DNA of 64,000 nt from Andalucia godoyi And28 (lineage: Eukaryota > Protista > Jakobida), in assembly GCA_009859145.1 (NCBI GenBank), contig VRVR01000016.1:214855-278854 (forward strand), in the 5' to 3' direction. The notes under the pieces were generated by a model. It was given only the letters and a program-made list of their open reading frames with translations, was not told the origin of the DNA and did not search any database. Both the position numbers and the translations under genes were made by a program. Shown piece by piece: positions 1 to 64,000 of the stretch; position 1 is the stretch's first letter, and each line of letters begins with the position of its first letter.

Positions 1-117
1 AAGGGATACACTTTCAAGAGAACCGCCACTCCTTCTTCTGGAAATGGCAGCGTTCCCCCGGCGTCTGGCTCGCGGCCGTCTTTGCAGAGTATTTTTGCCC
101 CTCCCGAAGACGAGTGA
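1..117 (+). CDS. 3' end of a gene entering from the left edge (KGYTFKRTATPSSGNG...FAPPEDE*)
   Basis: Frame 1 is open from base 1 to TGA at 115-117 and is followed by a T-rich 3' region; product not identifiable. Confidence 0.5.
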   Translation, partial: KGYTFKRTATPSSGNGSVPPASGSRPSLQSIFAPPEDE

Positions 118-417
118 TTTTATGATTGTTAATTATTTTTTCTGGGACACCGCATTTCTTTATTTTGATTGGTTCTTTCCTTTGTCGTTGCAAACCACAT
201 TTTGATGTGTTTGCGTCCTTTCTTTTTTCTGTTTCTTTTTTCGCTTCTTCTCCGTTCTGTTATTTTTCTCCTTTCTCTTCTTCTTCAGGTGAGTTCGGTG
301 GGAAAAGTCTTGTACTGTACTGTACTGTGGTGTTGTTGTTGTTGTTTTTCTTATTTTTTTAAATTAAAAATTAAAAAAAGAATGAGTGGGCTTATATGAA
401 AATCTGGTGGAATCAGA

Positions 418-3096
418 TCAATCAATGTCGATTCGCATGGGCTCTGAATGGGGCAGTGCAGCAGGATTCTCTCGGTGGAACTTCACGGACGGAGCCAACT
501 TTGACATTCGCTTTGGAAACCTGTTCCACATGTCGTTGATCTTCGAAGAGGTCAGCGCACGGAGCTTCCGGAAGTCATGCAGCGTCGGGAAAGAGTTGAT
601 GACAGCAACCTGCGGGATTTCAGGAGCATCCGGCTTCGCGTATCCCTCTGTCCAGATAGGAAGGAAATCTCGCCTTTCGATTTCGTCGTACAATCGAGCG
701 GTGCCCTCTGGATATTCAATCAAGCGGTAGCACTGGATGAGATGAACCAACATTCTTCGTTCTTCGGGACTTTGTAAATCCTCCTCCTTTGCACCCAGAA
801 TTGCACGAACAATCGCATTTGTGGCAAAAGCACGCGCTTGTGACAGCGCTTCGATGTTTGCGTCTCCAGGAGGAACATATGCCATCGCACGATAGAAATA
901 CTTGAACGCTTCATACGAGGTGTTGAGATCATCTTTCCCAAGAGTTGCATTCACACCTTCAATAATATTGCTGCAGTAGCACGCATCAGCATGTCTGCGG
1001 TGGAAGCGGTGCATAAACTCCTCATTCTCTGATCTCACTTGCGTTATGAGAGAAGCCGGAACATGGCATTCACTAGGAACAGTCTGTGCCCCATCGTCCT
1101 TCAAATATATGAAACAGTATGCGTTTGTTTCCAAGTCTTGCATGTCCACATCCGCCAGAATCTCAACATTCATATCTGAGAACTTGACAAGCTGGCCGGT
1201 GGAAGGGTGCTTGGCGACAACGTAGTAATGTCCACTGGTGGCGTGCGATCCTTCATGCACAAGAACTGCTTGGAGGGAGTAGCCGTTTTCGGTCATGTCG
1301 TTAAATATTACAGATGATTCGTATTCCACAGCTTGCAAGTCGCACTCCAATTGCTTCACACGCATTTCCATGCTGTCTCTGAGGTTATCCAAGTAACGAA
1401 TAACACCATCCTGCGAAGCGTCCTCTGCTCGCACATGCGACAACACGCGCGCAACTTCGGAAGGCTTCAGCGCACTTTGCAGCTGCGATTGCAACTCATT
1501 GCGGCGGTCACGAAAAGCCGAAAGCTTTTGTCTCCGCTGCCACACAACATCGCGATTCTTGGTACAATATCGATCCATAAAAAGCTTTTGGTAGAACTTC
1601 ATCTTTCCATCTACCTTGATTCCCTTCTTCTGATCCTGGTTGTATACGACTCTCTGCAACTGCAAGACAAGTATTTCAGGAAGTTTTTCGATTTCAACAA
1701 ATCGGGTAACCTTTTCAGTCGAACGCCCCCCTTCGGTCCACTCGACATCTGAGGTGACGTACTCGTCAAGAGATTCGTAGATATCCGGCCGAACGTCCAG
1801 CACGATTTGGGAGAAATCAACAGGACGGACCTCTGGGCGTCCAGAAAACCGCTCCACAAATCCTCCTTTGAACCGAGGTTCCAGAAACGGCAGCTTTTCC
1901 AAGAGAAACATGAAAAACTCGGAAGCATCCTGCTGTTCTCCGTACGAGATTTTCAGCTGATCAAAGGCGGCTCTTGGATTGACAGCTTTCGTCTCGGATA
2001 GCAGCAATCTCGCGAACAGCAAGGACAGTTGATAAAAAGGCGACTTTGAAGGATCCTGGCTAGCCTCTGCCATTGGAGCCGACGACATTGCATGCAAATT
2101 CGAAGTGGAAATAAAAGATGGCGTGACAAACGAAGTCGTCGTGGACGGGGATGACAAGCCCCCGGCCTGACTCATATCGTCGAGCATCATGCTTGAAGCC
2201 TTTGTGTCTCCTGCTTCGTCCACCCCCGGAGAGAGAGAAGTCGGTGAGATCTCAATCACCTCCGCAGTGCCGCCGTCATGAACCGCAGCCGTAACCACAT
2301 TACTCAATTTCATTTCTGCTCTCTCGCACGCTTGCAGCAAGTCCACATTCAGGTTCCCCACTGACCAAAATGCCTGCAGCAGCGAATTCAGATAGCACGT
2401 ATTTCCGACATTCTTCAGCCCCACCGGTACATATGGTGATATTCGGCGGTACGACACCGGGTCCTCAAACCACTCCTCTACGATCTCTGGTTTCTGATAG
2501 CTTTCCAAGATGGACAACTGGATTGCTTTTTGGATATCATCTTCTGCCTTTGAGCTGGACTGACCCTGTCCCCCCTCCTGCATGCTCATCGCGAGTGCCT
2601 TCTTCATCTGCTCATCCTCCGACATCACAGGCACGAGCGGATAATCACTCGAAGTCGACGAAGCCAGCGGGGCACCATGCACCATCGCACGCTGAGGACT
2701 GACTTCAAAGTCTTCGCTCAATGTTCGTGCCGGATCCGCAGGTCGTTTTGCAGGATGTTCCAAGAACTCGGACGTCAGCTCATTGATCGATACCTGCGAT
2801 GTGTTCTGCAGCGGCACACTCGATGTCTGCTGCTGCTGTTGTGCCTGATGTGGTTGTGGTTGTGGCGGTGGCGGATGTCCTGGTTGCGATGACTCTTGGA
2901 CAACACCTGCTGTACTCCTGGGGGGAGACCCAGACCCAACTTCGGGAAACTCGCCACATACGAGTGCATCAATGACAAGGCCCAGACGATCCGAATAGTT
3001 CGCAAACCGAAGGAACGCTCGGCGGACTTGTCCCTCCGAACACGGTATCTGCATATCCCGAAGCGTCCTTATTGCATTTTGAACATCCTCTTCCAT
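418..3096 (-). CDS. Ubiquitin C-terminal hydrolase (peptidase C19), USP25/USP28-like architecture
   Basis: Cys box GLKNVGNTCYLNS, QQDASEF, His box HEGSHATSGHYY. Two UIM-like motifs (EDEQMKKALAMSM, EDDIQKAIQLSI), a UBA-like N-terminus and a coiled-coil insertion in the catalytic domain. Confidence 0.88.
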   Translation of the reverse strand: MEEDVQNAIRTLRDMQIPCSEGQVRRAFLRFANYSDRLGLVIDALVCGEFPEVGSGSPPRSTAGVVQESSQPGHPPPPQPQPHQAQQQQQTSSVPLQNTSQVSINELTSEFLEHPAKRPADPARTLSEDFEVSPQRAMVHGAPLASSTSSDYPLVPVMSEDEQMKKALAMSMQEGGQGQSSSKAEDDIQKAIQLSILESYQKPEIVEEWFEDPVSYRRISPYVPVGLKNVGNTCYLNSLLQAFWSVGNLNVDLLQACERAEMKLSNVVTAAVHDGGTAEVIEISPTSLSPGVDEAGDTKASSMMLDDMSQAGGLSSPSTTTSFVTPSFISTSNLHAMSSAPMAEASQDPSKSPFYQLSLLFARLLLSETKAVNPRAAFDQLKISYGEQQDASEFFMFLLEKLPFLEPRFKGGFVERFSGRPEVRPVDFSQIVLDVRPDIYESLDEYVTSDVEWTEGGRSTEKVTRFVEIEKLPEILVLQLQRVVYNQDQKKGIKVDGKMKFYQKLFMDRYCTKNRDVVWQRRQKLSAFRDRRNELQSQLQSALKPSEVARVLSHVRAEDASQDGVIRYLDNLRDSMEMRVKQLECDLQAVEYESSVIFNDMTENGYSLQAVLVHEGSHATSGHYYVVAKHPSTGQLVKFSDMNVEILADVDMQDLETNAYCFIYLKDDGAQTVPSECHVPASLITQVRSENEEFMHRFHRRHADACYCSNIIEGVNATLGKDDLNTSYEAFKYFYRAMAYVPPGDANIEALSQARAFATNAIVRAILGAKEEDLQSPEERRMLVHLIQCYRLIEYPEGTARLYDEIERRDFLPIWTEGYAKPDAPEIPQVAVINSFPTLHDFRKLRALTSSKINDMWNRFPKRMSKLAPSVKFHRENPAALPHSEPMRIDID

Positions 3097-3471
3097 TTAC
3101 AACCGCGCTATTCCAAACCACACAAACACAAATCAAACGCAGAACAAGTATGAAGAAGAAGAAAAGAAGATACACGAAAAATAGAAACACGAAAACACAA
3201 CGAGAAGAATTCGAATAATCAAAAAATAGTACCTGTACCTTCAACCCAGCGCTACCGTATATATCGAGAGGCGACTCGCAGAGACACACAAGAGAGTCAG
3301 AACGCGCGTTGAGACTTGAGACTGGAGAACCGTGAAAGAAACGTGTGTACTTTGGGCTTTCTCTTTTTTGGCTTGCAAATCACAGGCACGTTTCTTACGT
3401 ACTGCCGCAAGCGTAGAACTACTGCTTTGCTGGATTAAGCACGCTTGGGGGGCTAGGGAAAGTGTTCGTGC

Positions 3472-5145
3472 GTGCCGAGGATGCGGATCCAAGAGTACTG
3501 TTCTTGTCGCAGAAGAAGAAGTTGCGATGTTGGTCACTGCCACTTCTTACTGTTGTTGATGTTGCTGATGCTGCTGGTGAGTGCGGCGCCCTTGGTTGTG
3601 CGTGCGGCCATCTATGAGTGCCCGACGGCGCCGATGGTTGCAGAGGACCGGAGGATAGACACGTCAAGGCTGTCTGTGTCGACGTTCAATTTGTACTGGT
3701 TTTTCAATGTCTCGGATCTGGCGATTAATCCGTGGAAGAACTTGACCGATGTCACTCAGCACGTCCGCAACGTCGCGAGGATCATCCGGATCATGGATTC
3801 TGATGTTGTGAATCTTGTTGAGGTGCAGGATTGTGGAATGCTGAATTGGCTGGTTGAAGAAATCGGCGCAAGTGCAAGGTACAAACCGTATCTCTTGTTT
3901 GGAACCGACACATCGACCCGCCAAAACGTGGCCTTGCTTACCCGAGTTGATCCGACCATAACCCTTGCTCGATCGTCCGGGCGCTCGGAATACCCAGTGG
4001 TGTTTAACGGATTTGATGGGTTTTGTGCCTGGAACGGCGCCAAGTCGTCTACATCTCTCTCGAAACACTACTTGACAAAGCTTTCGTTCCCGCAGTTTGA
4101 TCTGGCTCTGATGGGTCTACACTTCATTGCAATTCCTACCGACCCAGCGAGATGTTCTCAGCGAGAGGCACAAGCAGTGGTTGCTGCTGCATTCATGAAG
4201 CAGTTCAGCGAGGACTTGGCGTCCACCTCTTCCCAGCCAGTGGAACAGATTATCTTGGGTGATTTCAATGATTATGCAGATGATGTTGTGGACTCGTTTG
4301 GCAACAGACCGGCTTCTCGAGCAGCATTTATTCTTCGAAACACCTCCCGTTCGGACGGAGAGCTGTTCAACGTCGCCAATCTAGTGAGTCCGCAGGAAAG
4401 GTACACGGATTGGTGGGACAGGAATCAGAATGGTATTGACGAAGGCCTGGCAGAGCACTCCATGATAGATCACATTCTGGTGTCTCCAGGCTTGCGCAAC
4501 CGGATTCTCTCTGTCTCGATTCCTCACCTCTTTGTTGGAGACCTGTACTATTCTGATCACTATCCGGTAACTGTGGTGCTCGACATGACATCCAACTCGA
4601 CAATGAGCCGAGAGTCATCCCCTATGTCTGCCCCCATCCAAGCCCAGATCACACCCTTTGGGTTTTGGACTTCAAAAATAGTCAAATCCAGCACGTCCTG
4701 CGAATTCTCCTTGTCGTTCACGTCGTCTTCTCCTGTTTTTGTGCGGTGGCAGTATGAACGTCCACCCAAGGATTTTGATTTCGTCGGATCCGTTACTGCC
4801 ATGTACTCGACTGTCCCAGTACGTCTGTGCGACCCGTCCACTTCGGCGTTGTTCCTGGACGTTCTAAACACCCAGGGTGACCCTTCAGATTTTACGCTCA
4901 GTTTCAGTCCAAACCTCGTCGTTGTGGATGACTCCAGTGCAGACTGCAACCTGGACTGCTATTCGCTTGCGGTTGTTGCAGTTGTGGGAACGGCGTGCTT
5001 TATCGCCGGAGTTGGTTTGTGTTATCTGGCTGCGCTTGCGCATAACAGGTGGCGACGGAGGAAGGGTGAATCCGCAGATGAGAAGCGTACGATGACAATG
5101 CCCAGCCGAAGCTCTGTTGGTCACTCACGGCTTGTTGATGAGTAG
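3472..5145 (+). CDS. Secreted or membrane-anchored endonuclease/exonuclease/phosphatase (EEP) family protein
   Basis: EEP motifs STFNL, LVEVQD, GDFND, IDHILVS, SDHYPV. Hydrophobic signal-like segment (LLLLMLLMLLVSAA) and one C-terminal TM helix. True start uncertain (ATG 3481 or downstream). Confidence 0.82.
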   Translation: MPRMRIQEYCSCRRRRSCDVGHCHFLLLLMLLMLLVSAAPLVVRAAIYECPTAPMVAEDRRIDTSRLSVSTFNLYWFFNVSDLAINPWKNLTDVTQHVRNVARIIRIMDSDVVNLVEVQDCGMLNWLVEEIGASARYKPYLLFGTDTSTRQNVALLTRVDPTITLARSSGRSEYPVVFNGFDGFCAWNGAKSSTSLSKHYLTKLSFPQFDLALMGLHFIAIPTDPARCSQREAQAVVAAAFMKQFSEDLASTSSQPVEQIILGDFNDYADDVVDSFGNRPASRAAFILRNTSRSDGELFNVANLVSPQERYTDWWDRNQNGIDEGLAEHSMIDHILVSPGLRNRILSVSIPHLFVGDLYYSDHYPVTVVLDMTSNSTMSRESSPMSAPIQAQITPFGFWTSKIVKSSTSCEFSLSFTSSSPVFVRWQYERPPKDFDFVGSVTAMYSTVPVRLCDPSTSALFLDVLNTQGDPSDFTLSFSPNLVVVDDSSADCNLDCYSLAVVAVVGTACFIAGVGLCYLAALAHNRWRRRKGESADEKRTMTMPSRSSVGHSRLVDE

Positions 5146-5159
5146 CTCCCGTCTTCCTT

Positions 5160-5162
<3 letters not shown>

Positions 5163-5230
<68 letters not shown>

Positions 5231-5250
5231 CGCTCGCTCGCTCGCTCGCT
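5163..5250. repeat. (CT)n microsatellite followed by a (CGCT)n tract
   Basis: Direct reading of the sequence. Confidence 0.95.
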
Positions 5251-5719
5251 GTCATCCATTCTTAAACATGAAGAAATTGAAAAAGCTGTTTAAAAAATAA
5301 ATCCCACCTGATGAGGTACCGGTAACACTTCGTTGCTGACTGCTGTAAGTGCCGTAGTAGCTGTAGTAGTGTCCGACCGCAGGATCCGTTGCTGCAAAAC
5401 AGGTTTGTTATTCATTCAATTCTTCGTGCTTTTCGTGTCTTTCATTTTTTATAATTCCATTTGCATTGCATTCCTAGTACTATTATTATCATCATTCTAG
5501 ATTTTTCTTGTTGGTCTATTTTGATTGGTTGGATTGTTTGGTTCTGGTAGCGAAGGGGAAGAGCTCGAGTGCAGTGCCCAATAATCCAAAGAAGAAGAAA
5601 AACAAAAAAGGGGAGCATAATCAGTGGCAGCAGCATTGCAATTGCAGAAGAAGAAGAAGAAGAGACAGATAGACAGATAGACAGACGTACGTACGTAAGC
5701 AAGAGGCAGCGATAGAAAG

Positions 5720-6733
5720 ATGCAGTCTTCCGCAGTGTCGATATCTCCGTCGATCGACTCGTTAGTTTCAGCTGGGGACGATGCGCTGCGGGTGAAAGGG
5801 TTTGATCCCGCGTACATCCATTCCATACGTTATGCATCTTGGGGGCGGAAAAAGGGAGGGAAGGGGCTTGTCAAGGCGTTCAAGCGACGGTTTTTTGTCT
5901 TAATTGGTGCGGTCCGGATTGATTACCATGATACTGATCCAAAGGTTTCTCAGCTCGACACAAGGACAACGAAGCGTGGGACGATTGCGCTTGTTCCCCA
6001 ATCTCTTGTACAGCTCGATGATGAGAGAGAAAACACAATTACTATCACGCGGGCTCGACCAGAAATGGATCGGCAATACATTATTACATTTGATGATGAG
6101 AGTACGACAAAGAAGTGGATTCTCCTTCTTCGAAACAGGCTGTACCACTGGGCACAAATCGCAATGGAATCGCCAACGTCGAATTTCAAACTAGAAAAGA
6201 TCATGTCATTCAAGCATCCATCGATTATGGAGTTTCAGAGAACAAAGGCAAATCGGGTGGAAGTCTACGTTATTGATTGTGGGCTTTCCGCCACATTGGT
6301 GATCGACAAGGTTCCTTATTCAATGTCGACGCACGAAAAGTACGCAAATGCGGCGTTTGGAGCAGCTCGCGAAGCAGAGCCAGAATGGAGAAAACTCAAG
6401 GAGGAAATGCGCCTTGGAGGACTCAGGCAACTTCCATATTGCTCCATCCTGGCTTCATTTGACAAAGAGGTAGGAGATATCCGAGTATGCATTCGGTCGA
6501 GAACGGTGTGCCATGTCACCAAGCCCGTGGGAGACTTTTTCCGAAGGCAAAAGCAGGGAACCTCGCAAGACCTTGTTTACATGGGATACCAGCTATCGAT
6601 GTCGTCTATTTTTGAAAGCCAAGAACAGTGGGATTTGTACGAACTACTTTTTGATCAGATTCTGGGCTCCTTGTGTTGGTGCACAGACGACGAAGAGCTC
6701 AACGTTGTGCAAAACGCGACCTCCGACAGCTGA
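5720..6733 (+). CDS. PH-domain protein
   Basis: WGRKKGGKGLVKAFKRRFFVL ... KRGTIAL ... TKKWILLL fits a pleckstrin-homology fold; C-terminal half unassigned. Confidence 0.7.
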   Translation: MQSSAVSISPSIDSLVSAGDDALRVKGFDPAYIHSIRYASWGRKKGGKGLVKAFKRRFFVLIGAVRIDYHDTDPKVSQLDTRTTKRGTIALVPQSLVQLDDERENTITITRARPEMDRQYIITFDDESTTKKWILLLRNRLYHWAQIAMESPTSNFKLEKIMSFKHPSIMEFQRTKANRVEVYVIDCGLSATLVIDKVPYSMSTHEKYANAAFGAAREAEPEWRKLKEEMRLGGLRQLPYCSILASFDKEVGDIRVCIRSRTVCHVTKPVGDFFRRQKQGTSQDLVYMGYQLSMSSIFESQEQWDLYELLFDQILGSLCWCTDDEELNVVQNATSDS

Positions 6734-7034
6734 CATTCTTTTTCTTTCGGGACTCTTCTTCCGTCTCAGGGCATTTTGAAGTCTGAATATTTGATTTGTC
6801 TCACCCCGATCATTTCCCCCAGCATCTGTCTATTTGATTTCTGCTTACTTACTCTCTTTTGGGGAGAAGGGTTTTTCTTTTGTTTATATTGAATATGATT
6901 CCTGTTGCTGGAGGGGAAGGAGTTGCTGTTGTTATTGCTTTTTCTTTTTTTTTTTCCATTGCAGCTGAGCTCGCAGTTTGCGTGGGCACGCGCTTGTTTG
7001 CAGCGGTGTCGTGATATTGACGCACCAAAAAAAA

Positions 7035-8210
7035 TCATTCGTGTGCCTTCGCGCTAGTGCTAACCGAACCATACCCTGCACTGTTGCGTTTTTGCAAGTA
7101 CTCTTGATACATTCTGTGAAGTTCCTCTTGCATTTGCTCCGTCAGACTCTGGAGAGATGCGGCATTTTCTGCTGACGCACTCTGCGGCTCTTCTGATTTT
7201 GGAAGCATCTGGTGACCCGGTGCTGTTGGTGGAATTGCAAGGGCTGGGGATCCTAGGATATCCTCCATGCTAAGCGCCTCTTTTGGTACATCGATTCCAG
7301 GCGGCAATATGCGGTGAAATTGCTGCAAAATGTACTTCTTTAAACATTTCTCGCCTCTGCCTCTCTTGGATTTTTCTCGGAAACTCTCCTGCAGTCGTGT
7401 GCAAGGCATTCGAAGGAGTCTGCTTGCAACCAACAGCGAACAGGACGATAAAAGGAACCGAAAGGCTGGCTTGAGCGGCTCGCTGCTTTTGAGAATCTCA
7501 CGAATCATATATCGGGCAACCATGGACACAGAAACTGTCACGGACCGAAACCCGAATGCGCCTTTCATGATAACATGTTCATGAGCGGCCATGTCGAAGA
7601 TATCAATGATCATTGTGAGCTCTGAGAACAAAGTCTTTTCTACTTCGTTTTTGCTCTGGCTCACCACGGAATTGATGATATCGAACGCTTCGATCACTTG
7701 CATTCGGCACGAAGCAGCGGGTATGCAGTCCTCAACCTCGTTCCGCGAAAGTGGTTCGTATTCAGCGAACTTTGCCGCAACAAGAATGGACGCTGCGCAA
7801 CACGAAGGAATGCTTGCCTCCCACACTTCTGCAGGAAACTTTTTCAAGCAGCAATGTTCCACAATCCACGTTGCCCTCTCCAGAATGCAGTCGTGGATGC
7901 CAATTGAGAGTCCAATTTGCCGTATCCACATAAAGCAATTGTCCATGTGGCTATCTGCATCCACGAAGTTAGATCCAACGGCCCGCTCTGTCATTCTGCT
8001 CTTTTTCCACTCCCGATACTGCGCAAACTGCGGCGGCCTTGTTAAAGGCGACAGATCGACGTACACTATGTATTCTGGGTCCAACATTGTGTGTGCAACC
8101 TGGAACTGCGTGCCGCCGATTGGATCATCTGGAATCTGCTTGGTTGATCGGTGTTTTTTTTTAACATTATTAGAACAACGGCAACAAACACTGTATCGAT
8201 GATGACACAT
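7035..8210 (-). CDS. Divergent cyclin-fold protein
   Basis: Cyclin-box-like helices (MWIRQIG ... LERATWIVEH ... AASILVAAKFAE). 5' end uncertain: a GTATGT donor at 8295 and an AG at 8191-8192 flank the GA microsatellite. Confidence 0.55.
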   Translation of the reverse strand: MCHHRYSVCCRCSNNVKKKHRSTKQIPDDPIGGTQFQVAHTMLDPEYIVYVDLSPLTRPPQFAQYREWKKSRMTERAVGSNFVDADSHMDNCFMWIRQIGLSIGIHDCILERATWIVEHCCLKKFPAEVWEASIPSCCAASILVAAKFAEYEPLSRNEVEDCIPAASCRMQVIEAFDIINSVVSQSKNEVEKTLFSELTMIIDIFDMAAHEHVIMKGAFGFRSVTVSVSMVARYMIREILKSSEPLKPAFRFLLSSCSLLVASRLLRMPCTRLQESFREKSKRGRGEKCLKKYILQQFHRILPPGIDVPKEALSMEDILGSPALAIPPTAPGHQMLPKSEEPQSASAENAASLQSLTEQMQEELHRMYQEYLQKRNSAGYGSVSTSAKAHE

Positions 8211-8216
8211 GAATGA

Positions 8217-8219
<3 letters not shown>

Positions 8220-8266
<47 letters not shown>
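8220..8266. repeat. (GA)n microsatellite
   Basis: Direct reading; may lie within an intron. Confidence 0.95.
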
Positions 8267-8269
<3 letters not shown>

Positions 8270-9276
8270 CATGTATTCGATACTGACGTACATACTAGAT
8301 TGCCAAGCCCAGCGTGATGCAGTCTCGGGGCCGGAAGAAGAATGCTCCGCGGATGTTCTCGATGCACAAGAGACGCAACGGGGTGAATCACTCTTTCGGC
8401 TAAGATTCTGGAACAGGCTGCACATCGAATCAGCAACGTTTCTCGACTGATACCGCACGAAAAGTTAGCACAGATCACCCCATGATCACGTGGCTAATTA
8501 GGAAAACAGGAAAAAAAATAGAGAATAAGAAAAATTCACAGTGTACGTACTCGTCTTCCAAATCATGACTGCCACAATGCGGACACTTGACAAGCATGCT
8601 ATCCCCACTCTGTTTTCTACGCTGGCAGAAGAAAAAAAAAGCACAAAAACGAAATGAGAAAGAAAATCGACTCGATCAATCAAACATTAGCAGTGCGTCA
8701 CAAAATCCCACAGCCCTGATGTCATAAGCCGGTGAACGTACAATTTCGTACGTCGGAAGTTGGAAACGTGCGGATGATTCTGAAACGTCTGTAAAATAAT
8801 AATTATTATTAACAATACACGTCAGTGACGGGCAAAAAATCTGCATCAAGTGAAGCAAGCGGACAAGAAACAGAAAAACCAATCAAAAAGCCAAAGAAAA
8901 AAAAAAGATTTGAAAACTGGTAATGCTATAACGGACGTTTCCTGAAAAATTAAAAATTAACACAATCAATAACAAAACAAAAACAAAAACAAAAAAACCG
9001 AGAAAAAAGGTGCTCTGATTAGTTGGTATACGTTCTCTCATCCACTCGTTCATCTCATGTCGCATTGGTTTATCTCGTAAGCAGAGCCTCGCCCAGAAGA
9101 AGCAAGAAGAAGCAAGAAGCAGCATTTGGTTCGGATTCACCATCTAGCTTGGGAAAAATCAGTCTAAGAAAAAACAAGACATATATATATTATTGTTGTG
9201 TTTTTTTGTTGTTGTTTTTTCACTCTTCTTGCCTTTTTGCTTCTCTTCGTTCTTTTTCTTCCATTTCTTCTTTCAA

Positions 9277-11685
9277 ATGAGTTTTCAAAGCTCGTCCTGT
9301 ATATCCAAGAAGCCTCCGTCTGCCAATTCTGGCTTGTATGGAGCCGCACCAAGCGCGTCTGCAAGCCGGGCGTACAGTAGTGGTAGTAGCAGGAGTAGTA
9401 CCTACTTGCAACGATCTTCTGGACTGTCGTACAACAGCGCGACGCTTCACAAACCGACTCTACCGCAACAGCAGCAGTCGTTTTCTTCCAGCTCGGCAAT
9501 GGGGAATATAAGGTCGTCGCTTGCGGCGTCGAGATTGGCAAGTCCTTCTCCGACGGTTTCCAGAAGTTCCCCGTATACACTAGCTTCGAAGCCAGGGCTT
9601 TCTGAGCCTTTGGTGCCAGGCAAACCTAGGTCAAATTCCACGTTCACAGGGATCTCTGCGAGTAGTGGTAACAGTAGCAGTAGTAATGTCGGAGGTGCGG
9701 GTGGGTCGGATCAGGCAGTGACGACGTTTTCCACTTCGAGAAATGCAGTTGCGTCGCCTGTTGGTCCAAGAACAACAAGATCCAGCACGCACCCATCGAA
9801 TCCGCTTACTTCAACGTTTGGGGCGATGATGAGGAGATCGTCGTCAGAAGTGTCGAATCCTGCAACTGCGACTGCTGCTTCCGTGTCCTCTCCGAATCCA
9901 AGGACATCGACCGCTGCGTTGGACCAAATGGTGGAAAAGCTTGAATTGCAGAGACGTGCGATTGCAGAGCAAACGAGAATGATCCAGAACACGAACTGGG
10001 GCTCTGCGTCAAGCCCGCTTTCCTTGAATTCCACCAGTATTCTCCATAACAGTAGCCACAACAGCAGCAACATTAACATTAACAACAACGATGATGATGG
10101 ATTTTCTGCCGGGATCTCTGGGGCTGTACGGCTGCAGAACGGTTCGGCAACCTCAGATTTGCTTGCACCTGGTCTGAATCAGAAAGGTTTGATTCCATCT
10201 CCGGGGGCCGCACATTTCCATCAACCCGTAATTATGAATCCGAGCCATTCTTCTGGAAGAATGTCCATGCATTTTGGACCTGCTCTCCCATCCTCCCCAA
10301 GTCCATTTTCCTTGACTCCTGCGACAACCGGCCCGGGCAACAATAGCAATGGCAATGGTAATAACAATCATATGAACCACGGTCATTCACCAAGTCTGCA
10401 CACCGCAAATAGCGGACTGCAAAATCCGCGGACTGCATCGCCCCAATTGACGGGTAGCCCGCCTATGGACCATCTCGGCAGACTGTCTCCATTGCAGCAA
10501 TACAACGGTCGATTGTCGCCTATCTCTCCGTCCTTCCACAATTCCAATTCGCCACCATCTTCTTCCTCTCCATCCTCAGTCCATTCGACGTCACCCGTTG
10601 CAGCATCTGGCACTGGAGACGGAATTAGTCCGAGGAAGCCAACGTCTGTTGCACTTGCTGGGTTCCGCAATTTGGGCAACACTTGCTTTATGAATTCGGC
10701 ACTGCAGTGTCTGGTGAGTACGTCGTCGTTTACAAAGTATTTTCTCGCGCGCGAGTATCGTCACGATCTCAACAATACTCGGGGAATGAAGGGTTCGCTT
10801 GCTGTAGAATATGGCGAACTGATTGCAGAAATGGGGCGAGTTCAGAATCGTGGGTGCGTTTCACCTTCTGCGTTTCGATCTTTGTTTGTTCGGTGGGCAC
10901 CGCGGTTTCAAGGCTACGCGCAGCAGGACGCACAAGAATTTCTGAGGGCTGCTCTGGATGGGCTGCATGAAGATCTGAATCGAACGCGAGTACAGCCTGC
11001 GTATGAGGAACTGAAGGACATGGATGGAGAGTCTGCTTTTGACCAGTCTGAGCGTTGGTGGAATCATTTTCGAGCTCGAAATAATTCGGTCGTCCTCGAT
11101 ACGTTTGGCGGGCAGCTCAAAAGCACAGTGAAATGCACAAAGTGCAAAACAAAATCGGTTGCATTTGATCCGTTCTTGGATTTTTCTGTTCCGATTCCGA
11201 AAAAGTACACGACGAAGAACTCCTGCAGCATCGATGATTGTTTAAAGGAATTTTTCGGGGTAGAAGATCTCGGTGGCAACGACAAGGTGTTCTGCAAGAA
11301 ATGCCAGAAACCTCGCGAAATGGAAAAGCAACTGGCGCTCTTTCGTCATCCAAAGATCTTGGTGTTGCACATCAAGCGTTTCTCACAGTCTGGGTTCACG
11401 TACTCGAAGATTAACACAGATGTTTCATTTCCGATGTCGGAGTTTGACTTGTCGCGGCACCTGGACCCAGATGCGAAGAAACTCTGTCAAGAACTCGGAA
11501 AGCCGGTCTACCGATTGTTCGCAGTTGTCAATCATTTTGGCACGGCATCTGGCGGTCATTACACCGCGTACGGCTTGCGGAACAATCAGTGGAATCTGTT
11601 CGACGACAGCTCTGTTTCGGATGCATCTCCACAGCAAGTGAAGGGCCCGGCAGCCTACATTCTGTTCTATGAGCAGACGCCCTAA
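9277..11685 (+). CDS. Ubiquitin C-terminal hydrolase, USP2/USP21-like, with a long S/P/N-rich disordered N-terminus
   Basis: GFRNLGNTCFMNSALQCL, QQDAQEFL, zinc CxxC pairs (CTKC, CKKC), LHIKRF, VNHFGTASGGHYTAY, AYILFY. ATG at 9277 follows a pyrimidine-rich leader. Confidence 0.9.
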   Translation: MSFQSSSCISKKPPSANSGLYGAAPSASASRAYSSGSSRSSTYLQRSSGLSYNSATLHKPTLPQQQQSFSSSSAMGNIRSSLAASRLASPSPTVSRSSPYTLASKPGLSEPLVPGKPRSNSTFTGISASSGNSSSSNVGGAGGSDQAVTTFSTSRNAVASPVGPRTTRSSTHPSNPLTSTFGAMMRRSSSEVSNPATATAASVSSPNPRTSTAALDQMVEKLELQRRAIAEQTRMIQNTNWGSASSPLSLNSTSILHNSSHNSSNININNNDDDGFSAGISGAVRLQNGSATSDLLAPGLNQKGLIPSPGAAHFHQPVIMNPSHSSGRMSMHFGPALPSSPSPFSLTPATTGPGNNSNGNGNNNHMNHGHSPSLHTANSGLQNPRTASPQLTGSPPMDHLGRLSPLQQYNGRLSPISPSFHNSNSPPSSSSPSSVHSTSPVAASGTGDGISPRKPTSVALAGFRNLGNTCFMNSALQCLVSTSSFTKYFLAREYRHDLNNTRGMKGSLAVEYGELIAEMGRVQNRGCVSPSAFRSLFVRWAPRFQGYAQQDAQEFLRAALDGLHEDLNRTRVQPAYEELKDMDGESAFDQSERWWNHFRARNNSVVLDTFGGQLKSTVKCTKCKTKSVAFDPFLDFSVPIPKKYTTKNSCSIDDCLKEFFGVEDLGGNDKVFCKKCQKPREMEKQLALFRHPKILVLHIKRFSQSGFTYSKINTDVSFPMSEFDLSRHLDPDAKKLCQELGKPVYRLFAVVNHFGTASGGHYTAYGLRNNQWNLFDDSSVSDASPQQVKGPAAYILFYEQTP

Positions 11686-11966
11686 ATTATATATAGTATA
11701 CATTAATAAAAGAAGAGCGTTTTTGTTTCTTCGTTCACGACGCCTTCTGCTTAGAGAGCCGATGCTCTTTTTCGAATATTTTTCCCCCCACCGTTGGGTT
11801 CATTCATTCATTCTTGTTTAAAGTACATCTCAAACAGGGCTTTACTTCATCTATAAACTTTTGGTCTCAACCTGAAGCGGGAGTAACCATTTTGCAACAA
11901 CTAGATCAAGTTTCTTGACCACAACTCTCGAGGTACTTTTTGTAAGCGAAAAGTGAAGGGGAGGCT

Positions 11967-12746
11967 TTAGTGGTGCAAGAGGACGTTTCGGTCCAAGCTG
12001 AGAAGATACGTTCCCTTGTTGATCATACGAGATGCAGCCACGACCATCGAGAGCCAGATGACGGAGGAGAATGCCGTGAGTGCAATCCAGGCTGCAAGGC
12101 CGTTGTAGTCCCAGTCCCCGTTGCCAAGCTCGACCAAGTGATTCCACATGAACAATATCATCGAGGCGAACATGCATGTGATTCCGAGGAACCAGGAGAA
12201 CTTGAGCATTCGGAGCGCACCACGGTTCTCGATGAGCACCGTCAGAAGAGCGCGGCGGAGAGAGTCTGCGCCGTCCATAAATTCGACCGAGCGGAACCGC
12301 AGCAAACCGTCAAACTGCGCCTTGACATACAGTGAGAGCACGGTGGCCAATGCGAACAGCGAGAACGCTGCAGTTTGAAGAGTCTGTTCGGAAATATTGA
12401 CTTTGCTGTCCGCGCGGTCCTGGAATCGCATCGTCAGGAACATGAATCCAGTCCATAAGGCACTGATGAGGGGGAGCTGCTTGAGGAAAGTGGGCATCAT
12501 CATCAGCCACACCGGCAGAATATGGTAGGACAACATGCCATTGGGAAGCTCGCTACGGATCAACAATGAACGAGGATAGGACAAACTCTCGGGCTTCGGC
12601 GGACGAGTCGACACCGAGTCCGTGCGGGCCCAGTCTTTGCGGACGCGACCCAACAGGACAGAGTCGTCGGCGTACGGGAAACGCTTCTTGTTCAGTCCCT
12701 CGTAGACATGAACATAATCGGGACGTGCAGCGCGGCCTTGCTCCAT
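11967..12746 (-). CDS. Uncharacterised multi-pass membrane protein (about 4 TM)
   Basis: 259-aa ATG ORF with four hydrophobic segments; family not recognised. Confidence 0.6.
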   Translation of the reverse strand: MEQGRAARPDYVHVYEGLNKKRFPYADDSVLLGRVRKDWARTDSVSTRPPKPESLSYPRSLLIRSELPNGMLSYHILPVWLMMMPTFLKQLPLISALWTGFMFLTMRFQDRADSKVNISEQTLQTAAFSLFALATVLSLYVKAQFDGLLRFRSVEFMDGADSLRRALLTVLIENRGALRMLKFSWFLGITCMFASMILFMWNHLVELGNGDWDYNGLAAWIALTAFSSVIWLSMVVAASRMINKGTYLLSLDRNVLLHH

Positions 12747-13416
12747 TTGGTATATCTCTTCTTTTCCTTTCCTGGATCACTTACTTTCGGTGTCTTGAGT
12801 GAAGTTTGCTGTGGAAGATGGAGGGAAAAAAGGATGGAAGAAGAAACGGTTGTGGGCATAACGCCTCTTCACGGCATATTTATACTTGTTGTTGTCAAGT
12901 GTGAGGCGATCGCACGGAAAGTGAAACGGCAAGGGACGCCCACCTTCCCATCACTCTGTACATGCTTCTTGCAGCTCAGTCGATGCACTAGAACCTTCGA
13001 GAAGCCAGTAGTGACGAGAATCACTGCTTCAACTTGACCAAAGTGAGCATAGTTCCCTAATGCGTAAGAAATGCAAAGTGCATTTTTCCGTCCCGTATTC
13101 ATGCGTGCACAAGCCATGCCAACGGCACAACGACACGCCCTTTCCCCTCCCGTGTTTCCAAGCTTCTCCCTGAGCCGCCGCGAATGCGTCGAATGTGCGT
13201 TCTCTGAATATGCTTCGACTGAGAATCCTGCCTACCGTACACTGAATATTCCCCGACACTGAACAATGAAATCCTTTCTCTCTCGCAAACTGAAAGGAGC
13301 GGCATCATTCGCGTCAACGCCATCAGAAACCTCCGCCACCAACGGGAATAGATTGCATCCAAGACACTCTGGCCAATTGACACTCTGACAAACAGAGCCA
13401 CGTGGACACTGACGGG

Positions 13417-15279
13417 ATGAAGGGCGTGTGGATCGTGATTGTGTTGTTGGCGCTTGGGGTGCATTCGCGTGCTGTGGACGGCGGGCGGCCAGCGTCGAGC
13501 GGCCCAACGGTGGAGGTGAATGCAACGGTGCTCGCGCGGTCTGGAAGTCCTCTGTTGGTTTCGTGGACCATGATTCCCAATCCAGATGTGAACGACATGC
13601 TTGTGCTCTTCAGCCCTCCCGAATCCACTTCTCCAGTCTTTGCATACCGCGCCTCCGAGTCGCCCGAGTGGTCCGCGGGGAATGGATCGGTCGTTCTGCG
13701 CATGACCAACTTGCATGCTCCTTTTCTCTTTCAATACATCCGCTCCTCCTCCTCTGCTTCCTCTGCTTCCTCTGCTTCCTCTGCTTCCTATTCGATTGAT
13801 GATGAAGATGGCCAAGATGAATTTTTGAAAAGGATGGCGACGATGGCGACGGTGAAGGTTGTGGCTGAGTCTCCCGTTGTGTCGTGGGCATGTCCAAACG
13901 AGCCGCTTGGAATCCACTTGCAACTCGCATCGTCCTTTGGGCCTGCGACGAGTGGCAACGAGGAGAAAGGGGGTGAGGTGTCTGGAATGGTGGTGCAGTG
14001 GACGACTCTGGATGAGGGCGTCAAGTGCAAGGTGCGCTACGGGTTCGCTCCGGGATCATATGCATTCCAGCAACTGCCGTTCAGCGCCGTCACGTTCGAC
14101 CGCAGTGCTATGGCCGGTCCTCCCGCGACGACTGCCGACGGATGGCGGCCTCCAGGTGTTTTCTACTCGGCTCTCCTCTCCTCCGGCATCCCTCCCTCCA
14201 CCACAGTCTACTATCAAATCCAGTGCACGTCCACGTCCACCGCTTCTGATGACTCTTCTGCTACTCATCATGTTGGGCTGAATGGGGAAGACCAAGAGGA
14301 GTGCATGTCGAGTTTGGAGCAGCGATTCAAGAGCGCACCAGCACAGAATGATCCGAATGCCAGTGTCCGCATTGGATTCTACGGCGATCTTGGTGTCCAC
14401 GGTGGATTTCCACATTCTTACCCTGAGGCTCGCACTACCGCCTACTGGGCCACTCGCGACGTCAACTCTGAAGATGGATGGGGAACAGACCTGCAGCTGC
14501 ACATTGGCGACATTTCGTACGCACGCGGCTATGCATACATATGGCGGCTGTTCATGGATGCTATGGCTCCTGTAGCAGCACGCGTACCCTACATGACAAG
14601 CGCTGGAAACCACGAGATACTGTATCCAGGCCACAACTGGATCCCCGACCCGTTCTTCAACACGTCGTACAACGACGATTCGGGCGGCGAGGTTGGGGTT
14701 GCATACGCTGCACACTTCGGCTTTTCTCCTTTTTCCAGTCGGCAATTCTGGTACTCGTTTGAGTATGGTCCCGTGCACATCACGGTCGCATCCGCGGAAC
14801 ACGACTTTCTTCCCGGTTCGCCCCAACACGACTTCCTCACTGCAGATCTCCTGACGCAGATCGACCGTCGTCGCACACCATGGGTTTTCTTCGCGATCCA
14901 CAGACCGCTCTACACAGCCGCCCTGGTTCCCTCCGAGTACGCGCTCATGGACCATCTGCGGTCGTCGCTCGAGCCGCTTCTCATCGACGCCCACGTGGAC
15001 CTTGTTCTCTCGGGACACGTCCACGCCTATGAAGCATCATGCCCGCTCGTCCAGGGGACGTGCAATGAAAGCGGACCGGTGTACGTGGTCGCCGGTGCGG
15101 CTGGGGAGAACTTTCAGGTCCCATGGCGGTGGGACGACATGCCCGAGTGGTCGCGCATCCGATCGTACGATTTTGGCCGCGCTCACATCACTGTGCACAA
15201 TGCATCTGCGCTCCAGTTCCAGTTCCTGCTGAATTCGGACAATTCTGTCCTCGACGAATTCTGGATCTTCCATTCCTAA
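13417..15279 (+). CDS. Secreted purple acid phosphatase (metallophosphoesterase with N-terminal FN3-like domain)
   Basis: Metal-ligand motifs GDLG, GDISY, GNHE, VLSGHVHAYE; signal peptide MKGVWIVIVLLALGVHS. Confidence 0.9.
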   Translation: MKGVWIVIVLLALGVHSRAVDGGRPASSGPTVEVNATVLARSGSPLLVSWTMIPNPDVNDMLVLFSPPESTSPVFAYRASESPEWSAGNGSVVLRMTNLHAPFLFQYIRSSSSASSASSASSASYSIDDEDGQDEFLKRMATMATVKVVAESPVVSWACPNEPLGIHLQLASSFGPATSGNEEKGGEVSGMVVQWTTLDEGVKCKVRYGFAPGSYAFQQLPFSAVTFDRSAMAGPPATTADGWRPPGVFYSALLSSGIPPSTTVYYQIQCTSTSTASDDSSATHHVGLNGEDQEECMSSLEQRFKSAPAQNDPNASVRIGFYGDLGVHGGFPHSYPEARTTAYWATRDVNSEDGWGTDLQLHIGDISYARGYAYIWRLFMDAMAPVAARVPYMTSAGNHEILYPGHNWIPDPFFNTSYNDDSGGEVGVAYAAHFGFSPFSSRQFWYSFEYGPVHITVASAEHDFLPGSPQHDFLTADLLTQIDRRRTPWVFFAIHRPLYTAALVPSEYALMDHLRSSLEPLLIDAHVDLVLSGHVHAYEASCPLVQGTCNESGPVYVVAGAAGENFQVPWRWDDMPEWSRIRSYDFGRAHITVHNASALQFQFLLNSDNSVLDEFWIFHS

Positions 15280-15610
15280 ACCTCTCCAAACATTTGGCTC
15301 ACATGTGCTGCGCCGCAGACACTTTTTTTTTGGCATAAAGTGACTTTTACAATCCGCATCAGCGCCCATCATCGGTTATAGGAATGCGGCTCTCAATATT
15401 CGACAGCGTCTCATTGGGCCTCGACCTGCACACCTTCAGCCATACTATCCGATGATATATCACAGCCGCCCAACCAGACGTTTTTGGGGTTGGAGGGTTA
15501 TACTTACATACTGCCGCATGTAGTTGGTTATTGTTCAATTCTTGGACATTTACTCCCGCCGATAAAAAAAACTACTACAACCACTGCTACAACTACTACT
15601 GCTATCACTA

Positions 15611-16792
15611 CTACTGGAGGGTGGCGTACTGGCCGACGCGGAGGAGACGATTGACGAACGGGATGAGTTCGCGATAGACAAACATTCCAAAGAGGAAGAC
15701 TGCGAAGCCAGCAAGTTGGAGCCAGGAAAAGACGGTCCATTTCTCACCATACTCCGGGGCCCCTGAATAGAAGATGATGATCGAGACGACCCAAACGAGA
15801 ATGACACGGGTGGCATCGATGAGGCAGCGGTAGAGCGCATTGAGGTATTCGGTGATGAGGAGAGCGAATCCGTTGAGGCCCGAGATGAGGAGTGGGTAGA
15901 TGATCATGTTGAGGACAAGAAGCGGCGCTGAGTTTCCAAGCATGACAAGCGTGTCCTCTGTATTCTCTGCTTTCCCACCAACGTCTTCTCCTGGGATATT
16001 CTGCAAGATCGGAAGAACAAGGAAAGACATGAGCACCGTTCCGTAAAGCCCTTCCCAGCCTACAATCGCGAGTGGATCCACATTGTTCCGCTCAATGAGC
16101 CGCTCTTGGATTGAAAATTGCAGGCCATTGCACGCTTGGCCGCAAATGACTAGCAAAAATCCTATCAGCAACATCTTTGTATCGCCGCTCGACCCCCCAG
16201 ATGCAAGTACTGCAGAGACTCCCACCATGGCAAGCCCGAGAAACACAATAGCGATTCCTGCCTTTTTCGCTCGCGATACCCGCTGGCCGAGCACAAAATA
16301 GTTGAAAATCGCGGTAAACAGGATCACCGACCCGCGCAGAATCTGGTACACCGAAGCCGGAATAAACAGCAGTCCAATCGACGCAAGTGTCGTTCCCGCC
16401 AGATCGCACGTCGCTGTCCCCATCAGGACAAAAAGATGCCAGGTCGGAGGACTCGGCTTCTTCACAGGCGACGCGTGCTCCCATGTGTCCGAGAGCAACT
16501 TTCCCTTTTCAGATTGCTGCTGTCCGTGAGATGCAGTCGCAGGGTGTCGTCGCATGTAGTACAGCTTGCCCAAGAACAGCGGGAGAACCAGCAGCTCGCC
16601 CAAAAACATCTCAAGCGTCCCGAACCACGGCTTCGCAAACGCGTGTTCGTCGTCATGCAGTCCTCGAGCCTCCATGAGAAACGTAATCTTTCGCAGAATC
16701 GTCGCCGCCGTCCCGCTCATCAACATACCTATAATCAGAAACGCGCCATACCCCCAGGACTTTTTCGCCACCAACTCTGGATTCACCGTCAT
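15611..16792 (-). CDS. SLC35F6-like nucleotide-sugar/EamA-type transporter
   Basis: About 10 TM segments; FAKPWFGTLEMFLGE, CDLAGTTL, SVYQILRGSVILFT, VGWEG, IDATRVILVW. Confidence 0.85.
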   Translation of the reverse strand: MTVNPELVAKKSWGYGAFLIIGMLMSGTAATILRKITFLMEARGLHDDEHAFAKPWFGTLEMFLGELLVLPLFLGKLYYMRRHPATASHGQQQSEKGKLLSDTWEHASPVKKPSPPTWHLFVLMGTATCDLAGTTLASIGLLFIPASVYQILRGSVILFTAIFNYFVLGQRVSRAKKAGIAIVFLGLAMVGVSAVLASGGSSGDTKMLLIGFLLVICGQACNGLQFSIQERLIERNNVDPLAIVGWEGLYGTVLMSFLVLPILQNIPGEDVGGKAENTEDTLVMLGNSAPLLVLNMIIYPLLISGLNGFALLITEYLNALYRCLIDATRVILVWVVSIIIFYSGAPEYGEKWTVFSWLQLAGFAVFLFGMFVYRELIPFVNRLLRVGQYATLQ

Positions 16793-16867
16793 TTTTGTTT
16801 CCTCGCTGTTTTGTTTCACCCCCGCTAGAAGTACGCGCCGAGAGATTATAGAAGAAGAAGATGATGG

Positions 16868-16868
<1 letters not shown>

Positions 16869-16928
<60 letters not shown>
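16869..16928. repeat. (GAT)20 microsatellite
   Basis: Direct reading; lies in the divergent intergenic region. Confidence 0.95.
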
Positions 16929-16931
<3 letters not shown>

Positions 16932-17433
16932 GAGAAGGGGAAAAAAGGATCAAAGAACGTAAGAATTTAGTACTGTCAGTCAGTGCGGAATTCGCGGGGA
17001 GGATTGGAATTTTGGAGTTTGGACAGCTTGCAAAAGGTAAAGGACTAATGAGGAAATCGGGGGCGTTGGGAAAAGAGGATTTGTACCTTTCACGAACCAG
17101 CATCAACTCACTCGCACAAAAAAGGTCACAAAACTTGGGGATCGCGCATTTTTTTAATCTTTTTTGCTACTGTGTTGTTACAGCAGCTGTTTTGGCGGGA
17201 AGGAGAAAGACGAAACATCACTGGTGTTCGCTGGGGGAGATGGAGACACGAACCTTGGCACTGTTTTATGAAGCACTCCGTTGTTTTGCGCCAGATCAAC
17301 CCTACTTTTCTTCTTTTTCTTCAATGTCCCACTATCGCTGTTCCTCGTTTTCTTGTTTTTCAGTGTTCCTCTTTCTTCTTTCACTTCATTTTGCATAGAT
17401 TCCATTCTCTACAAGACATACGAAAAACAATAT

Positions 17434-18480
17434 ATGAGTGCACAAGCATCACGAAACGGGCCAGCATCATCACAGATTGCGGCTGAAGAGCCTATGAACG
17501 AATCTGCAGCGCAGTCGTTTGAGTCCGTAGACCGACTGCAAGAACATGGCATCAACGCCGCGGATCTTAAGCGGCTGAAGGAGTGCGGGATTTTGACCGT
17601 GGCACGAGTTCTGATGACGACACGCAAGGACCTTCTGAACATCAAGGGCATGTCCGATGCAAAGCTCGACAAGCTTCTTGATGCTGCTGCCAAACTTTCT
17701 GGACCGCAGTTTGTGAGTGGTGTTGTGGCTCTGGAGAAGCGCAAGGAAGTCCTCAAGGTCACGACGGGCAGCAAAGCGCTTGATGATCTAATCGGCGGCG
17801 GCGTGGAGACCATGGCCATCACGGAAGTGTTTGGTGAGTTCAGGACAGGAAAGTCGCAGTTATCGCACACTCTCTGCGTGACTTGCCAGATGGACCCGTC
17901 GGACGGCGGCGGAGGAGGAAAGGCGATCTACTGCGACACAGAGGGCTGCTTCCGGCCCGAAAAAATCCGTGACATTGCCGAGCGGTTTGGACTTGATCCA
18001 GATGCCGCACTCGAGAATGTGCTGGTAAGCCGCATGTACACGCACGAACAGCAGATGGCGGCAATCCCCTTCATTGCGGCCCGCATGGCGGAAGACACCT
18101 ACCGCCTTCTAGTCATTGACAGCATCATGGCGCCGTTTCGAACCGACTTTTCCGGCAGAGGAGAGCTTGCAGACCGCCAGCAGAAACTCTCAAAATATCT
18201 CTCCCACCTCATCAAGATTGCAGAGGAGTTCAATGTCGCGGTATTCATCACGAACCAGGTGATTTCGGACCCAGGTGGAGGAGCCGGAGCAATGTTTGTC
18301 CAAGACCCAAAGAAACCTGCAGGCGGGCATGTCCTTGCGCATGCCAGCACTTGGCGACTCTATCTTCGCAAGGGGCGCGGTGAGCAGCGCATTGCAAAAA
18401 TCTACGACTCCCCAAGTATGCCGGAAGCAGAATGCATCTACCAGCTCTCCGGAGGCGGAATCATGGATGCGAAGGACTAA
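17434..18480 (+). CDS. DMC1: Meiotic recombinase Dmc1
   Basis: Walker [15 protein letters not shown]; [24 protein letters not shown]; [10 protein letters not shown]; [16 protein letters not shown]. These residues favour DMC1 over RAD51. Intronless, 348 aa. Confidence 0.9.
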
Positions 18481-18513
18481 GCAGAAAAAATTACCCCGCA
18501 TCCAACTTGGATG

Positions 18514-18685
18514 CCTGCATTGCTCACTGAGGATGCAAGACCATCACTAGTCATGCGTAATCAGTGTTGCAACCCGGGCCATGTCGCCATGGACGGGAAG
18601 GGGGGGGGGGGGGTAGGCCCCCACAAGCCTTGCTGGCGTTCTTAAGATAAATGCTCCGTGCTCCGTTTCCAATCTCGATCAATCG
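18514..18685 (-). ncRNA. Putative omegaRNA scaffold of copy 1
   Basis: Minus strand: GCC-A-GCAA-GGC, GGGGG-CCTA-CCCCC, CCCG-T-CCATG-GCGA-CATGG-CC-CGGG, TTGCAA, CACTGA...TCAGTG, ATGCAGG. The 5' limit is a guess. Confidence 0.62.
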
Positions 18686-19100
18686 GTGAGCCACTTTCTC
18701 AGCGTGACGCGTTGTTCCTGAGAAGGGTGCATTTTGATTCTGACGGCCCTAGCAGCAGGCGCTTTCGTGTCCTCAGTTGCAGCGATTGATGCACCTGGAG
18801 ACACGAGAGGAAGAGGCGATAGGCGTAGTGACACGTGGTCTCTTAGTAGGTCTGCGGGACCTAGGAGGCCCTGCATCGAGCGGCGTAGGCGTAGGCGAAT
18901 GCGTCATCCCAGCGCACTCACGCCCATATTTGAATAAAAGAGTGAAACCAAAAAAAGTGAAACCAACGAATGATAGAATAGATGGCTATGGATGCTGCGC
19001 TAAAGAGTGTCGAAAATGCAGAGCCTGTGTCGCAGGCTGAATTCTGGCCGAGCGTGCGTAAGCACGAATTCCAGTGAAGCAAACGTGCTAGTGTCGGCAA
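18514..19100 (-). mobile_element. Non-autonomous Fanzor2/IS607-TnpB derivative, copy 1 (66-bp left-end deletion, divergent 3' RNA end)
   Basis: Near-identical to 54684-55322 and 63474-64000 over its 5' part. Contains HTH motif RAVRIKMHPSQEQRVTLRKW and frameshifted IDRDWNGARSIYLKN. Left junction CCG|TTG; right end ATGCAGG. Confidence 0.82.
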
Positions 19101-19390
19101 CGGTGCAGAGATCCGGCAGTCGGCTTCCAAAATAAAGATTAACGGATTATTGTTCTATCATATTATTATTTTTTGTTCGACTCTGTTTCTTCAGTGTAAA
19201 AAAGAAAGCACAAGCAAGGAAAACGGAATAAGAAAGCAAGGAGGAAAAAAAAGGGAAAGGAAGAGAGAAAAGAAACCATATATCCGCATTCTACTACTGG
19301 TACGAACTCCTCTCATTAACGCCAGCGAACCCATATTCACGGCCAATTTTTTAACAGAGACTGTTCGAAGCAATAACGAGGTCTACGGGA

Positions 19391-21034
19391 ATGACGAGCA
19401 GGTCGGGTGTGCGACCGCTATCCAAGTCCAAGGTTGAGAATGAAAAGAGCCGCTCATTGTCTCCGGTATCGAATTCGTCCGCGCCTTCAAGACCGTCGTC
19501 CACGGCGAGCTTTCCTGCTTCTGCTCTCGCTTCTGTTTCTGCAGCGGCGAGTCCGAGTCTTGTTGATCTGGAAGATATGCTTTCTCAAGCCCACGTGTCG
19601 CTGCTGTCTGGAGCACCCTCTGACGCTCAGGATCTGTTACTGAGGCTCCTGGAAGATGCACGTCGTATGCAATCGACGAACCATTCGCCACCACCGAAGC
19701 CTCTGCAGGAAATCACTGCAGACGCAATGCTGCAGCTCGGCGTTCTTGCGCATTCTCTCTCCTCTTCCGCAGAGGTCGTTAAGAAAAAAAGCACCTCCAA
19801 TCATGCAGCAATGCTTCGAGCAGAGGCAATTGCATGGTATGATTCCTGCATTGCGTATCTGATTACAGGCACCATACCCGTTTCCCCTAGTTCTTCCTAT
19901 TCTTCGTACGCCGCACATCCAGTCGGCCTTCCGCAACTTGCCATTCTCTCGCGACCGCCGTATCCGTTTTCCCACCCGTTGTCGATGCATCATGCCCGTG
20001 CATCCAACGCGAGTGCAAATGCGAGCGCTCTGAATTCGACGTTGCCCAGTTCGCTGAGCCCAACCAACGCAAGCATCCACAATCCTGCTGCACATCGCGC
20101 AATATCATCATCGTCGTCTTTTTCTTCTTTTTCTTTGAATAAGCAGGGTTCTGGCGACAGTAACATGGCCTCTGCACCTCCAGGATATTCGTGGCGTGTG
20201 CTTCCTGCGACGAGCCCAAGCGTGCTTTTGAATCGAGCTCTTGTTTCGCTGGATTGCATGGATGCAGAGGATGCCCAAAAAGCGCTTCGGGCTGCTAAAC
20301 GGGTGCTTGAAGATGACCCTGCAGCGTATGACAGGACCCTTCTTGCATCCGTTCTCTTCAATCTCGGAGTCACCGCAGAGCTCAAGGCCTCCTTGGCATC
20401 TCAGAACTCGATTCCGGCGAAAAGAGCCGCGGAAGCCGGCGAAAAGAGCCAGCTGGAATGGGTCAGCGAGGCTGCCAAGTGCTACGAACATGCGTACCAC
20501 GCACGGATCACAAGTTCTGCGCAACCTCCAGTGTCACTCGAAACAGGCGGCTGTGATGGTGACGGTGATGACGACGGTAGCACCAGTGGCGGCGGCGTCG
20601 CAGGGAACGGTGATGGCGGCGCCGAGAGAATAAAAGATGCCGACATCCTGGTCGAGGCTCTCCGAGCAGCGGCACGCTGCCATGCGTCCACCGGGAAGAT
20701 TGAACGAGCCATTGGATGCATGCAGCGTGCGTATTCAATGATTGCAAAGCAAGCCAGAGCTGTTGGCAGTGGAGAACTCGCGAGAAAACGCGTCATGGTG
20801 TTGGTGGCACTTGGTGATCTGTACGATGCGAGCGCCGATGCTCGCCATGCTGCACTTGCGAGAAAGGCATTTCGAAACGCACGGATTGCAGTTCAGCAGT
20901 CAATGCAGACGCAGAAGAAGGACACTAAGAGGAATGGCAGTGCTCGGTCCAACAGTGAGCAGAGTCTCGAGGGTTCCTGGGAAGATTGGGAAGCCTACGT
21001 CGGCAGACGCTGCATGGAGCTGGGTGTCAAGTAA
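19391..21034 (+). CDS. TPR-like helical-repeat protein
   Basis: TPR-type segments (ASVLFNLGVTAEL, AAKCYEHAY, AIGCMQRAY, VLVALGDLY) separated by S-rich linkers. Confidence 0.6.
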   Translation: MTSRSGVRPLSKSKVENEKSRSLSPVSNSSAPSRPSSTASFPASALASVSAAASPSLVDLEDMLSQAHVSLLSGAPSDAQDLLLRLLEDARRMQSTNHSPPPKPLQEITADAMLQLGVLAHSLSSSAEVVKKKSTSNHAAMLRAEAIAWYDSCIAYLITGTIPVSPSSSYSSYAAHPVGLPQLAILSRPPYPFSHPLSMHHARASNASANASALNSTLPSSLSPTNASIHNPAAHRAISSSSSFSSFSLNKQGSGDSNMASAPPGYSWRVLPATSPSVLLNRALVSLDCMDAEDAQKALRAAKRVLEDDPAAYDRTLLASVLFNLGVTAELKASLASQNSIPAKRAAEAGEKSQLEWVSEAAKCYEHAYHARITSSAQPPVSLETGGCDGDGDDDGSTSGGGVAGNGDGGAERIKDADILVEALRAAARCHASTGKIERAIGCMQRAYSMIAKQARAVGSGELARKRVMVLVALGDLYDASADARHAALARKAFRNARIAVQQSMQTQKKDTKRNGSARSNSEQSLEGSWEDWEAYVGRRCMELGVK

Positions 21035-21078
21035 AGAAGTGGCAGTATTTATTCCCTTGTACCTGGAGGTTTTATTCG

Positions 21079-21079
<1 letters not shown>

Positions 21080-21117
<38 letters not shown>

Positions 21118-21189
21118 GTCTGTGTCTGTCTGTCTGTCTGTGTCTGTGTCTGTCTGTCTGTCTGTGTCTGTGTCTGTCTGTCTGTCTGT
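21080..21189. repeat. Compound (TCTG)n/(TCTGTG)n microsatellite
   Basis: Direct reading. Confidence 0.9.
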
Positions 21190-21330
21190 GAGTGAGAAAG
21201 AGAGACTGCTTACTTGCTTCCTGTCGTACACGACTTTCGCAGATTCACCCTCGATTAAAACAAGGCACTCCGATTTTCGCTCCTCGCGTCTTTCTTATAA
21301 ATGAAGTAGAATTTTTGCAGGTTTGCGCTG

Positions 21331-21406
21331 TTTTTTGTTTTTGTTTTTGTTTTGTTTTTTGTTTTTGTTTTTGTTTTGTTTTTTGTTTTGTTTTGTTTTG
21401 TTTTTG
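21331..21406. repeat. (TTTTTG)/(TTTTG)n tract
   Basis: Direct reading; upstream of the zuotin gene. Confidence 0.85.
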
Positions 21407-21481
21407 TGATGAAATTTAACTTTCCCTTTGTTGTGTTTCCTTAGGTGTGGTACTCATAGCATTCAACGACCAACCGAACCC

Positions 21482-23587
21482 ATGGTGTTTCTGCTGGGCC
21501 CTGCTGGATTGGAGGAGACATCGACGTCTGCAGCGGCGGCGTCTGAGCTGCCGTTTTCGCTGAGACCGACTTTGCTGACGGTGCTGTGCATTGGAAATCG
21601 CTTTTCGAAGCTTGCACACGTTCACCATCCGCGGCTTCCAGATATTGCGTCTGCTTCTCAGCAGTCTCTAGATGATAGTGTGTCGGAATCGGACTACCGA
21701 CCTGGACTGGGATCTGTTTTGGACGCGGATTCCTACTCCTTTGCGGATGTCTCGGGAGCTTCGGAGCCTTCAGTTTACAAAACGGAAGATTTTTATGCGA
21801 TTCTTGGAATTCCAGATCTGAGGTTCCGTGCCTCCGAGTCAGAAATCCGCAAGGCATATCGATCTCGTGTTCTGGAAGTGCACCCAGACAAGATTTCCAA
21901 TGCCAATGCTGATGCATCATCGGCTGCGTCGTCTGCGTCATCGTCGTCGGTGAGCAGCCCAACTTCACCGAAGTCGAATCTTTTGAGCTCCGGTATGGAT
22001 ATTGACGAAGCGTTCAAGCAGCTTACGAAAGCACAAGAAACTCTTCTGGATCCAGTCCGGCGCCGAGCTCACGATTCGCAACTCGCCGAGACCATGTTTC
22101 CGGATGTTACGGATTCAGACGTGAATTCCGTCTTGTCAAAGTGCAAGAGTGCGGAAGTCGCCGTTCCAATCAAGATGGAAGGACGACCCGAGCCGCTGGT
22201 CGTGTCTCTCGTTCCCGCAGAAATATTTGTCTCTCTCTGGAGTCCATTGTTTGCGAGAATTGCCGTGTGGAGCGCTGAGCCCAGACCACCAAAGCTGTTG
22301 TCAAAGTCTTTTCCTGGCGTGGATAAGTTGATTGCAAGTAGAAAGGATGCACAAGATGTGCCCCCGGCCGCGTCCATCTCACCAGATTACTCTGCGGCTG
22401 ATGCATTCTACAAGTTTTATCTGCGATTTCGTTCCTGGCGGGATTTCTCTCATGAGCTCCCGGACGTTCTCGCTTCAATGTCCTCCGCAACTTCACGGGA
22501 TGAACGTCGCTTCCACCAGCAGGCGCTTGAGAAACATTCCAAAAAGCGGAAATTGGAGGCCGCTGCGATGGTTCTGAAGCTTGCTGAGCAGGCTCAGAAG
22601 AGTGACCCCCGGTTCGCACTTCGAAAGGCGCTGGAGGAAGCCGAAAAGGAAAATAAGAAGTGGCTAAAGCTCATGGAGAAGAAACGAGAGGAAGAGGAGG
22701 CTGAGCGCAAGAAGAAGGAGGACGACGATCGCAAGAAGAAGGAGGACGACGATCGCGTGGCGCTGAAGAAGGCAAAGGAAAACGAACAACGACAAATGCG
22801 CAGAGAACGCAAGCGATTCAAGGACAGCGTTTGGTTCCTGAAAGACGGACCACGCCTGGAGGGTTCCGATGAGCGAGGCTGGGCAGTTGTTTCAAGCATG
22901 GTGCACAAGGCATTGGTATCGGGGGCGCTCGATACTATCAAGCTTCCGAATCCCCTTCCATCTGGCCCTTCTCAGTCCCCCTCTTCCCCTTTCCCTAGTT
23001 CTACGTCGCTGGAAGATCTCGGAGAGGTTTCCGACGTAACATCGGTAACTGCTACACCCGCAGAATGCTCTGATTGCTTAGGACCGACAGCGTTTCCAAG
23101 TGAAGAGGAGATTGAGGATGTGTCTCGTCGGCTGACTCGACTTCAGCTGTCTGCATTGAATGACGCTCTTGCGCAAGTGTCAGCTGAGGAGCCGTCCACA
23201 GATGCAGATTCTTCGGACAGGACTTACAGGTCTACCAAAGAGATTCGTGGTGCTCTGGCACGCATTGGGTCCTTGATACTTGCTATTCGCGTACAGATTG
23301 CCCGCGTGAAGAAGGTGAAGGACGACGCAGAGGCTGCAGAACGCGAGCGGTTTCTTGCGGATCTGAAGGCCCGTGAAACCGCAGACGCCTCGAAGCCGAA
23401 ATGGACCAAACAGCAGCAGACGGAGCTCGAACAGGCACTGAAGAAGGTTCCTCCAAACGATTCAAAGAGATGGGAACGTGTCGCCAACATGGTTCCTGAG
23501 AAGACTCCTGCTGAGTGTGAAGCCCGCTTCCGCGATATGCTGGAAGCGTACAAGAAGAAGAAGGATCAAACTGTGACAAAGAAATGA
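21482..23587 (+). CDS. DNAJC2: Zuotin/DNAJC2 (MPP11) ribosome-associated J-protein
   Basis: J domain (DFYAILG ... HPDK), FRSWRDFS, charged coiled coil, C-terminal SANT (WTKQQQTELEQALKK ... RWERVANMV). Start uncertain. Confidence 0.85.
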   Translation: MVFLLGPAGLEETSTSAAAASELPFSLRPTLLTVLCIGNRFSKLAHVHHPRLPDIASASQQSLDDSVSESDYRPGLGSVLDADSYSFADVSGASEPSVYKTEDFYAILGIPDLRFRASESEIRKAYRSRVLEVHPDKISNANADASSAASSASSSSVSSPTSPKSNLLSSGMDIDEAFKQLTKAQETLLDPVRRRAHDSQLAETMFPDVTDSDVNSVLSKCKSAEVAVPIKMEGRPEPLVVSLVPAEIFVSLWSPLFARIAVWSAEPRPPKLLSKSFPGVDKLIASRKDAQDVPPAASISPDYSAADAFYKFYLRFRSWRDFSHELPDVLASMSSATSRDERRFHQQALEKHSKKRKLEAAAMVLKLAEQAQKSDPRFALRKALEEAEKENKKWLKLMEKKREEEEAERKKKEDDDRKKKEDDDRVALKKAKENEQRQMRRERKRFKDSVWFLKDGPRLEGSDERGWAVVSSMVHKALVSGALDTIKLPNPLPSGPSQSPSSPFPSSTSLEDLGEVSDVTSVTATPAECSDCLGPTAFPSEEEIEDVSRRLTRLQLSALNDALAQVSAEEPSTDADSSDRTYRSTKEIRGALARIGSLILAIRVQIARVKKVKDDAEAAERERFLADLKARETADASKPKWTKQQQTELEQALKKVPPNDSKRWERVANMVPEKTPAECEARFRDMLEAYKKKKDQTVTKK

Positions 23588-23698
23588 GGAAGTTAAAAAG
23601 AACTGCACGGCATTCTTTTTATTTATTTTTATTTTTTAATTTAAAAATTAATTTCTTGGTCACATCCACAATGAAGAATAAAGAATGGAAAATGGAGC

Positions 23699-26600
23699 TT
23701 ACGCCTTGCCAGCTCGAAGGCGATCCAAACGTGCTCGCAAATCTGCTATGCTGCTGTCGGTTGTTGTTGCAGCAGCCGGAGCAGAGGCCACAGGAACGGA
23801 AGACTTAGGCACCACAGGCTCCGAAGCAGACTGCTTCAAAGGAGGCAGATCGTGGTCCGCAGAAGAACTGACGTGCGACGCTGTTGCAAGACGGCGGCGA
23901 ATAGAGTCCGCAGATGCTGCAGAGTTGCTAGTCGAACCATTGTCATAGGCGGCTGGTGCCGACGATTTGAGAGTCTCTTTGGAAACGGGAGGAGAATTCT
24001 CGTCCAATATTACGGGAGAGCGGGAAGACTTCTTGCTGGAAAATTCCTGGGAAGACCGGGGAGAAGCAGTAGCCTCTACGCCAGCCCGTTGCTGAATTGC
24101 GCGAAGACGCTCCAAGAAACTAGAAACATTCGTCTCATTTTCGTCCGCAGAGGTGAAAGAACACTCAGATTCCACATCGCTATCCGAATTCAAATCAAAG
24201 TTGAAAGATTGGTTGGCGCCCCTCGATGATCCAAACTCCTGAGAAGTTGGTGATATTGCGGATCCATTGAAGGTTCGACTCATTCGAAACTGGGAAACGG
24301 ATAAAGAGGTCGGGGTTGTACCGGAGAACGACGAACGATTTCGTCTCCTCTTGATTGCCATTCGTCCAAGTTGCTTCCTAATGTACGCCTGGAACGGAGG
24401 AGAGCACCGAGACATGAAGTTCGAAATATCCACGCGAGGATTTCGAGACGTGAACTGGAACAATATTTCAAGACCCTCTGTGATAGACTCCTTGTCACCG
24501 ATCTTGCAGAATATCCGCTCCAACTCTTCTTGCAGCTCATCGGACGGCTGCTGAGTCGGGCTTGTAGCAGCGGCATCAAAAGCCGAACTCAGGTCATTAT
24601 TAGTTGGACTGATAGACGCTCCATCATAAGAGTCATCAACGGATTCGGAAGTGCCGACCACCAGAGGCGCAAGATCGGACACAGCGGGTGCAGCGCGCTT
24701 GCTCAGCTTCTTCTGGCTGCGTCGACGGTCCCGCAGCTCAGCATACGACATATTTAGAGCATCCTCGTCACACACAGTGGCAATGACACATTGAACTGCA
24801 ACATACAAGGCTGATGATGCTGAGATCCCAGTCGAGCGCAGCTGGATTGCAGCTTCTTCAACCCCACATGCTCTGACAATTTCGTTCAGCATTGCCTTCA
24901 CCGTCATCGTGCACGCGTCAGGAGAAGATGATTCAGGGATGTCCTGCAATGCAGTTGGAATGGCAAGTTCGGACGACGTCGGACACATGGAAAGGTCTTT
25001 CCAGAAATCATCCACAGCAACCAAAACTTTCGGGATGTTAATCTTCCCGACAGGAACGAAATCTGCAATCTGCTTGATCACCTTGTGCAAACACTTGAGA
25101 ACGAGTTCACGCACCTGCGTGTACTGGGAATCTCCGAGCATCGACAGCAACCCAGAAATAGCAACAGTGCGATCGGAATGCGTGAGAACCTTCAGAACAA
25201 CTGTGTTTAAAGCACGAGAGATTTGCATAGGGTCATCTTCAGGAATGACCCGCTCGTCGCCGAGTCGACGCAAAACTTCGAAAATGCTCATCTTGAAATG
25301 GGATTCGTCAACTTTCGCGGCAATCGCATGTCGCACGTACAACTGCATGATTGCGTTGAGAACATTTTTGCACAGCAGGGACGGAAATTGTTCTCGAGAG
25401 AACGCTTCCGATGAAACAATACACAGCGACTCGACACACGCATTAATCGAGTTATCGTCGACATATCTGCAATTCTCGTGGGTCAAAACTTGAGAAAGAT
25501 CTCGCAGAAGATCGAGTTCACTCTGCTGGGCGACTTGCAAAGCAAGAATGGTTTCCTCTCTTCCTTCCGCCTCCATATGGGCAAAGCTTCCAATTCTTCC
25601 TTGCTTTGCAGCGTCAGATGCCGTTGCACGAAGCTTGCGAGAGATATCCTGCATCTGCCGAGCTAGACTCTCTACAATTTGGTCTGCCCCCAAACCAGCA
25701 CCACCCCCACTACTACTGTTCCCTGCGTACGACTCGTCAAAGTTGATCTTCATGGGAGGCAGCTTGGGAGTCGGGGCTTCCAAAGACATGGATAGCGAAG
25801 AGGGCTTCAGCATCATTGGAGTCTGGGGAACGACTTCCGCCGAAGAGGGTGCCGAGTCTGCACCCCGAGCCATCGTTGAAACCTGCGCCTTCTCGTGCTC
25901 ACTGAGTTTCTCCAGCTCAAGTTCAAAGTCCTTCTCAAACTCTTCCAGGCCCTCCAGAGCCAACGGAACTTCCTTGCTGGTATTTGAATCCACAACAGCT
26001 GTCAAGTGCGAAGAGCTGCCACTGCGCTTGGCGGGCTGTGGCCCGACATCGACAACAGCTCCAGTGGCCAGACGGAGACGCTCGGTAAGCAAATCCATGG
26101 CGCTGTCTGCCACGCCTTCTAGATACTTTGTGACAGCGGGTTCGCCATACGTCTTGCAGAGAACTGCAAGGAACTGCAGCGCGGCTTCTCGAACTGACAC
26201 ATCACGTTCCGCAAGACATTTTCCTATTGCAGGAACGTACTTTGACACGGAAGAAAGCGGCACGACATCCGCACCATACTTGCTAAACAGCACCAGCATC
26301 TCTTCGAGCAGCGTACTGCGAGTTCGCGCATTCTTTGAAATGAGGCCTGCGAACATAAAGCCAAAAATCTTTCCCGAGGGATGAACTTGACACATGCCGT
26401 CAAAAAGTTGACGCATAGTCTCGCGGATATGTGTGTTGTTTGAGCCAACTTTCTCCACAACGAACGATGCAATGGACTGCAATTCATAGTCGGACAGCTG
26501 ATACTGCTGGGTCGCAAGGTGGTGGAGCAGAGCAACCAGAAATTCAGACGTCTTCAAAACTGCGGAGGTGTTCGAGTCGCACAAGCGAAGCGCGCACCAT

Positions 26601-29600
26601 TTCAGAATGACATCCACTGACTGCAATACTTCTACAGATTGAACGGTAATAACACGTTGCATTTCGGACAGTGCCTCCACATGTTTCTTGAAGTCTGAAC
26701 AGAACATCTTGCTGTGCAATTCATCAGACACGCAAGACAAACAGTGTTCGCTGAGCATTCCGATCAACTCTGGTCGCATTTCCTCAATGTGCCATCTGTA
26801 CTTCTTCATTTTCTTGATTCGGGAGTCTTTCAAGTCATTATTCTTGAAAACCAACGAAACTTTCGGGGCTAGGACCACAGAAGGCTCAATGCCAAGCGCG
26901 GCACCCACCGACGGAGCACTTGTCGGACGAGACCTTGATTTGGCAACCGGTCGGTTCTCCTTGTCTGCATCAGGCTTTGCAACAACAAGGCCGGACGGTT
27001 GCGAACCCTGACGAGAAGGGGAAGGCTTGGGATCAGGCATCGCAGACGCCTTCTTTTTCGAAGGAGTGACGGATTTCTGAGAAACGACCTCATCAACCGG
27101 TGGAGCAGGCGTCGTACCTCGGCAGCTGCCCGCCAGCGAGTCATACTTGCCGAGGATTCCTTCGATCGTCTTTGCTTGTGCAGGCTTCAGCTCGCGGATC
27201 GCCTTGCGTGCTACGTCAACTGAAACAAACGGAAGCGCCTCCTTGTACAGATCTTCTGACTTGTGGCGAACGTCGTTGTTCTTGTCCAGTTGGCACAACA
27301 CCAAATTTTGAACTAGGGTCTCTGCGGCGCCAGACGATTCCATGCATGCTTTGAATTCGTCCAAATTCAGCGACATGAAGTCCAAGACTTCAAGACGAAC
27401 AATAGGCGATTCGATTGCCAGTCCTTTGGGAAGATATCTCAAACATGATTCAAAGGATACGTCTTTGCACCATGTGTCAAGAGTTTGCAACGCAATGTCT
27501 CGAACTGGCTTCTTGTTGTCGTTCAGATTCACTAACAAGTTCGGAAGCAAGACCTTCGAGTAACGATCCATGTCTTTGTGAAGCGAGGCAGAAAACATTT
27601 GGACAAGAGAACATGTCGTGCTGAAAATCATTTTGTTTGAATCCAGCAATCTCTGCTTCAATTCATGCATGAGATCTCCAAGGCCATTCGGAGAAATAAG
27701 CTTATTGGCTGCAATCACAATTGCCTCCACTTGCTGGAGACCCTCCATGCGCAATTTCCAGTTTTGGTCAGAAAGTTGTTTCAACACTTTCGACGTCAAT
27801 TGGTTGCTGATGTCCGTACGCGGAAGCAGATCCATTGTGCTAGACGACGACGCACCTTTTCCGCTCTTGCCCGCTGGAACTTTAGGATCAACACGCGTTG
27901 TTCTCTGGGGAACAGGAGCCGGCACACCTTCCACTTTTCGAAACTCCTCGTCGATGACTGCCAGCAACTGTGGCTTGATTTCTGCAAAGAAATCGCGGAT
28001 ACTGGGACCCGTAAAACGGAAAAGAAGTACGAGCAAAGCAATGGCTGCGTTCTTGATATTCGGGTTGGTGCTTTCCAAACAAGAACGCATGAAGTCAATG
28101 AGAGATTTCAAATTGACAGTTGCAGGTCCAAATTCTTCAACGGCCGACGTCATCCATCCGAGAGATTCCACGAGAACCTTTGGATTCTTATGAGTGCCGG
28201 CACGTTTGTACAACTGAAGAAACACAGACTGCAAACCAATGCACTCCACAAAGGTTGAAAGACACTCGGTGATTGCAGCTTTGGCCTTAACATCTGTCAT
28301 CTTTTCTACCATGATCGGGAGAGTTACTGACATCATTCGCTTCGGAAATGGTGTTGTTCGCGCAGAGACCTTTGAAATTACGGACAATGCCCGAGCAAGT
28401 ACCTGAGCATTTGTTTCTTTCACCGCAGCATTCTTCAGAACAAAGCGAATTAAAGGTTGACTGTATTCCGACATCGATTCGTCTGGAATGCTATCCACGA
28501 ATTCGCTAAGATTCTTTTCAAGAGACTCGAGCCTTGTCTTCCAGTCCTTGTCCAAAATTCCCGACTTGATGGAATCTGGGAGCAAAGATTCTGCTTTTTC
28601 CAAAGCTTCGTCTTCATTCATGACTGCAACATCATCATCCGCGTCATCCTCGCCTGCTGTCTTGGAAGAAGACGCTTTCGGCTTGACTGCTGCAGCAGGG
28701 GCGACAGAAAGAGCAGGCTTGGGTCGGGTAGCAGCACTGGCAGTGGCAGGCCGTGCAGCAGTCTTGGCCATCGGCTTTGCAGCTGGTTTGGCGACGGGAG
28801 CTGTTTCTTCAGAAGCAAAAGATGAGGGTGAGGAAGATGGCGGCGGTGGCGAAGCGACAACACCAGAGGTTGACGCGAGACCGGAAGATGCTGATGACGA
28901 CGACGATGATGATGATGATGATGATGATGATGAAGAAGAGGTATTTGACGAAGACTTCATCTTCGGCTTGGATGCCTTTTCAGCCGCCTTCGCTTCCGAT
29001 GCAGACACCTTAGAGTATGGTTTCGTCAACGCTGGATCGTACGACTCACGCACTTTGGCCGCCTTCATCTTGTCAATCTTTTCAAGAAACGGTGCTACCA
29101 CATTTTCCCCAAGGATGCTCATGAGAGCCCCTAGAGCCTTCATCGAGGAGTCACGAACTTCCGGTGTTCCATCATCAGTCTGCTTGATCAAACCGTCAGC
29201 AAACATCTTTGTATGAGGATAAATATCCTTTCCTTTCCCGCTTCTGAAATTTCTGTCCAGAAACAAGCAGAATTCCGCCCGAACCTTTGGAAGCTTATGA
29301 TCGAACGCCCCGGGTATGTCATCGACGAAATCAGAAAACGTTGCGCAATACTGAAAGATCGCATCAAGACTGGTATGGATTCCATCCACAACCGGTTGCT
29401 TCTTTTCTTTGAACTTGTCAACCAAAGCAGAAAACAAAGTCTTTGCATGCGGTACAAAGTTTTTCCCCAGTCCGCGAGCCAAAATTCCCACAATTGCAAC
29501 AGCAGAGCCAACCACGACAACGTTGGAATCGTTTGAAACAGTCTTTTTCAAGAGACGTACAATATCCGAATAATCCTCGTTGGCAAGTTTCGGATGGTTG

Positions 29601-30514
29601 ACACACTGCTGAAGCTGCTCAAGAGCTTCTCGTCTTTCATGCCATTTTGTGGACTCCATTTGCGTTGCCCATTCTGCAGGAAGCTTTCCAAGAGCTGCAA
29701 CCTCCTCAATGTAATCTGACAGGTTCACTGAAGCAGGATCCGCAGCCTCCTCCACAACGCTCTCTGCGGCAGTGGTGGCCGTACCTTTCTTGCCCACAGC
29801 CGAGGGGCCAGACACTGTGCGTGGAGTTCTAGTAGGTACCGGCTTCTCTGAACTGGTGTTTTTCGAGATAGCGTCTTCAATATCCTTTTGCTGTGCACTT
29901 CGCAAATCGGCCATGGACTGCTGCAAAGCAGTGCCGATCCATCTGTGAAGTTCGGCAACGAGCTCGACTGCGGCAGCACGGACGGTTCCATCGGCATGAT
30001 TGAACAAAGGAGGGTACGCCTTCAAAATCGGCTTAACATTGACCACTGGAACTCCAAATGATCGGACCATTTCAGTCAAAGTATTAACGCACACAACAAT
30101 TACTTTAGGAAGCTTGTGCGCAAACGCCTTGATTAAGAATTGAACAAGGGCATCCGAGGAGCCAGAAGCTTCGACAATAACGAGGAAGACTTCTTGTGCC
30201 TTTGCTTTCGTGGAAGCCTTTCCTGCAAAGCACTTCTCAATGAGGGAAGGAACAACGTTTTCGACGTGCTTCAGCGGAGTCGAGACCTTGTTGAAAAATT
30301 CAACAGCAGCGTCAAGACCCTTTTCTTGGGCAGCCTGATTTGAATCTTCCACAGCTCCTTTAATGTTCTCCGAATACTGTGCAATTTCCGCGTCTCCTTC
30401 ACAGGATCGACGGAAAAGCTGTGCAAGCTCTTCGTACGCATCGGATCGCCCTTTCCAGTTCTTTTGGACCAGTCGTTCGGAGAGAAGACCACCAATCTGC
30501 TCGGTCGAGGCCAT
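23699..30514 (-). CDS. CKAP5: XMAP215/ch-TOG microtubule polymerase
   Basis: Repeated TOG domains (KNWKGRSDAYEEL, TKWHERREALEQL, KDWKTRLESLE, QNWKLRMEGLQ, SDFKKHVEAL) with basic S/A-rich linkers; about 2270 aa. Confidence 0.93.
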   Translation of the reverse strand: MASTEQIGGLLSERLVQKNWKGRSDAYEELAQLFRRSCEGDAEIAQYSENIKGAVEDSNQAAQEKGLDAAVEFFNKVSTPLKHVENVVPSLIEKCFAGKASTKAKAQEVFLVIVEASGSSDALVQFLIKAFAHKLPKVIVVCVNTLTEMVRSFGVPVVNVKPILKAYPPLFNHADGTVRAAAVELVAELHRWIGTALQQSMADLRSAQQKDIEDAISKNTSSEKPVPTRTPRTVSGPSAVGKKGTATTAAESVVEEAADPASVNLSDYIEEVAALGKLPAEWATQMESTKWHERREALEQLQQCVNHPKLANEDYSDIVRLLKKTVSNDSNVVVVGSAVAIVGILARGLGKNFVPHAKTLFSALVDKFKEKKQPVVDGIHTSLDAIFQYCATFSDFVDDIPGAFDHKLPKVRAEFCLFLDRNFRSGKGKDIYPHTKMFADGLIKQTDDGTPEVRDSSMKALGALMSILGENVVAPFLEKIDKMKAAKVRESYDPALTKPYSKVSASEAKAAEKASKPKMKSSSNTSSSSSSSSSSSSSSSSASSGLASTSGVVASPPPPSSSPSSFASEETAPVAKPAAKPMAKTAARPATASAATRPKPALSVAPAAAVKPKASSSKTAGEDDADDDVAVMNEDEALEKAESLLPDSIKSGILDKDWKTRLESLEKNLSEFVDSIPDESMSEYSQPLIRFVLKNAAVKETNAQVLARALSVISKVSARTTPFPKRMMSVTLPIMVEKMTDVKAKAAITECLSTFVECIGLQSVFLQLYKRAGTHKNPKVLVESLGWMTSAVEEFGPATVNLKSLIDFMRSCLESTNPNIKNAAIALLVLLFRFTGPSIRDFFAEIKPQLLAVIDEEFRKVEGVPAPVPQRTTRVDPKVPAGKSGKGASSSSTMDLLPRTDISNQLTSKVLKQLSDQNWKLRMEGLQQVEAIVIAANKLISPNGLGDLMHELKQRLLDSNKMIFSTTCSLVQMFSASLHKDMDRYSKVLLPNLLVNLNDNKKPVRDIALQTLDTWCKDVSFESCLRYLPKGLAIESPIVRLEVLDFMSLNLDEFKACMESSGAAETLVQNLVLCQLDKNNDVRHKSEDLYKEALPFVSVDVARKAIRELKPAQAKTIEGILGKYDSLAGSCRGTTPAPPVDEVVSQKSVTPSKKKASAMPDPKPSPSRQGSQPSGLVVAKPDADKENRPVAKSRSRPTSAPSVGAALGIEPSVVLAPKVSLVFKNNDLKDSRIKKMKKYRWHIEEMRPELIGMLSEHCLSCVSDELHSKMFCSDFKKHVEALSEMQRVITVQSVEVLQSVDVILKWCALRLCDSNTSAVLKTSEFLVALLHHLATQQYQLSDYELQSIASFVVEKVGSNNTHIRETMRQLFDGMCQVHPSGKIFGFMFAGLISKNARTRSTLLEEMLVLFSKYGADVVPLSSVSKYVPAIGKCLAERDVSVREAALQFLAVLCKTYGEPAVTKYLEGVADSAMDLLTERLRLATGAVVDVGPQPAKRSGSSSHLTAVVDSNTSKEVPLALEGLEEFEKDFELELEKLSEHEKAQVSTMARGADSAPSSAEVVPQTPMMLKPSSLSMSLEAPTPKLPPMKINFDESYAGNSSSGGGAGLGADQIVESLARQMQDISRKLRATASDAAKQGRIGSFAHMEAEGREETILALQVAQQSELDLLRDLSQVLTHENCRYVDDNSINACVESLCIVSSEAFSREQFPSLLCKNVLNAIMQLYVRHAIAAKVDESHFKMSIFEVLRRLGDERVIPEDDPMQISRALNTVVLKVLTHSDRTVAISGLLSMLGDSQYTQVRELVLKCLHKVIKQIADFVPVGKINIPKVLVAVDDFWKDLSMCPTSSELAIPTALQDIPESSSPDACTMTVKAMLNEIVRACGVEEAAIQLRSTGISASSALYVAVQCVIATVCDEDALNMSYAELRDRRRSQKKLSKRAAPAVSDLAPLVVGTSESVDDSYDGASISPTNNDLSSAFDAAATSPTQQPSDELQEELERIFCKIGDKESITEGLEILFQFTSRNPRVDISNFMSRCSPPFQAYIRKQLGRMAIKRRRNRSSFSGTTPTSLSVSQFRMSRTFNGSAISPTSQEFGSSRGANQSFNFDLNSDSDVESECSFTSADENETNVSSFLERLRAIQQRAGVEATASPRSSQEFSSKKSSRSPVILDENSPPVSKETLKSSAPAAYDNGSTSNSAASADSIRRRLATASHVSSSADHDLPPLKQSASEPVVPKSSVPVASAPAAATTTDSSIADLRARLDRLRAGKA

Positions 30515-30731
30515 GTTCAAATGCGGTGTTTTCAACTAACAAACGAACCAAAACAACAACAAAAAAAAAAAAAAGAGGAAACAGAAAAGAATGGTAATAA
30601 AAAACAAAAAATTGATAAAAATGATAATGATAATGGTGTGAGCGGTTAGTTAGAAAAGTACAGTGCAAAATGAAAATAAAAACGAGTGGAAGCGGGGAGA
30701 ACACGTGAAATACAAAGGACATATACATATA

Positions 30732-30764
30732 GAAGAAGAAGAAGAAGAAGAAGAAGAAGAAGAA
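30732..30764. repeat. (GAA)11 microsatellite
   Basis: Direct reading. Confidence 0.9.
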
Positions 30765-31744
30765 TGAATGAATGGATGGGTGAAACAGAGGATGGTGAAA
30801 CAGAGCGCTGTCGTCGAGTTGATGCCCGGGTTTTATCGCTTTAACGGGTCGATGACGAGCCGAATGCTTGACACTTGATGCTCCAAAGCAAAACAAAAAA
30901 GAATCACACCCCACCGTAGTTCCCACATAACGCTTCACGATTCGTCAGAAGCCCAGACGGCCAGATCGCTCGCCAAAACATGAATCATTATGGATCATCG
31001 GCTACGCTGTCACCGAAGACAGATCCAAGCCACGTGTTTTTATTTGGGGCGAGCACCAACTCTACATCAAAGGGTCGTCACAACCAGCCTATTCTCCCAG
31101 TCGATTCAGCATTCAACAATGAACGTTGGAGGAGACAGAATGTGGTTGGCGAACGATGCCGCGCCTGACGACGCTTTTGTCTTTGCTCCTTCTTGTTCTC
31201 TGACTTGAAAAGCGCATTGCGAACGCGCAGTCGATCACATCCTCGTGATTTGATTTGCTCAGCAAGTTGCGATGAGAGAGGATCCACGGGTTTCTTGGTT
31301 CTCGGCATCTTCGGGCATGGCCGGTTTGCGTTTGTTGGGAAGATCCCTCTTTGCAGCCATGCGATGTTTTGTCTTTGATGACAGGTGCTACTTGAGGGTT
31401 CGATTATAAAAAACCCAAACAAACAGAAGGAATAATAGAATGAAAGAGAAAAAGTGCAGAATGAAGAAATTCTGGGCTGGACTACGGTAGAAATGCCGCC
31501 TCCTCATAGAGTTATCTACGATAGGTTTAAAGAAAAACTTCCGGTATGATGCTGTTTGATGTTTCACACACAAAACGGCCAGATCGTTCCTCTGTACTGC
31601 TTTCTGCTCACGCGTGGAAACTGGGCAAGTTTGTGCACTTCATTTTCGTTTCAGTGAAGATAAAAATTGCTGCAGTTTTTTTTAAAATTTGTATACTTTT
31701 TGACAAGATCGCTCTTCATTGGGAGGGAAAGAGGGTGGAAGAAA

Positions 31745-34700
31745 ATGTCTCTTGATGCATCCAGTCAGGCTTTGCAACGCATTGATGAAAAGTCCATTGT
31801 ATGTCTTCCATCAAAACTCAAACACGTGAACAAAAAGAAGAATGGTCTGAGCATGTCTTCTTGCTCTTTTTTGTTTCCTACCGCTGTACTGATGGTGTTT
31901 GCTTTGACCGTGTATCAACATATTTATTTTGTTTTGAAATTGAAATTAACCTCCCACAGATGCAGTTGCGGAATGTCGAGTCAGAAATGTGTGCCGGAGA
32001 TGTTCGCTCGTTGGACCTGAGTGGCAATGACCTTATGGAAGTTAGTGGATTGACTCCGTTCATTGCTCTTTCTGTTATTAACCTTTCGAGGAACCGGATC
32101 TCGCATTTAAGAGGTCTTCCTATGACCCTTACGAAAATCGATGTTTCGCACAATCATCTTGACTATATTTCAGGGTTAGAAGCGCTGTCAAACCTGCAGG
32201 AGATTGATTTGTCGTCCAATCGGATTAAAAACATGATTGGACTCTCCAGAAATCTCAAGCTCAGGATTCTCAAATTGGGCCACAACTTCATTGAAACCAT
32301 TGAAGGTATTGAGCACTTGACGAATCTGGAGTCCCTGGATCTCGAAAACAACTCGATCCAAAAAGCAGAAGATATTCGGTCGCTGTCAGTTTTGACAAAG
32401 CTCAAGATACTAAGGCTGTGCGACAATCCAGTCTCCATTCCCTCCGCGTACAAAGTAACTGTGCTGCATCTTTTACCTAACCTGGTGCGGTTGGATGGCG
32501 TGAATGCACCGTCGTATCTGCGTACTGCAGCCGGAACTTCTAATCAAAAGCCTTCTCTCAACGAGCAACATCATCAACACCAGCCTCCTGTGGCGAGCCG
32601 TGCTGGAACCATGACACCTGAGTGTTGGAAATCGGGTCTCCGAGTGGATGTTTCTGCACCTTCCTCAGCTGCAATGGCGGTCAGCACTCCGTCTTCTTCG
32701 GCTTCGACGCCAGCTTCGGCATCAAGCACTGCAGCGGATGCGAACTGGAAATCAGGCACTGTGAAACGGCCGCAGTCTGCACAAAGATCGCAACGGACAA
32801 AGTCAGCAAGTCTGGATGCTAGCAGCGCTTCACTGGCAGGCTTCTTTGCTTCGCGGGAACGGGAAGCAGGCAGTGCAAAGTCGGCTTCTAAACATTCCGC
32901 ACAATCAACGCCCACCTCTGCGTCCACAAAACCGCGTTTTACTTTTGGCGGTGCGGTGACAGATGGCTTGTCCTACCACAACATCAAAGAACGGAACGAT
33001 CAGTTTGCGAGAACCGTGTCGCTGGAGAAGCAGGAATTGACGGAGAAGATTGAAAAACTTACCGCAAGTTTGAAGGAATCTGAAAAGAAGTACGCTGGAG
33101 TGGAACGCAGACTTTTAGATGTTCAGAAAGAACTGGATCAGGCGCGCACGTCTTCGCAGGTGGATCAGTTTGAGCTGCGTGCCAAAGAGGCAGAAGAAGC
33201 CCTTCGGCAAGCCCAGGTCAAGTATGAATCTGAAATTCGAAGCTTGCAATCGCTTGTCAAAGGGGAGAGAAAGAAAGTCAGAACTTTGGAGGAAGGCAAT
33301 CAAAAGCTTCACATGCAATTGGATGATGCGATCGCCAGCAACACAGAATTGCGCTATCAGCGCGCAAAAGCATCCGAGGACGCAGAGAACGCGAGAAAAG
33401 AAATTGTGAAGCTTAAGAAGACCTTTGAAACGGGTGTAAGCTTGTTGCAAGGACATCAGAAGAATCGGCAACAGGTTCGCGGAGACGGAAGAGCGTCCAC
33501 CGTGTCCGGGTTCAGTGGTGTCGATTCATCGGAGGCTGACGTGGAGGTGCCCTCTCAAGGGCTTGTGGACTGGAAAGATCACCTCGAAAACGAGCTTGAC
33601 TTATCCGCCTTGAATTTTTCGGCCGCTCCTTCCAAAGCCAAGTCCGACGACGCTGAGAAACCGCTTGGGCAGACACACCTTCGATCTTCCAAACGTTCAG
33701 AATCCAGTCAAGGCGCTGCTCCTCCTCTTCTCCTTTCTGCAGGAAATGCTTCTCCCACGGATAAGGGAAGGAATTTCAATGAGTATGCGCATCTCGCAGG
33801 TCCCGCAGCGAACAATTCGCAGTTTCTCTGGGAATCTTCGCTGCGGGGCGGTGGCTCTTCTCATCAAAAACAAGACCTTGCTATGGAGACAGACAAAAGA
33901 AAACAGAGACATCCACCGTTGCCCACTGCATCCAACGAGGCGGATTCTCGAAGATTGCATAGAAAGAAAGATGAGGAAGTTTCGTCGCGCAGTTCTGAGC
34001 CCAGCAACTCTCAGGAAGCTCGTTTAGCGCACCGACCGTCCTCGCGATCCTCGAGTTGGTCGCAAGACGCACCGCAGTCGAGCGCGAACTATGCACCTCC
34101 TTCTGACATCTCAAAGAACCACCAACTGGCATCCACCCCAGACGAAGGACTTGATAGTTCGTTCCAGATGAATGAGAAGCTGTCCGAAATGGACAGCGAT
34201 ACGAGAGTCGCATTGGAAAACCTGGAATTTCAAAATCAAGCTCTGGCACGTCGCATCCGAAATGTGCTGCTGGAAATGGATAAATCCGATGTGCACGACT
34301 CCCCCAGAAAGTGGGAACGGTACGAGTCCCACTTGCGTGCCAGAATGTCCTCCCCCACATTTCCAAAGATTCCAAGAAATCTGCCGGATTCCGAGCAGCA
34401 TTCGGCAGCTCGTGAATCAGATGATGTTGGACAAAACATCATCGACTCCGTCATTCGCGGTGAGACGCTGTGCGTGTCCCAGAGCACAGAAAGGACTTTA
34501 GAATTTGCGTTCAATCTGAAGCGCTGGCTCATGTTGGAACTCGATAAGACTTCGGATCAGCTCAATCGAAAAAGAGCCCTGGAAGCTGCCGCAGACAGGG
34601 CGGCAGTGAATCGGATGCCTGCTGCTTTCGACATTTCCTCCTCGCTGTTTTCCAGGCCATTGGAAGTCTCGGACATTCGAGAATCGTCGACGAATACCGA

Positions 34701-34842
34701 AGGTGGGATGCCCGTGCTGAGGACCATGCAGTTTCTTTCGCCGGATGTGACCCCGAGCGCGAAAGATGAGCGGGAACGTTTGATAAGACTGGACTACCAG
34801 GCTCGTTTGGATGAGGCTCGAAGAGAAAAAGGCCTCTTGTAG
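31745..34842 (+). CDS. Leucine-rich-repeat (SDS22-like) plus coiled-coil protein; exons 31745-31798 and 31960-34842
   Basis: LRRs (LDLSGNDL, INLSRNRI, IDLSSNRI, LDLENNSI, LRLCDNPV) and a central coiled coil. Phase-0 intron 31799-31959 (GTATGT ... TTAAC ... CACAG) joins MSLDASSQALQRIDEKSI in frame. Confidence 0.8.
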
Positions 34843-35043
34843 GAATGTATACACATATATATACACAGAAAACCACGCGGTGATTCACCACACATTCAAC
34901 AGTGTATCTGCGTCGAAATGTCGATGCACAACGTCCACGGGGGTTTGTTGGCAAGTCTCGCACGGAGATGGTACTGAGAGGGAGGGGAAATCGCAGTACG
35001 AGAAGACCAATCTAGCTGCGGCTGTTCAACTGTATGAGCAAGA

Positions 35044-36246
35044 TTGATGTTTCCTTCCCCCCAAATGATGCAAAGATACGCTGCAGAAGCTGGCGAGTTG
35101 ATCAATCGTCGTATTCTGATCATCATCACCCATCAGGACCATATTTGTTCAAGAACGTGCAGTCATACACAAAGGACCGAACAACCCTTTGCAAACTGCG
35201 TTTTACTTCTTTTTATTTGTTTTTCTTTCTCTTTTTTTTTCCCACCTTTAATTTTCCTTACGTGTGTTTTGCTTCGACATATACCCCGTGCATACCAGTA
35301 CAAACAGCGAATGTTGCAGTTTCAGAAGCGCCAACAGAATCACCATGTCGATAGTTTCTCCTCAGTTGGGTCTGCGGATCCCTTACTTCAATCTACGGAC
35401 GAACAGCTCGAATCGTTTCAAGACGACAGAATATCTCTGATCGACGATGCAGAAGTGTTTAGTGATGCAAGCTTGGAATCCAAGTCCTTCGTCTTATCAG
35501 AAGACTGTGCAACGGTCCTGGAAGAAAGTGCAGCGTCTGCAGACACACCATCCACATCGAGTTCATGCTCACCTCTTCTTGACCACTCAAAGTGCGAGCT
35601 TTTGGAAGACAATCCATGCAAGCAGGACATAGAAACGGGACAAGGCAGCGCTGAGTCAGAGCGGTCTGAAGTGAAATGGTCTGACATTTTGCGTGGATCT
35701 TCGAAGAAGAAAACATGCGCAAAGATCCTTCTTGGACTGGCAGTCATCATAACAATTGGAGCATCTGCTTCTTACTTTGCAAAACCACTCATTACTTCTG
35801 CAGCGACGTCATTTGTGGACAGATTCGGATGGTTGGGGATTGCAATTGGTATTCTGTGCACAGATGCAACTCCATTTATTCCCGGTGAACCGTTCGTCCT
35901 TATTGGCATATCAGGCGGGATCAACATGTGGATCGTCTTTGCCGCGGCTTCCGCAGGCTCGATTCTTGCGGCCCCGCTTGGCTGGGTAATATCTGCGTAC
36001 ACTGTGTACTACTCCCCCCGATTCCAGAAGTTTCTGGACCGTTACAAAATTGGCCCTGTTATGCGGAAGCACGGGGGATGGTGTGTTGCTGCCAGTGCTG
36101 TTCTTCCTGTTTGGGACTACTCGTGCACGATACATTGTGCAGGCGCCGTCCGCGTGAACATCTTGAAGGCGACTCTTGGTGCCTGTGCGCGAGCCCCAAG
36201 GCTGCTTCTCACTTGCTATCTCTTGCAACTTGGTTGGTCCATGTAG
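35044..36246 (+). CDS. VTT/DedA (SNARE-associated) family membrane protein
   Basis: FGWLGIAIGIL ... PFIPGEPFVL ... AGSILAAPLGW ... KHGGW ... VLPV fits the VTT domain. Start may be ATG 35311. Confidence 0.7.
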   Translation: MMFPSPQMMQRYAAEAGELINRRILIIITHQDHICSRTCSHTQRTEQPFANCVLLLFICFSFSFFFPPLIFLTCVLLRHIPRAYQYKQRMLQFQKRQQNHHVDSFSSVGSADPLLQSTDEQLESFQDDRISLIDDAEVFSDASLESKSFVLSEDCATVLEESAASADTPSTSSSCSPLLDHSKCELLEDNPCKQDIETGQGSAESERSEVKWSDILRGSSKKKTCAKILLGLAVIITIGASASYFAKPLITSAATSFVDRFGWLGIAIGILCTDATPFIPGEPFVLIGISGGINMWIVFAAASAGSILAAPLGWVISAYTVYYSPRFQKFLDRYKIGPVMRKHGGWCVAASAVLPVWDYSCTIHCAGAVRVNILKATLGACARAPRLLLTCYLLQLGWSM

Positions 36247-36408
36247 CGTACCTGCGTGCAAAATTGAGAATCTTATCAAAATCAACAAACAATCTGTACA
36301 TTATTTTATTTTTTTTTGCCAATTACAATACAATTTTGAAATGGAAACCAAAACAGGAAAGGAAACAAGCAGATTTCGAAGCAGAAGATGACTGCAATCC
36401 CCGTATTA

Positions 36409-37145
36409 TCATTCTGATTGCATCTTTGAGCGCTGCGCAGCGGAGCTTGCCACCATGGACATCTTTTTCTTCTTTGCAACGGCAGCAGGAACAAGCAATG
36501 CTGAATTCTTCTGAAGTTCCTTCTCTGCTTCTTGCTTCTGCTGTTTCCTTGCTTCGTTGACACGCTTTTCCCAGAACCGATGCTGGCGCTTCTCTCGAAT
36601 TTCGGATACTCGCTTCATTGCAAACAACGTGGCATGCATCAAGTCGCGGTTATAGCGAGGAACCACATCACGTCGCTTCTCAAACTCGAATGTCGTGTCC
36701 TATACAACAAAACAAAAAACAGAAAAAATTAGTCACTGTGCTGTTCCAGTACTATTGTTAAAAAAGAGAGAGAGAGAGGACAAATCAGGAAAAACAAGAT
36801 GATTGTCTCAGTGAAGCAGAATACAATCATGGATTTGTGTCGATCATTCGAAAGATGGTGATAAAAGGTTATCGTCATTGGCAGCCATCTTGTTTTTCGG
36901 GACCAAAAACGAAAGGAAAAAAAAGGAGGAGGGGAACCGGTTAAACATACCACTGCCAGCTCTTTGCCTGCGGCTTTTCGGAAAGCCTTGGTCCAACGCA
37001 CCTTACGAGGGTTGCGCTTCATCTTGAAGTTCTTGTGGCACTTTGATCTGCAAAAGCGAAACACTTTCGCGTCATTTCGGACAAACACTACGCCATGTCC
37101 AGGATATATATTTGAAGAACAGAAATAGCACTTTTCAATCCGCAT
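36409..37145 (-). CDS. RSL24D1: Ribosome biogenesis protein RLP24; exons 37145-36951 and 36699-36409
   Basis: [18 protein letters not shown] ... [17 protein letters not shown] ... KELAV|[10 protein letters not shown] across a phase-0 intron 36700-36950 (GTATGT ... TATAG). Confidence 0.93.
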
Positions 37146-37356
37146 GTTGACCCTTGATGTCCAAGTGAAGCAAGAAAATAAATACTGAAGAAAAAGAGAA
37201 AACACCAAATACCAAGTCAAAAGAAGGAAAGAAAGGACGAAAGAAATAGTAAAGAACGAAGGAGGAGAAATGGCGACAATGAAGGAGAGCGAAAGTTTGA
37301 GCGAAGTCAGGCTGACTGACACCCGACTTTGCTGACACCTTTTTTTGGGGGGGGGG

Positions 37357-39648
37357 TCAGCAAGACACGCTGACAACCTTTGGAACAGCAGACGGGCCGA
37401 TTTTGTTTACGGCCGCTAGACGGAAGAACACCAGGCCGGCGGACGCGCCTAAAGCACGTTGAAGATCGGCCGCAGACAATTTGCAGGTAAACAAATGATC
37501 CTTGCCTTCGCTGTCCTGAGAAATGACAAAAAATCGATTGTCCAGGATTCCATCGCATTCACCTTCAAACGAAGGACCATGCACTCGATACTCCAAAATC
37601 GGTAATCCACCAGTTTCCAGTGGTGTTTTCCAAACGATGGAAACAACACGGGAACCATCCAGATCACTGGGAGCAGAAACTGTGACTCTAACACGATGCG
37701 GGGCATCCGGCGCTGCGAGTGGCAACGTGGAAAATCGATGAGAATCCAAAACTGTAGACGGATTGGAAGCGACAATTGCAACAAGGTTGTGAGGCGTGTC
37801 CGGGGTGAGACCCGTGACGTTGAAGATTTTCTTGTTCAGAAGACTTTCAGAAACAGCAATTGTTCCAAACAACGCGCGGGGAGCACCGTCTGCAACAGCA
37901 GGAGCAATCTCCAAAGCAGGCACGCCACACGGAACCACTCCAACAGCATGGAGACCAGCACTGAGGACATTCCCCATAATGGAAACGGTGATCGTTGTCG
38001 AGCCAATCTTATCTATGCATAGAATCGGCGAGCGCGGAGGAATGAAATCCGCAGGAGGAAAGTGCGAAGAGTGTCCGGAAGGTCCCGGCAGCATCTTGTC
38101 CACAGGCTGTGCTCGAATAGATGACGGAGCATTTCTTGAACGCTTTCTGGTGGGATTTGCCGCTGGTGTTTCCGACGGTCGCTTCGAAACTATGCGGGAA
38201 TCGGGCTGAAAAGAGGGAGGTGGCGTCTCTATATCATCAGCGAGTATGTCATCGAGTGATACGCGGACAAAATCTCGAAAAGTCACTCTTGTCGAACCAT
38301 GCCCCGCCATCCCACCGACAACCCATAATTGTCGGGAAGAGAGAAGGAGAAGAGAATCGTGATGAGCACGACCAGAAAATGCAGGAGATCTAATCCTAGA
38401 CAGCTCGAATTTTTCGAACGACGCAACCGACCCCGTCGAGGACGCACGAATCAGCGACTCCGGAACATGAATAATAAAGATGTCATTAGACGCAATCGTT
38501 TCCGCGACAGGTCGTTCGGTGCGTGGAGAAACGGGCTCCCAACCACCACATACGAGTATCCGATACTCATCTTCTGTGGCACTGTCGTTTGCCTTGTTTA
38601 ACCCCAGTTTTTTTGCCAGAGGTAGCACGTGAATTGTGTGTCCAAAGCGAGGAGGAAGCGCACAAGGGGAAGAAGAGGAAGCTACCAGAATGTTCGAAAC
38701 ATCGGGCACAATGGAATGCCAAGCGTTGTCTGCCGTGTCAAACACCCACAAATCTGCCAACATGCACATGGAAGCTGGGCCGAAGTGTACGCCTCCGTAG
38801 AGGAACACAAAGCGGCCATCCAAGCTTGTGGCCATTGCGTGGAACGCGCGTGCCCTTGGGGATGGCCCTGGATTTGGGATTTTCCTGGCGTCAAGCCCAC
38901 AGTCTGACTCAGAGGCAGGGCTAGACAGCAGCAAACTCCACTGTCCAGTTTTAGAATTTAAGACCCACGAATCCCCCAAGCAGTTCCCACTCGGCCCAAC
39001 CCCGCCAAAAACAAACATCATGGATCTTTGGGCAAAGTCAGCGCTGGAATCCGCGGCAGGACCAATGGAGCACGCAGCGTGGGCTGCTCGAGCACTGGGC
39101 CACAAAGAAGATGTGGATCTTGGCCAAAACGCAGACTCTGCAACAGCTGAGGCCGTGGAGCTGTCTGGTTCCGATTGCCTGGCGTGCTTGAAAGAGACTA
39201 GCAAGAGACGGTCTGAAACTGGCAACGACTTCGGATGCGATGCAAGACCTGTTTCTCGGACAAGGGCTTCATCTTTCTGTTCGAACATCAAATAACCACC
39301 GAAAACAAGACAGGAAGAATGCCGAAGAAAACAGTGGGACGCAAACGCAACGTCGGTAGGATTGAAATCAGGTCGTCCAGAGCTCTGACTTGGCGACAAG
39401 ACAATCTTTAGCGAAGCCAAGGCGACCGAATCAGGTGTGGCAATCCTGTCAGAATTCGGCTCCTTCTTTTCCAATTGCTTCCCACTCTCAAATCGTCCAA
39501 TATAAGCAAACGACGGTCCGCAAAGGAAGATCACAGGAAGCTTGTCTTTTTGCGAAGAGTCTTTGAATTCCTCGTTTCGGATCAGAATTGCGTGATGTCC
39601 CACGAATCCATCATCGGGAACGAGATTCTTGAAAACATTCGTGGACAT
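37357..39648 (-). CDS. Kelch-repeat plus fibronectin type III protein
   Basis: Kelch motifs (RAAHAA, FVFGG, RAFHAM, FLYGG, DLWVFD, PRFGHT, LWVVGG), basic PTRKRSR, C-terminal FN3 (IVWKTP ... GLPILEYRV ... [12 protein letters not shown]). Confidence 0.8.
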
Positions 39649-39968
39649 CGCTTTTGGTGCGCATTCGGTCGCCAAAAAAGAAGAAGGGGGAAAAAATGAA
39701 AGAAAGAAAAAAGACGCCAAAATGGTAATGAACCACGAAAAGCGCTACGAAGAACTGCAAGTGGGATGTTGCGAAAATTGCGGGAAGCGTGTTCGTGCTG
39801 CATCGTACGACGGCGGAGAAACGCTGCTTCGGCGGGGGCGGCTTATGCAGCCGAGCAAGTCATTGGTGAGTGCTGATGACGATCTGTTTTCTATAATCCA
39901 AATGTTTACATGCACTACCATAGAACGTATTGAACACTGCCGTTCACACACCAATCTCCACAGAAACG

Positions 39969-40658
39969 TCACGAAGACGGCTGAAACGTCTCATGAATCC
40001 ACTGCGAAAGACTCGCGAGTGCCTTGTACCGGTGCGAGATTGTATTCTTTTGCTCGGCAGGCATCTCCGAGTACGTCAATCCTGAGCCACCTTCCGATAC
40101 GGAAGGTTCGAAAATTGGATCCCATCCAAAGACCTTTCCGGAGGATCCAACACGGGGCTGCATAACAACGGAGCCATGTGTGACTCCAACAAACGTCCGA
40201 ACTTCTGCTTCCGAGTCGCCGTCGACTCGAGCAATTGCCAGCGTACACTGAGCCCACGCATCGCGAGACGAAAAACCGTCCAACATCCTGGGAAGTCCAT
40301 CGAGTCCGAGAGAATCCAGAAACCACTTGATGTACGGTCCCGGAAGTCCCTTCATTGCCGTGAAACACAGACTGGTGTCTTCAACAAGCACAAACGTCGA
40401 AGTATGTGCAGACGCGGACGCCAACATGTTCGAAAACGAGGGGTTCTCACGAAGGATATTTCCTGCAGTCCGGGCCTTTTCTTTTGCAATCCATTCCGCA
40501 TCCGGACCTTGCAATTCTGGAAGATCGATCGACACATTCTCAATCGAAAACGGCAAGGAAGAATGCTCCGATTTCGCAAAAGCCGAAGCCCCGAGGATCG
40601 CTCGTACCTCTCGAACCTTGTTTGCATTGCCTGTAACAAAAATTATTCGACACGTCAT
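39969..40658 (-). CDS. ITPA: Inosine triphosphate pyrophosphatase (Ham1 family)
   Basis: FVTGNANKVRE, DLPELQG, VEDTSLCF, GLPGPYIKWF, FGWDPIF, KNTISHRYKAL. Confidence 0.93.
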   Translation of the reverse strand: MTCRIIFVTGNANKVREVRAILGASAFAKSEHSSLPFSIENVSIDLPELQGPDAEWIAKEKARTAGNILRENPSFSNMLASASAHTSTFVLVEDTSLCFTAMKGLPGPYIKWFLDSLGLDGLPRMLDGFSSRDAWAQCTLAIARVDGDSEAEVRTFVGVTHGSVVMQPRVGSSGKVFGWDPIFEPSVSEGGSGLTYSEMPAEQKNTISHRYKALASLSQWIHETFQPSS

Positions 40659-40805
40659 TGTGTCGTTCAAGCTCAAATCCCCAAAACTCCCAAAATCACC
40701 GCAGAAAGCTTCCGCAAAAAGCCATTTAAGTATCACTATTTTTATAGAAAAAGGACGCTGGATTACGCAACAAGACGGGACTTGTGGGCCTGTGAGTAAC
40801 TACGA

Positions 40806-40877
40806 GGTCACGTGGCGCAATGGAAGCGCTTTGGACTTCGAATCCAATGGTTGCAGGTTCGAGTCCTGCCGTGATCG
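40806..40877 (+). tRNA. tRNA-Arg(TCG)
   Basis: Cloverleaf: acceptor GGTCACG/CGTGATC, D-stem GCGC/GCGC, anticodon arm TTGGA-CTTCGAA-TCCAA, T-arm GCAGG-TTCGAGT-CCTGC; oligo-T terminator follows. Confidence 0.93.
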
Positions 40878-41200
40878 TATATCTTTTTTTTATTTTAAAA
40901 TAAACCTTCGGAAGAGCGCAAGACAACAGGGGGGATTGTGCGATTTGCGCGTGTTCAGAGGACTTTTCCTTTTGGCTGAAAAAATGGCGAGTTTGTTGGT
41001 GGTGGTGGGCGTGAGATCATTTTTGCCGTAGGAAGGATGTATCTTTCTGACGTTTTTCTTTCAAATACTGCTTATGCCAGCAAAATGCTCGTGCTGGGGA
41101 AAAAGAGTCCCCCCGGACTGGCGGGAAAGCCTTTTTTGTTCGATGGGCGGCACCGGGTGTATGCATTCGAGGAAAACCTCGCGTCAAATCTGTCCGATAT

Positions 41201-41272
41201 GCTCGCGTGGCGCAATGGAAGCGCGTCTGCCTCCGACGCAGAAGGTTGCAGGTTCGATCCCTGCCGCGGGCG
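41201..41272 (+). tRNA. tRNA-Arg(CCG)
   Basis: Acceptor GCTCGCG/CGCGGGC, anticodon arm TCTGC-CTCCGAC-GCAGA, T-arm GCAGG-TTCGATC-CCTGC; oligo-T terminator follows. Confidence 0.92.
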
Positions 41273-41410
41273 TGTAATTTTTTTCTTTTTTTTTTGGTTT
41301 ACGTTTGTGTTTATGTTTTTCTCCCCTTCCTCTCTGCGATTTCGCGAGCGCCAGCATCCGTCACGTGATTTGAGGATTTGAGATGGTGAACAGCAGTCGG
41401 CAGGGACTAG

Positions 41411-41443
<33 letters not shown>

Positions 41444-41481
41444 GAAGAAGAAGAAAGAGCAGTAGCTCCATGAAACCCAAT

Positions 41482-43044
41482 TTACAGTTTGAAAAAGACA
41501 CGTCTCCAATACAACAGCCCTGCAACGCCCAACCAAAAACACGAAACAACTGCAGAGAACAAAAGTCCAGCGACGGGCTCATCGGCCCAAGAATAGATCA
41601 GCTGTTGGGCACCCCACCAGGCATTCTTGTCGGGAGTGTTCGCAAATACCATGGACGCCAGGTTCGGTAGAGTTTCAGAACCAACATACAACGCAATGGA
41701 ATTCATTCCCATCCATTTGAAAGGAGCAAAAACCACACGACCGGCATGCAAGACATCCACAATGACAATCAAAATCCACAAAAAACCAACGGCTGTTCCA
41801 GCCATGGTTGCTACATACGAAATGCTCCACAGATTCTTGTTCACAGGAATCGTATCCGTAAAATGCAACGAGAGGGCAGTTGCTGCCATCAGCAGCACAA
41901 ATCCAACGTAGAGATTGAACTGTTTCTTGTGGTTGTTCTTTGTCCCAATCAGGATCCGGGCAGCGTGCACTCCAAGATAGCAAGACAGCACTGCTGTCAA
42001 CGTGCCAAGGATTCCCTCCGGATCGAAGATGTCACAATCCGGCAAACATGTGGGCCACTGATACATGCGATCGCGCCCGAAAACCGCGATATCCACAGAA
42101 CGAGCTGCATTGCATTCCGGTGTCAACGAACCAGAGTGACACGAAGGACTGTGCAACGGCAACTTGAATAAAAGGATCAAATAGACAGACACAATACTGC
42201 CAACCACCGCCCATTGAAGCAGATACGGCACAAAGAGGCCCCCAGAAAACTCGTCCGACGCAGAATCGGTTTGCGCATCTCCTTCTCTGCGATTAATCGA
42301 AAAACCCTCCTGCGCGATGGCAGGCGCATTCTTGTTGGATCCACCGATCTTTGGTACATACAATATAATGATCGTCGTTATGAAGTACGCAGCAGCAATG
42401 CGCTGGAGAACACCTGGAAGCCGCATATGAACAACATCCCACAAGGGGAGCGTGTAAAGATCGCAGCTCCAGCCGGATAACGTACTTGGTTGGTTATAGT
42501 ACACAAACCCGCAAACAGCGTTGAAAGGATTAATGACAAGAACTCCCAGAAGTGCCATCTTCAGCGCACGGACAACGGATCTCCCAAGAATAACATGACG
42601 CGAAACACGCTTAGCGGGGTCCGGGTGATTCAGCTGCGAGTTCGTTGAAATCAAAGTCGACATTCCCACTAGAAACACAAAAATCGGAAAACAGAAATCC
42701 GCGAGCGTAAGACCGTTCCAGTGAGAATGATGCATGAAGCCGTAAGTGCCATCGGACGCCATGTTCACGAAGATCATGATCCACAAATCAATTCCGCGAA
42801 GAATGTCAATCGATTCGTATCGAATTCGAGAAGAAGAAACCGGACCTTGCCGCACACCATTTGCTGCCGCATTCGCTTCATTGGAAGCACCGTTTGAATC
42901 GACAAGCTTTGGGCTCACGAACGAGGAGCTTGGATACATGTTTTTTTGGTACGAAGCTGATTGCCGATTTGCCGCAGATGACGACGCATCTACAGGGTTA
43001 AGCAGAGGATGGGACTCTCCATCAGTGATCCGTAGCTGCGGCAT
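41482..43044 (-). CDS. HGSNAT: Heparan-alpha-glucosaminide N-acetyltransferase-like membrane protein
   Basis: RYESIDILRG, HSHWNGLTLADFCFPIFVF, RLPGVLQRIA, FDPEGILGTL, PVNKNLWSISY, GMNSIALY. Confidence 0.88.
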   Translation of the reverse strand: MPQLRITDGESHPLLNPVDASSSAANRQSASYQKNMYPSSSFVSPKLVDSNGASNEANAAANGVRQGPVSSSRIRYESIDILRGIDLWIMIFVNMASDGTYGFMHHSHWNGLTLADFCFPIFVFLVGMSTLISTNSQLNHPDPAKRVSRHVILGRSVVRALKMALLGVLVINPFNAVCGFVYYNQPSTLSGWSCDLYTLPLWDVVHMRLPGVLQRIAAAYFITTIIILYVPKIGGSNKNAPAIAQEGFSINRREGDAQTDSASDEFSGGLFVPYLLQWAVVGSIVSVYLILLFKLPLHSPSCHSGSLTPECNAARSVDIAVFGRDRMYQWPTCLPDCDIFDPEGILGTLTAVLSCYLGVHAARILIGTKNNHKKQFNLYVGFVLLMAATALSLHFTDTIPVNKNLWSISYVATMAGTAVGFLWILIVIVDVLHAGRVVFAPFKWMGMNSIALYVGSETLPNLASMVFANTPDKNAWWGAQQLIYSWADEPVAGLLFSAVVSCFWLGVAGLLYWRRVFFKL

Positions 43045-43597
43045 TCCGACAGAACTGCGGAATCGAAAAACGCTCTGGAAAGGTCTTGCAAATTGCGGCC
43101 CGCGTGAGAAGAATTTCAGAGTTCGGAAACGTGGAAGCTGGACAACTCGCTGAAAAAAAAAAAAAGGAGCACCAAACGAAGTCCAAACTCCGAAAGTCTA
43201 CAACAGCTTCACTCCCAACGCGCAGTCGCCTGTCCTGCCTGTCCACTGATTCGTGGTCCGGCGGTGGTCGTTAGATGCTCCACGCTAAGAAAGACACGGG
43301 CCCACGGCAGACCACTGTTTCTTAAATATCTGATGCTGCTACCGCAGTGGGAACGCCGTACGATCTCACGAGTCACCACGACAGTCGTGGAATCGTCTTG
43401 TTTTACTTTTTACTTCTTTTTGCTTTGCAAATCAAAGAAAAGAAAAGAAGAGGAGGGAAAAAACCGCTTCAGCACTCGAGCACAGTGGAGACCGCACGTT
43501 GGTACCAAACTCGTTTATTGGAATACTATCAAAAGCAAAATTTCGCTGTGATCTTTTAGCAGCCTGGGAAAGTTGCAAATTCGATGCGAGTCAGAAT

Positions 43598-45541
43598 ATG
43601 AGAATACACGACAACAAAGTGCATTCTGAGACGTCCGTAGAGGAAAAAGAAAGCAAAAACCATCAAGATGAACAGGATGACGAAGAAGATGACGAGATCG
43701 CCGTTGATGCTGTTCTGAAAGCAAAACTTCTGAATCATCCACCAAATCTCGTTCGAGACCTCCTATCATATGTTCGTAAGGATGATTTCCTTGGCTTCGC
43801 AGTAGCTGCAAGAAAAATGGGCATCATGCAAGACAACGATGCTCTGCGCTCCAGCACAAAAGGCACGGAAGCATACAGACACGCACAGGGTGAACGGGTG
43901 AGCTTGTGTCTGTCCTATGTGCTGACGAACATGTTCATCATTATTCCTGGAAAGGCAATTCTACTGATATTCAACATCTGTATGATCGTCAGCTCCCTCC
44001 AACAGTGGAATGACAACGGTTTTGCTGTCATTCCTGAAGACACGAAGACGCGGCTGCAGGATGTGTTTCGAGAGACCTTCGGACCCGTTGTAGGAGAGTG
44101 GCTTGCGGTCTCCATGGAGAGTCTTCAGAATGTCGCAGATCACCTCAACTTTCTAAAGGCTTGGAACTGGGATTGCGGGGGAGTGCTCTCTCTGCTGGAA
44201 TGGCTGCTCCTTGTCGCAATGCTGCTCTTACTTTTTCTTTTCATGTCTACAGACTGCTTCTTTTGGATCGCCCTGAAAAGCAGAAAGTTTCGAATCGGAC
44301 GGCCAGCTCTTGTGAAATTCGTTGTACTGCTTGTGAACACTCTAATCACCCAAATTGTATACATTGCACTTCAGGTGGCGATCCTGCTGATGCACCACGT
44401 TGCTGTGGATCTCATTTTCGGGGGACAAGAAGACTGTTCGCTGCTGGACCGCATTTTGCTGATTGCATTTGCACGCTTCATCGGAATCATTACAGCGCTG
44501 TGGGCAACTCTGTTCTTCCTCGAACTCTTCGCAGGAGCAAATTTGGAAGACATGATGTACACAATCGTTTTGTTCAAGGTCATGCGGATGACAAAAACCG
44601 AATTTGTCAAGTTGGTCAAAGGTGTCAAAGACTCTGCTGTGCGAGTGGCACTGCTCTCACTCGGTGCGTGGAACAAGACTCTGGATGAATCATTCCAAAT
44701 CGCGAAAAAAGCACAGGAGTTTGATGACGATCCTACCGACGACGACAATTGCCACGAGACGGTGATTGAACTCACAAGCAAGCTTCGAACAGTGATTTGG
44801 CTCTTTCTTCCAATGCTGGTCTTCATGGCCAAGTTGGGAGAAGCAACCAACCAGCCTCCAATTTTGATCAGAACCTCGTCGATTCTCTTGCGAACTCCAT
44901 ATTGCGTCCGCAGAATTCTGCATATCCTGAACCTCCTTCTCTTGGCCTTTACCTTCGTCATCGTTTTTTACCCCGCAAACAGTATAGTCATCATCTTGTT
45001 CGCAGTACTCGGCATCTGGTTCGTGTACGACTCTGCAGTGCAATCCTGGTGGATTCTCGACAAGCAGTCCTTTGAATCGCGCTTGTACAATTCGCAAGAG
45101 AAACAGAGACTAATAGCAAGTGCCCTAATCTGCAATGTTTCCGATGAGAACGTGGGACCAGGAATGACTGTCCAAGAAGAGCCGGGGAAACCTACCGCAG
45201 GAGGCGAGGAAGCACGAGGACAAGAACAAGAGGAGTACCGTTGGGCTTTCGGAGAGAGCGCGGACTGCTACGGTGATGATTCTGCCGACAGGGAAGAGGA
45301 GGAGGATCGAAAGCACTTTGCAGGCCACAACGATCCAGAACAACAGGAGCCAACGCCGAGTGCTTCACGGACCGCGTACACAAACAGGAGAACCGTGTAT
45401 GCGAGTGTGAATGCGTCCGCGTTCGTGCAAAGAAATCCTGTGTCGCCAAATGCTGCGGCCGCACTGCCGCATCAAAATCAAAATCAAAGTCTTCCTCGAA
45501 AAATAGCAGTTGCATCCAAATTTTCTGTAGGACCACAGTAA
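43598..45541 (+). CDS. Uncharacterised multi-pass membrane protein
   Basis: Long ORF (680 aa from 43499; first ATG 43598) with about 7-8 hydrophobic segments and acidic termini; family not recognised. Confidence 0.7.
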   Translation: MRIHDNKVHSETSVEEKESKNHQDEQDDEEDDEIAVDAVLKAKLLNHPPNLVRDLLSYVRKDDFLGFAVAARKMGIMQDNDALRSSTKGTEAYRHAQGERVSLCLSYVLTNMFIIIPGKAILLIFNICMIVSSLQQWNDNGFAVIPEDTKTRLQDVFRETFGPVVGEWLAVSMESLQNVADHLNFLKAWNWDCGGVLSLLEWLLLVAMLLLLFLFMSTDCFFWIALKSRKFRIGRPALVKFVVLLVNTLITQIVYIALQVAILLMHHVAVDLIFGGQEDCSLLDRILLIAFARFIGIITALWATLFFLELFAGANLEDMMYTIVLFKVMRMTKTEFVKLVKGVKDSAVRVALLSLGAWNKTLDESFQIAKKAQEFDDDPTDDDNCHETVIELTSKLRTVIWLFLPMLVFMAKLGEATNQPPILIRTSSILLRTPYCVRRILHILNLLLLAFTFVIVFYPANSIVIILFAVLGIWFVYDSAVQSWWILDKQSFESRLYNSQEKQRLIASALICNVSDENVGPGMTVQEEPGKPTAGGEEARGQEQEEYRWAFGESADCYGDDSADREEEEDRKHFAGHNDPEQQEPTPSASRTAYTNRRTVYASVNASAFVQRNPVSPNAAAALPHQNQNQSLPRKIAVASKFSVGPQ

Positions 45542-45698
45542 GAACGCGAAGGGATGGCAGGGAAGAGGCGGGCTTGAAGCGAAAGCCATGTAACCGCCAC
45601 TAAATTTTAGTTTCAAGAACAAAAACAACAACAACAACAAAACAAAAAACAAAAAACAAAAAAAAACAAAAAAAAAACTGTGTTACTACGTATTTCAA

Positions 45699-47609
45699 TC
45701 AAGGCTTATACATCACAGCAACCATCAGCCATGTCGCAACCACGTTTTCTGGATACACAAAAACTCTTGTCCTTACGCCAAATCGGACATCCGTTCCACG
45801 AGACCGTATCACGTCATTCCCCACCTGAGACTGCACAAGAATATGAAACATCTTGGACGGGATAATGTGTGAAAACTGCATTGGAAATCCTTTGAAAGAA
45901 TATCCGTCAGGGACAGTATGCTGCACTGCGGCGGAAAAGTCCGAAGAGCTTGTTGGAATGCCGGTGAGCTTCTCTAGTTCATAGGAAGACAGCGCCGACG
46001 AGAGCATGTAGGCAAGTTGTGAGTCGAACAATAAATCACTTGTGGATGGCAGCGGAATTCCTTCGTTCTCTCGGAACTGCACAATCAAACGGCGCATCTC
46101 GGCTTCTATCATCTCCTCCGAAGGGACAACGTTGATGGTTGGGGGCATTAGGGGACACACCAAAGAGCGGTGCGGTTGGATTGGCAAGAGACCTGCGGGC
46201 GGTGCGAATTTCATCCATCGCTCACCTGCTGATTCGAATGAGAAAACAGCATGACGAACAGAGTTGTCCTGGCTGAGATTGGCAAAAAGCTGCGTGTCGT
46301 TGAAAACAGAGTCAATCGTCAAGTAGACAGAGAAGGGCCGAGTGTCACCAGAAGAAAGAGTGATTTTTGCGCCCGAAGACGGCTCCCAGAAACTGATTTC
46401 GGAGATGCTTCTTGTGAGGACCCACAAATGGCCACCCTTATGAGTTGAGGTGGTGCCTGAACAAACCCACGCATCCAATCCGAACCCCAATAACAACGAG
46501 CACAAAAGCAGTGCATGGTTTGCAGTGTCCCCACGAGAGCGACTGAGAAATGCATGCTGGCTGAACCAGATTTCCGCTTGTCCGGCACCTAACTGAGTCT
46601 CCTTCTGCATCGGAATGAGACTGACGAACCTGGATGACTGTCGAGGTGTCTCTAAAAGCCGATCCGTGATCAACGGGCGCACGTACGCGCAAACAGGACG
46701 AGAATGGCCAGATTCAGAGGGAGCAAAGAGCCGCACAAGCCGGTTCTTGTGCGGGTATGCTTTCCACCAATGCTTTGCATAAACAAGCAGGTCTCGCTCC
46801 GCAGCAGACTCCACTGACAACTCTTGTTCAAGCCGATTCTGCAATTCTTCCTCTGACATCACGTGATTTTCCCTCAACTTCGGCAGTATTTCCAATCGAA
46901 GATGCAGTATTCCAGATGGAAGCTGCATGTCTGGGTCCGAAGAGGCAAGCTCCACTGCAATGGAAGATGCTCCTGATTTCAAAACGCGACGCCAGTCCAG
47001 TAGGTGACTGCCGACAAACTCCTGCGTTCGTCCTGCAAGAGTAAGATCGTCTGAGTGTTTGGTGACAACAACATGCAGCAAATCTTTGACATTAACTGGA
47101 TGCTCAGAGACTCCGCAGAGCTGGACCAGAAACTGCTCGTCAAACGAAGGATCCACAGCAACACCCACGGGGTTCGACTGGAATCGCTGGGATCCAAAAC
47201 GGAAGTGAACTGTAAATTTTTGTTTCCCACCAGCTTCCTGAACAAATTCATGTGTAAATGCACGCCCTCCAACCAGATGAATGTGAAGATAGTACTGGTC
47301 GTGCCGCAATCGCGCTTGAATGTTTGAAGGCGCAAAAGCATGCCGAGAATCTGCGCGGAAGAGTGGTTCGCTCAGGGTCGAAGATTGGGACGACGCCTGA
47401 ACAGAAGACAGGAGCTGAGAAAGAACGCCTTTTTCTTGCAAAAGAGAAAGGATCTTTTCTTTGGAGTGATCGCCCTCTTGCAGCAATTCAGAAGCCAGTA
47501 TTGACCGGATTTGAGAATAAACTCCTTGTGTTCGAAGATGCTTGTCAATCGCGCTTCTTAACTCGGAAAGCTTGTCATTTGGAATTCGGGAACTCGACGA
47601 TTGCTCCAT
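45699..47609 (-). CDS. CEP76: Centrosomal protein of 76 kDa
   Basis: N-terminal ELRSAIDKHL ... VYSQIRSIL, C2 domain (LHIHLVGGRAF, FDEQFL, LLDWRRVL), transglutaminase-like HALLLCSLLLGFGLDAWV, FKGFP, RVFVYPENVVATW. Confidence 0.9.
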   Translation of the reverse strand: MEQSSSSRIPNDKLSELRSAIDKHLRTQGVYSQIRSILASELLQEGDHSKEKILSLLQEKGVLSQLLSSVQASSQSSTLSEPLFRADSRHAFAPSNIQARLRHDQYYLHIHLVGGRAFTHEFVQEAGGKQKFTVHFRFGSQRFQSNPVGVAVDPSFDEQFLVQLCGVSEHPVNVKDLLHVVVTKHSDDLTLAGRTQEFVGSHLLDWRRVLKSGASSIAVELASSDPDMQLPSGILHLRLEILPKLRENHVMSEEELQNRLEQELSVESAAERDLLVYAKHWWKAYPHKNRLVRLFAPSESGHSRPVCAYVRPLITDRLLETPRQSSRFVSLIPMQKETQLGAGQAEIWFSQHAFLSRSRGDTANHALLLCSLLLGFGLDAWVCSGTTSTHKGGHLWVLTRSISEISFWEPSSGAKITLSSGDTRPFSVYLTIDSVFNDTQLFANLSQDNSVRHAVFSFESAGERWMKFAPPAGLLPIQPHRSLVCPLMPPTINVVPSEEMIEAEMRRLIVQFRENEGIPLPSTSDLLFDSQLAYMLSSALSSYELEKLTGIPTSSSDFSAAVQHTVPDGYSFKGFPMQFSHIIPSKMFHILVQSQVGNDVIRSRGTDVRFGVRTRVFVYPENVVATWLMVAVMYKP

Positions 47610-47977
47610 ATTTTGAAGTATGTTATGTATGTTCTGTTTTCCGTTGCATAAATTTTCGAAGTGAGAAAATCTGCCAGAAAATACCGAACTCTTTTTGGGA
47701 AAGCAGGAAGAAGAAAAGAGAACGCTTGAAACTTCCAGGATGCAGCTGTCCCCAAAGGTTGGCGGGATGACGCCCCCCAGACTGGTGTTTCGAAACTACA
47801 GTAGGGAGAGGGAGCTCCTGTGAGTGCGAGGGACGCCCAGATTGTGCATCCAGTTCGGTGCGTGGTGTGAGGCGAGAGGCCCGATGTGTCACTACAGCGC
47901 TTGTGTGATTTTCGTCAATAGTTGGTGTGGCAATTAATTGTCGCAGACCTTGTCTAGCAGCGGAATCAGTTTTTCAC

Positions 47978-48220
47978 ATGAGTGGCGAGTCCAACCCGTG
48001 TGAATCGCTGTACAATGCATTTGTGAAATGCGTTGAAGAAAAAGGATACAACGAATGCATCATGCCTGAACGGAAAGCGTTTTACAATTGTCTAGTTCAA
48101 TTGAGAAAGTCCACCGAGCAGCGGTCCGTGCAAGCGCGGATCGCTTCTGTTCGAGGAAATGCGTTTCGAGCACCTGACTCTCAGCAGCCATCACAGTCGC
48201 AGACCTCGGGCACCCAGTAA
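47978..48220 (+). CDS. Small twin-cysteine (CX9C...CX10C) CHCH-like protein
   Basis: MSGESNPCESLYNAFVKCVEEKGYNECIMPERKAFYNCL; ATG after an oligo-T/CAC context; 80 aa. Confidence 0.62.
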   Translation: MSGESNPCESLYNAFVKCVEEKGYNECIMPERKAFYNCLVQLRKSTEQRSVQARIASVRGNAFRAPDSQQPSQSQTSGTQ

Positions 48221-48481
48221 TGCAGGTGTAACTGATGTGTGTGTGTGTGTGTGTGTGTTTGTGCGCGAGTGTGTGTGACCGATTTTCGATTTCGTGGCGA
48301 ACATCCAGTAACACCCCGATACTCGGCATATGCAAATCATTAGATCTGTACATAAACTTTTACCATCAGAAAATCGTCTTTCTTTTTTGTTTCTAAATAC
48401 AAAAGACACGCAACACAGACGCAATAATTATTCTGCATTCTTTGGGAGAGAAATGTGAGCAGAAGTTGAGCAGTCCACACT

Positions 48482-49090
48482 TCACAGCGGAACATCGCTG
48501 TTGGATGCAGCCTCGTTGTTGCTTGTGTTGCTAGCCTTGGATTTGCTTGCGGAATCTTCTCTAAGTTTCTTCAGCACTTGTCGCGAGGCACGGAGGACAC
48601 GATTCTTTGGCTCCTCGACTTCGGAGACTGGTGTCGAAGTTGATTTCGCCCAAAGCAATTGGGTGTATCGCCGCTCGCTCTTTTCCATGATGCGGATGTC
48701 GTGGCGCTCAATGCTCAGACGAACTAAGTCCCCTTTTGATGCACGAACATTCTCTGGAGTTAATCGTGAAAGAAACTGAAAGTGAGATCCTCGCGCAGCG
48801 GCACTTGAGGAAATGCGAGATGCGGTTGCTGAGACATCAGAATATTTATAGTTGTTGTTATTGTTGTTTGTTTGTTTTTTAAACCAGAATGAAAACGTTA
48901 GCAAATGTGTGTGTGCACGCAGCCTGCATGAGACAGAGTGAGTTTCTAGAGCAAGCACATACCAAGTCTTGAGAAAATCATATCCGATGTTATTAAAAAA
49001 AAGAAGATAATCCCGCGTAACGAATAAAAATGTGAAAGCTTCAGTTCTATGTTGTTTTGCAAGGAGAAGGAAGACAACACGAAACATCAT
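48482..49090 (-). CDS. Possible small spliced gene of unknown function
   Basis: Open frame containing a GTATGT donor near 48961, a GCTAAC branch-like motif and AG acceptors near 48836/48781. The C-terminal part looks protein-like. Model not resolved. Confidence 0.35.
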   Translation of the reverse strand: MMFRVVFLLLAKQHRTEAFTFLFVTRDYLLFFNNIGYDFLKTWYVLALETHSVSCRLRAHTHLLTFSFWFKKQTNNNNNNYKYSDVSATASRISSSAAARGSHFQFLSRLTPENVRASKGDLVRLSIERHDIRIMEKSERRYTQLLWAKSTSTPVSEVEEPKNRVLRASRQVLKKLREDSASKSKASNTSNNEAASNSDVPL

Positions 49091-49257
49091 CCGGATTCAC
49101 AAAAAAACGTGAGCTGTTCTCTCTCGCTGTCGGTCATTTTTTCAAACTGATTGATTGAGCAGCAGCCCAACAGCCCAACAACCCAACAGGCACCGAACTG
49201 GGATGCAACTGAATCTGCCGTAGCCCAATACTCGAAAGACGTACTTGGGAGAAACCA

Positions 49258-50634
49258 ATGAAAAACGACAGCAAGAACCCCCCCATGGACCGAGATGTCA
49301 ATTCACGGAGCTTCCGAAAAGTGGGTCATGCTTCGACTTTGAAGTCCGAAGTCCGAAGTCCAAACCAAAGCTCGCCCAATTCGCAATTACTGTCCAGTCC
49401 GCACTTAATAGACGGACATACACAAGTCGCTATCCCCATCGCTGTTCTCGAGCAGCATTGTGATTTTAGCTGGTCTGCACGATTTGAAGATCGTTTGAAT
49501 ACGAGGCGGGAAGTTTTTCACTCTGTTAACGCGCACACAAGACAAACAATCATTCGTGCATTCACTCAGACACTCAGACATTCATTCAGATATCCCAAGG
49601 TACACATGGCGGAAGATGCATCCAGTGGATTTCGATGGGTCCTGGCAACGTCATACATTGTTCTCTTCTTAATCCATGCTTTTCAATTCATTCGCCACAT
49701 GCTATTGCTGAAAGGATCAGGCTATGCACTGAAGTCTTTGTATGGTTTGCTTGCGGCTTCCAGTTTTTGTCGAATACTTCAGTTCACATTGTTTGCGCTT
49801 TCGACTTTTCAACAAGAAGCCACTGCCGGGTTTCTCATCACGTTTTCTGCATCCGTTTGCTACTTTACCGCCTACATGTTTTTGGTGTATTATTCTGGAG
49901 AAGGATATATTGTGGGAAGCTTCAAATTTCACGAGCGTCAAAAGGTAGTGCGTCGTATTTTCCACATCTTGATGCTGCTTTTTTATGTCCTTTGTATTTC
50001 CTTCATGATTGTGGTGATTGAGTTGGATCTTTCGAGGGCAACACGTTTTAAAACCTCGGTGCTTGGTACTGCTCTCGGTTGTCTGGTGTGCATGATTGGA
50101 TTTATGTTCCTGGCCATTGTGTTGCAAACGGGAAAGAGTGAATGTACCGCTGTGCATATTGTCAAGAACCGCCGAAAAATCTGGATTATTGCTGTCATTT
50201 GCTGCATTTCTTTCTTCTGCAGATCTTTATATCTCTTGTTTTGCGGTATATATCCCGAAGAGGTCCAGGATCCCCATCATCCTGAATATGAGTTTTTGTA
50301 TTATCTAGTGTCTGAAATTATACCGTCGCTTGCAGTGCTTGTTATCGCTGGAAAGCTCTCGAACAACCAGATGCGGAAGATGACAAATCGTGCTGGTAAT
50401 GCTGCAAATACCAGAAAGACTCTGTTCTCTGTGCCGGTGGATGATATCACGGTCAACCAGCTTCCTCCGTCGAGCAATCGGGCATCAATTCTATCTGGCG
50501 CAGAAACTGTCGATCAGGATTCTGAGAACAAGAGCATTGAAGGAGAAAAAGAAATGTTGATCGCTCCTTCGCGATCAAGCAACTATGGAGCATTTTCCAA
50601 GCTGACAATAGACATCCCAGAGAGCGATCCGTGA
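49258..50634 (+). CDS. GPR137/TOM1(THH1)-like 7-TM protein (DUF1084)
   Basis: Seven TM segments; RRKIWIIAVICCISFFCR and YYLVSEIIPSLAVL. Confidence 0.7.
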   Translation: MKNDSKNPPMDRDVNSRSFRKVGHASTLKSEVRSPNQSSPNSQLLSSPHLIDGHTQVAIPIAVLEQHCDFSWSARFEDRLNTRREVFHSVNAHTRQTIIRAFTQTLRHSFRYPKVHMAEDASSGFRWVLATSYIVLFLIHAFQFIRHMLLLKGSGYALKSLYGLLAASSFCRILQFTLFALSTFQQEATAGFLITFSASVCYFTAYMFLVYYSGEGYIVGSFKFHERQKVVRRIFHILMLLFYVLCISFMIVVIELDLSRATRFKTSVLGTALGCLVCMIGFMFLAIVLQTGKSECTAVHIVKNRRKIWIIAVICCISFFCRSLYLLFCGIYPEEVQDPHHPEYEFLYYLVSEIIPSLAVLVIAGKLSNNQMRKMTNRAGNAANTRKTLFSVPVDDITVNQLPPSSNRASILSGAETVDQDSENKSIEGEKEMLIAPSRSSNYGAFSKLTIDIPESDP

Positions 50635-50683
50635 AGAAGGCGGTAGGAACCCCCACTAAGTTTATTTTTCGTAATTGAATTGG

Positions 50684-51040
50684 TCAGGACTGCGTGATCT
50701 TCCTTTGGATTTCGGTGATTTGTTGCTTTAACCGGTCTATTTGCTGTTGATTCGCGGCAAATCCCGCTCCATCAGTCAGTTGAAAGTTGTCCACCGGTCG
50801 TCCTGCATAGTGCAGCACTGTTCGATGAATAGCGTAAACAGATTCGTTCCATTTAGAGTGCGATTTTTCCTCCACCGCATCTTTAGTACGTGGAATTTCG
50901 CTGAAGATCCATTGAAATGTCTGTGGGCCGACAGGCTGCTCTCCAAGGTATGCCTGAAAAAGATCTTGTCGAATATAAACGTATGCTACTCCCGCTGTTG
51001 CGAGACCTCCAAGGAATCCGGTGAAATAATTCTGAAACAT
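50684..51040 (-). CDS. Small single-TM protein resembling MICOS Mic12/MIC13 (QIL1)
   Basis: MFQNYFTGFLGGLATAGVAYVYI ... KSHSKWNESV: N-terminal GFLGG TM helix plus a WN motif; 118 aa. Confidence 0.5.
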   Translation of the reverse strand: MFQNYFTGFLGGLATAGVAYVYIRQDLFQAYLGEQPVGPQTFQWIFSEIPRTKDAVEEKSHSKWNESVYAIHRTVLHYAGRPVDNFQLTDGAGFAANQQQIDRLKQQITEIQRKITQS

Positions 51041-51469
51041 GATGCACAAATCACGATAATCCACAACAAGGGCACAAGCAAAAGAGGAGGAGAAGAAAAA
51101 GAAGAAAAGAACTGGGACGCCGGACGGACGCATTCCAAAACATGAAAAGAAAAGAAAACATGCAAAGAATGCTTGTCCGACGGAAAATTGATGCAAGCTT
51201 CTGAGTTCTGCGCATAGCAGGACCTCAAGCGTCGTTTTCTTCCTCTTCCTTTTTATGGTCTACTCGAGGGCTTGCTGCTTTTTTATATTTTTCACATGTT
51301 TTATTTGGGTTTTTTTTGGCTGGGTATTGTTCTGCGTAGGTGCATACTAAGGTGGCATTGGTTGTCTCCGGTCTGAGGGGTGCCTGTGTTATGTAGGATT
51401 CCTACTAAGAGTGTTTTTAACGAATTGACTGTGTGTTTGCCCGACGCAGCCACAGTGAAGGCAGGCAGA

Positions 51470-54295
51470 ATGGGCTTGCAGAATCAGACGGTTGCCATTT
51501 CGGACGAAAGTGTAAGGCCAGATGGACAGTTCTCTTCGCAGTTGATAGAATTGGACTCAGATGCATTATTTGACGCCGTTGAAACAGTTGAATGCGGCGG
51601 AGCCAAGCACACGGCTTCCCAGGAGCTTGCGGAAATCCACTGTATTTTGGAAAACTCAACGGGCTCGCAGAGTTACTTGACATCGTCGCCTACACGGCAG
51701 CCCCCGGGCCGCCTCCGGAGCCCTGCTAAAAGAAGTCTCTTCGCGGCAGCTCGAGCTGTTGCTCCGGCGTCCTCACCGGAGACCGCTCCGTCAATCGATC
51801 ATGGCGAGCCCTCCAGGATCATTTCGTTCATGCCTGACGAATACTCGCGTGTCCTGCGGAGCCGCGGCGTGAGTCGTCTCCATCCTTGGCAGTCGGACCT
51901 ACTTTGCGCGGCCAAAAAGTATCATTTGCATGAGCGAAATCTTGTTTACTCGACTCCAACATCTGCGGGAAAGAGTCTTGTTGCTGAGACTTTGCTGGTG
52001 CATGCGGTGTGCTCCGAGTCTTCCCTTGGTCTCCTAGTTCTTCCGTTCGTCAGTATATGCGAAGAAAAGTACCAGTCTCTGACAGTCTTTGGGCGGTGCA
52101 TGGACTTTGATGCAGAAATTTATGCTGGATCAAGGGGAAGCTTTCCTCCTCCGAAAGGCGGCCGTTTGATATTAATTGCGACGATAGAAATGGCAAACGC
52201 CATTTTGAATTCTTTGCTGGAAGACGGTCGGTTGAATGAATTGTCCTGCGTTGTTGTTGATGAATTGCACATGATCGGGGATGGGTCATTGCGTGGTGCT
52301 TTATTGGAATCCTTGTTAATCAAACTGCGACTGTACCAGTCGTCCACGGCCAGCTTTCGATGCCAAATAATAGGAATGAGCGCTACTCTTCCTAACCTGA
52401 CCGAGATTGCAACTTGGCTTGATGCGGATCTCTATCAAGGGTCATTTCGCCCTGTTCCTTTGGAAGAATTTGTTGTTTTTCCGTGGGAGAAAGAAACATG
52501 CGCAGTGTCCCTGGATAGAAAACGCCGGTTTCCACTAGACTTGACAGTCGTTGATCCAGGAAAAAGGTTTGACTCTGAAGTATTGGTCATTGCTAGTCTG
52601 ATTAAGGGAGATTTCAATTGTTTGGTGTTTTGTCCTTCGAAGTACGCCTGCGAGTATACTGCCAAGATTCTAAAGTTACTTTGCCCACTGGACGTTTCTG
52701 ATGCGCGAAGCCTTCTTTGCTCAAGAATCGAGTACGAAATTGGTACCAAAATGAATGAAGTTCAACGGGATGCGATCCTGTACTCAGGAATCGCTTTTCA
52801 TCATTCCGGACTCACTGCTGGAGAGAGAAGGCTTGTTGAGGATGGTTTCCGAAAGCGAGTGCTCAGAGTCTTGTGTTGCACATCGACGTTAGCTGCGGGT
52901 GTTAATCTCCCTGTGCGCAGAGTGATTTTTCGTGGACTGGTGATAGGGAAAGATATTCCATTAACCGCCTCGAAGTATGCTCAAATGGCTGGAAGAGCGG
53001 GTCGGGCAAACCTGGATACCAAAGGGGAGTCTTTTGCAATTGTTCGCAGGAAAGATCTTGCAATCCTGGATGACATTTCCAGAATTCGTGTTCTTGAATC
53101 TTCGGAAAGAATGAATTCTTCTTTTCTGGCGCTCTTCCACTCGCTTAACGTCACCGCATCTTCTGTTTCAACTCTTCCAGAAGAAGTCTTTTTGCCTTTT
53201 CAGCGATTGATTTTAGATTGTCTGTCTGCTGGACTGCTCTCTTCGGATTCTGAGCCTCCGTCTTTGAGGAAGCTTCTCGATTTTTCATTGTTTTATCAGC
53301 AAGCTTCTCGGGACCAACAAATCTTAATCATCTCCATCATGAATTCTTGTGTGGATGTTCTGGTGGAAAAGGGATTTCTACGAAAACCAACCTCAGGATC
53401 AGATGTGTTATTCGATATTCTCCCCTTGGGCTTGGCTGTGGCGAAATCGTCGTTTGCGATAGAGGATGCGCTGTTCCTGTATCAAGAGCTTCGGAAGGCA
53501 ATTCGCCACGGATTAGTTCTGGAGAATGAGCTGCATCTTTGCTATTTAAGTACCCCTGTGTCTTCGATGATTGATCCGGACTGGAAATTGTTTGGGAAGA
53601 TTCTTGATCGGCTCCCTGAAGAAGATCAGCGTATATTTGAGATTTGTGGAGGTGACCATGCACTGGTTGCTCGGTTTGCCTTCCAACCTCCCTCCACATC
53701 CATGTTTCCTTCTGCGGCCGGTGCTTCCGCATTGCGATCTGCGTGCGCAGCTGCACTGAAAAATGAAAGCGAGCAGAGAACCTTTTGTTGTCGGCGATTT
53801 TATAATGCCCTCATATTGAGAGATGCTGTCAACGAAGTCGGGGTAGACGAATTGTGCGTCCGATTTGGGACCAGTATGGGCAGAATTGAGATGCTGATGA
53901 CAATGGCAGGCAGCTTTGCCGTCCAGATGATTCGTTTCTGCGGCAGAATGGAATGGTGGGCATTGGAGGCCTGCTTGCTTGCGTACGCCAAACGAGTTGA
54001 GTTCGGTGTTAAGGGAGACGTTATTGAATTATGTGAGATCCGAGGAGTAGGGCAGAAAAGAGCTCGAATGCTGTACAAGAATGGAATCAGGTCAGTTGAG
54101 GATGTGGCCAAACTGTCGAAGGATCAACTGATCCGTCGGCTTGGACATCTAGTAGATGTGGATATGGTGCTTTCTAGCGCTCGACGCATTTGTGAGCAAC
54201 GAAGCCGTCGAGCACGCATGGAAGCCGAACGAGTTGCTGTGAGTTTGACGCAAATCGTTGGTGATGATGTCTCGTACGACCCAGAAGTGGCTTGA
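51470..54295 (+). CDS. HELQ: HELQ/POLQ-type superfamily-2 DNA helicase without a polymerase domain
   Basis: YSTPTSAGKS, VVVDELH, GMSATL, LVFCPSK, FHHSGL, TSTLAAGVNLP, QMAGRAGR, C-terminal HhH (IRGVGQKRARMLY). HELQ versus POLQ-N is not resolved by eye. Confidence 0.8.
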   Translation: MGLQNQTVAISDESVRPDGQFSSQLIELDSDALFDAVETVECGGAKHTASQELAEIHCILENSTGSQSYLTSSPTRQPPGRLRSPAKRSLFAAARAVAPASSPETAPSIDHGEPSRIISFMPDEYSRVLRSRGVSRLHPWQSDLLCAAKKYHLHERNLVYSTPTSAGKSLVAETLLVHAVCSESSLGLLVLPFVSICEEKYQSLTVFGRCMDFDAEIYAGSRGSFPPPKGGRLILIATIEMANAILNSLLEDGRLNELSCVVVDELHMIGDGSLRGALLESLLIKLRLYQSSTASFRCQIIGMSATLPNLTEIATWLDADLYQGSFRPVPLEEFVVFPWEKETCAVSLDRKRRFPLDLTVVDPGKRFDSEVLVIASLIKGDFNCLVFCPSKYACEYTAKILKLLCPLDVSDARSLLCSRIEYEIGTKMNEVQRDAILYSGIAFHHSGLTAGERRLVEDGFRKRVLRVLCCTSTLAAGVNLPVRRVIFRGLVIGKDIPLTASKYAQMAGRAGRANLDTKGESFAIVRRKDLAILDDISRIRVLESSERMNSSFLALFHSLNVTASSVSTLPEEVFLPFQRLILDCLSAGLLSSDSEPPSLRKLLDFSLFYQQASRDQQILIISIMNSCVDVLVEKGFLRKPTSGSDVLFDILPLGLAVAKSSFAIEDALFLYQELRKAIRHGLVLENELHLCYLSTPVSSMIDPDWKLFGKILDRLPEEDQRIFEICGGDHALVARFAFQPPSTSMFPSAAGASALRSACAAALKNESEQRTFCCRRFYNALILRDAVNEVGVDELCVRFGTSMGRIEMLMTMAGSFAVQMIRFCGRMEWWALEACLLAYAKRVEFGVKGDVIELCEIRGVGQKRARMLYKNGIRSVEDVAKLSKDQLIRRLGHLVDVDMVLSSARRICEQRSRRARMEAERVAVSLTQIVGDDVSYDPEVA

Positions 54296-54324
54296 AGCTT
54301 TTTCTTTTTGGTTCCCAAGTTCTT

Positions 54325-54506
54325 CGCCTGCATTGTACAGCAAGCATCGCTAATCATTGCTGACCAATCCATAGGCAGCCTTGCATCCAAACCGAGTGTG
54401 AATTCAATTCAGAAGAGGGTAGGCCCCAGTACACCGAAAGAGTTCTTCAAATATACATACTGCGCACACAGCTCCGATGTCGACCCAGGCATGATGGACA
54501 CAGGAA
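54325..54506 (-). pseudogene. Old decayed Fanzor/TnpB 3' end with an omegaRNA-like module
   Basis: Minus strand reads FLCPSC-L-GRHRSCVRSMY-(+2 nt)-LKN, which aligns codon by codon to DRDWNGARSIYLKN. Followed by GGGG-CCTA-CCC, GGATGCAAG and ATGCAGGCG. Confidence 0.62.
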
Positions 54507-54683
54507 TGACGATGAATTAAAAAAGACGACCGGAATAGCATTTTCTGAAATGTCTGGATGTGGGGGCTAACGTAGGGCAACAGAGCGGGGTCGTTCCCTT
54601 TTCACGTTCTCTCTTTTGTGCAGGTTGGGGAGGTGACTCAATGTACCCTCAACTGCCACACTCTGCGGTTTTGTTTCTGGTCG

Positions 54684-54835
54684 CCTACATAATACACTGA
54701 ACATGCATGCATATCTACGAATAGACATGCATGTTCAATCTTGCATCCCGTTGCCGGGAACGGGATAGGTCCCTAACACGCCTCACGGCGCTCTTCAGAT
54801 AAATGTTCCGCGCTCCGTTCCCAATCTCGATCATT
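54684..54835 (-). ncRNA. Putative omegaRNA scaffold of copy 2
   Basis: GCGCC-GTGA-GGCGT, GGGA-CCTA-TCCC, CCCGTT-CCCGGC-AACGGG, a 12+4-bp hairpin with TTCG loop (54698-54737), and terminal TAGG complementary to CCTA. Confidence 0.68.
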
Positions 54836-55322
54836 CTGTGAGCCACTTTCTCAGCGTGGCACGTTGTTCCTGAGAAGGGTGCATTTTGATTCTGACGGCC
54901 CTAGCAGCAGCAGGCGCTTTCGTGTCCTCAGTTGCAGCGATTGATGCACCTGGAGACACGAGAGGAAGAGGCGATAGGCGTAGTGACACGTGGTCTCTTA
55001 GTAGGTCTGCGGGACCTAGGAGGCCCTGCATCGAGCGGCGTAGGCGTAGGCGAATGCGTCATCCCAGCGCACTCACGCCCATATTTGAATAAAAGAGTGA
55101 AACCAAAAAAAAGTGAAACCAACGAATGATAGAATAGATGGCTATGGATGCTGCGCTAAAGAGTGTCGAAAATGCAGAGCCTGTGTCGCAGGCTGAATTC
55201 TGGCCGAGCGTGCGTAAGCACGAATTCCAGTGAAGCAAACGTGCTAGTGTCGGCCAGTATTGACCGTGTCTGTTTATGTATGCTTCCTTTCGTATGCATG
55301 ACAATGACGTGTCATCATTCAA
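54684..55322 (-). mobile_element. Non-autonomous Fanzor2/IS607-TnpB derivative, copy 2 (both ends visible, 639 bp)
   Basis: CCG|TTGAAT left junction, HTH motif, frameshifted DRDWNGARNIYLKS, structured 3' end, ATGTAGG|CG right junction. No TIRs seen. Confidence 0.85.
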
Positions 55323-55405
55323 CGGCTTGTCCGGAGAATCCCAATGCATTGTTTTCTTTGTCCAGTGCCGTTGTTGTGCTGTAAATATTTTCGTGCAAGA
55401 ATAGA

Positions 55406-56290
55406 ATGTCAGAACGTCACACCAGCCAAGCAGCCCGTTCCAGATGGAAGCTGTTGTCTCAGTTTATTTCGCAGAAACGGTCCATCGACTGCAGCTGTCC
55501 CAGTGCCCAGTCTGTTTCTGTGAAACGGCTGCTCAACTTTGGATTCTTGAAGTTCACGGAACATGCCTCGGACCAGAATCCGTCATACAATGTTCGCCAA
55601 TACTCATTCAGTGACGAATTTTCTGTTTCGTTGTTATCAAGAAAAAATACAATTCCAACCTTATCTGAAGTAAACAGTGTCATTGGCACTGCGTTTGACA
55701 CCACTGGTCTTATCACTGTATGGCCTGCTGAGGAAGCTCTGTCGTATTACATATTTGAAAATGTCGCGGATTTTCGTGGGAAAAGTGTCTTGGAAATTGG
55801 TTGCGGCTGTGGGCTTGCGGGTTTGGTGGCTGCCAAAGGTGGTTCTGGCTTCGTGTCCCTCACAGATGCGAACGAAGATGTTGTCAGGCTATGTGACGAA
55901 TCAATATCTATGAATCCCGACGTACAGAATTGCACTGCATCTGTCCTGGCTTGGGGCAAGCTCGAAAATTTCGCTACTTTCGACTTTATCGTTTCTGCGG
56001 ACTGCTTATACTTTGAAAAATCGCACGCTCTCATGCATGACCTCCTTTCTTCAGCATTGGCCAAGAATGGCACCGCTCTCTTCGTATGCCCTCGGCGAGG
56101 AGCATCTTTAGAAGCATTTGTACACCTCCTGAACGGTCAAAAAGTATTCAAGGTGTGCGTGCTGGAAAATTGGAATAGACACATTGATAACTGCATTGCG
56201 GACACGATGCAAAAGAACATGGATCTGTTTGACAAGAACTTGCATAACCTATTGTTGATTACAGTGGAGAGACTGTCTCCCCAGGGGTAA
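55406..56290 (+). CDS. CAMKMT: Calmodulin-lysine N-methyltransferase-like (METTL21 family)
   Basis: ARSRWKLL, FDTTGLITVWPAEEALSYY, VLEIGCGCGLAG, LTDAN, SADCLYF, CPRRG. Confidence 0.82.
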   Translation: MSERHTSQAARSRWKLLSQFISQKRSIDCSCPSAQSVSVKRLLNFGFLKFTEHASDQNPSYNVRQYSFSDEFSVSLLSRKNTIPTLSEVNSVIGTAFDTTGLITVWPAEEALSYYIFENVADFRGKSVLEIGCGCGLAGLVAAKGGSGFVSLTDANEDVVRLCDESISMNPDVQNCTASVLAWGKLENFATFDFIVSADCLYFEKSHALMHDLLSSALAKNGTALFVCPRRGASLEAFVHLLNGQKVFKVCVLENWNRHIDNCIADTMQKNMDLFDKNLHNLLLITVERLSPQG

Positions 56291-56294
56291 GTAC

Positions 56295-56999
56295 TCATGA
56301 ACTACTTCCTCTGCCTGCAGCCTGAGCGATGCTCTGCATATCTGACACAACAGCGTTCACATCCTCAACGAGTCGAGAAGCACTGCTGCGGTACTGGGGC
56401 TCAATGACGAAAACGGTTAGCATTGATTTAGAAGTATGACGTAGCTGCTCGATAAGTTGAGTGTCTCCTCGAATAAATCCAACAAGATCAGCATGCAATT
56501 CAATTACAATTCGAGTGTCATATTCTTCGGTGGCTTGGTCTTCAGACTCCAGTTCCCGCCATGCATTCTTGAAATTTCGTTGCGCAAAACAGAAACGGGC
56601 TCTAGAAACACATTCAATAGGGATGTGAAGGCTCCATGTCGGACCTGAGTGTAAGTATTTCATGTGGATTTCCAAATAACCTTCAAACAAATGGAAAGTA
56701 AACTCGGTGCGTGTCTGCCAGAAGTACGATCTGACAAAAACAGCAGTCGATGTTAACACGCACAGTCCCATCCCGCTCAGACCACCGACAACGGAGACAA
56801 AAATCGCTACAACTATACATGCACACGTCAGAACAGAGCAAACGGAGAGAATCTTCCAGAAAAACGCGCGAGAACACTCATCTCGAAGCAAAATAGAGAA
56901 CTTTTCGTTTCCGAAGTTGCCAGACAACTTTTCCGGGACGTACTCCACAATGTCGAATTGTGACTCGCCTTCGAGGATTGGGGAACTTGCTTCAAGCAT
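56295..56999 (-). CDS. Uncharacterised 2-TM membrane protein
   Basis: About 234-aa ORF with two adjacent hydrophobic helices followed by a beta-rich region. Confidence 0.55.
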   Translation of the reverse strand: MLEASSPILEGESQFDIVEYVPEKLSGNFGNEKFSILLRDECSRAFFWKILSVCSVLTCACIVVAIFVSVVGGLSGMGLCVLTSTAVFVRSYFWQTRTEFTFHLFEGYLEIHMKYLHSGPTWSLHIPIECVSRARFCFAQRNFKNAWRELESEDQATEEYDTRIVIELHADLVGFIRGDTQLIEQLRHTSKSMLTVFVIEPQYRSSASRLVEDVNAVVSDMQSIAQAAGRGSSS

Positions 57000-57300
57000 G
57001 AAATGCAGCAAGTATCACTCCCAGATGCATCAGTTTGAGCTCGAAGGGGGCTTTCTCAGAGAAGTGAGACACGAAAGAATTCAACAACATCCAAACATCA
57101 CAACACACTCATTCCGCAAGGCCAGAACGGAGAAAGGGAAAAAAAATATCCGCCTGCCGTATCAGAACATGGGAACAGTCGAAGGGAAAAAATGACATCG
57201 CAGAATTTTTTGTCCTTCGTCGCTGGGAAATCGTTCTTTGGTTGCTGTTGTCTTTTCCATGGAGCTTTGAGTTGCTGTCGGTGTCACCAGCGCGAATCTC

Positions 57301-58413
57301 ATGAGTTCCTTTGATCCCCCTGCTGAATCTCAAAATAATGCCGCGGACGACAGTTTCACTGACGAAGACGGAAAGACAAGGAAGCGTACTGCCACTCGGA
57401 ATGAGGATGATGCTCGAAGATCAAAGATGTCCCGTGTGGATGAGTCCCTCTTTTCTCGCGACGATGATGTTGATGTACTGGATGAGAGCGACGATCTCCA
57501 GGCCTCTGAGGAAGCAAACAAACTTCTCATGAAAATGAGCGAAGCAGCTGCAGAGGACCGGGCTGTCATGGAACAAAACCTCCGAGGCCAGAACAGCAGT
57601 GGCAATGCAATGGCTGTTTCAAAACTTAGAATGCTTCCTGAAGTTCGGGATACGTGTCAGAAAATTCATTTGAGAAACGCCTTGATTGGACAAGGCTTGC
57701 TCAGTCTTTTCAAAGATTGGCTTGATCCGCTGGACGAAGCGAAGGAGCTTTTGCCATCCGTGAATGTTCGAACGGTGCTGCTTGACATTCTGGCGACATT
57801 TCCTTTACGAAATGAAATCATGAACGAGAAGAAACTGGTATTCCAGGGAATATCGCTGGACGACGTTGTCAATTCTGGTATCGGCAAAATCGTTTCGTTG
57901 CTGTTGAAGCATCCAAAGGAGACGGAAGAGAACAAGCGAAAGGCTCTGCGGCTGAAACAGCGAATTGAAGCTCTCTTGCGATACGAGACAAGATCTGGAG
58001 AGGTTGCCATAGGGGTGGAACGATCACGACGTTCCAAATCCCGTCAAATCACTGAAGACGATATTGCCAGTGCAGAAGCAGCCAAGGAAAGGTCCATCCG
58101 CGAGTTTTTGAAGCGCAAGTCCCAAGAAGAGGAAGCTCGGGTAGCGAGGGGAGAGTCTCTAAAGGAAGGTCTGACGCAGAAAGCCCAGGGAAGGATCCCA
58201 AAGCCTGCGAACTTCGACTATGTTTCAAATGTGCCTTCAGCCGCTGCAGCAGACCAAAAGACGGAGATGGGCTTCGGAACTGTGATTCCGTCTCGCTTCA
58301 CCTCGGATACATCAAAGCGGTTGATGAAACACATGCGGGACAACACCAACACCTCTCGTTCGTTTGTGCACGCAGAAAAGGTGTCTGTGCAAGGTCGCTC
58401 CGATGTGAAATGA
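57301..58413 (+). CDS. IWS1: IWS1/Spn1 transcription elongation factor (TFIIS N-terminal domain)
   Basis: LLSLFKDWLDPL ... LPSVNVRTVLLDIL ... SGIGKIV ... HPKETEENKRKA. Confidence 0.85.
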   Translation: MSSFDPPAESQNNAADDSFTDEDGKTRKRTATRNEDDARRSKMSRVDESLFSRDDDVDVLDESDDLQASEEANKLLMKMSEAAAEDRAVMEQNLRGQNSSGNAMAVSKLRMLPEVRDTCQKIHLRNALIGQGLLSLFKDWLDPLDEAKELLPSVNVRTVLLDILATFPLRNEIMNEKKLVFQGISLDDVVNSGIGKIVSLLLKHPKETEENKRKALRLKQRIEALLRYETRSGEVAIGVERSRRSKSRQITEDDIASAEAAKERSIREFLKRKSQEEEARVARGESLKEGLTQKAQGRIPKPANFDYVSNVPSAAAADQKTEMGFGTVIPSRFTSDTSKRLMKHMRDNTNTSRSFVHAEKVSVQGRSDVK

Positions 58414-61110
58414 TCTTTATCTTCTCGTCTTTTAAAATAAACATAAAATCACAGAAACTGGGGCATGCTCTCGTGTCGGACGTCAAATACAAAGACGCAA
58501 AACGAACCATTCTTGGAGCCACCAAGCCTCGCGGGCCGGCCGTAGCGGCATTCAAAGCGAATGAGACAGGCAAACCGCAACACACTGTCACCCTCACCAG
58601 CAAAAGGATCCCGACACATCAGCGGTTTCCAGAACAACACACCTCTGTGAGGCAGGGGTGTTCGACTTTCCAACAGTATGCAAACAGAAATTCGTTATGC
58701 AGAATCTGCAGCAGTCCGATGGTCTTCGAAGCCACTGTTCCAGAATTATAAACTCGGCAGCAGTTCGTGGCGCAAACAACAACAGCAGAGGGGTCTGCTG
58801 AAATCGGAAGGATGGCGAATATGAAAGGGGGAGGCCGGAGGGAGTCAATGAATCCGTCCTGAGATGATTCATTCAGCATTTTAGGCAGAAACGGCACTGC
58901 ATACTAACTATGAAACCCAACAGAAAAGCGTCCCTCGGGGGGGCGCCTTCAAAAACGGCAGCTCTGTCCTGGGACAGACACGAGGAAACAAAGTGCATCA
59001 GAAAGAAACCTGCTGTTCTCCATAGATCAGACGACGTGGAAAACAATCGCTGAACATGCGACAACGGTAGTGATGCGGTTTCGAGTCCACCAGCTGCATG
59101 GTCAAATCAAAATCATACTCGAAAGCATGTGCATCTTCGTTTGTCGAAGTTTCTCTGTATCAACCCCTTGCACATAAACACCTGTTAAAGAAGAGAATCA
59201 ACCAGAGCAAAGTGTTGTCATGTGAATACGCTGCAACTAAAGGAATCATGAAATCAAGCTATGACAAAAAGATCCTCTGCTTCCCCTGGAACTCTGAACC
59301 CGCATTTTCGACAAGGCCGTCCCTGCAGCGGCTGGCGAGTGCATATCATGAAATATAAAAGAAAAAATTTGTCGAGCAGTCGGGAGGCCGGTCAGCGATT
59401 TGTAACAATATCGTTCCGATCCGGTCAATTATGCATTCGTAATGTGTGAATACATCGCGATTACTGCCAGCGTTGCTGAAAGGATTGCGACCGGCAAAGG
59501 AATTTGTTTATCTGCATTTCCTGTAAACGTCATCCATATGGCAGAAGAATGTGAATGACCTTGAGCATCCTTACACTTGAAGCTGACGAGGCTGAGGGAG
59601 AAACGTTGCACGATTGTCATGTGAACAGGCGCGGCACGTTTTGATCTTCGCACAAGGTGCATTCTTCTGGAAATATGGAGCCGTTTGGAAATGCACGTTT
59701 CACATTCCACGGGTAGCTAGCAAACCTTTTGGCACAGTTGGTATTTCAACAGAGTCGATAAGCATGAACGTTGTTGTCAACGTCGCTTGCTTGCTGTTGG
59801 AGTAATTATGGCACGTTCTATGCGGCGCTGGTCAGACATCTGCATCCTGGAGAATGACTTCGTTTTATGCTCTTTGCAAAACCGTTTGACAAGTACTGTT
59901 GTCAGTTCCTCTTTTTCGAACCCACCAAAGCATGAGTTTGTCATCTTTGCCGTTGTTTCCTAGACCTGTTTTCATTCTCTGCAGAGCGGCCACTCTTCTG
60001 TCAAAGATTTTTGAAGTGGTGTGGATTCGCAGTCTCAATTTTCTCCTCGATTTTGGAAGAAACTCCATTGGATGTACACCCTTGCGGATATCGGATGTTG
60101 GAATGCATGTTCAGCAGTTTGTGAGCAAGTATCGACCAATTTTGAAGGGAACTGCTTATATCGTGATATAGTTCAAGACCGGTGGAGATAGTTTTGACAT
60201 GATCGTCACGCTGAACTCAGTGCCGAACAGTTGGAAGTCCTCTGGTACTGACGGTTCCATCTTCTTCATGCGATTGATAACTGTTTATGAACTTGCTGAC
60301 GCCAGTACAAAGACACTGTTATTCTGGATTTGGAATTAATTTCCAAGCAGAATTGCAGAATTTCGAGAACGTCCTGTGCATTGAGATGCATTCGATAGCA
60401 TGTCGGCTTCATTTTTTATCATTTCTGATTTCACTGCAAAGAAACTGGTACTTTTGGCGCGTTCACCGCCAGTCTTCACGAGCACATCCTTTCATGCGTG
60501 CTGTATGCCCGATATCGTGCGTTTAATAATGATTTTGTCCTTCCCGGAGTCATAGTCTGATGATATCAGAGTTCTGTGTTTGTGGATCCGTTGTTTTACA
60601 TGTGGACTTTTGGACGAGCAACCAATAAGTTTGATTCAGCATTCTTTCCATTTTACCTGACCTCATTTTCTCTTTTGTTCGAAACTGCAGGTGTTGAAAT
60701 TAAGCGTCCCGTCTCCTCACGCCTGATTCCAGAACTGACTGGTAGATCCGTGGCAACGTGGCCGACGCATCGATTTTCACAACAGTAAACCACGGACCCG
60801 CTTCTTTCTGCAGTGACCGGTCGCGTTCTGTTTGTCGATTTTCCATGTTGTGATTTTGTCTCGCTTGTGGCACCCAGTTAGCACATTGGTTATTGTTTTT
60901 ATATTATTGTTTCTACTCACTTACCGATTGAAGTACAAGACACCGCAGCCTGTGCCGAATACTAGGCCCCCTTGGCGAGTGCGTCTATGGCAAAACGACC
61001 GAACAGTGCTGGAAACCGTTGTTGTTTCTTCTCATGACATGTCTGGTGCACAAAGGACGAGATCTTATCGAAGCAAACTTTTCAAAACGCGAGAGCGAAT
61101 GAACCAGCAT

Positions 61111-62013
61111 CTAGAGATCGCGCAAAGAGGAAGTAACGTGATCTCGCAGCTTTCCTACATCTGCCCGACCATCGGAAAACCGCGTCCGAGACAGCCATTT
61201 CCGTACCTCGCACTGGTCCAAACGCAAGGACGACGAGATGAAGGCAACAATGTCTGTTTCTGGGAGTTTGAAAAATGTGTCACAAGCTGATTCAACAGCA
61301 GTTATTAAGAATGCTCGATGTTCGGATGAAATTCCCTGACGAGTAACCAACACAAACGACGGCCATGGAGGAGGAAACATGTAGTCAATCTCCGCAACGT
61401 TGTCGATGGCTGGAGGATCAGGATTCCGGAGCCTGACAAGGCTGCCGGACGCAACATACGGAGCAAGCATGGAAAATTCCCAGAAAAACACGTCGATAGA
61501 CCCGTTTTGGATTCCGGTCAAAAGTCCCGCAAGATCATTGCATACCACGAAGTTGGATGATGTTGGGGGCTTGCGTGTTTTTGAGTGTTTTCTAAAGAGC
61601 AGCGCCGCCATGACATGAGATCCACTGCCAAACCTTGATACCCCGATTTTGCAATTTTCCACGAAGATATCTGACAAATCGGTTACCGACGAATCTTTTC
61701 CCGATTGAACCAGGGACCACATGAGGGGTGAATCAACAACAACCGAATCAACATTATAGGAGGGAGTGGCCTCCGTTTTGACGAATGGAAGAAAAGCTGC
61801 CTCTGTCAGCATTATCGCGCCATCTAATTCGTTTCTCTCCAAGAGCTCCCTCATTTTGCCTGAACCACCAGGAACTGTGACGAGAGAGATCGTCAGGGAT
61901 TCCCGAGCTTCTTCTCCGCTGTTTGTCCACTGTTGATCCGCATCATTCTTTGACGACGACCAGTAAAACGGCGCCGAAAAATGCTCCGGAACCACGCCTA
62001 GTCTAATCGACAT
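61111..62013 (-). CDS. Periplasmic-binding-protein type 2 fold, Ca3427-like (NMT1/THI5-related)
   Basis: IRLGVVPEHFSAP, PGGSGKM, AIMLTEA, IGVSRFGSGSHVMA, DVFFWE. Confidence 0.78.
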   Translation of the reverse strand: MSIRLGVVPEHFSAPFYWSSSKNDADQQWTNSGEEARESLTISLVTVPGGSGKMRELLERNELDGAIMLTEAAFLPFVKTEATPSYNVDSVVVDSPLMWSLVQSGKDSSVTDLSDIFVENCKIGVSRFGSGSHVMAALLFRKHSKTRKPPTSSNFVVCNDLAGLLTGIQNGSIDVFFWEFSMLAPYVASGSLVRLRNPDPPAIDNVAEIDYMFPPPWPSFVLVTRQGISSEHRAFLITAVESACDTFFKLPETDIVAFISSSLRLDQCEVRKWLSRTRFSDGRADVGKLRDHVTSSLRDL

Positions 62014-62081
62014 TCCAAGTCAACGGAAAGCTCTCTTTTGCAGATGTTTCACCTCCAGGGTCCACGCTTCAAATACCAAAT

Positions 62082-62151
62082 TCCAAACTCCAAACTCCAA
62101 ACTCCAAACTCCAAACTCCAAACTCCAAACTCCAAACTCCAAACTCCAAAC
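62082..62151. repeat. (TCCAAAC)10 perfect heptamer tandem repeat
   Basis: Direct reading. Confidence 0.95.
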
Positions 62152-62382
62152 TTTCACGCTTCACCAGCCAAAACAATTTTCGGTGTGATCCTGAGTCTCA
62201 ACTTGAAAATTCCCGGTTTCAGATAGAGGTCCCAGGGGCTTGAGGGTTGCGGGTTCTTTGTGTACTCATGCTTCTCAGTACAATTACCGATTTGAGTTCC
62301 CGATCTTCGATATTTAGAATTGTGTGTTTTTGCAGTCACCGCAGTATGCTTTGCTTGCGCCGTTTGACGAGAACAATTGACA

Positions 62383-62763
62383 ATGCCACCGAAAGACTCA
62401 CGAAGAATTCGATCCGGCGAGGAACTCTTGATTGCTGTAATTGGAGATGAAGACACTGTAACGGGATTTCTGTTAGCAGGTGCTGGCAATCTGGACGCGC
62501 GACGTGTTTCCAACTTCCTCGTTGTGTCATCCAAAACCACACATTCTCAAATTGAAGAGGCTTTCAAATCGTTTACCAGCAGGGATGACATCTCGATTGT
62601 TATTATTGCTCAATCTGTCGCCAACGACATTCGCCATCTCATGGATTCGTATGACCGACTGATTCCGGCCGTTGTTGAGATCCCTTCCAAGGACAAGCCC
62701 TATGATCCGTCACAAGACACTGTCCTCCAGCGAGTCCGCTTGCTACTGGGAGAAAGGGACTAA
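62383..62763 (+). CDS. ATP6V1F: V-type ATPase subunit F
   Basis: LIAVIGDEDTVTGFLLAG, IEEAFKSFTSRDDI, IPAVVEIPSKDKPYDPSQD. Confidence 0.93.
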   Translation: MPPKDSRRIRSGEELLIAVIGDEDTVTGFLLAGAGNLDARRVSNFLVVSSKTTHSQIEEAFKSFTSRDDISIVIIAQSVANDIRHLMDSYDRLIPAVVEIPSKDKPYDPSQDTVLQRVRLLLGERD

Positions 62764-62972
62764 ATGTTTTGAGGATGTTTCGTTCGTATTAAAAGAGTCG
62801 TGTTTTTTCCTTCTTTTTTTAAAAATTGCTGTAGAATGTGTTTTCCCAAAAAAGAGTTAAATGAATAATTCCCCGTATAATTTGATTTGATTTCAACGCC
62901 TCTTGTTGAGGATCAAGGGAGATTACTTTCATAATGTATGCTGTACATCAAAATGCAAAACGGTCGGCGATT

Positions 62973-63332
62973 CTAAGAATTCGGAGCAAGTTCGCCAATA
63001 TAGTACTTCTCCAAGAGTTTGATTGCATCTTCTGAGTGTCCAATGTCGTCGAAAGAAGCAGTGGAATCCTTCCCCGCGTCTTGGCAGATAATTGCGCCTC
63101 CAGGATGCTCAACTACATAATCTGTTACATTATAGACTTTACTGCGGATGATTAACCAACAGTCGTCCTGTGTGCAGTGCTTGGAAATTTCATCACGCGT
63201 CAGAACAAGTACTTGCTTTTTTGGCGTTGCAGATGCGGGGGCAGTTGCTGCAGCTTGCGCTTCGGTTGCAACGGCATTCACAACATCGTGAACGGAAGTC
63301 AGAAATCTAGACTGCAGAAAGCTCATTCCCAT
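62973..63332 (-). CDS. Cytochrome b5 heme-binding domain protein
   Basis: EISKHCTQDDCWLII ... VYNVTDYVVEHPGG ... AGKDSTASFDDIGHS ... YYIGEL; no C-terminal anchor. Confidence 0.9.
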   Translation of the reverse strand: MGMSFLQSRFLTSVHDVVNAVATEAQAAATAPASATPKKQVLVLTRDEISKHCTQDDCWLIIRSKVYNVTDYVVEHPGGAIICQDAGKDSTASFDDIGHSEDAIKLLEKYYIGELAPNS

Positions 63333-63473
63333 GTAAAGGGTTCAGTTCTGTTGGGACTGCCTGAAAATCAACTGCAAAAAAGAAAAAAAAGATGTCCGTT
63401 TGGTTTGTCAACTTGTCGCGCGGAATCGCGGGTCCTCAGCGAAGATTACGTTTTGACCACAATTTGAAAATCG

Positions 63474-64000
63474 TTGAATAGTGACACGTCATTGTCATGC
63501 ATACGAAAGGAAGCATACATAAACAGACACGGTCAATACTGGCCGACACTAGCACGTTTGCTTCACTGGAATTCGTGCTTACGCACGCTCGGCCAGAATT
63601 CAGCCTGCGACACAGGCTCTGCATTTTCGACACTCTTTAGCGCAGCATCCATAGCCATCTATTCTATCATTCGTTGGTTTCACTTTTTTTTGGTTTCACT
63701 CTTTTATTCAAATATGGGCGTGAGTGCGCTGGGATGACGCATTCGCCTACGCCTACGCCGCTCGATGCAGGGCCTCCTAGGTCCCGCAGACCTACTAAGA
63801 GACCACGTGTCACTACGCCTATCGCCTCTTCCTCTCGTGTCTCCAGGTGCATCAATCGCTGCAACTGAGGACACGAAAGCGCCTGCTGCTGCTAGGGCCG
63901 TCAGAATCAAAATGCACCCTTCTCAGGAACAACGTGCCACGCTGAGAAAGTGGCTCACAGAATGATCGAGATTGGGAACGGAGCGCGGAACATTTATCTG
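63474..64000 (+). mobile_element. Non-autonomous Fanzor2/IS607-TnpB derivative, copy 3 (runs off the window)
   Basis: TCG|TTGAAT left junction; almost identical to the reverse complement of copy 2; HTH motif 63894-63953; DRDW motif from 63964. Confidence 0.85.

Follow-up and report, generated by a model that had tools for sequence, protein, structure and literature searches.

Organization of a repeated element in Andalucia godoyi

The window analysed here, a 64-kb stretch of Andalucia godoyi scaffold VRVR01000016.1, contains a 0.64-kb repeat in three copies, designated A, B and C, together with a weak fourth relic, D (Table 1). A sequence-only reading of the same DNA had noted a repeat of about 0.6 kb at three places, and repeat search and alignment bore this out; the locations it gave were right, and its 3′ end proved 2 nt short, omitting the terminal CG in B and CA in A. 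The right end of B was set by covariance-model matches. Copies A, B and C each lie between different genes, and copy C is interrupted by the end of the window, which is the last base before a 695-N scaffold gap; the 2.3 kb of scaffold past the window hold this gap and an unrelated gene. According to the genome paper, the A. godoyi genome is 20 Mb in size, gene-dense and repeat-poor, and several transposon- or viral-like subtelomeric scaffolds were omitted from its assembly.

Table 1. Features of the repeat family, in window coordinates
Feature	Position	Strand	Description
Copy A	18512-19100	-	Deletion junction and +1 frameshift as in B
Copy B	54682-55322	-	641 nt, complete non-autonomous element from left end TTGAAT... 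to right end ...GTAGGCG (repeat search and alignment)
Copy C	63474-64000	+	B-like from left end to RuvC-III remnant; cut by window end
Relic D (tentative)	~54325-54486	-	Degenerate 3′ fragment, RuvC-III region to right end CAATGCAGGCG
CCG 5′ of A left end	19101-19103	-	
CCG 5′ of B left end	55323-55325	-	TAM position
TCG 5′ of C left end	63471-63473	+	
Left end and 5′ leader of B	55032-55322	-	Near-terminal inverted repeat AATGAC-AC-GTCATT; T-rich stretch before ATG
66-codon remnant ORF of B	54831-55031	-	Ends in TGA
HTH remnant of B	54840-54932	-	Residues 34-64, basic linker and first Fanzor2 HTH helix: TEDTKAPAAARAVRIKMHPSQEQRATLRKWL
HTH remnant of A	18688-18780	-	…APAARAVRIKMHPSQEQRVTLRKWL; best match of the six-frame scan, E 6.2e-5
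RuvC-III remnant of B	54793-54835	-	N-DRDW-(+1 nt)-NGARNIYLK
omegaRNA (reRNA) scaffold of B	54682-54793	-	Covariance models R1 and R2
omegaRNA-like module of A (second variant)	18512-18641	-	R1 14.4 bits, E 0.025; R2 17.6 bits, E 0.0043
Flank 3′ of B right end	54661-54681	-	ACCAGAAACAAAACCGCAGAG; guide position by NlovFz2 analogy

Copies B and C lie in opposite orientations and are identical at 527 of 529 positions, the mismatch falling at left-end positions 7-8 (GA in B, AG in C), and the similarity ends exactly at the left junction, with unrelated flanks beyond it. Between element positions 69 and 450 of B, all 378 bases that align with copy A are identical, and past position 450 the identity falls to 92, 82, 76 and 65% toward the 3′ end. 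Just inside its left end, copy A carries a 66-nt deletion that leaves only TT after the CCG; its 3′ module differs from that of B and includes a run of 14 C (18600-18613). Relic D, 195 nt beyond the right end of B and in the same orientation, resembles the A variant. Its alignment with A scored 50, against 33 ± 5.5 for shuffled sequences (maximum 49), and its covariance scores are non-significant alone (R1 11.4 bits, E 0.17; R2 9.4 bits, E 0.81).

Regarding the neighbouring genes, two DNA-repair genes on the opposite strand have stop codons close to right ends: that of Rad51 is followed after 32 nt by the right end of A, and that of a POLQ-like helicase after 30 nt by the right end of D. The left end of B lies 84 nt upstream of the ATG of a methyltransferase gene (55322 versus 55406).

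Remnants of a Fanzor2 nuclease gene

The repeat encodes two short peptides, both of which read as the sequence-only reading had claimed. The N-terminal peptide, RAVRIKMHPSQEQR(A/V)TLRKWL, lies in a single frame. The second is specified by GAT CGA GAT TGG, an extra G, and AAC GGA GCG CGG AAC ATT TAT CTG AAG; in B the extra base belongs to the G run 54820-54822, and all three copies have it. The earlier assignment of the first peptide to the start of HTH_OrfB_IS605 and of the second to RuvC-III, for which a profile search had been proposed as the check, held with both Pfam and a family profile. The N-terminal motif matched Pfam HTH_OrfB_IS605 (PF12323) over profile positions 3-24 of 47, the first helix only, at E 0.085, and the C-terminal motif matched PF07282 over positions 49-60 of 60, where the TnpB C-terminal domain ends. 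These two TnpB domains were the only Pfam matches of the trimmed peptides and fell at the expected profile ends, each singly below threshold; untrimmed six-frame translations gave no Pfam match, so that the Pfam evidence hinges on the trimmed peptides.

Because of this dependence, we added an unbiased scan of all six frames of the window (2308 fragments) with a family profile built from 120 relatives of NlovFz2, the Fanzor2 of Naegleria lovaniensis. Of the 2308 fragments, the three that scored best (E 6e-5 to 8e-5) came from the N-terminal remnants in copies A, B and C, and the fifth was NGARNIYLK in B (E 0.79 without frameshift correction). The RuvC-III reading requires the frameshift, without which only NGARNIYLK aligns. 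The frameshift-corrected stub matched the family profile at 30.3 bits (E 2.4e-8) in two collinear pieces, positions 161-191 and 527-548 of 560, with the approximately 335 positions between them (192-526) deleted. BLASTP to NlovFz2 was likewise collinear, matching residues 115-137 (E 3e-5) and 474-486 (E 0.004). PHROGs returned only a weak transposase match, at a consistent position, and NCBIfam and PDB sequences gave no match to the remnants.

The deletion breakpoint lies just past W-L, where relatives continue with GTARWTYN. A complete RuvC D-E-D triad and the zinc finger (TNB) are absent from the repeat, and only the frameshifted RuvC-III DRD..NGARNI is left. The repeat is a derivative that contains no nuclease gene.

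The 3′ end is homologous to a Fanzor2 omegaRNA

The hairpin-rich 3′ end, which the earlier reading had taken for a guide-RNA module, proved on the evidence of covariance models, conserved blocks and a pseudoknot to be homologous to the experimentally defined omegaRNA, the scaffold of the nuclease's guide RNA, of a Fanzor2. In B the scaffold runs in the order GAG, H1, GUU(A)GGG-ACCUAU-CCC (H2a), H2b, UGCAAGA, a long H3 and the tail UAUUAUGUAGGCG, with a 5-bp pseudoknot between CCUAU of the H2a loop and GUAGG of the tail. Two covariance models were trained exclusively on other organisms, using the 3′ regions of their full-length Fanzor2 genes and no Andalucia sequence. Both matched B full-length as the top of the window (R1 32.4 bits, E 2e-7; R2 40.6 bits, E 1.9e-9), with E-values that are rough owing to shortened calibration. 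The module of A ranked second in the window with both models; its H2b is extended by a structure-preserving insertion, and its pseudoknot contains one A.C mismatch.

Three blocks and four hairpins are common to Andalucia, the published NlovFz2 omegaRNA and the 3′ regions of relatives P0006, P0008, P0009 and P0012. RNAalifold on a plain MAFFT alignment recovered H1 and H2a only, and a structural alignment was therefore built by hand. In this alignment 36 of the 58 pairs show compensatory changes and 91% are paired, the latter partly by construction since each sequence's predicted fold was used. For the pseudoknot, 39 of 40 cells are paired, with covariation among UA, AU, GC, CG and UG. Structure was needed for significance, because a sequence-only DNA profile (nhmmer) ranked B first in the window at a non-significant E of 0.65; the fold z-score of the B module is -2.9. 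Model R1 also recovered an untrained locus, L003 (the P0097 locus), at E 8e-14. At this locus the end motifs were not obvious by eye, and the omegaRNA was located later by the covariance model. Rfam contained no relevant family for the element.

Copy B, the one fully sequenced undamaged copy, keeps a guide-RNA scaffold that looks intact.

Element ends and flanking sequences

The TAM, a short motif beside the target that the nuclease requires, was determined experimentally as CCG for NlovFz2, whose annotated LE motif is CCGTTGAAGCC... (PMC10432273). The left junction of the Andalucia element, CCGTTGAA, equals the first 8 nt of this Naegleria motif (8/8). The string YCGTTGAAT itself is not rarer in the window than chance would have it (3 found, 1.6 expected); the third occurrence, at 21461-21469, is probably fortuitous, as nothing else there resembles a left end. 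The right end AGGCG is common to the Andalucia element, Nlov, L014, L015 and L018, and contigs L016, L017 and L018 terminate precisely at it. YCG precedes the left end in all three copies, and the right ends read GCG in B, which thus closes on CG, and GCA (GGCA) in A. Over these three left and two right junctions the pattern is consistent with an IS607-type crossover and a TAM 5′ of the left end; the element edges themselves are defined by two left and two right junctions only.

Terminal inverted repeats were not found: the left end and the reverse complement of the right end align only at CATGCATA. No target-site duplication was seen at the junctions on unsystematic inspection. The B leader, presumably the former promoter and 5′ UTR of the nuclease gene, gave no Pfam match in six frames and no TnpA relic by tblastn. 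The published NlovFz2 omegaRNAs share the scaffold end ...AAAGGCG, followed by approximately 17-21 variable nt (PMC10432273), and by this analogy the 3′ flank of B would occupy the guide position. This flank had no other match within the window, and the three putative guides had no trans targets inside it.

Relatives and searches for a parent element

The protein collection contained 4384 relatives of the NlovFz2 clade; the 120 of these that were listed carry HTH_OrfB_IS605 and TNB domains, and many also carry OrfB_IS605. At locus L015 a TnpA gene with MerR and Resolvase domains overlaps the Fanzor2 start, and L011 has a recombinase C-terminal fragment at the matching position; the enzyme is a serine recombinase, not Y1. 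With the NlovFz2 clade nearest and this serine-recombinase TnpA upstream in L015 and L011, the element is of Fanzor2/IS607 type, as had been suggested, and closest to the clade of NlovFz2. The two hosts, Naegleria and Andalucia, both belong to the Discoba.

No full-length Fanzor2 lies in the window, where tblastn with the 120 family proteins matched only the element copies, and no TnpA was found in the element or the window (tblastn E > 8; six-frame Pfam scan). The concatenated remnants returned nothing at E <= 0.1 in a word-indexed search of 5.8 billion proteins, and exact look-up of 10 small element ORFs found none in the protein collection. With HMMER, the 66-aa ORF had just low-complexity matches to its P/S/A-rich leader among 1.84 billion representatives. 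Back-translated peptide scans of viral and metagenome contigs confirmed no relative, and the three-block omegaRNA DNA pattern had 0 matches in metagenomes. The collection's A. godoyi gene set appears sparse, to judge from two annotated genes across the 20.9-kb locus L002, and three genes of the window are absent from it.

Discussion

Comparison with known elements

The closest known system is NlovFz2 of Naegleria (Saito et al. 2023, PMC10432273). The likeness includes the left junction CCGTTGAA with CCG at the TAM position; a leader of 300-460 nt without a transposase gene; the N-terminal pair KIRLYPNEQERTTLNQWMG versus RIKMHPSQEQRATLRKWL; the C-terminal DRDINGARNILLR versus DRDW-NGARNIYLK in Andalucia; and an omegaRNA beginning close to the stop codon, in which the blocks GUUGGGNCCU..CCC and UGCAAGA occur together with a long hairpin near the terminus and a scaffold that ends in AGGCG. 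The Andalucia copies differ in lacking the approximately 335 nuclease profile positions, in their frameshift and in a much higher GC content. Their hairpin stems are wholly unlike those of NlovFz2 in sequence, yet pairing is retained, and the pseudoknot reads CCUAU/GUAGG in place of CCUUU/AAAGG.

The sequence-only reading had pointed out that ghost copies are described for Fanzor1, and such copies are indeed reported from Spizellomyces punctatus: the ghost Spu-1 comprises 134 ORF-less loci of approximately 550 nt with both ends and a working omegaRNA, which, the authors propose, supply additional guides to nucleases whose genes lie elsewhere (PMC10432273). The Andalucia copies resemble these ghosts in being multi-copy, approximately 0.6 kb long and without a nuclease ORF, in keeping both ends and the omegaRNA region, and in having differing 3′ flanks. 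The Spu ghosts belong to Fanzor1 and carry 30-nt inverted repeats, whereas the Andalucia element is of Fanzor2/IS607 type and no terminal inverted repeats were found in it. Function in trans is demonstrated for the Spu ghosts and is a prediction for the Andalucia element. Unlike the Spu ghosts, it retains recognisable N- and C-terminal codons, which reveal how it arose.

IS607-family elements combine a serine-recombinase TnpA with TnpB, and the reRNA of one of them, ISXfa1, has been characterised (Yoon et al. 2023, PMC10711439). The Andalucia element resembles this system in ends that would fit a crossover at a matching dinucleotide of left flank and right end, with the right-flank dinucleotide absorbed into the scaffold, and in a guide RNA that folds into several stem-loops and has a conserved pseudoknot to which the last scaffold nucleotides contribute; its relatives L015 and L011 also have TnpA. 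It differs in having neither TnpA nor TnpB, in its eukaryotic host and in the dinucleotide, apparently CG as against GG in ISXfa1.

Bacterial MITEs and palindrome-associated, IS200/IS605-derived PATEs are short, deletion-derived elements with cis-acting ends only, moved by a transposase in trans, and derive from TIR-bearing insertion sequences or Y1-transposase elements. The Andalucia element, in contrast, sits in a eukaryotic nucleus, and its ancestor was a serine-recombinase/Fanzor2 element.

Origin and proposed mechanism

The repeat is very probably, in origin and anatomy, an internally deleted, non-autonomous IS607-type derivative of a Fanzor2 element from the clade containing NlovFz2. One deletion lost the WED, REC, RuvC-I, RuvC-II and zinc-finger regions and fused the first HTH helix to RuvC-III. 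The surviving parts are, from left to right, the left end, a leader of approximately 290 nt, the stub of 66 codons, about twelve codons from the end of the gene, the omegaRNA scaffold, whose four helices and pseudoknot are complete in B, and the right end ...AGGCG. The earlier description of elements that keep only their ends and a guide-RNA module therefore holds for the ends and the module and falls short on the leader and the 66 codons, which are also kept. Since the deletion junction and the +1 frameshift are common to all copies, all descend from one founder. The difference of just 2 in 529 bases between B and C points to very recent movement. Copy A, with a deletion at its left end, CA at its right end and a mismatch in its pseudoknot, looks disabled; relic D appears decayed.

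In the mechanism that we propose, a TnpA serine recombinase from a full-length element elsewhere would mobilise the mini-element. The ends would recombine with the target at a CG dinucleotide after a pyrimidine, which would explain the YCG of the left flanks and the CG of the right end. Transcripts would start in the kept leader, cross the stub and extend over the scaffold to the neighbouring flank, so that the 3′ flank would serve as the guide of the resulting omegaRNA. A Fanzor2 supplied in trans and loaded with this RNA would cleave the empty site, YCG plus flank, which would favour re-copying of the element, a homing role as proposed for TnpB. We regard this explanation as likely as a whole, chiefly on the strength of origin and anatomy. 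Mobilisation in trans seems somewhat more likely than not, and a working guide-RNA role at present is a tentative proposal that we consider less likely than not.

Alternative explanations

The weightiest alternative accepts the same origin and takes the copies to be inert relics: the nuclease, and perhaps the transposase, would have been lost from the genome, no guide RNA would be made or used, and the omegaRNA region would owe its survival solely to a cis requirement for the right end or to having been spared by chance in the founding deletion. We give this a substantial chance, if below an even one. It agrees with the failure of every search to find a parent, with the damage to A at both ends and in its pseudoknot, with a relic D that is barely recognisable and with a coding stub frameshifted in all copies. 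Against it, the near-identity of B and C in distinct contexts implies very recent movement or copying of the element, and the B scaffold retains all helices, conserved blocks and pseudoknot at 40.6 bits. The parent may, moreover, be unassembled, given the subtelomeric transposon- or viral-like scaffolds left out of the assembly.

The remaining alternatives carry little weight. Segmental duplication, gene conversion or assembly error in place of transposition is very improbable: B/C homology stops at the known Fanzor2 left-end junction with unrelated flanks beyond, the right end of A coincides with the end of the covariance match, and the three copies lie between different genes, although C adjoins an assembly gap and the complete A/B identity over approximately 380 nt followed by sharp divergence is a mosaic that points to recombination or conversion. 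Host co-option of the element or its 3′ module as a 3′ UTR, terminator or regulatory RNA, a use that rather than a transposon life cycle would account for its retention, could be read into the closeness of A and D to the Rad51 and POLQ-like helicase stops and of B to the methyltransferase ATG. There are only two such cases at gene ends, however, they involve the most decayed copies, and any intergenic insertion in so gene-dense a genome falls near a gene; we think co-option highly unlikely. That the repeat belongs to another class altogether (solo LTR, Helitron, TIR MITE or Y1-moved IS200/IS605), with TnpB-like motifs arising by chance, is scarcely credible. Small hairpins do occur at both ends, as in IS200/IS605 and Helitron2, and each Pfam match is sub-threshold and vanishes in the untrimmed translations, but two collinear remnants with a joint E of 2.4e-8 and an independent RNA model at E 1.9e-9 contradict it, as do relatives with a serine recombinase rather than Y1, the lack of a terminal inverted repeat beyond CATGCAT and, on unsystematic inspection, of a target-site duplication.

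Implications for Fanzor biology

Elements of this kind are already known, but not from the Andalucia lineage, and our literature search found no paper linking Andalucia godoyi with Fanzor, TnpB or IS607; the repeat is apparently the first sign of a Fanzor2/IS607 system in a jakobid. Its surviving N- and C-terminal codons are direct evidence that a ghost can form from a nuclease-bearing parent via one internal deletion.

A bolder and, in our estimation, unlikely extension of the proposed derivation is that the mini-elements form a still-active, nuclease-less guide library served by a Fanzor2 whose gene exists only in unassembled virus- or transposon-like subtelomeric DNA or in an infecting giant virus. 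If this were true, each insertion would express an omegaRNA guided by its own flank, guides would be physically apart from the nuclease as in CRISPR, yet in a eukaryote, and the A/B mosaic would represent a swap of guide-RNA modules between subfamilies.

The omegaRNA of the NlovFz2-like clade, with its four helices and covarying pseudoknot, can now be modelled and searched for even where the ORF is gone. With two near-identical copies in a small, gene-dense and repeat-poor genome, A. godoyi offers a practical test case for whether ORF-less omegaRNA cassettes are transcribed and act in trans. The current picture of Fanzor biology is thereby extended, not altered.

Coding remnants of a Fanzor2 gene

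The repeated element descends from a Fanzor2 gene via one internal deletion. Two peptides had been noted in the sequence-only reading, one resembling the N-terminus of TnpB/Fanzor2 and one its RuvC-III motif, and both read as claimed; the additional base separating DRDW from NGARNIYLK is present in all three copies (A, B and C). In Pfam, the trimmed peptides produced just two matches, each below threshold: HTH_OrfB_IS605 (profile positions 3–24 of 47, E 0.085) and the Cas12f1-like TNB domain (positions 49–60 of 60, E 0.16–0.2). Pfam on the untrimmed six-frame translations gave no match, nor did NCBIfam and PDB searches with the remnants. Because of these sub-threshold and empty results, we sought a less biased family-profile test.

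Naegleria lovaniensis and Andalucia both belong to Discoba. Saito et al. 2023 (PMC10432273) give the sequence of the N. lovaniensis Fanzor2 (NlovFz2) in their supplement; its N-terminal domain starts KSLKIRLYPNEQERTTLNQWMG and its C-terminus is DRDINGARNILLRFLTTHRISF. Two regions of NlovFz2 matched the conceptual mini-protein, or stub, collinearly in BLASTP (E 3e-5 and 0.004). A search with NlovFz2 retrieved 4384 relatives; HTH_OrfB_IS605 and TNB domains occur in the 120 listed, and OrfB_IS605 in many.

We then scanned a Fanzor2-family profile of the 120 listed relatives (of 4384) against all 2308 stop-to-stop fragments of the window in six frames. Ranks one to three went to the N-terminal remnants of the three copies, which matched profile positions 161–191 at E 6e-5 to 8e-5; NGARNIYLK of B ranked fifth. 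With the frameshift removed, the stub scored 30.3 bits (E 2.4e-8) in two pieces, at positions 161–191 and 527–548 of 560. This collinear placement identifies both motifs as TnpB/Fanzor2 remnants, as had been proposed, and about 335 profile positions are therefore deleted. The breakpoint lies directly after W-L, where relatives continue with GTARWTYN. No match besides the remnants was detected when the 120 family proteins were compared with the window by tblastn. No full-length parent was found in protein collections, viral contigs or metagenomes; the protein collection covers only two genes of the 20.9-kb locus L002, and its A. godoyi gene set appears sparse.

The 3' module and its omegaRNA relatives

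The 3' module is homologous to a validated omegaRNA (guide-RNA scaffold). In NlovFz2, the stop codon marks the beginning of the omegaRNA, and the scaffold ends ...TTTAAATAAAGGCG, followed by a variable guide (PMC10432273). We compared the loci of the Fanzor2 relatives P0008 (L011, L012), P0006 (L013, L014), P0009 (L015, L016, L017), P0012 (L018) and P0097 (L003). One 3' plan is common to these loci and to copies A and B: GAG followed by hairpin H1; GUUGGG-N6-CCC (helix H2a, 3 bp); hairpin H2b; UGCA(A/G) followed by the long hairpin H3; and a tail with AGGCG at its end. Stem sequences vary between organisms, with pairing maintained.

A DNA profile of the 3' module built on sequence only placed B best in the window, yet at E 0.65. 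Covariance models were then applied, with E-values from a shortened calibration. The first model (R1), trained on L011, L015 and L018 only with the structure derived in this analysis and searched unfiltered against both strands of the entire window, gave a full-length match in B (54682–54793, 32.4 bits, E 2e-7) and a match in A (18512–18641, 14.4 bits, E 0.025); it also detected the omegaRNAs of L013, L014 and the untrained L003 (E 8e-14). The second model (R2), trained on six non-Andalucia sequences (the same three plus L013, L014 and L003), scored B at 40.6 bits (E 1.9e-9) and A at 17.6 bits (E 0.0043). Models trained without Andalucia thus support the earlier claim of a 3' guide-RNA module.

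In the structural alignment, 91% of cells were paired, a value that is partly by construction because the arms came from each sequence's own fold; registers shifted by 1–3 columns gave 39–46%. Compensatory changes were present in 36 of the 58 pairs. The pseudoknot was tested independently of folding, with both column sets fixed by sequence anchors: between CCUxy in the H2a loop and x'y'AGG in the tail, 39 of 40 cells pair, the sole mismatch being in A. One of the two varying positions shows UA/AU/GC, the second UA/CG/UG. A conserved pseudoknot with the last scaffold nucleotides has been reported for IS607 TnpB and Fanzor2 reRNAs (Yoon et al. 2023, PMC10711439).

Weak covariance matches on the strand opposite to the stub ORF in all three copies (54840–54973 (+), 63823–63956 (-) and 18688–18818 (+); about 10–11 bits, E 0.2–0.5) probably represent a spurious GC-rich hairpin that recurs since the copies are identical. 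The three putative guides had no other match within the window. L011 and L012 are the same full-length Fanzor2 locus from two samples; an indel of about 21 nt, or about 26 nt when judged by eye, distinguishes them (L011 3845–3870 vs L012 3845) and starts exactly at the right end ...GTAGGTG, the putative guide position. In L003, some 70 nt at the 3' end of the Fanzor2 ORF (gene end 3413) fall within the match; this P0097 gene is surrounded by densely packed short genes on metagenome contigs of 34–45 kb, which might be viral.

Element ends and transposon class

The element edges match those of a related Fanzor2 element. The left junctions are CCG/TTGAATGATGACACGTCATT in B and TCG/TTGAATAGTGACACGTCATT in C; the left-end (LE) motif annotated in Naegleria reads CCGTTGAAGCCAAATGAACAATT, and CCG is the TAM, the motif required beside the target, determined experimentally for NlovFz2 (PMC10432273). 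The right end ...AGGCG is common to NlovFz2, L014, L015 and L018, and three short assembly contigs terminate exactly at it. The family is of IS607 type, because L015 carries a 227-aa MerR+Resolvase gene overlapping the Fanzor2 start and L011 a recombinase C-terminal fragment at the same position. IS607 insertion involves crossover at a dinucleotide matching between left flank and right end (PMC10711439); in the Andalucia element this would be CG. No inverted terminal repeats were found between the element ends, no target-site duplication was seen at the junctions, and tblastn revealed no relic of TnpA, the serine recombinase, in the window.

Two LE-like sequences also occur outside the elements: CCGTTAAT at 19138–19145 (-) precedes the junction of A by ~35 nt, whereas TCGTTGAAT at 21461–21469 (-) lies inside the start of ORF 21428–23587. 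In neither case does the similarity go further, and three occurrences against 1.6 expected are within chance.

Copies and genomic setting

Alignment bore out the triple repeat, and two copies are near-identical in different contexts. B is complete; C, in inverted orientation, is identical to it at 527 of 529 positions, matching B throughout its assembled part except LE positions 7–8. These adjacent differences, GA in B (55315–55316) vs AG in C (63480–63481), are the sole ones between the two copies, and the 519 bases that follow are identical. C stops at the final window base, where the scaffold continues with 695 N; the assembly was probably broken there by the repeat itself.

Copy A aligns with B and C, except that 66 nt close to its 5' end are missing and its 3' part is divergent. 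It retains CCG/TT, after which the 66 nt are absent; its right end is GGCA, and its pseudoknot has one A.C mismatch. Over ~380 nt of its 5' portion A is 100% identical to B; identity then falls sharply to 65–92% in the stretch that begins at the HTH remnant and runs to the right end. This mosaic suggests recombination, exchange or conversion involving two subfamilies that carry distinct omegaRNA modules. A 14-C run (18600–18613 (-)) lies between H2a and H2b of A's module and is absent from B. A probable fourth, much-decayed 3' fragment, relic D, has the same orientation as B, lies 195 nt past B's right end and terminates CAATGCAGGCG, as A does; it is weakly supported (covariance E 0.17 with R1 and 0.81 with R2, not significant alone; alignment z ~3).

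The A. godoyi nuclear genome (accession VRVR00000000) is 20 Mb, gene-dense and intron-poor, and several transposon/viral-like subtelomeric scaffolds were omitted from its assembly (PMC7050145). The 294-aa methyltransferase ORF of the window is found on record VRVR01000016.1 of assembly GCA_009859145.1. A and D each have their right end a short distance past the stop codon of a DNA-repair gene on the opposite strand; with genes so densely packed this proximity may be coincidence, or it may reflect an insertion preference or co-option.

Features of the element copies, their surroundings and a related locus (window positions unless stated)
Feature	Position	Strand	Remark
Assembly gap, 695 N	L002 18596-19290 (window 64001 onward)		begins inside copy C
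A/B mosaic comparison region	18512-18872 (A) vs 54682-54872 (B)
Relic D	~54325-54486	-	decayed 3' fragment
Rad51 gene	17281-18480	opposite A	A's right end 32 nt beyond stop codon (18480-18512)
POLQ-like helicase gene	51380-54295	opposite D	D's right end 30 nt beyond stop (54295-54325)
Methyltransferase ORF, 294 aa	55406-56290
tRNA-Arg genes, anticodons TCG and CCG	40806-40877 and 41200-41273	+	~400 nt apart
Long (CAAAA)n-type microsatellite	21330-21400		directly upstream of ORF 21428-23587
L003 (P0097) omegaRNA match	L003 3342-3464	+	covariance model; not a training locus of that model

Relation to known systems and proposed mechanism

No paper found in our literature search draws a link between Andalucia godoyi and Fanzor, TnpB or IS607. 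ORF-less 'ghost' loci with ends and a functional omegaRNA have been described for Fanzor1 of S. punctatus (PMC10432273). The Andalucia element is of the same kind in a Fanzor2/IS607 setting, and it additionally has coding remnants that reveal its origin. Its movement would depend on TnpA supplied in trans, and transcription may start in the retained leader and run across the stub and scaffold into the flank, yielding an RNA that a trans-supplied Fanzor2 would use to cut empty YCG-plus-flank sites.
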